The translations under genes and the position numbers were made by a program. Below are positions 1 through 10,083 of a DNA stretch of 10,083 bases, one piece after another. The notes beneath the pieces are model-generated. The model was given only the letters and a program-made list of their open reading frames with translations, did not search any database and was not told the DNA's origin. The stretch's first letter is position 1. Each line of letters starts with the position of its first letter. This stretch comes from Verrucomicrobiota bacterium (GTDB lineage: Bacteria > Verrucomicrobiota > Verrucomicrobiia > Opitutales > Coraliomargaritaceae), in contig JBCCKC010000076.1 of the NCBI GenBank assembly GCA_039045675.1, positions 1-10,083 of the forward strand, written 5' to 3'.

Positions 1-576
1 ACGCTCACCTATCAGCAGCATGAGAACGCATTTACCCAACCCAATGGAAAGGTTGCCGAACAAATGCTCGGATGGGCTCTCGAAAAAACTGAAGATGCGG
101 GTGGCGACCTGCTGGAACTCTACTGCGGCAATGGCAACTTCTCGATCGCACTTGCTCAGAACTTCCGTCAAGTCCTCGCAACCGAACTTTCCAAACAGTC
201 CGTATCCGCAGCCCAGTGGAACATCCGCGAAAACGGAGTCAAAAATCTCAAAGTCGCCCGACTCTCAGCGGAGGAACTCACCGAAGCACTCGAAGGCAAA
301 CGTAAATTCCGTAGACTTGAGCAACAGGACATTGATCTCGCCGAATACAATTTCTCCACCGTCCTGGTGGATCCACCTCGTGCCGGCATTGATGAGGCTG
401 CCCTTGCGAAACTTCAATCGTATCCAAATATTCTATACATTTCCTGTAATCCAGAAACTCTCAAAGCAAACCTCAGAACGCTACACAAAACGCACAGAGT
501 CAGCCATACTGCCCTCTTCGACCAATTTCCCTATACGCACCACCGTGAAATGGGGGTTTTTCTGGAACGTCGATAG
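1..576 (+). CDS. trmA: tRNA (uracil54-C5)-methyltransferase TrmA, C-terminal part (5' end lies outside the window)
   Basis: Frame 1 is open from base 1 to the TAG at 574-576. The translation ([28 protein letters not shown]...[16 protein letters not shown]...VDPPRAGID...[11 protein letters not shown]...[13 protein letters not shown]) carries the SAM-binding motif and the catalytic Cys motif of TrmA/RumA-family m5U methyltransferases. It matches the E. coli TrmA C-terminus almost residue for residue. Confidence 0.85.
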
Positions 577-933
577 AGGGTAAAATTCGAAACAGGCACG
601 ACCATACGCTAACCGAACATCTACCTTTGGTGAGCCGCTGTGAGATAACGATGCTCTGCCGTGATCGAGTGCCGCTGAACTAGCAACACTTAAATATTTT
701 AAGGCCGAACCGGACCGGATCCCGGAGCGAGTCTTTCATCAGCATTACACTTTTCTCAATCTGGAGCGAGCGTGTGATTTCCTTTAAAATAAGGCGAAGT
801 ATCATCATATAAGGATTCGAAAATATATTTATACCGAAGACTTGGCAGTTGACAGGGCATCGCTGAGTCACGATCTCTGGCTTTTTCCAATTTGATTATG
901 CTACATATAAGGCAAAGCTGCAGCAAGATAGAG

Positions 934-1041
934 ATGTCTTTGGATCTTCAGAATGAATATCCAAAGGGCATTTCCTGTGCCCGCATGTCCGGTTCTCAAT
1001 GTGTAGCCTGTATCAAAAATCATATTACACGATATAGCTAA
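934..1041 (+). CDS. Hypothetical small protein (35 aa, three Cys): MSLDLQNEYPKGISCARMSGSQCVACIKNHITRYS
   Basis: ATG at 934 to TAA at 1039-1041. It is the only + strand ORF that ends about 30 nt before the strong intrinsic terminator at 1071-1104. There is no clear RBS. It lies in the AT-rich region and is below the ORF-track size cutoff. Confidence 0.25.
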   Translation: MSLDLQNEYPKGISCARMSGSQCVACIKNHITRYS

Positions 1042-1070
1042 ATAACATCTAATCCATACCTTTTAGAATG

Positions 1071-1104
1071 AGCCCGGACCGCGATTTGCGTCCGGGCTTT
1101 TTTT
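1071..1104 (+). terminator. Rho-independent terminator (+ strand)
   Basis: AGCCCGGAC / GTCCGGGCT forms a perfect 9-bp GC-rich stem (1071-1079 with 1090-1098) around a 10-nt loop, followed directly by a T7 run (1098-1104). The minus-strand reading has no T-run, so it is unidirectional. Confidence 0.75.
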
Positions 1105-1223
1105 GGCCCAAGTCACGACACTGTTCGTCCTTTAAGAAAGAAGCCGGACTGCGTCAGGGCGGAGCTTTAGATACTTTCTTTAAATTTCATAAATACATAT
1201 TAATCAATATTTTATGTAATTTT

Positions 1224-1415
1224 TTATTTGACTATTTCAAATCTATCAGCAAATTCTTCCTCATAAATTTTCCAAACACATGAATCATCATAGACAGAGT
1301 CAAATGCCCAGCAGCAGTTATCGCAAGTTGCCCATTGGGACCGATGATCTGCTAGCGCGGATATTTGGTAACCAAGAGACTTGGATACAAGCAAGGGCTT
1401 ATAGAAAGCAGGCAT
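1224..1415 (-). CDS. Hypothetical small Cys-rich protein (63 aa; contains CDNCCW and SCVW)
   Basis: ORF from the track. On the minus strand an AGGAGG Shine-Dalgarno sits immediately 5' of the ATG (ACAGGAGGAATG). That is notable because the other genes in this window lack an SD. The spacer is very short (1-2 nt). No recognisable domain. Confidence 0.35.
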   Translation of the reverse strand: MPAFYKPLLVSKSLGYQISALADHRSQWATCDNCCWAFDSVYDDSCVWKIYEEEFADRFEIVK

Positions 1416-1485
1416 TCCTCCTGTAAATTGATGGTCGACTGTTTAGAGACTAGTAAACAATGCGATACCAGAAAAACTTTCTAGA

Positions 1486-1740
1486 AGCCCAAGCCGCAAA
1501 CACAGCGCTTGGGCTCTTTTGTTTCCACCACCAACAGTCTAACGGTCTCCCTTACGCCATAGTGAAGGGTAAAACGTCACGTAAATGGCGTCCAAACCAT
1601 GACCTGAAATCAGAGCATGAGAGGGGCGAAACAGCCGTCCTTGGTGGAAACAAAACCGCCCACGAAGAGCACAAATCATCACGAACTCTAAAACGACTGA
1701 TGTCTTTTTTCGTGATCATTCGTGCTCTTCGTGGGCCATT
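1486..1740. other. Highly structured non-coding region (candidate ncRNA or processed leader of the tRNA cluster)
   Basis: Three elements were seen directly. (a) A hairpin GCCCAAGC/GCTTGGGC at 1486-1516 followed by CTTTTGTTT. (b) A perfect 14-bp long-range helix, TTTTGTTTCCACCA (1517-1530) pairing with TGGTGGAAACAAAA (1642-1655), enclosing about 110 nt. (c) A 28-position hairpin with only 2 mismatches (1658-1685 pairing 1709-1736) around a 23-nt loop. The overlapping 99-aa ORF 1460-1759 has no RBS and no recognisable domain. Confidence 0.3.
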
Positions 1741-1748
1741 CTCTTTAT

Positions 1749-1825
1749 GGCGACCATAGCTTAATAGATAAAGCACCTGGCTGTGAATCGGGGGATCTCG
1801 GGTGCGATTCCCAGTGGTCGTCCCA
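1749..1825 (+). tRNA. tRNA-His (anticodon GTG), non-canonical T-loop
   Basis: Cloverleaf folded by hand. G-1 (1749) pairs with C73, giving an 8-bp acceptor GGCGACCA/TGGTCGTC, which is the histidine tRNA hallmark. The anticodon loop CTGTGAA has U33, GTG at 1783-1785 and A37. CCA is encoded (1823-1825). The T-loop is TGCGATT (G at position 55) and the T-stem is imperfect. Confidence 0.65.
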
Positions 1826-1857
1826 ATTTCGTAAGAAATCCGACTTAGTCAGAAACC

Positions 1858-1883
1858 GCTTATTCGAACTAATACGCGCTTAT
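1858..1883 (+). repeat. Degenerate copy (A-orientation) of the ~30-nt repeat family
   Basis: GAAACCGCTTATTCGAACTAATACGC aligns at about 18 of 28 positions with copy A (GAGACCGCTGATTCTCGCTTATAGACGC at 2291-2318). It sits about 20 nt upstream of the inverted copy B1, so the two could form a hairpin. Confidence 0.35.
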
Positions 1884-1904
1884 CGAACCAGGACTTTCAT
1901 CATT

Positions 1905-1946
1905 AGCGTCAATAAGCGAAGATCAGCGGTCTTCAGCTCCGCTGAA
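1905..1946 (+). repeat. Repeat family copy B1 (B-orientation)
   Basis: GCGTCAATAAGCGAAGATCAGCGGTCTTCAGCTCCGCTGAAC. The 29-nt core matches copy B2 at 23 of 29 positions and is the reverse complement of copy A. There is an internal hairpin CAGCGG/CCGCTG. Confidence 0.55.
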
Positions 1947-1964
1947 CATAAGTCCGCACCCCTT

Positions 1965-2039
1965 GCCTCATAAGTTCAACCAGCAGAACAGCCGGCTTTT
2001 AATCAGCAGGACGTGGTGCGAGTCCACGATGGGGCACCA
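1965..2039 (+). tRNA. tRNA-Lys (anticodon TTT), non-canonical T-loop
   Basis: Acceptor GCCTCAT/ATGGGGC (one G-U pair). D-arm GTTC/GAAC. Anticodon loop CTTTTAA (U33, TTT, A37) on a stem with one C-A mismatch. T-arm CGTGG-TGCGAGT-CCACG (G55). Discriminator A, with CCA encoded at 2037-2039. Confidence 0.6.
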
Positions 2040-2044
2040 ATTCC

Positions 2045-2121
2045 GGCAGAGTAGCTCAATAAGTAAGAGCGCGGGTCTCATACGCCCGAGGTTGTGGGTG
2101 CGATTCCCACCTCTGCAACCA
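2045..2121 (+). tRNA. tRNA-Met (anticodon CAT); has some initiator-like features
   Basis: Acceptor GGCAGAG/CTCTGCA with an unpaired 1-72 position (G-A). Anticodon stem CGGGT/GCCCG with three consecutive G-C pairs, and loop CTCATAC. T-arm GTGGG-TGCGATT-CCCAC (G55). A73 then CCA encoded (2119-2121). The D-loop AATAAGTAA lacks GG. C11-G24 is elongator-like, so the initiator versus elongator assignment is open. Confidence 0.7.
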
Positions 2122-2126
2122 TTTCA

Positions 2127-2197
2127 GCCCGTATCGTCTAGTAGTAGGATATCACGCTTTCCACGCGAGGACGCCGGTGCAAGTCCGGCTACGAGTA
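2127..2197 (+). tRNA. tRNA-Glu(TTC)-like (alternative fold gives Gly-TCC); non-canonical, possibly a pseudogene
   Basis: Acceptor GCCCGTA/TACGAGT (one C-A mismatch, one G-U). The D-arm GTCTAGTAGTAGGAT resembles tRNA-Glu. The anticodon region CTTTCCA/TTTCCAC is ambiguous between TTC and TCC, with position 37 = C in the Glu fold. T-arm GCCGG-TGCAAGT-CCGGC (G55). No CCA. Confidence 0.4.
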
Positions 2198-2203
2198 AGT
2201 TTT

Positions 2204-2274
2204 TGCGGGATAGTGTAAGAGCGGCACGGTGGACTTTGACTCCACTAGTGCAGGTGCAAGTCCTGCTCCCGCAA
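2204..2274 (+). tRNA. tRNA-Gln (anticodon TTG), non-canonical T-loop
   Basis: Acceptor TGCGGGA/TCCCGCA is a perfect 7 bp with U1-A72, as in E. coli tRNA-Gln. Anticodon stem GTGGA/TCCAC is perfect, with loop CTTTGAC (U33, TTG 2236-2238, A37). T-arm GCAGG-TGCAAGT-CCTGC (G55). Discriminator A, no CCA. Confidence 0.6.
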
Positions 2275-2276
2275 TT

Positions 2277-2318
2277 TTCCGGCGCAGCCGGAGACCGCTG
2301 ATTCTCGCTTATAGACGC
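2277..2318 (+). repeat. Repeat family copy A (A-orientation), immediately 3' of tRNA-Gln and 5' of the GxxExxY gene
   Basis: TTCCGGCGCAGCCGGAGACCGCTGATTCTCGCTTATAGACGC. Its reverse complement matches copy B2 (2770-2811) at 36 of 42 positions. The 29-nt core matches at 27 of 29. Confidence 0.6.
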
Positions 2319-2362
2319 TAATGGATTGAATCGACATGTAGATTGATTCATTCGTTAATCAA

Positions 2363-2770
2363 ATGACACACAGCACGGAATACATGGCTGATGAAGGTTA
2401 CGCTCTCATCGGCGCCGCATTCGAGGTCCATAGGGAACTCGGCGGTGGCCTGAGCGAAGAAATCTACCAAGAAAGCATAGAGATCGAACTCGGCATTCGA
2501 AATATCCCATTCAAATCGAAGGACGAACTAAGGGTCTTTTATAAGCAACAGCTCCTGAACAAGCGCTACATACCCGACCTCACCGTTTCAGGCGAGATCA
2601 TCACCGAACTCAAAGCCGCCAAGGAGCTCACGCACGAACATCACCGGCAACTCATCAATTACATGCGAGTCACTGAAAAAGCTGTTGGATATCTCATCAA
2701 CTTCGGCCCTACAGAAAAACTCGAGTGGAAGCGTTTCATCCTAAGAGACTTTATTCCTATAGGGCATTAG
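2363..2770 (+). CDS. GxxExxY-family small protein (PD-(D/E)xK nuclease-like fold), 135 aa
   Basis: The G-L-S-E-E-I-Y motif (GxxExxY) is present. The PD...E-L-K motif (IPDLTVSGEIITELK) and the LINFG C-terminal signature typical of this multi-copy family are also there. An alternative start at ATG 2384 (MADEGY...) is possible. No SD. Confidence 0.85.
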   Translation: MTHSTEYMADEGYALIGAAFEVHRELGGGLSEEIYQESIEIELGIRNIPFKSKDELRVFYKQQLLNKRYIPDLTVSGEIITELKAAKELTHEHHRQLINYMRVTEKAVGYLINFGPTEKLEWKRFILRDFIPIGH

Positions 2771-2811
2771 CGCCTGTAAGCGAGAATCAGCGGTCTCCAG
2801 CTATGCTGGAA
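2770..2811 (+). repeat. Repeat family copy B2 (B-orientation), starts inside the stop codon of the GxxExxY gene
   Basis: GCGCCTGTAAGCGAGAATCAGCGGTCTCCAGCTATGCTGGAA is the inverted partner of copy A (2277-2318). It is co-oriented with B1 (1905-1946). Confidence 0.6.
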
Positions 2812-2846
2812 AATTGATAACACTTTCAAATCTCTCCGGTCGGCGG

Positions 2847-2881
2847 CGCAAGGCCCTCAGGCCTCCTGTCAGGGCCTTGCG
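2847..2881 (+). terminator. GC-rich hairpin downstream of the GxxExxY gene (weak terminator or processing site)
   Basis: CGCAAGGCCCT / AGGGCCTTGCG forms an 11-bp stem with a 13-nt loop. The downstream tract TTCCGCTTCG is only weakly U-rich, so intrinsic terminator activity is uncertain. Confidence 0.3.
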
Positions 2882-2912
2882 TTCCGCTTCGACGTTCTAA
2901 ACGGAAATCCAT

Positions 2913-2987
2913 GCAAGCATAGCTTAGTTCGGTTAGAGCACCTCGTAGTTATCGGGAAGATCGCCGGTTCGAATCCGGCTGGTTGCA
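2913..2987 (+). tRNA. tRNA-Asn(GTT)-like, canonical T-loop, unusual A33
   Basis: Acceptor GCAAGCA/TGGTTGC (one G-G mismatch). D-arm GCTT-AGTTCGGTTA-GAGC with G18G19. Anticodon loop TAGTTAT (GTT at 2948-2950, position 33 = A) on a stem with a C-A mismatch. T-arm GCCGG-TTCGAAT-CCGGC is canonical. Discriminator A, no CCA. Confidence 0.5.
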
Positions 2988-2989
2988 CG

Positions 2990-3061
2990 ATACTGTTAGC
3001 TCAGAGGTAGAGCAGTTGACTCATAATCAACTAGTCCCGGGTTCAACTCCCGGACAGTAAC
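2990..3061 (+). tRNA. tRNA with anticodon CAT (elongator Met or lysidine-modified Ile2), canonical T-loop
   Basis: Acceptor ATACTGT/ACAGTAA (1-72 is A-A). D-arm GCTC-AGAGGTA-GAGC. Anticodon arm GTTGA-CTCATAA-TCAAC is perfect (CAT at 3023-3025). T-arm CCGGG-TTCAACT-CCCGG. It starts 2 nt after the preceding tRNA. Confidence 0.65.
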
Positions 3062-3143
3062 GATCATGGCGAAATTGGTATACGCACCGGTCTAAGGAAC
3101 CGTTGTCCGCAAGGACGTGTGGGTTCGAATCCCACTGATCATG
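3060..3143 (+). tRNA. Class-II tRNA-Leu; the anticodon reads AAG (A34) in the only consistent fold
   Basis: D-region TG-GCG-AAATTGGTATA-CGC is Leu-like. The long variable arm has a GTCC-GCAA-GGAC hairpin. T-arm GTGGG-TTCGAAT-CCCAC. Anticodon stem CCGGT/ACCG(T) with loop CTAAGGA (U33, AAG 3094-3096, G37). Acceptor ACGATCA/TGATCAT has one mismatch, and the 5' end apparently overlaps the previous tRNA by 2 nt, so the boundaries are uncertain. Confidence 0.5.
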
Positions 3144-3570
3144 GCTCGGCCTGCCCTAAAGGCCTCCTAGCCTGCAAAGCTAGACTAAAACCGCCCAAAG
3201 AGAGATCGGGCGACTCGTGACAGCCTGGCACCGCTTCACCTAATGGGATCGCTGTGCCAGCAGATTCGCCACCTGCGGTATTGCGGATACCGGATTCAGG
3301 AAGAACCGCAAACCAATTGCAAAGATGCGGCTCACCGTCTCGGCCAAAGACCATTCGGCGAGACCTACTCTGAGTTAGAGGCGAGTGCTTCAGACTGCTT
3401 TCTTAAGCCATACCCCGTGGTTCGAATCTGTGGCCAATCGTCTCGTTCCGACTCTCTGAGGGCACCTCTTCTTTTCATAGGAAGCGCAGGTGCGCCACCT
3501 ACGCTTCATCAATCTCGCAGCTTCAATCGTGAGGACTGCATCAACCCAAAACCCATAACGAATAACAACC

Positions 3571-4686
3571 ATGCTATTCTTCAAATACATCAATATCCCG
3601 TATGAGTATGTCGGTTTGAAATTCCGCGATGGTCAATTCGTCGAACTGCTCCACTCCGGGCGTCAATGGATCTACGATCTCTTTGGCCGTACTGTCGTCG
3701 ACATCGTCTGGCAGGGCGAACCATGGATTGAAATTTCCACCGCTCAGCTGAAGCAGCTCCGCGAGAACGAGGCCGTTAACAAACGGGCTGAATTCATTGA
3801 CCTGAAGGACAACCAACGCGCCCTCGTTTGGCTCGATGGTCGTTTCTACGGCATCCTCAAACCGGGCCTCTACGGCTACTGGAAAACTCCAGTCAAAACC
3901 AAGGTCGAAATCGTTGAGCTTGAAGACGTCCGTTTTCAACACGCACATTTCGACATCATGACCAAAGATAAAGACGTCGCCGTCCACCTGAACATCCAAG
4001 ACATCGAAGATGGAAAGGTCGGCGTTCTCTACGTCGACGGTGTATTCACCGAGATCCTTAAGCCAGGTCGCTACGCATTCTGGAAAAACGTGGGCATCGT
4101 CCGCATCTACCAGTATGACCTTCGTGAAAAGGTCCTCGATGTGACCGGCCAGGAAATCATGACTGCGGACAAGGTCACTCTGCGACTCAACGCAGTCCTG
4201 AGCTACCGCCTCAATGACGTCCGAAAGGTCGCCGAATCCGCAAAAGACGTCGAACAGGCGCTCTACCGTGAGATTCAGCTCATCATCCGTGCAGAAGTCG
4301 GAGGTCGCACTCTCGATCAACTGCTATCCGATAAGTCTGCAGTCGCCAACGAGGCACTGAATGCAATCCGCGCTAAAGCCTCCGGCTACGGTGTCGAAGT
4401 CAATGGTCTCGGCATCCGCGATGTCATCCTGCCGGGAGATATGAAGGAATTGCTCAACCAGGTCATCGAAGCCGAAAAAGCAGCCCAGGCGAACAACATC
4501 AAACGTCGAGAAGAAATTGCTGCCATGCGCAGCCAGCTCAACTCCGCGAAGCTGATCGAGCAAAACCCGACTCTGATGCGTCTGCGTGAGCTCGAGTCTG
4601 TCGAAAAGATCACTGAAAAGGCCAACCTGCAAATCTTCGTCGGAGATGGGCAGGAGCTCAGCAAGCGAATCGTCAAACTCATCTAG
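3571..4686 (+). CDS. SPFH/Band-7 (stomatin/prohibitin-like) domain protein with no transmembrane segment and a triplicated N-terminal beta-hairpin motif, 371 aa
   Basis: The C-terminal half (EIMTADKVTLRLNAVLSYRL...GGRTLDQLLSDKSAVANEALNAIRAKASGYGVEVNGLGIRDVILPGDMKE...AEKAAQANNIKRREE) is a typical SPFH domain followed by a coiled coil. The N-terminus carries three repeats of the SPFH-initiating motif (GQFVELLHSGRQW / GRFYGILKPGLYGYWK / GVFTEILKPGRYAFWK). There is no hydrophobic anchor. A strong terminator follows. Confidence 0.85.
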   Translation: MLFFKYINIPYEYVGLKFRDGQFVELLHSGRQWIYDLFGRTVVDIVWQGEPWIEISTAQLKQLRENEAVNKRAEFIDLKDNQRALVWLDGRFYGILKPGLYGYWKTPVKTKVEIVELEDVRFQHAHFDIMTKDKDVAVHLNIQDIEDGKVGVLYVDGVFTEILKPGRYAFWKNVGIVRIYQYDLREKVLDVTGQEIMTADKVTLRLNAVLSYRLNDVRKVAESAKDVEQALYREIQLIIRAEVGGRTLDQLLSDKSAVANEALNAIRAKASGYGVEVNGLGIRDVILPGDMKELLNQVIEAEKAAQANNIKRREEIAAMRSQLNSAKLIEQNPTLMRLRELESVEKITEKANLQIFVGDGQELSKRIVKLI

Positions 4687-4688
4687 CA

Positions 4689-4721
4689 AAGCCCCGGAGC
4701 CAATACTCCGGGGCTTTTTTT
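4689..4721 (+). terminator. Rho-independent terminator of the SPFH gene
   Basis: AAGCCCCGGAG / CTCCGGGGCTT forms a perfect 11-bp stem (4689-4699 with 4706-4716) around a 6-nt loop. A T7 run (4715-4721) follows, 3 nt after the stop codon. Confidence 0.85.
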
Positions 4722-5116
4722 CCTAAAATTTGATCGGAATTACTGCCCACGAATCTCACTCATCTGCACCAATAATAAACTCGCGAAGATTAGCCTAATT
4801 AGTGGGCTCTAGTGACATCTAGCTCCCACTGAAGGGGGAAGGAATGTTCACCTTTCGCTCAAATGTAAATTGAACCGATCGCGACCGTAGCACTTTCGGT
4901 TTGCAATTGGAAAACGCGAAAGTCCTCGGCACACAACGATTAAGCAAGTGTGTCAAGCAGGCTGATTTTTCGAAACGGCGCCTACCAAACAAGTCGAGTA
5001 TCCGGCTGAATATCAATAACTTAAACCATATATACCCTGAACCCACTCAGATTTTCGAGTCGCACACTTAGGAATTCGACAAAGCGAATCAAATTCGATT
5101 GGCTCTCATCTGTCTT

Positions 5117-5599
5117 ATGAAACGACGCCCCCTTACCCTCTGTTTCATTCTTTGTGTATTTTCTGCCCTCTATTTTTGGAAAGTCCGCGACGAATGGAAA
5201 TCCGAAAACCGCACCACGCAAAAGGTATCCGAAAGCGATTCCCATATACACCGGCAAGAGCCTTCGCCTCCGAATGAATTGGTCGAGATTGATCCAGCCC
5301 AGAAAAGCCAGGCGTCGATCAGAGAAGGTCATGACTTCAATTCAATCCGTAGGATGATGCGGAGGGATCCCAGCTTAACGGTTTCCGTTTTGCGCCCGGA
5401 TGGTTCCGAGAAGGTAAATCTACAGGGAACCTATCAAACCGCTTCAATGGCTCGCCTGAAATCTGATGGATCCATCGAGGTGACCTGCTTTGAAAGTTTT
5501 AACCCCGCCCGAGACTTTCTGCTCTACGAAGATGTTGATCGCGCCCCGTCGAATCCGGCAAGCGTTTTAGATTCGAAAAGAAACGTCGCCGAGGAATGA
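5117..5599 (+). CDS. Hypothetical membrane-anchored or secreted protein (~160 aa), translationally coupled to the downstream metalloprotease
   Basis: ATG at 5117 gives MKRRPLTLCFILCVFSALYFWKV, a positively charged N-terminus plus a hydrophobic helix (signal peptide or signal anchor). The ORF track starts at a TTG at 5099. The stop TGA overlaps the next gene's ATG (ATGA at 5596-5599). No recognisable domain. Confidence 0.5.
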   Translation: MKRRPLTLCFILCVFSALYFWKVRDEWKSENRTTQKVSESDSHIHRQEPSPPNELVEIDPAQKSQASIREGHDFNSIRRMMRRDPSLTVSVLRPDGSEKVNLQGTYQTASMARLKSDGSIEVTCFESFNPARDFLLYEDVDRAPSNPASVLDSKRNVAEE

Positions 5600-7410
5600 A
5601 TCATTTAGAAAGTATACTAATTCTGTCTGCCCTTTCGATTTTTGCCGGATCACCATCCGAGGCGGCAAACTTCAGTTTCAATTACACTGATTCGAACGGA
5701 TTTGGATTCTTTGATAACACGCCAGTCGATCCGGTTGGTGGCAATACGGGGACAACACTCGGTGAGCAACGACGCATCCTGCTTGAACAAGCTGCAAGCG
5801 TCTGGGGTAGCTATCTGGAGAGTGGTCAAACGATCGTAATCGAAGCACGTTTCCTGCAGCTTGGAGGTACACAATTCAGTGCAACGCTCGCATTTGCGGG
5901 GCCTGAATCGCTTTTCAGAAATTTCTCCGGGGCACCAATGGCGAATGTCTACTATGTCTCTGCACTTGCCGACAGCTTATCCGGATCTGAAAATGAACCG
6001 GGATTTCCCGATTTATCCGTCACCATAAACGAATCTGTTGATTCAAATCCGACCGTACTCGGAGGTGGCGGGTTTTACTATGGTCTCGATAATGAAGCAC
6101 CAGGTAACCAAGCGGACTTGCTCTCTACTCTGCTCCATGAAATCGGCCACGGCCTCGGCTTTCTCTCCACTGTAAGCGATACGACCGGACAGCTCTTCAA
6201 TGGCAGTCCCGATAGTTTTTCACTCTTGATCCACGATGAGGAGACAGAGGAGGCATGGATCGATATGACGAACGCAGAGCGGGCAAATTCTGCAATCAAC
6301 GATCCCGACGTGACTTTCCTCGGTCCAGCGACAGCGCAGGCGAAAGCACGACAGCTAAAACCAGAATTTGGCGGCGCAGTCGTAAACCATATCAATTCGA
6401 GCGGTGCAACAATCACCGCTTTCTCTGCTCAATCCGGTAATTTCGGATGGGGTATTCCCAATTGGAGCCTTTCCGGGAGACTCGTTCTCGTTGATGACGG
6501 CTCTGGAGTAACCAGCGATGCCTGCCAGGGACCATTTATCAATGAAGAAGAAGTTCTCGGACAAATTGTTTTAATCGACCGGGGAAACTGCAATTTCGAT
6601 GAAAAAGTAGCTAGAGCTCAGGACGCAGGAGCAATCGCCGTCATCATCGCCAATAACCAAGGAAATAATCTCGTAACGATGTTCGGAAATGATGAAAGCA
6701 TCACAATCCCCTCGGTCTTTGTGGGACAAAGCGACGGGAATACTTTGAAAGCACTAGCTGCCGGCTCTCTGGTCGAGATTGACTACACGGCGGAAAGAGC
6801 AGGCACGCAAAACGGCAATATACGCCTGCACGCACCAAACCCGGTTGCCTCGGGCTCGAGTATCTCTCATTGGTCCAGCGATACGTATCCAGATCTATTG
6901 ATGGAGCCAAGCATCTCTGATGCACGCCTCCCTCAACTCGATCTCACCATTCTTGCTATGCGAGATATTGGATGGTCGATCACTGGAATCGAAATTCCTT
7001 ACCTTTCCTACGACATTTGGGCTTCGGAAGAGATTTCCGGGCCCAATACAGGACGAACTCAGGACGCTGATGGCGATAACTTTACAAATTTTTTCGAATA
7101 TGCATTCGATACCAACCCTGAGGAGTCCAGCGATACACCAACCACCCCGGTGATCCAAATAAACCAATCATCAAGTAGTTTGTTTGAGATCGATTATAAT
7201 CGAAATCGGCTCGCCGGCGATGTGATCTACAACCTGAGACAAACGAACGATCTCACCGTCCCAAACACAAGCCCGATCTACGGGGACGTCCATCGGCAAA
7301 CCGACGTGACCAACATCGGTGAATCGAGTCAAATCATAGAATGGGAGATCGAAAGCACTGCTCAGAATGAATTCTATTCGATTGAAGCAGTAGAATTTCA
7401 GGAGCAGTAA
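5596..7410 (+). CDS. Secreted zinc metalloprotease (HExxH) with an embedded PA (protease-associated) domain and a C-terminal Ca-binding-like segment, 604 aa
   Basis: N-terminal signal peptide MNHLESILILSALSIFAGSPSEA. Zinc motif HEIGHGLGF (HExxHxxGF, with no third His in the metzincin position). PA-domain signature ...IVLIDRGNCNFDEKVARAQDAGAIAVIIANNQGN...PSVFVGQSDG... Also SISHWSSD/LMEP and a C-terminal DADGDNFTNFFEYAFD segment. A weak GAGG sits upstream of the ATG. Confidence 0.85.
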   Translation: MNHLESILILSALSIFAGSPSEAANFSFNYTDSNGFGFFDNTPVDPVGGNTGTTLGEQRRILLEQAASVWGSYLESGQTIVIEARFLQLGGTQFSATLAFAGPESLFRNFSGAPMANVYYVSALADSLSGSENEPGFPDLSVTINESVDSNPTVLGGGGFYYGLDNEAPGNQADLLSTLLHEIGHGLGFLSTVSDTTGQLFNGSPDSFSLLIHDEETEEAWIDMTNAERANSAINDPDVTFLGPATAQAKARQLKPEFGGAVVNHINSSGATITAFSAQSGNFGWGIPNWSLSGRLVLVDDGSGVTSDACQGPFINEEEVLGQIVLIDRGNCNFDEKVARAQDAGAIAVIIANNQGNNLVTMFGNDESITIPSVFVGQSDGNTLKALAAGSLVEIDYTAERAGTQNGNIRLHAPNPVASGSSISHWSSDTYPDLLMEPSISDARLPQLDLTILAMRDIGWSITGIEIPYLSYDIWASEEISGPNTGRTQDADGDNFTNFFEYAFDTNPEESSDTPTTPVIQINQSSSSLFEIDYNRNRLAGDVIYNLRQTNDLTVPNTSPIYGDVHRQTDVTNIGESSQIIEWEIESTAQNEFYSIEAVEFQEQ

Positions 7411-7615
7411 TCTCTCTTTAAACTCGACTCATCCGGGATGAAACAAGGAAACCTTTGCGAGACATTTGGCCGATGCTAAGAGTGTCTACCCAGAAAAGAC
7501 CGTAAAAAATAATGGCCCAATTTTTTATTCATCATTGAGATGACGTTTTTATAACGAGTCAGACAAACGACTCAGGTTCCATCCCGGGAGAGTGCCCACA
7601 GAGATCATGAATCGG

Positions 7616-7906
7616 CTAAGCCGACTTATCTTTCGAAATTGACATTTCGAAAAGAGGTAAATGCTCCTCATGCACCTGAAGACGGTTTACGATTTCTTCG
7701 CACTGTGACGGGCTACATGTAAGGTAGAGCTCAGCACCGTCCTCGGACTCAAGCCCGATCCAGAGTTTCACATTCTCATAGTGCAAAAGCAACCAGCTAA
7801 GCGCCTCATGCATTGCAACGCCGTCGGTTGGAAATTCGTAGAAATCTGCTTTTCGATCACTATGTGACCAAGCGACTGACTTGGGGTTATTGAGCGGTGC
7901 GGCCAC
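7616..7906 (-). CDS. Hypothetical protein (96 aa, GTG start)
   Basis: ORF from the track, convergent with the metalloprotease gene. No domain recognised. GTG start with no RBS. Sits immediately downstream (on the minus strand) of the hybrid kinase gene. Confidence 0.3.
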   Translation of the reverse strand: MAAPLNNPKSVAWSHSDRKADFYEFPTDGVAMHEALSWLLLHYENVKLWIGLESEDGAELYLTCSPSQCEEIVNRLQVHEEHLPLFEMSISKDKSA

Positions 7907-8028
7907 GGTTAGATAATGAAAACACTACTCGTTATCACACAAGTCTTTCGTCCTGTGGCAATCCTGCTTTAATCTTTTTTTACGGCGACTGAATTTTTCT
8001 ACCTATTCCAGATCAATTACACCCTATT

Positions 8029-9891
8029 TTACACACTTGAAATAACGGCAGAAGGGAGCGAGCTCTCGCTATGCAGCGGAGCAAAAATCACCTCCCGTTG
8101 TTGCAGGGAAAGTTCAAGCGCGTTTCTAAAATCCGCAAAGACAAAGGGTTTACTAAAGTAGTGGTTCATCCCGACATTCAGGCATTTTTCGCGATCTCCA
8201 GACATAGCATGAGCCGTTACCGCCGTTATAAATATATCCTTACAACGGACACCTGCATTACCCTTCCGGATTTCCTGAGTCGCGACATAGCCATCCATGA
8301 CCGGCATTTGGCAATCCATGAAGATACAATCGAAAGTATCGTTTCTGAGGTATTCAAGAGCTGTTTTCCCATTATCTGCGATGGAGACTTTGCAGTTCAG
8401 CTTAAGCAGAAGCCTGCGTGCAAGCTGTTGGTTAACGATGTTGTCCTCAACAAGTAGTACGTGGATACCTGAGTAGTCCTTGCGGTTTCCTTTCACCTCA
8501 GGAGTGCACTTCAACTTTTGCTTGATCGGCTCATGAGCCTTTTGAACACCTTCCTCAAGATGAGGTGGAAATGGGATAACAAAGGAAAATGTGCTACCAC
8601 CGCTAGCTGGGCTATCGTGTTCAATCTCTCCACCCAGGATATCGACGAGACTCTTACAGATGGAAAGTCCAAGCCCAGTCCCGCCATACTTACGAACATG
8701 AGACCCATCAACCTGCGTAAACGGCTCAAATAGATCTGCTGTCTTATTGGGTGGAATTCCGATTCCGTTATCGCTTACTTCCGTCAGAATTGCCGGACCA
8801 TCGTGGTATTCGACCGTGGTCAAATAGACCTCAATCATCCCAGCATCTGTAAATTTTACAGCGTTGCTGATCAAATTATTCAGAATTTGCTGATACCGAT
8901 GCGGATCGCCCAAAACCCAGGCTGGGGTATCATCAAAATTGACAATCAGATCGATTTCTTTCTCTGAGGCCGACTCTGCATAGAGGGCTGCCGAAGATTC
9001 CACGACCTCCGTTAAATTAAAAGGCATGCTCTCGACGGTAAATTTACCCGCTTCGATTTTTGAGAAGTCGAGGATATCGTTGATGATACGCATGAGCGTC
9101 TCTGCACTGCTCAATGCAGTAGTCACTAACTGATCTTGCTCCTCATCAAGATTCGTATCGTAGAGTAGATCAATCATCCCAAAGACGCCGTTCATTGGAG
9201 TTCGAATCTCATGACTCATGTTTGCTAAAAATTGGCTCTTCATCCGTACTCCTTCGAGCGCCTGGTCGCGCGAGATCGCCAACTTCTCGTTCGTCAGTTC
9301 CAGATCGCGCTTCACCTTGATAACCTGACTGTGTTGAAGCGCGATGCGTTCTTTCTGCACTCGGAGCTCCTGCATGTGCTTACCGACGAAGCCGTGCATA
9401 AGACGAGTTATTGCAGTCGAGGAAATCAGTCCAAAATAGGATCCATCGTGGTTCGCCAGAATAACGTGCTCATTCAATCGTGCGTCTGATCGAGTAAACG
9501 CTGAATCAAACACGACGTCCAATTCCGTTCCGTATTCGATAATCAAGGGATCAGAAATGATTAGATCCTCACTTAGAGTGGTTGGCGCTGCCTCCTCAGA
9601 CTTCGATTTTTTCTGAAACAGCCCCCGTTTGGCGGGCTCGGCAGCGGGCGGCCTCTCCGCACGACGGACTAACCCAACCGGAACTTCACCACGCAGGACC
9701 GCAAAATATCGGCTGTCGTTTTGTTCAGACAGCTCATACAGCGCCTCCATATCCGCATCGATCGGGATACTTAACCGGTGACAGACCAACATTTTGAGGT
9801 CTGTAGGCTTCAATGTCTGGGGTGATGGCATTAGATAAGTATCAGGTTTATTACTTAAAACCATGTTAAAAACCAACTGCAAGCAACCCAC
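8029..9891 (-). CDS. Hybrid sensor histidine kinase/response regulator (cytoplasmic; N-terminal CBS-like sensor, HisKA, HATPase_c, C-terminal REC)
   Basis: H-box FLANMSHEIRTPMNGVFGMIDLL. ATPase N/G-boxes (ISNAVKFTDAGMIEV..., VSDNGIGIPPNKTADLFEPF, GGTGLGLSICKSLVDILGG). Receiver domain IHVLLVEDNIVNQQ...FDCIFMDCQMPVMDGY...SKP. The N-terminal ~220 aa has two CBS-like segments (YFAVLRGEVPVGLVRR; ILANHDGSYFGLISSTAITRLM) split by a low-complexity linker, and no TM helices. Start is either GTG 9891 or ATG 9864. Confidence 0.9.
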   Translation of the reverse strand: MGCLQLVFNMVLSNKPDTYLMPSPQTLKPTDLKMLVCHRLSIPIDADMEALYELSEQNDSRYFAVLRGEVPVGLVRRAERPPAAEPAKRGLFQKKSKSEEAAPTTLSEDLIISDPLIIEYGTELDVVFDSAFTRSDARLNEHVILANHDGSYFGLISSTAITRLMHGFVGKHMQELRVQKERIALQHSQVIKVKRDLELTNEKLAISRDQALEGVRMKSQFLANMSHEIRTPMNGVFGMIDLLYDTNLDEEQDQLVTTALSSAETLMRIINDILDFSKIEAGKFTVESMPFNLTEVVESSAALYAESASEKEIDLIVNFDDTPAWVLGDPHRYQQILNNLISNAVKFTDAGMIEVYLTTVEYHDGPAILTEVSDNGIGIPPNKTADLFEPFTQVDGSHVRKYGGTGLGLSICKSLVDILGGEIEHDSPASGGSTFSFVIPFPPHLEEGVQKAHEPIKQKLKCTPEVKGNRKDYSGIHVLLVEDNIVNQQLARRLLLKLNCKVSIADNGKTALEYLRNDTFDCIFMDCQMPVMDGYVATQEIRKGNAGVRCKDIFITAVTAHAMSGDREKCLNVGMNHYFSKPFVFADFRNALELSLQQREVIFAPLHSESSLPSAVISSV

Positions 9892-9924
9892 AAGAACACC
9901 CAGTTCGGGTATTCAACGTAGAAT

Positions 9925-10083
9925 TTAACTGGCTTTTACACTTTCTTGACAACCTAACTTCTTTATCAAATGAGAAGCTGCCAGGAAACCCATTGCCCCA
10001 GTAACAAAAGTAGCTGAACCAAAACCTTCGTCACAATTTAGACGATAATCGGCACCTGCTCGGCGTTCATCAGAAACGCTTCC
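9925..10083 (-). CDS. 3' end of an upstream minus-strand gene (C-terminal 52 aa: ...GSVSDERRAGADYRLNCDEGFGSATFVTGAMGFLAASHLIKKLGCQESVKAS)
   Basis: The frame is open from the window edge to a TAA (reverse complement of 9925-9927), only 33 nt upstream of the kinase start, which suggests an operon. Too short for the ORF track, and its function is unknown. Confidence 0.3.
   Translation of the reverse strand, partial: GSVSDERRAGADYRLNCDEGFGSATFVTGAMGFLAASHLIKKLGCQESVKAS

Follow-up and report, generated by a model that had tools for sequence, protein, structure and literature searches.

The window, that is, the whole 10,083-nt stretch that was analyzed (contig JBCCKC010000076.1, assembly GCA_039045675.1; Verrucomicrobiota, Coraliomargaritaceae), contains five tRNA genes at positions 1749-2274, all on the plus strand. 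With the Rfam tRNA model they were identified as tRNA-His(GUG) (1749-1825; Rfam 1750-1822; 47.8 bits), tRNA-Lys(UUU) (1965-2039; Rfam 1965-2036; 46.8 bits), tRNA-Met(CAU) (2045-2121; Rfam 2045-2118; 59.2 bits), a Glu-like tRNA (UUC) (2127-2197; 43.5 bits) and tRNA-Gln(UUG) (2204-2274; 56.6 bits). These scores (43.5-59.2 bits) all exceed the RF00005 gathering score of 29 bits and are low for the class to which the genes belong (45-69 bits for the tRNAs of loci L184 and L195). ARAGORN called only His, Met and Gln. Because two of the five were missed here, genome annotation may overlook tRNAs of this type or mark them as pseudogenes.

The T-loops read TGCGATT in His and Met, TGCGAGT in Lys, and TGCAAGT in the Glu-like gene and Gln, and the D-loops, with A18-G19 capitalized, are aatAGata (His), aaccAGca (Lys), aataAGtaa (Met), agtAGta (Glu-like) and aagAGcg (Gln). 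In other words, all five genes combine a U54-G55-C56 T-loop with an A18-G19 D-loop; G19, U54, C56 and A58 of the elbow are kept, and residues 18 and 55 are A and G, so that the near-invariant G18/U55 of tRNA is missing. Few nucleotides in biology are as conserved as G18 and U55, the latter as pseudouridine-55. The initial annotation had recognized the five G55 genes, which proved real with the T-loops it had given, but it had also described the D-loops as degenerate and tRNA-Gln as the only gene to retain G18G19. The absence of G18G19 holds, in fact for all five genes; the exception made for Gln does not, given that the apparent GG in its D-loop straddles the boundary between loop and stem, and the D-loops are not degenerate, since they carry a specific, covarying A18 and retain G19:C56. 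The same G55 states occur in L198, an independent assembly of approximately 95% identity, and also in the independent assembly L001, which rules out sequencing error as their source. If the background G55 rate is taken as the 5.5% of related arrays, at least five G55 genes among eight would arise by chance with p ~2.5e-5.

The quality of the individual genes is uneven. tRNA-His carries G-1, C73 and an encoded CCA, together with a G1.U72 wobble and a C50.A64 mismatch. In tRNA-Lys, A8 replaces U8 and the anticodon stem has a C29.A41 mismatch, which suggests that this tRNA is probably impaired; it also encodes CCA, as does tRNA-Met, in which G1.A72 is unpaired. The stems of tRNA-Gln are perfect, and its gene ends without an encoded CCA. 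The Glu-like gene has two stem mismatches (C3.A70 and A29.C41) and the anticodon loop CUUUCCA, with C at position 37, and is likely to be a pseudogene in the source genome. The G-1:C73 pair of tRNA-His and the CCA of three genes had thus been reported correctly. The earlier count of about one mismatch in each gene except Gln holds for the perfect Gln and fails for the Glu-like gene, and the anticodon loops described as textbook are indeed 7-nt loops with U33 and a purine at 37 in His, Lys, Met and Gln only.

Three further genes lie downstream on the plus strand, all with a canonical elbow: a tRNA-like gene read as Asn(GUU) (2913-2988), with A33 and two mismatches; a tRNA with a CAU anticodon (2989-3062), which abuts the former and overlaps the next; and a tRNA-like gene read as Leu(AAG) (3060-3143), which ends 428 nt before a gene for an SPFH/Band-7 protein of 371 aa (3571-4686, plus strand; PF01145). 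They have TTC T-loops and GG D-loops, and in this respect the initial annotation was right to call them ordinary; their abutting and overlapping arrangement, the A33 and anticodon loops that vary among close relatives (that of the 2913-2988 gene is different in L198 and L210) are not ordinary. At 48 of 51 loci, a homologue of the SPFH gene directly follows a co-oriented tRNA array. A tRNA-like element approximately 420-470 nt upstream of the SPFH gene fills the same slot in 13 aligned loci, including the 3060-3143 gene of the window. The elbow of this conserved element is of the canonical UUC/GG type and its anticodon varies, so that it is not a G55 tRNA. From its slot, we predict that 3060-3143 is a candidate b7a-tRNA, an element that was predicted beside Band-7 and sometimes Rsr, with RtcB as part of the predicted system. 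No RtcB gene was found on the 10-kb contig, which is possibly too short to show one, and RtcB is present at three of 80 SPFH loci.

Altogether, the window array comprises eight genes in 1.4 kb, all on the plus strand with co-transcribable spacing, and L198 has 11; a promoter scan found no sigma-70-like promoter. Directly upstream of tRNA-His is a long hairpin of approximately 39 pairs (1658-1736, plus strand), absent from L210; the hairpin differs from its L198 counterpart by two double compensatory changes with no pair broken. A repeat of approximately 47 nt occurs in three copies, at 1901-1944 (plus), 2272-2323 (inverted, minus) and 2765-2816 (plus). The second copy pairs with the first around Lys-Met-Glu-Gln and with the third around a small ORF (88% and 86% complementary, respectively). 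This ORF (2363-2770, plus strand; 135 aa) belongs to the PD-(D/E)XK_3 family (PF13366, E 1.6e-37), sits inside the array with inverted repeats on both sides and is absent from L210; an exact-protein look-up gave no match. We read the hairpin, the repeat and the PD-(D/E)XK gene as later invasions of the array.

Comparison with relatives showed that the cluster is present in L198 and L210 and absent in L200, L201 and L203. In L200 (63% identity), TrmA is followed by a PA-domain gene with no cluster between them; TrmA is thus the same chromosomal neighbor in a cluster-less genome, and a functional tie of the cluster to the TrmA gene of the window (64-576) was rejected. For His and Gln, the window and L198 have AG/TGC where the L210 orthologues have GG/TTC, with stems held by compensatory changes. 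The Gln genes of the window and L210 differ in their stems by three compensatory changes, in addition to the 18:55 flip, and all 21 stem pairs are kept. Given these canonical orthologues and the canonical tRNAs in the same operon, the earlier view that the five genes form a distinct class and not a genome-wide trait is supported. Other members differ in their state of preservation. The Lys orthologue in L210 carries U8 and its anticodon stem is intact, and the one in L198 has lost one base from its anticodon loop, leaving 6 nt; in the L198 Glu gene both stem mismatches are proper pairs, yet position 55 is A; and Met in L210 has lost its anticodon arm. Because of the Lys and Glu-like defects in the window, and of the A55 and the 6-nt anticodon loop in L198, we consider the constraint on the window's own cluster to be relaxed.

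The relationship between residues 18 and 55 was followed across more than 3,000 array tRNAs in three independently chosen samples, and in these G55 is accompanied by A18 and U55 by G18. In the first sample, for which loci were picked by tandem TGC T-arms, 536 of 548 TTC tRNAs had GG and 671 of 783 TGC tRNAs had AG without GG; approximately 11% of TGC tRNAs have GG somewhere in the D-loop. The second was picked via the SPFH protein and is thus unbiased with respect to the T-loop, and it contained 482 TTC/GG, 27 TGC/AG, two TGC/GG and no TTC/AG tRNAs (Fisher p ~1e-42). Among the 1,220 tRNAs of the third sample, viral arrays picked by canonical T-arms, 12 were TGC (approximately 1%), 11 of which had AG and no GG. 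Likewise, the one TGC tRNA of the Anabaena array, the A18:G55 tRNA-Glu(CUC), is its sole member without GG. The G55 tRNAs conserve U8, A14, A21, U33, R37, A58 and G53:C61; 56% of them have no stem mismatch, compared with 49% of the TTC tRNAs at the same loci, and 70% encode CCA. Identity features are also preserved, with G3:U70 in 23 of 25 tRNA-Ala and a long variable arm in 22 of 22 tRNA-Tyr. All isotypes are represented in the class, and a single array holds up to 16 of them. The class accounts for approximately 1-5% of array tRNAs overall, but 34 of 79 arrays, mostly from Verrucomicrobiota and IMG/VR contigs, consist of it to at least 80%, and such G55-rich arrays often adjoin HNH, Ro60/TROVE and RtcB genes. 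Complete chromosomes that bear arrays include OY970277.1, OZ257259.1 and JASGHG010000001.1. On this pattern of covariation, the A18:G55 tRNAs look like a compensated variant, rare overall, which turns up repeatedly in the mobile tRNA arrays of bacteria and of virus-classified contigs and is at times the prevailing form there. No description of such a class was found in the searchable literature on A18/G55 tRNAs, array T-loops and Verrucomicrobia tRNA clusters.

In the yeast suppressor SUP4oc, a single change at G18 or U55 abolishes function (PMC4117946). In non-tRNA RNAs, UGNRA T-loops with an intercalating adenosine have been described, and tRNA T-loops are set apart by U at position 2 (bioRxiv 10.1101/2022.12.26.521914). 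The A18:G55 arrangement shares with UGNRA loops the G at position 2, positions 1 and 5 paired as U:A, the purine at position 4 and, in the proposed geometry, a partner adenosine between positions 4 and 5; the difference is that UGNRA loops belong to riboswitches and other structured RNAs, not to tRNAs. Because UGNRA with an intercalating A is the usual form of the T-loop outside tRNA, the A18:G55 combination reads as a compensated elbow and not as decay. A18 would replace G18 as the D-loop base inserted into the T-loop, and G55 would replace U55, normally pseudouridine, as the partner of residue 18, with U54:A58, G19:C56, R57 and G53:C61 unchanged in the five genes. The altered elbow expected in the initial annotation would accordingly be a compensated one and not a lost one. 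By analogy with the UGNRA loops, such a tRNA probably keeps its L-shape and the outer face of its elbow. Judged from the genes, pseudouridine-55 is impossible in these tRNAs, because residue 55 is G. Taken together, we consider it probable that the five are genuine tRNA genes of an accessory, horizontally mobile array type that use an alternative A18:G55 elbow, and that the intact His, Met and Gln would, by analogy with the Anabaena array, be expressed, charged and available as spare decoders.

If so, the tRNA elbow is able to adopt the T-loop solution of other RNAs, and a natural class that swaps residues 18 and 55 together in all isotypes offers a ready test of the need for the G18:pseudouridine-55 contact and for TruB. 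The combination of a TGC T-loop and an AG D-loop may serve as a signature for one lineage of mobile arrays (Verrucomicrobiota, Planctomycetota, Myxococcota and virus-classified contigs), and the link with SPFH, Ro60, RtcB and HNH ties these arrays to predicted RNA-repair systems. The arrays in which nearly all tRNAs are G55 may reflect selection by some T-loop-reading factor. A further proposal, which we regard as rather doubtful, is that A18:G55 is a set-wide mark making a mobile tRNA complement orthogonal to such a factor, candidates being TruB, a T-loop-directed tRNase toxin, or array-encoded Ro60/RtcB. It would explain the contrast between G55-dominated arrays and the low background, as well as the Ro60/RtcB enrichment, and, if true, the array would be a back-up set for translation that is proof against damage or handled separately.

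Several other explanations were weighed against the alternative elbow. That the genes are decaying pseudogenes, with G55 and the odd D-loops as random damage in a dead cluster, is in keeping with the damaged appearance of Lys and the Glu-like gene, with the losses in L198 and L210 and with the two ARAGORN rejections; but chance would not give the same A18 and G55 in all five genes and in hundreds of intact tRNAs elsewhere, nor does decay fit a Gln that keeps its stem pairs, three of them through compensation, or a His that keeps G-1:C73 and CCA, and we judge it distinctly unlikely. The only described natural precedent of a UGC T-loop is staphylococcal tRNA-Gly (PMC7826273), a type also seen in a Staphylococcus petrasii sequence, which raises the idea of non-proteinogenic tRNAs that are charged, stay off the ribosome and act as aminoacyl donors. 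This is very improbable, given that the staphylococcal tRNAs have UU or CU in place of G18G19 and so lose both contacts, whereas the G55 array tRNAs keep G19:C56, compensate 18:55 and span every isotype, and that no Fem-type transferase was found in the neighborhood.

The tRNAs may be RNA cofactors of Ro60/Rsr, RtcB or SPFH, similar to Y RNA or b7a-tRNA, and not decoders: TROVE genes lie inside G55 arrays, a tRNA following 49-93 nt past their stop codon, and an SPFH gene lies downstream of the window's cluster, in line with the predicted neighborhood of b7a-tRNA. TROVE and RtcB were found near 18/89 and 13/89 G55 arrays, against 0/80 and 3/80, and 3/120 and 2/120, in two other samples, and the three samples differ in taxonomy, so that the enrichment may be one of lineage. 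The SPFH-proximal element is canonical, however, known Y RNAs carry pseudouridine-55 (PMC4201824), and the G55 tRNAs come close to complete isotype sets, identity elements and CCA included, so that a cofactor role seems quite improbable. Identity with Y RNA/YrlA was rejected, as the best RF02553 match, with 20.6 bits, stayed below the threshold of 69 and fell on the downstream tRNAs; the window has no TROVE gene. Another idea is that these are counter-defense tRNAs of phage origin, whose elbow change gives protection against a nuclease that cleaves tRNA. In Burkholderia, a toxin of contact-dependent inhibition reportedly cuts the T-loop of tRNAs between positions 54 and 55, and a mark common to whole arrays is what one discriminating factor would give. 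The class is present in 61 of 76 pattern-matched IMG/VR stretches, on contigs of up to 275 kb, and in one 225-kb contig 22 of 27 tRNAs are G55. However, these contigs are virus-classified only, and a PHROGs search of the stored flanks of the large ones gave HNH, an ATPase and unknowns, with no structural genes. No nuclease or defense gene is linked in the window, and four cultured tRNA-rich phages (RcXuper, XacN1, Myrna and CcrBL9) have no G55 among 69 tRNAs; with the approximately 1% in the viral arrays picked by canonical T-arms, this also excludes G55 as a general trait of phage tRNA sets. Known phage countermeasures consist of anticodon-loop changes, and four of the five genes here have canonical anticodon loops; the decoys resisting anticodon nucleases suggested in the initial annotation are unsupported for the same reason, the change being at the elbow. 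We therefore regard phage counter-defense as unlikely and retain the alternative A18:G55 elbow as the preferred reading.

The suggested kinship with horizontally spread tRNA arrays or phage tRNA sets is borne out in that the class occurs in such arrays and in contigs classified as viral. Among 120 genome pattern matches, 61 (Pseudomonas, Streptomyces, Clostridia and others) were treated as chance matches because they contained no TGC tRNA and mostly no tRNA at all; a rough calculation of our own gave approximately 33 expected chance matches, compared with the 61 discarded. An L-array is defined as having 20 or more tRNA genes, with two or more per kb (Tran et al., PMC4758250); the window array is dense enough for this but too short. 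The cluster of the window resembles the L-arrays of Anabaena PCC 7120, Acidithiobacillus and Mycobacterium (PMC8421152, PMC4758250) in its dense, co-oriented, presumably supernumerary and patchily distributed genes; it differs in having only eight genes and no HNH gene in the window, whereas L-arrays have HNH inside or next to the array. An HNH gene is present at 32 of 89 G55-array loci and in 23 of 80 SPFH-linked arrays. We read the window cluster as a small array, eroded in part, within a variable region of an Opitutales-like chromosome of marine origin. The Anabaena array also differs from the window at the elbow, where 23 of its 24 genes, carried on the delta plasmid, are canonical, so that G55 as a general L-array trait was rejected. 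The tRNAs of the Anabaena operon are charged in vivo, and translational stress induces them; three that went undetected are not named in the text (PMC8421152). None of the terms T-loop, D-loop, G55, U55, G18 and tertiary appears in the main text of PMC8421152 and PMC4758250.

Staphylococcal tRNA-Gly (PMC7826273) shares with the five genes a UGC (or UGU) T-loop, the lack of pseudouridine-55 and the absence of G18G19, but it is restricted to Gly(UCC) and has U or C at 18 and 19, whereas the window has His, Lys, Met, Glu and Gln with A18-G19. YrlA (PMC4201824) is similar to the G55 arrays as a tRNA-like RNA beside TROVE and RtcB, and differs in its UUC with pseudouridine-55 and GG, in being circularly permuted relative to tRNA and in having no anticodon function. 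As for the b7a-tRNA/Band-7 system, the likeness lies in the 3060-3143 tRNA-like gene, upstream of and co-oriented with the SPFH gene; that system has a single canonical-elbow gene, whereas the five G55 genes of the window are members of the array upstream of it.

By the Rfam tRNA model (gathering score 29), the window holds eight tRNA genes, all on the + strand, and five of them lie within 1749-2274: tRNA-His (1750-1822, 47.8 bits), tRNA-Lys (1965-2036, 46.8 bits), tRNA-Met (2045-2118, 59.2 bits), a Glu-like tRNA (2127-2197, 43.5 bits) and tRNA-Gln (2204-2274, 56.6 bits). ARAGORN called the His, Met and Gln genes and did not call the Lys and Glu-like genes. As the initial annotation had noticed, all five T-loops read TGCGATT, TGCGAGT or TGCAAGT, that is, U54-G55-C56; the His gene indeed has G-1:C73, and CCA is encoded by His, Lys and Met. 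The D-loops had been described as degenerate, with G18G19 retained in Gln. Instead, AG replaces the expected GG in all five genes (aatAGata, aaccAGca, aataAGtaa, agtAGta and aagAGcg), and Gln is no exception, because its D-loop is AAGAGCG and its GG sits at the loop/stem boundary. The purine ascribed to position 37 fails in the Glu-like gene (C37), and the Lys gene has A8. The same G55 states are present in the independent assembly of a close relative with the same cluster (L198, GCA_038748895.1, ~95% identical), and therefore G55 is not a sequencing artefact.

We examined the generality of A18/G55 in three samples, each picked by a different criterion. The first was built by searching for pairs of TGC T-arms set apart by tRNA spacing, which turned up more than 120 genome and 76 viral stretches; among the matches listed, ARAGORN gave AG without GG in 671 of 783 TGC tRNAs and GG in 536 of 548 TTC tRNAs from the same loci. 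The second comprised 542 tRNAs from loci picked via the protein of the window's SPFH (Band-7) gene (3571-4686, +), with TTC/GG in 482, TGC/AG in 27, TGC/GG in two and TTC/AG in none (Fisher p ~1e-42). The third consisted of 1,220 tRNAs from viral arrays picked by canonical T-arms; 12 were TGC, and 11 of these carried AG without GG. The sole TGC tRNA of the Anabaena PCC 7120 array, Glu-CUC, is also its sole member without GG. The second elbow pair covaries too: TTT T-loops (U56) occur with GA D-loops (A19), replacing G19:C56, as in the Tyr gene of L198 (~1036-1123) when compared with its orthologue (~493-585) in a more distant relative, L210, and in viral loci L306-L401. The Anabaena Glu-CUC gene lies on Nostoc sp. 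PCC 7120 plasmid pCC7120delta (L205, 2507-2584) in an experimentally studied operon, and the published northern and charging data may already tell whether this A18:G55 tRNA is functional.

L210, whose SPFH protein is 79% identical to that of the window, also has this small cluster, with His and Gln genes that read GG/TTC; their clear orthologues in the window and L198 are AG/TGC. Between the window and L210, 21 of 21 Gln stem pairs are kept, three of them through double compensatory changes. Thr(UGU), which has a fixed place in SPFH-linked arrays, also varies: 13 loci have TGC/AG, two have TTC/GG and three have CTC/GG.

In tRNA, the base that intercalates into the T-loop is G18, and T-loop position 2 is U55. 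Riboswitch T-loops have the consensus UGNRA (YGNRA) and nearly always take up an intercalating adenosine of the partner element between positions 4 and 5, where it faces position 2; tRNA T-loops are set apart by U at position 2 (bioRxiv 10.1101/2022.12.26.521914). By analogy, A18:G55 may be the generic T-loop solution set into a tRNA. Single changes at G18 or U55 are never tolerated in yeast SUP4oc (PMC4117946), which fits a requirement for a paired change of 18 and 55. Across the G55 class, U54, C56, R57, A58, G53:C61 and G19 are kept, and pseudouridine cannot form at G55. The outer G19:C56 face of the elbow is used by RNase P and the ribosome; since G19 and C56 are conserved, this face should be intact.

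Except at positions 18 and 55, the G55 tRNAs are canonical: U8 is present in 92% and U33 in 88%, position 37 is a purine, CCA is encoded in 70%, and 56% have no stem mismatch, compared with 49% of TTC tRNAs from the same loci. Identity marks are retained as well, with G3:U70 in 23 of 25 Ala tRNAs and a long variable arm in 22 of 22 Tyr and 6 of 6 Ser tRNAs. G55 arrays are co-oriented, and up to 16 isotypes occur in G55 form; one 225-kb IMG/VR (virus-classified) contig has 27 tRNAs within 5.3 kb, 22 of them G55 (45-69 bits). At least two real TGC tRNAs were found in 56 of 120 genome stretches, among the matches listed; by a count of record titles, ~33 of these are Verrucomicrobiota, and the remainder are mostly Planctomycetota, Myxococcota, Acidobacteriota and Gemmatimonadota. 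A further 61 of the 120 listed stretches were without any TGC tRNA and were rejected as chance matches. In array loci L002-L197, Leu-anticodon tRNAs often lack a long variable arm (68 of 118 G55 and 42 of 62 canonical), and the canonical members remaining within G55-rich arrays are mostly Met, with some Arg and Ser.

As a background state, G55 accounts for ~1% of tRNAs in canonical viral arrays, 5.5% in SPFH-linked arrays and 1 of 24 in Anabaena, and four cultured phages have none among 69 tRNAs. Despite this low background, G55 makes up at least 80% of the tRNAs in 34 of the 79 arrays that hold eight or more, which independent flips could not generate. When each G55 tRNA is matched to its closest counterpart at a different locus, that counterpart is G55 and of the same isotype in 78% of cases. 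The similarity of G55 tRNAs is also higher to G55 tRNAs of other isotypes (median score 0.38) than to canonical tRNAs of the same isotype (0.31). In these taxonomically unbalanced samples, such kinship suggests that the G55 pool shares an origin or has evolved together. T-loop-reading factors may have selected for whole-array G55, with TruB, a T-loop tRNase and the Ro60 or RtcB of the array itself as candidates, although we regard this as possible rather than likely. Among 89 loci with three or more G55 tRNAs, the recurring neighbour families are HNH endonuclease (30), TROVE/Ro60-like (18) and RtcB (13), and the TROVE/Ro60-like gene is embedded in the G55-rich array, with a tRNA 49-93 nt past its stop. 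By tblastn, TROVE was found in 18 of these 89 loci, in none of 80 SPFH-selected loci and in 3 of 120 canonical viral loci; the corresponding figures for RtcB were 13, 3 and 2. This enrichment is no more than suggestive, since the three sets are not alike in taxonomic make-up. The tRNA after the TROVE stop is often Arg-GCG, Cys-GCA or Asn-GTT (L003, L044, L055, L093, L103, L109, L110, L117 and others).

The SPFH subfamily lies immediately 3' of co-oriented tRNA arrays (loci L210-L289). A tRNA was found 341-867 nt upstream of SPFH in 48 of 51 metagenomic loci with enough upstream sequence, and 540 of 542 SPFH-linked tRNAs are on the SPFH strand. Many loci share the ending His, HNH gene, Trp, Thr, Arg, Arg, Arg, Cys, tRNA-like element, SPFH. 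In this element, ~420-470 nt before SPFH (L211 1143-1205; L218 1542-1605; L264 1507-1572; L223 2689-2761; L262 5346-5418), the D-arm, the anticodon stem and the canonical T-arm hardly vary, but the anticodon triplet does. The element matches what a citing paper says of the band-7-associated tRNA of Burroughs and Aravind (2016), there described as predicted and still unvalidated, and is thus a candidate for that tRNA. In the window, the third downstream gene, 3060-3143 (+), occupies this slot, 428 nt 5' of SPFH; given this array layout, it is the SPFH-associated element, and therefore the five G55 genes are ordinary array members. The element has a weak acceptor stem and is often missed by ARAGORN, and some SPFH-linked arrays exceed 30 tRNAs in recurring gene order. 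Over 333 nt, the non-coding stretch 3144-3475 matches L198 at 93% identity, followed by sharp divergence; no conserved ORF was found across 80 loci in the gap between the last tRNA-like gene and SPFH, and no Rfam family matched. The window makes up an entire contig (10,083 nt) from a Verrucomicrobiota MAG, and its PA-domain protein is 50% identical to the Coraliomargarita parva counterpart. In a 63%-identity relative (L200), the cluster is absent and other genes separate TrmA from the PA-domain gene.

The Lys and Glu-like genes of the window carry damage; L198 shows A55 in Glu and a 6-nt anticodon loop in Lys, and Met has lost the anticodon arm in L210. The first downstream tRNA-like gene (window 2913-2988, L198 2205-2275, L210 978-1051) keeps its stems, and its anticodon loop is wholly different among the three (tagttat in the window, which has A33; attcatt in L198; an ACT anticodon in L210). 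A ~47-nt repeat, a PD-(D/E)XK ORF and a 39-pair hairpin have no counterpart in L210 and are later insertions. The ~47-52-nt repeat has three copies in the window (1901-1944, +; 2272-2323, -; 2765-2816, +) and four in L198 (814-864, 1198-1244, 1564-1615 and 2053-2112), bracketing tRNA cassettes and this small ORF. An Asn-Phe-Tyr block between two direct copies in L198 is missing from the window, consistent with deletion by recombination between repeat copies. The PD-(D/E)XK_3 family ORF (2363-2770) encodes 135 aa and sits within the tRNA operon between inverted repeats of 52 nt (88% complementary), which could form a long stem in the precursor transcript, much like an intervening sequence. The hairpin (1658-1736, ~39 pairs) stops 13 nt short of G-1 in tRNA-His; its differences from L198 are two double compensatory changes and two one-sided ones (A-U to G-U), none of which breaks a pair. 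The structured leader 5' of it (1500-1657) is 79% identical to L210 over 155 nt and has a 21-nt pairing (1510-1530 with 1642-1662). Neither hairpin nor leader matched an Rfam family.

We consider it most likely that the A18:G55 elbow is a working alternative and that the Lys and Glu-like genes are decaying. The Anabaena operon, the tRNAs of which are charged in vivo and induced by translational stress (PMC8421152), offers an analogy: as members of an accessory array, His, Met and Gln would most likely be usable spares. In open-access papers and preprints we found no account of a recurrent tRNA class that spans all isotypes and carries the paired A18:G55 elbow, which is not proof of absence elsewhere. 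G55 itself is already known from the staphylococcal non-proteinogenic tRNA-Gly (PMC7826273); tRNA arrays, their HNH neighbours and the predicted band-7-associated tRNA are known as well.

Follow-up and report, generated by a model that had tools for sequence, protein, structure and literature searches.

The window, i.e., the whole 10,083-nt stretch of Verrucomicrobiota DNA analysed here, contains a set of tRNA genes among which lie two related elements, each built from a pair of inverted 45-nt arms. The coordinates of the four arms were refined with an HMM of arms (Table 1). The segment from 2278 to 2810, between tRNA-Gln and the next tRNA, is a full element. It is a promoterless cassette of ~530 bp, consisting of an arm, a GxxExxY gene of ~400 bp, and an inverted arm; the genes around it encode tRNAs, a Band-7 protein, a protease, and a kinase. 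The sequence-only reading had placed arm A 3 nt after tRNA-Gln, which is correct, and had B2 begin inside the TAG stop codon of the gene; the whole stop codon (2768–2770) falls within B2, in its innermost box, ATTAGCG. The segment from 1839 to 1946, between tRNA-His and tRNA-Lys, is a decayed, gene-less element made of two arms and a short spacer. Rather than bracketing the tRNA block, as had been proposed, A′ and B1 are a derivative element in their own right.

Table 1. Features of the two elements and of the adjacent tRNA genes (positions in the window).
Feature	Position	Strand	Remarks
Arm A′	1839–1883	+	left arm of gene-less element 1; degenerate; nhmmer 23 bits
Spacer of gene-less element 1	1884–1901		18 nt
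Arm B1	1902–1946	-	right arm of gene-less element 1; nhmmer 48 bits
tRNA 'Lys'	1965–2036		called by Rfam, missed by ARAGORN
Second tRNA	2127–2197		called by Rfam, missed by ARAGORN; orthologue of a tRNA that ARAGORN calls Glu in a relative
tRNA-Gln	2204–2274
Arm A	2278–2322	+	upstream terminal inverted repeat of the GxxExxY cassette; 51 bits
Mini-hairpin of arm A	2278–2292		TCCGGC-GCA-GCCGGA
Box 1 of arm A	2296–2302		CGCTGAT
Box 2 of arm A	2306–2312		CGCTTAT
Box 3 of arm A	2316–2322		CGCTAAT
GxxExxY gene	2363–2770	+	135 aa, Cas4/RecB-like PD-(D/E)xK nuclease; PF13366 E 1e-37
Arm B2	2766–2810	-	downstream terminal inverted repeat of the GxxExxY cassette; 50 bits
Mini-hairpin of arm B2	2796–2810	-	TCCAGC-ATA-GCTGGA

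The layout of the arms is as follows. A 15-nt mini-hairpin, with a 6-bp stem and a 3-nt loop whose last base is A, is followed by three CGCTnAT boxes at 10-nt spacing, a spacing that places the three boxes on one face of the DNA helix. The mini-hairpin of A′ is decayed (TCCGAC-TTA-GTCAGA), as is the second of its boxes, which read in order CGCTTAT, GAACTAAT, and CGCTTAT; its fuzzy match to the consensus has 10 mismatches. The earlier recognition of A′ as a degenerate copy stands, but the span given then, 1858–1883, covers only the box part of the arm. The B1 mini-hairpin, TTCAGC-GGA-GCTGAA, has a C:G to T:A change that is compensated. All four copies reported from the sequence are real and the family is far beyond chance. 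With ≤3 mismatches allowed, the window holds two matches to the 29-nt core, against none expected (200 shuffles). The A–B2 inverted repeat, which encloses the GxxExxY gene, is longer than had been described, extending in a repeat search over 52 nt with 88% complementarity (2272–2323 and 2765–2816). B1 is a direct copy of B2 (1901–1944 versus 2765–2808, 82% identical). A′ and B1 do form an inverted pair, but the hairpin proposed for them is weak, with matches at 24 of 45 arm positions and a fold z-score of −2.4. An Rfam search of the arms gave no match at E up to 1.

Comparison with a relative contig, L141, bears on the history of the site. Arm A is identical in sequence in the relative (L001/L141), and A′ together with its spacer is nearly identical to element 1a of L141. 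B1 is chimeric, combining the right arms of L141 elements 1a and 1b; this one arm occupies the place of two elements, and three tRNAs present in L141 are missing from the window. The missing tRNAs and the chimeric arm show recombination between copies. The last letters of the element 1 spacer, GACTTTCATC, are similar to the 3′ end of the GxxExxY gene, GACTTTATTCC, preceding arm B2; the weak similarity suggests that the spacer may be a remnant of the gene.

The enclosed gene matches PF13366 (128.9 bits, curated cut-off 22) and TIGR04256 (125.6 bits, curated cut-off 35) over its full length, and these are its sole Pfam or NCBIfam matches. By the same profiles, it is not a DDE, HUH, serine, or tyrosine transposase, and no integrase is found among the window ORFs. 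The protein is a Cas4/RecB-like nuclease whose catalytic residues are intact: the AF2 model has a confident nuclease fold (pLDDT 93.5), and D72, E82-x-K84, and Q96-xxx-Y100 make up the catalytic motifs, each of the five residues being at least 90% conserved among 68 homologues. There are no cysteines among the 135 residues, and hence no Fe-S cluster. An exact look-up of the protein returned no record, a PDB sequence search gave no meaningful match, and a PADLOC search for defence systems gave a Cas4 match only, at a marginal E of 0.015. About 9,400 representatives at 50% identity match the protein. The gene shows no promoter-like site of its own and runs in the same direction as the tRNA genes; transcription reading through from their operon probably drives its expression.

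The arms are not peculiar to this locus, nor is the 29-nt core. Six Verrucomicrobial GxxExxY genes were picked by protein from unrelated loci, and all six have the same arms; on both counts the sequence-only reading survives the refutation that it had set for itself. The settings of the six genes are MotA/PGM, hexapeptide transferase/FeoA, GH106/SASA, a glycosyltransferase, the tRNA array, and a locus with inward-facing arms. FeoA synteny between L006 and L088 revealed no conserved neighbour. At L004 the arms face inward around the GxxExxY gene, an orientation that a simple transposon model does not predict. A metagenome scan added more than 100 arm-bearing loci, mostly gene-less hairpins, some with gene remnants. 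About 12 of 120 metagenome loci contain a GxxExxY gene, and every close homologue within these 120 loci is arm-flanked. In 75 kb around four Opitutae-class cassettes, the arms adjoin the gene only. A related hairpin is present in Roseibacillus (L003), between two ordinary genes. The arms are strictly associated with this Verrucomicrobial GxxExxY clade. In 854 kb of arm-bearing loci, arms abut tRNAs at the present locus only; targeting of tRNAs is therefore rejected, and the position next to tRNA genes is incidental.

Among 72 unique arms, the boxes are nearly invariant at arm positions 29–45, positions that the search pattern used to collect the arms left unconstrained, and the intervening spacers vary freely. 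In the mini-hairpin, 98.6% of cells are paired and compensatory changes occur in four of six pairs. Pair 4/12, at which the search pattern permitted all four combinations, divides into 36 A-T and 35 G-C arms and is never mismatched. None of 500 shuffles reached the observed pairing values. Covariation in the mini-hairpin is strictly Watson–Crick. The outer flanks of 73 arms show a single bias, A at position −2.

Gene-less copies are small, non-coding, and bounded by terminal inverted repeats; they include element 1 of the window and ~25 non-redundant short elements. Inner spacers form a series of 15–71 nt, 98–267 nt, and 419–500 nt, the commonest form of the arms being the short hairpin with a 15–71-nt spacer. 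Solo arms and inward-facing pairs are common as well. Some intermediates retain N- or C-terminal gene remnants (L023/L101 and L057), and L036 is the L108 cassette minus 68 aa, from which it follows that at least some copies without a gene arose when cassettes lost it by deletion. Within single metagenomes, near-identical gene-less copies turn up scattered among different flanking sequences (88–97% identity over 300–600 nt). Since the majority of arms at other loci have no gene, the family also has a REP/MITE-like character; to this extent the alternative offered in the sequence-only reading, a REP-like element, was apt.

In other phyla, the box triplets that lie in inverted orientation on either side of GxxExxY genes have another sequence, CACGRAA. 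The boxes (CACGGAA, CACGAAA, CACGAAT, or CACAGAG) are 8–10 nt apart and abut the genes; such triplets were found in Desulfamplus, Planctomycetota, Bacteroides, and two more contigs. Box sequence varies with protein clade, CGCTTAT in one and CACGRAA in the other, and contig L050 holds both systems, each with its own partner. The recurrence of the inverted three-box design in several phyla suggests an undescribed kind of miniature mobile element. An exception to the rule is provided by GxxExxY genes that lack inverted arms, i.e., L153, which has none, and L139 and L140, which have direct repeats. An IMG/VR search yielded 12 loci, mostly distant homologues, and the distant viral homologues lack arms; a phage collection held no GxxExxY homologue of P0365.

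A filled and an empty site can be compared in SAR406. The empty allele reads ATC-ATGAAA-CAAAT and has no boxes, and the filled allele reads ACC-ATGAAA-[496 nt boxes, gene, boxes]-ATGAAA-CAAAT. The boxes and the gene have thus entered the trpG/trpD junction together, as one insertion of 496 bp that is accompanied by a 6-bp duplication, so that in this sister branch, with CACGGAA boxes, the whole unit inserts with a target duplication. The duplication represents one event, of 6 bp, in an A-rich context. No filled/empty pair was found for the Verrucomicrobial CGCTTAT family: a joined-flank search of 129 loci returned microhomology deletions of half an arm and no clean empty sites. Target-site duplications are not visible at the CGCTTAT-arm ends, and movement within the Verrucomicrobial clade was not seen directly. 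Likewise, no identical cassette was found in two genomic contexts, P0071 being at a single locus in 24 of 24 contigs. Of the empty sites and target-site duplications sought at the outset, one instance of each was seen in the sister branch and none was found in the Verrucomicrobial set. The view of the gene and its short flanks as a unit bounded by terminal inverted repeats is upheld by the six arm-flanked genes and by the discrete SAR406 insertion.

The inverted repeats could act at the RNA level. The arms would pair in the transcript and RNase III would cut the stem, so that the mRNA of the nuclease is freed from a tRNA or operon precursor, much as with 23S rRNA intervening sequences; or the mini-hairpins would protect the ends of the excised mRNA. 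The inverted repeat would then serve expression and insulation rather than transposition. A stem of ~50 bp between the arms is indeed predicted for RNA 2260–2830 (−189.7 kcal/mol, z −6.2). The cassettes lack promoter-like sites and are everywhere co-oriented with host genes, which implies that the arms are transcribed; the boxes adjoin start and stop codons, and the hairpins are outermost, placed to cap a processed mRNA. The substitutions speak otherwise. Among the mismatches between the arms in the box regions of nine cassettes, 21 do not pair, 6 are A·C, and 4 are G·U. The sense strand has no wobble bias, so that no selection for a long RNA stem is seen, and the mismatch spectrum lends the long stem no support as a selected feature. 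At the covarying hairpin position 4/12, G·U occurs in none of 71 arms. The two arms of one cassette usually differ in the hairpin, e.g., TCCGGC versus TCCAGC, each perfectly self-paired and mismatched with the other. In addition, the boxes are conserved in sequence at fixed spacing and not just in complementarity, and inward-facing pairs, solo arms, and gene-less copies are numerous. We rate this explanation as unlikely, and the RNA-processing alternative raised earlier finds no support in the substitution patterns. A terminator role, raised with it, is rejected. Terminator calls are as numerous as expected from shuffles and include no plus-strand arm, the only arm called being the decayed A′ hairpin on the minus strand. 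Consensus scans likewise reject a promoter role.

It may also be asked whether the arms exist apart from the gene. Host REP-like palindromes, kept by the host or by another enzyme, could be landing sites in the loop of which GxxExxY genes preferentially insert, the flanks being a split target. The scarcity of the gene among arm loci, the predominance of short hairpins, and the Roseibacillus hairpin between ordinary genes speak for such a scheme. We nevertheless regard it as decidedly unlikely, given that the empty SAR406 site is box-free and the boxes come with the insert, that intermediate elements keep remnants of the gene, that the boxes differ by protein clade even where both systems share a contig, and that the arms around the Opitutae-class cassettes are found only beside the gene. 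A very improbable reading, in our estimate, is that the boxes are non-mobile operators at which the GxxExxY protein, or else a regulator of the host, sets the level of read-through to either side of the gene, and that the cassettes spread only through horizontal transfer and ordinary recombination. Arrays to which regulators bind typically have phased boxes on one helix face, as do the three boxes here, and the lack of identical copies in multiple contexts fits as well. Against these points, what entered the gene junction in SAR406 is a discrete unit with a duplication, near-identical gene-less copies are scattered among unlike flanks, and the protein conserves the catalytic residues of a nuclease rather than resembling a repressor domain.

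The elements share features with several known systems. As in REPIN/RAYT systems, one small gene lies between two inverted copies of a short repeat, which is far commoner elsewhere, many times per genome, as closely spaced inverted pairs that enclose no gene; the repeat has a hairpin within it, is intergenic, and shows no obvious target duplication at its ends. The enclosed protein, however, is a PD-(D/E)xK protein and not an HUH/Y1 (IS200/IS605-like) transposase, and the 45-nt arms carry three phased heptamers beside a very short hairpin. By definition, the palindrome of a REP opens at its 5′ end with a conserved tetranucleotide, GTAG or CGTC (PMC3733652); this tag is absent from the outer flanks of 73 arms. 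RAYTs are typically single-copy (PMC5581495), and GxxExxY genes are multi-copy per genome. A RAYT-type REP is accordingly rejected, there being neither the HUH/Y1 gene nor the tag. MITEs and their autonomous parents, such as Correia/NEMIS of Neisseria, are similar in their terminal inverted repeats, their size of 100–600 bp, their series from gene-bearing through internally deleted to minimal copies, and their insertion between genes with co-transcription. They differ in that the gene-bearing "parent" here has no DDE transposase, the Verrucomicrobial arm ends no visible target duplication, and the arms are repeated boxes rather than a simple terminal inverted repeat. The several phased, inverted repeats per end recall Mu and Tn7, in which such repeats bind protein. 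TnsA of Tn7 is itself a PD-(D/E)xK protein, so that a restriction-enzyme-fold nuclease participates in end cleavage there. Mu and Tn7, however, span many kilobases and depend on a DDE transposase, whereas here a protein of ~130 aa is the sole product. ORF-bearing 23S rRNA intervening sequences and free-standing homing endonuclease genes are also small selfish ORFs that leave a highly expressed, conserved transcription unit intact, and the inverted flanks can likewise form an RNase III-cleavable stem. In contrast to these, the cassette is not within an rRNA helix, its flanks are sequence-specific box arrays, its gene-less copies are abundant, and one insertion has a target duplication, which gene conversion does not yield. 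The D, ExK, and QxxxY motifs are those of Cas4/RecB, but the protein has 135 aa versus ~200 aa for Cas4, lacks the four-cysteine Fe-S cluster, has no CRISPR-cas neighbourhood, and matches the Cas4 model marginally. Integron attC sites are rejected because the boxes read CGCTnAT/ATnAGCG rather than RYYYAAC...GTTRRRY, and because of the missing integrase; the known insertion sequence families are rejected for want of their transposases.

To summarize, we think it probable that the repeats are the terminal inverted repeats of a family of miniature mobile cassettes with non-autonomous derivatives. The four arms of the window would belong to two members of one such insertion element family in a Verrucomicrobiota chromosome. 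Since box sequence changes with protein clade, the boxes are putative binding sites of the encoded nuclease, three per end, although binding by the GxxExxY protein is put forward here purely as an inference. The hairpin may act as a DNA structure. The nuclease would cut at the element ends or the target and so mobilise both full and gene-less copies, in what might parallel the service of RAYT transposases to REPINs; on this reasoning the nuclease itself may move the cassette. We know of no PD-(D/E)xK protein with an established role as a stand-alone transposase.

A broader proposal is offered tentatively, as possible rather than probable: GxxExxY cassettes may be a new minimal class of prokaryotic transposable element. 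Its sole enzyme would be a Cas4/RecB-fold PD-(D/E)xK nuclease of ~130 aa that reads three phased heptamers per end, plus a terminal DNA hairpin in Verrucomicrobia, inserts a promoterless cassette at gene junctions within operons, and drives large populations of gene-less palindromes. Literature searches (GxxExxY, PF13366, PDDEXK_3; REPIN/RAYT in Verrucomicrobia) turned up no description of this architecture and no account of the biology of the family.

The GxxExxY/PF13366 proteins are a large family without an assigned function. The new class, if true, would account for GxxExxY being multi-copy and scattered over many phyla, and the boxes-gene-boxes rule, together with one documented insertion, already gives a testable account of the multi-copy, scattered, within-operon distribution. 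For Verrucomicrobial genomes, the arm model marks a repeat family that breaks assemblies. The same family mediates rearrangements, which in the window removed three tRNA genes. If the nuclease does mobilise the elements, it would be a type of transposase beyond the DDE, HUH, serine, and tyrosine classes, and a second case, independent of the RAYTs, in which palindromic repeats are kept up as a population by a protein. The box-protein pairs may in addition provide compact, sequence-specific DNA-binding nucleases.

The locus is a plus-strand tRNA array on a bacterial chromosome. Its 135-aa ORF belongs to GxxExxY/PF13366 (family profiles, E 1.6e-37 and 1.2e-36), and the window's remaining genes, for a Band-7 protein, a PA-domain metalloprotease and a hybrid histidine kinase, are ordinary chromosomal genes. 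The nearest public sequence, Verrucomicrobiota MAG contig JBCDIN010000133, also carries the cassette, with a protein 96% identical. The repeats that a sequence-only reading had placed beside the GxxExxY gene are borne out and are longer than claimed, forming a 52-nt inverted repeat (2272-2323 / 2765-2816, 88% complementary). A repeat search of the window matched B1 to A over 42 nt (inverted) and to B2 over 44 nt (direct). No matches to the 29-nt core are expected by chance.

Aligning arms of several genomes gives a 45-nt consensus, TCCRGC-nnA-GCYGGA-rA-C-CGCTnAT-nnn-CGCTnAT-nnA-CGCTTAT. Each arm opens with a mini-hairpin of 15 nt and continues with three heptamer boxes whose starts are 10 nt apart. 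The window's four arms make two elements, hairpins outermost in each: element 1 is a gene-less pair (A'/B1) with an 18-nt spacer, and the cassette is a pair with a 443-nt interior, the GxxExxY gene.

Features of the tRNA array and its repeat arms in the window
Feature	Positions	Strand	Basis
tRNA-His	1750-1825	+	
arm A'	1839-1883	+	arm alignment/HMM
arm B1	1902-1946	-	arm alignment/HMM
tRNA, Lys by anticodon loop CU-UUU-AA	1965-2036	+	
tRNA-Met	2045-2121	+	
tRNA	2127-2197	+	
tRNA-Gln	2204-2274	+	
arm A	2278-2322	+	arm alignment/HMM
ORF, 135 aa, GxxExxY	2363-2770	+	
arm B2	2766-2810	-	arm alignment/HMM
tRNA-Asn, tRNA-Met, tRNA-Leu	2913-3143	+	

Other repeats occur nearby. Directly 5′ of tRNA-His is a 38-nt inverted repeat unrelated to the arms (1648-1746, 84% complementary, 23-nt loop), a candidate terminator, processing hairpin or further palindromic element; a second inverted pair lies close to it (1510-1530 / 1642-1662). 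Against Rfam, the inverted repeats upstream of tRNA-His gave only miRNA-like matches below threshold. A GC-rich hairpin, GCAAGGCCCT...AGGGCCTTGC (2845-2882), kept in the relative L001, lies between the cassette and tRNA-Asn and may separate two tRNA transcription units. Adjacent tRNAs are contiguous or overlapping (2988/2989 and 3060-3062). The Band-7/SPFH gene has an internal 54-nt direct repeat (3833-3886 and 4034-4087, 70% identical, 201 nt apart), probably an internal domain duplication.

Conservation was computed on 72 unique arms. The boxes are almost invariant, including positions 29-45, which the search pattern left free; variation is free in the between-box spacers and at the central base of each box. 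This pattern points to sites recognised by sequence and lying on one face of the helix, rather than to a generic stem. The mini-hairpin displays strict Watson-Crick covariation, with 98.6% of cells paired and 0/500 shuffles reaching the observed values. At pair 4/12, 36 arms have A-T, 35 have G-C and 0 are mismatched, where the search pattern would have accepted any of the four combinations; compensated switches are seen at pairs 1/15 and 2/14 too, and the loop's third base is A in 70/72 arms. The arms of one cassette usually differ in hairpin version, each version being self-complementary, and box-region mismatches between the arms of nine cassettes comprise 21 non-pairing, 6 A·C and 4 G·U. 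Thus, selection seems to act on the local hairpin and the boxes, not on inter-arm pairing. The window RNA is predicted to fold into a ~50-bp stem between arms (z -6.2), which we regard as a by-product of both arms sharing one consensus.

The earlier reading had raised the question of whether other GxxExxY genes are bracketed likewise. Among homologues chosen by protein identity (61-74% identical) from Coraliomargarita, Opitutaceae and marine metagenomes, the same arms flank the gene at 6/6 independent loci in unrelated neighbourhoods. At 5/6 the hairpins form the outer ends, as they do in the window; at the sixth, L004, the arms face inward. Across ~75 kb surrounding four of these genes, arms occur solely beside the gene. 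Arms were not found at one close homologue on a viral contig, nor at distant viral homologues. At L004, each side of the gene carries, in direct orientation, a copy of a ~40-nt segment made up of CCATTCATACGCAGACTYAG and part of an arm (9870-9912 and 10493-10535), and the motif CTCATGCTCTGCATT lies just outside one arm in four loci (L004, L014, L036, L061). The repeat and the recurrent motif suggest that the element can extend past the hairpin.

A pattern scan of metagenome contigs yielded at least 120 arm-bearing stretches, classed by an arm HMM and tblastn of those loci. Among the listed loci are full cassettes (inner spacers 419-500 nt), internally deleted cassettes with gene remnants, solo arms, and many short hairpins whose spacers measure 15-71 nt and whose partner arm frequently has no mini-hairpin. 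L036 is L108 minus 68 codons; L023 and L101 retain the gene's N-terminus, and L057 its C-terminus. Inward-facing arm pairs with a conserved 25-nt linker, gtgccacactagcaatgcaagagaa, sit in a dispersed 300-600-nt repeat, sometimes tandem (period 302-327 nt), with copies 88-97% identical (L010, L011, L015, L016, L021, L024, L025, L029, L034, L039, L056, L060, L063, L064, L079, L084, L102, L109, L112, L125, L127, L128). By its sequence, the linker matches what would be expected of an end-to-end junction of adjacent or circularised elements. A Roseibacillus MAG has a more distant hairpin of the same three-box layout between two ordinary genes.

Some arm-bearing contigs carry further insertions. The L014 cassette is broken by two ~95-nt copies of a different mini-element, one in the gene and one in an arm (~6219-6302 and near 5775-5872; common sequence ...GGTAAA...GGGTGCCCTTTGGGCG...); L094, otherwise 99%-identical, is empty at both sites, and L044, L046 and L051 were noted alongside L014 for this mini-element. 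L051 also has a 1.4-kb insertion, probably an unrelated mobile element (5090-6512 vs L014 1823-1842, contigs otherwise 94-99% identical). In L056 (1158-2577), translated sequences indicate RelE/ParE-like toxin and Phd/YefM-like antitoxin genes between arms 1.3 kb apart.

Copies have also recombined. The relative's contig L141 reads His, element 1a, Asn, Phe, a third tRNA-like gene, element 1b, Lys, Met, Glu, Gln, cassette, and the window has a single element in place of 1a and 1b. In element 1, the left arm and spacer match 1a, and the right arm is a 1a/1b chimera. It follows that crossing-over between arms in direct orientation either removed three tRNAs here or added them in the relative. 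Change in the tRNA array is rapid between these two close relatives (window 1750-3143 vs L141 668-2431): three tRNA genes (Asn, Phe and an undetected tRNA-like one) are additional in L141, and the first tRNA beyond the cassette is typed as Asn(GTT) in the window and as SeC(TCA), 72 nt, in L141.

An insertion can be read directly in SAR406, where a GxxExxY gene lies between trpG and trpD. Empty alleles were found through an 88% identical trpD; in ten contigs from this look-up, trpG and trpD overlap by ATGA and the GxxExxY gene is absent. The empty allele reads ...GATAAAATC ATGAAA CAAATATTAG..., and the filled one ...AGAACC ATGAAA [496 nt] ATGAAA CAAATATTAG..., the 496-nt insert starting AACACGGAATGCACTAAG and ending TTCCGTGTGTTTTGTGTATTCCGTAGGTGACCAAAA. 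The 6 bp duplicated include the trpD start codon. Both host genes remain intact, trpG being extended by a 9-residue tail ending in a box. The boxes lie inside the inserted DNA and are missing from the empty site, which argues against the arms being a pre-existing palindromic target. The boxes-gene-boxes unit thus behaves as a discrete insertion, in one event in the sister branch of the family. No equivalent filled/empty pair was found for the CGCTTAT family.

The arrangement is not confined to Verrucomicrobia, and flanks of distant GxxExxY genes, fetched by protein, have other boxes. Strong inverted CAC-type heptamer triplets, spaced 8-10 nt and in many cases directly adjoining the start and stop codons, are CACGGAA in Desulfamplus (between hsdS and hsdM), CACGAAA on a 2-Mb contig, CACGAAT in Planctomycetota (between NERD-kinase and MmeI-like methylase genes), CACAGAG / CGCAGAG / CACGGAG in Bacteroides finegoldii (between radA and a FAD-dependent protein gene), and CACGGAG at a GxxExxY paralogue on L050, a contig that has CGCTTAT arms as well. 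The triplets are degenerate in SAR406 and Treponema, and the flanking repeats are direct, not inverted, in Fusobacterium (L139, a Fusobacteria plasmid) and Prevotella (L140). The L139 repeat is CAGATTTAATCCGTGTACCTAT on each side of the gene, with one CACGGA box inside. In the loci from other phyla and in the window, the gene is co-oriented with its neighbours.

The AlphaFold model of the protein is confident (pLDDT 93.5), and D72, E82-x-K84 and Q96-xxx-Y100 are almost invariant in 68 homologues. No sequence relative was found among solved structures. The nuclease would bind the boxes: it is the sole element product, box sequence follows protein clade, and two systems share one contig. It would cut the ends or the target, so mobilising full and gene-less copies. 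No promoter-like site was found in the cassette, which would depend on host read-through.

Integron cassette, intrinsic terminator and Cas4 locus were each rejected for the arms or cassette; the window protein has no cysteines and so is not Cas4 proper. Arms adjoin tRNA genes at the window's locus only, among arm-bearing loci, which rules out tRNA targeting and leaves the tRNA context incidental. In way of working, the arrangement's nearest counterparts are REPIN/RAYT systems and MITEs that have an autonomous parent. It lacks traits that define them, having no HUH/Y1 or DDE enzyme and no GTAG tag; no target duplication is visible at Verrucomicrobial arm ends (PMC3733652, PMC3116915). Arm anatomy, arm-gene association, derivatives, one insertion with duplication and inter-copy recombination are all established. 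We think it rather probable that the arms serve as terminal repeats in a family of miniature mobile cassettes that has non-autonomous derivatives. The initial observation is real, and its main interpretation, a gene bounded by terminal inverted repeats as a miniature mobile cassette, is supported. That the nuclease itself is the transposase is a more doubtful proposition.

The window protein has about 9,400 matches among representatives at 50% identity. A PD-(D/E)xK survey lists GxxExxY/PF13366 as 'unknown', and full-text literature searches found no description of its flanking repeats. Boxes-gene-boxes is apparently an undescribed design rule for this large orphan nuclease family.
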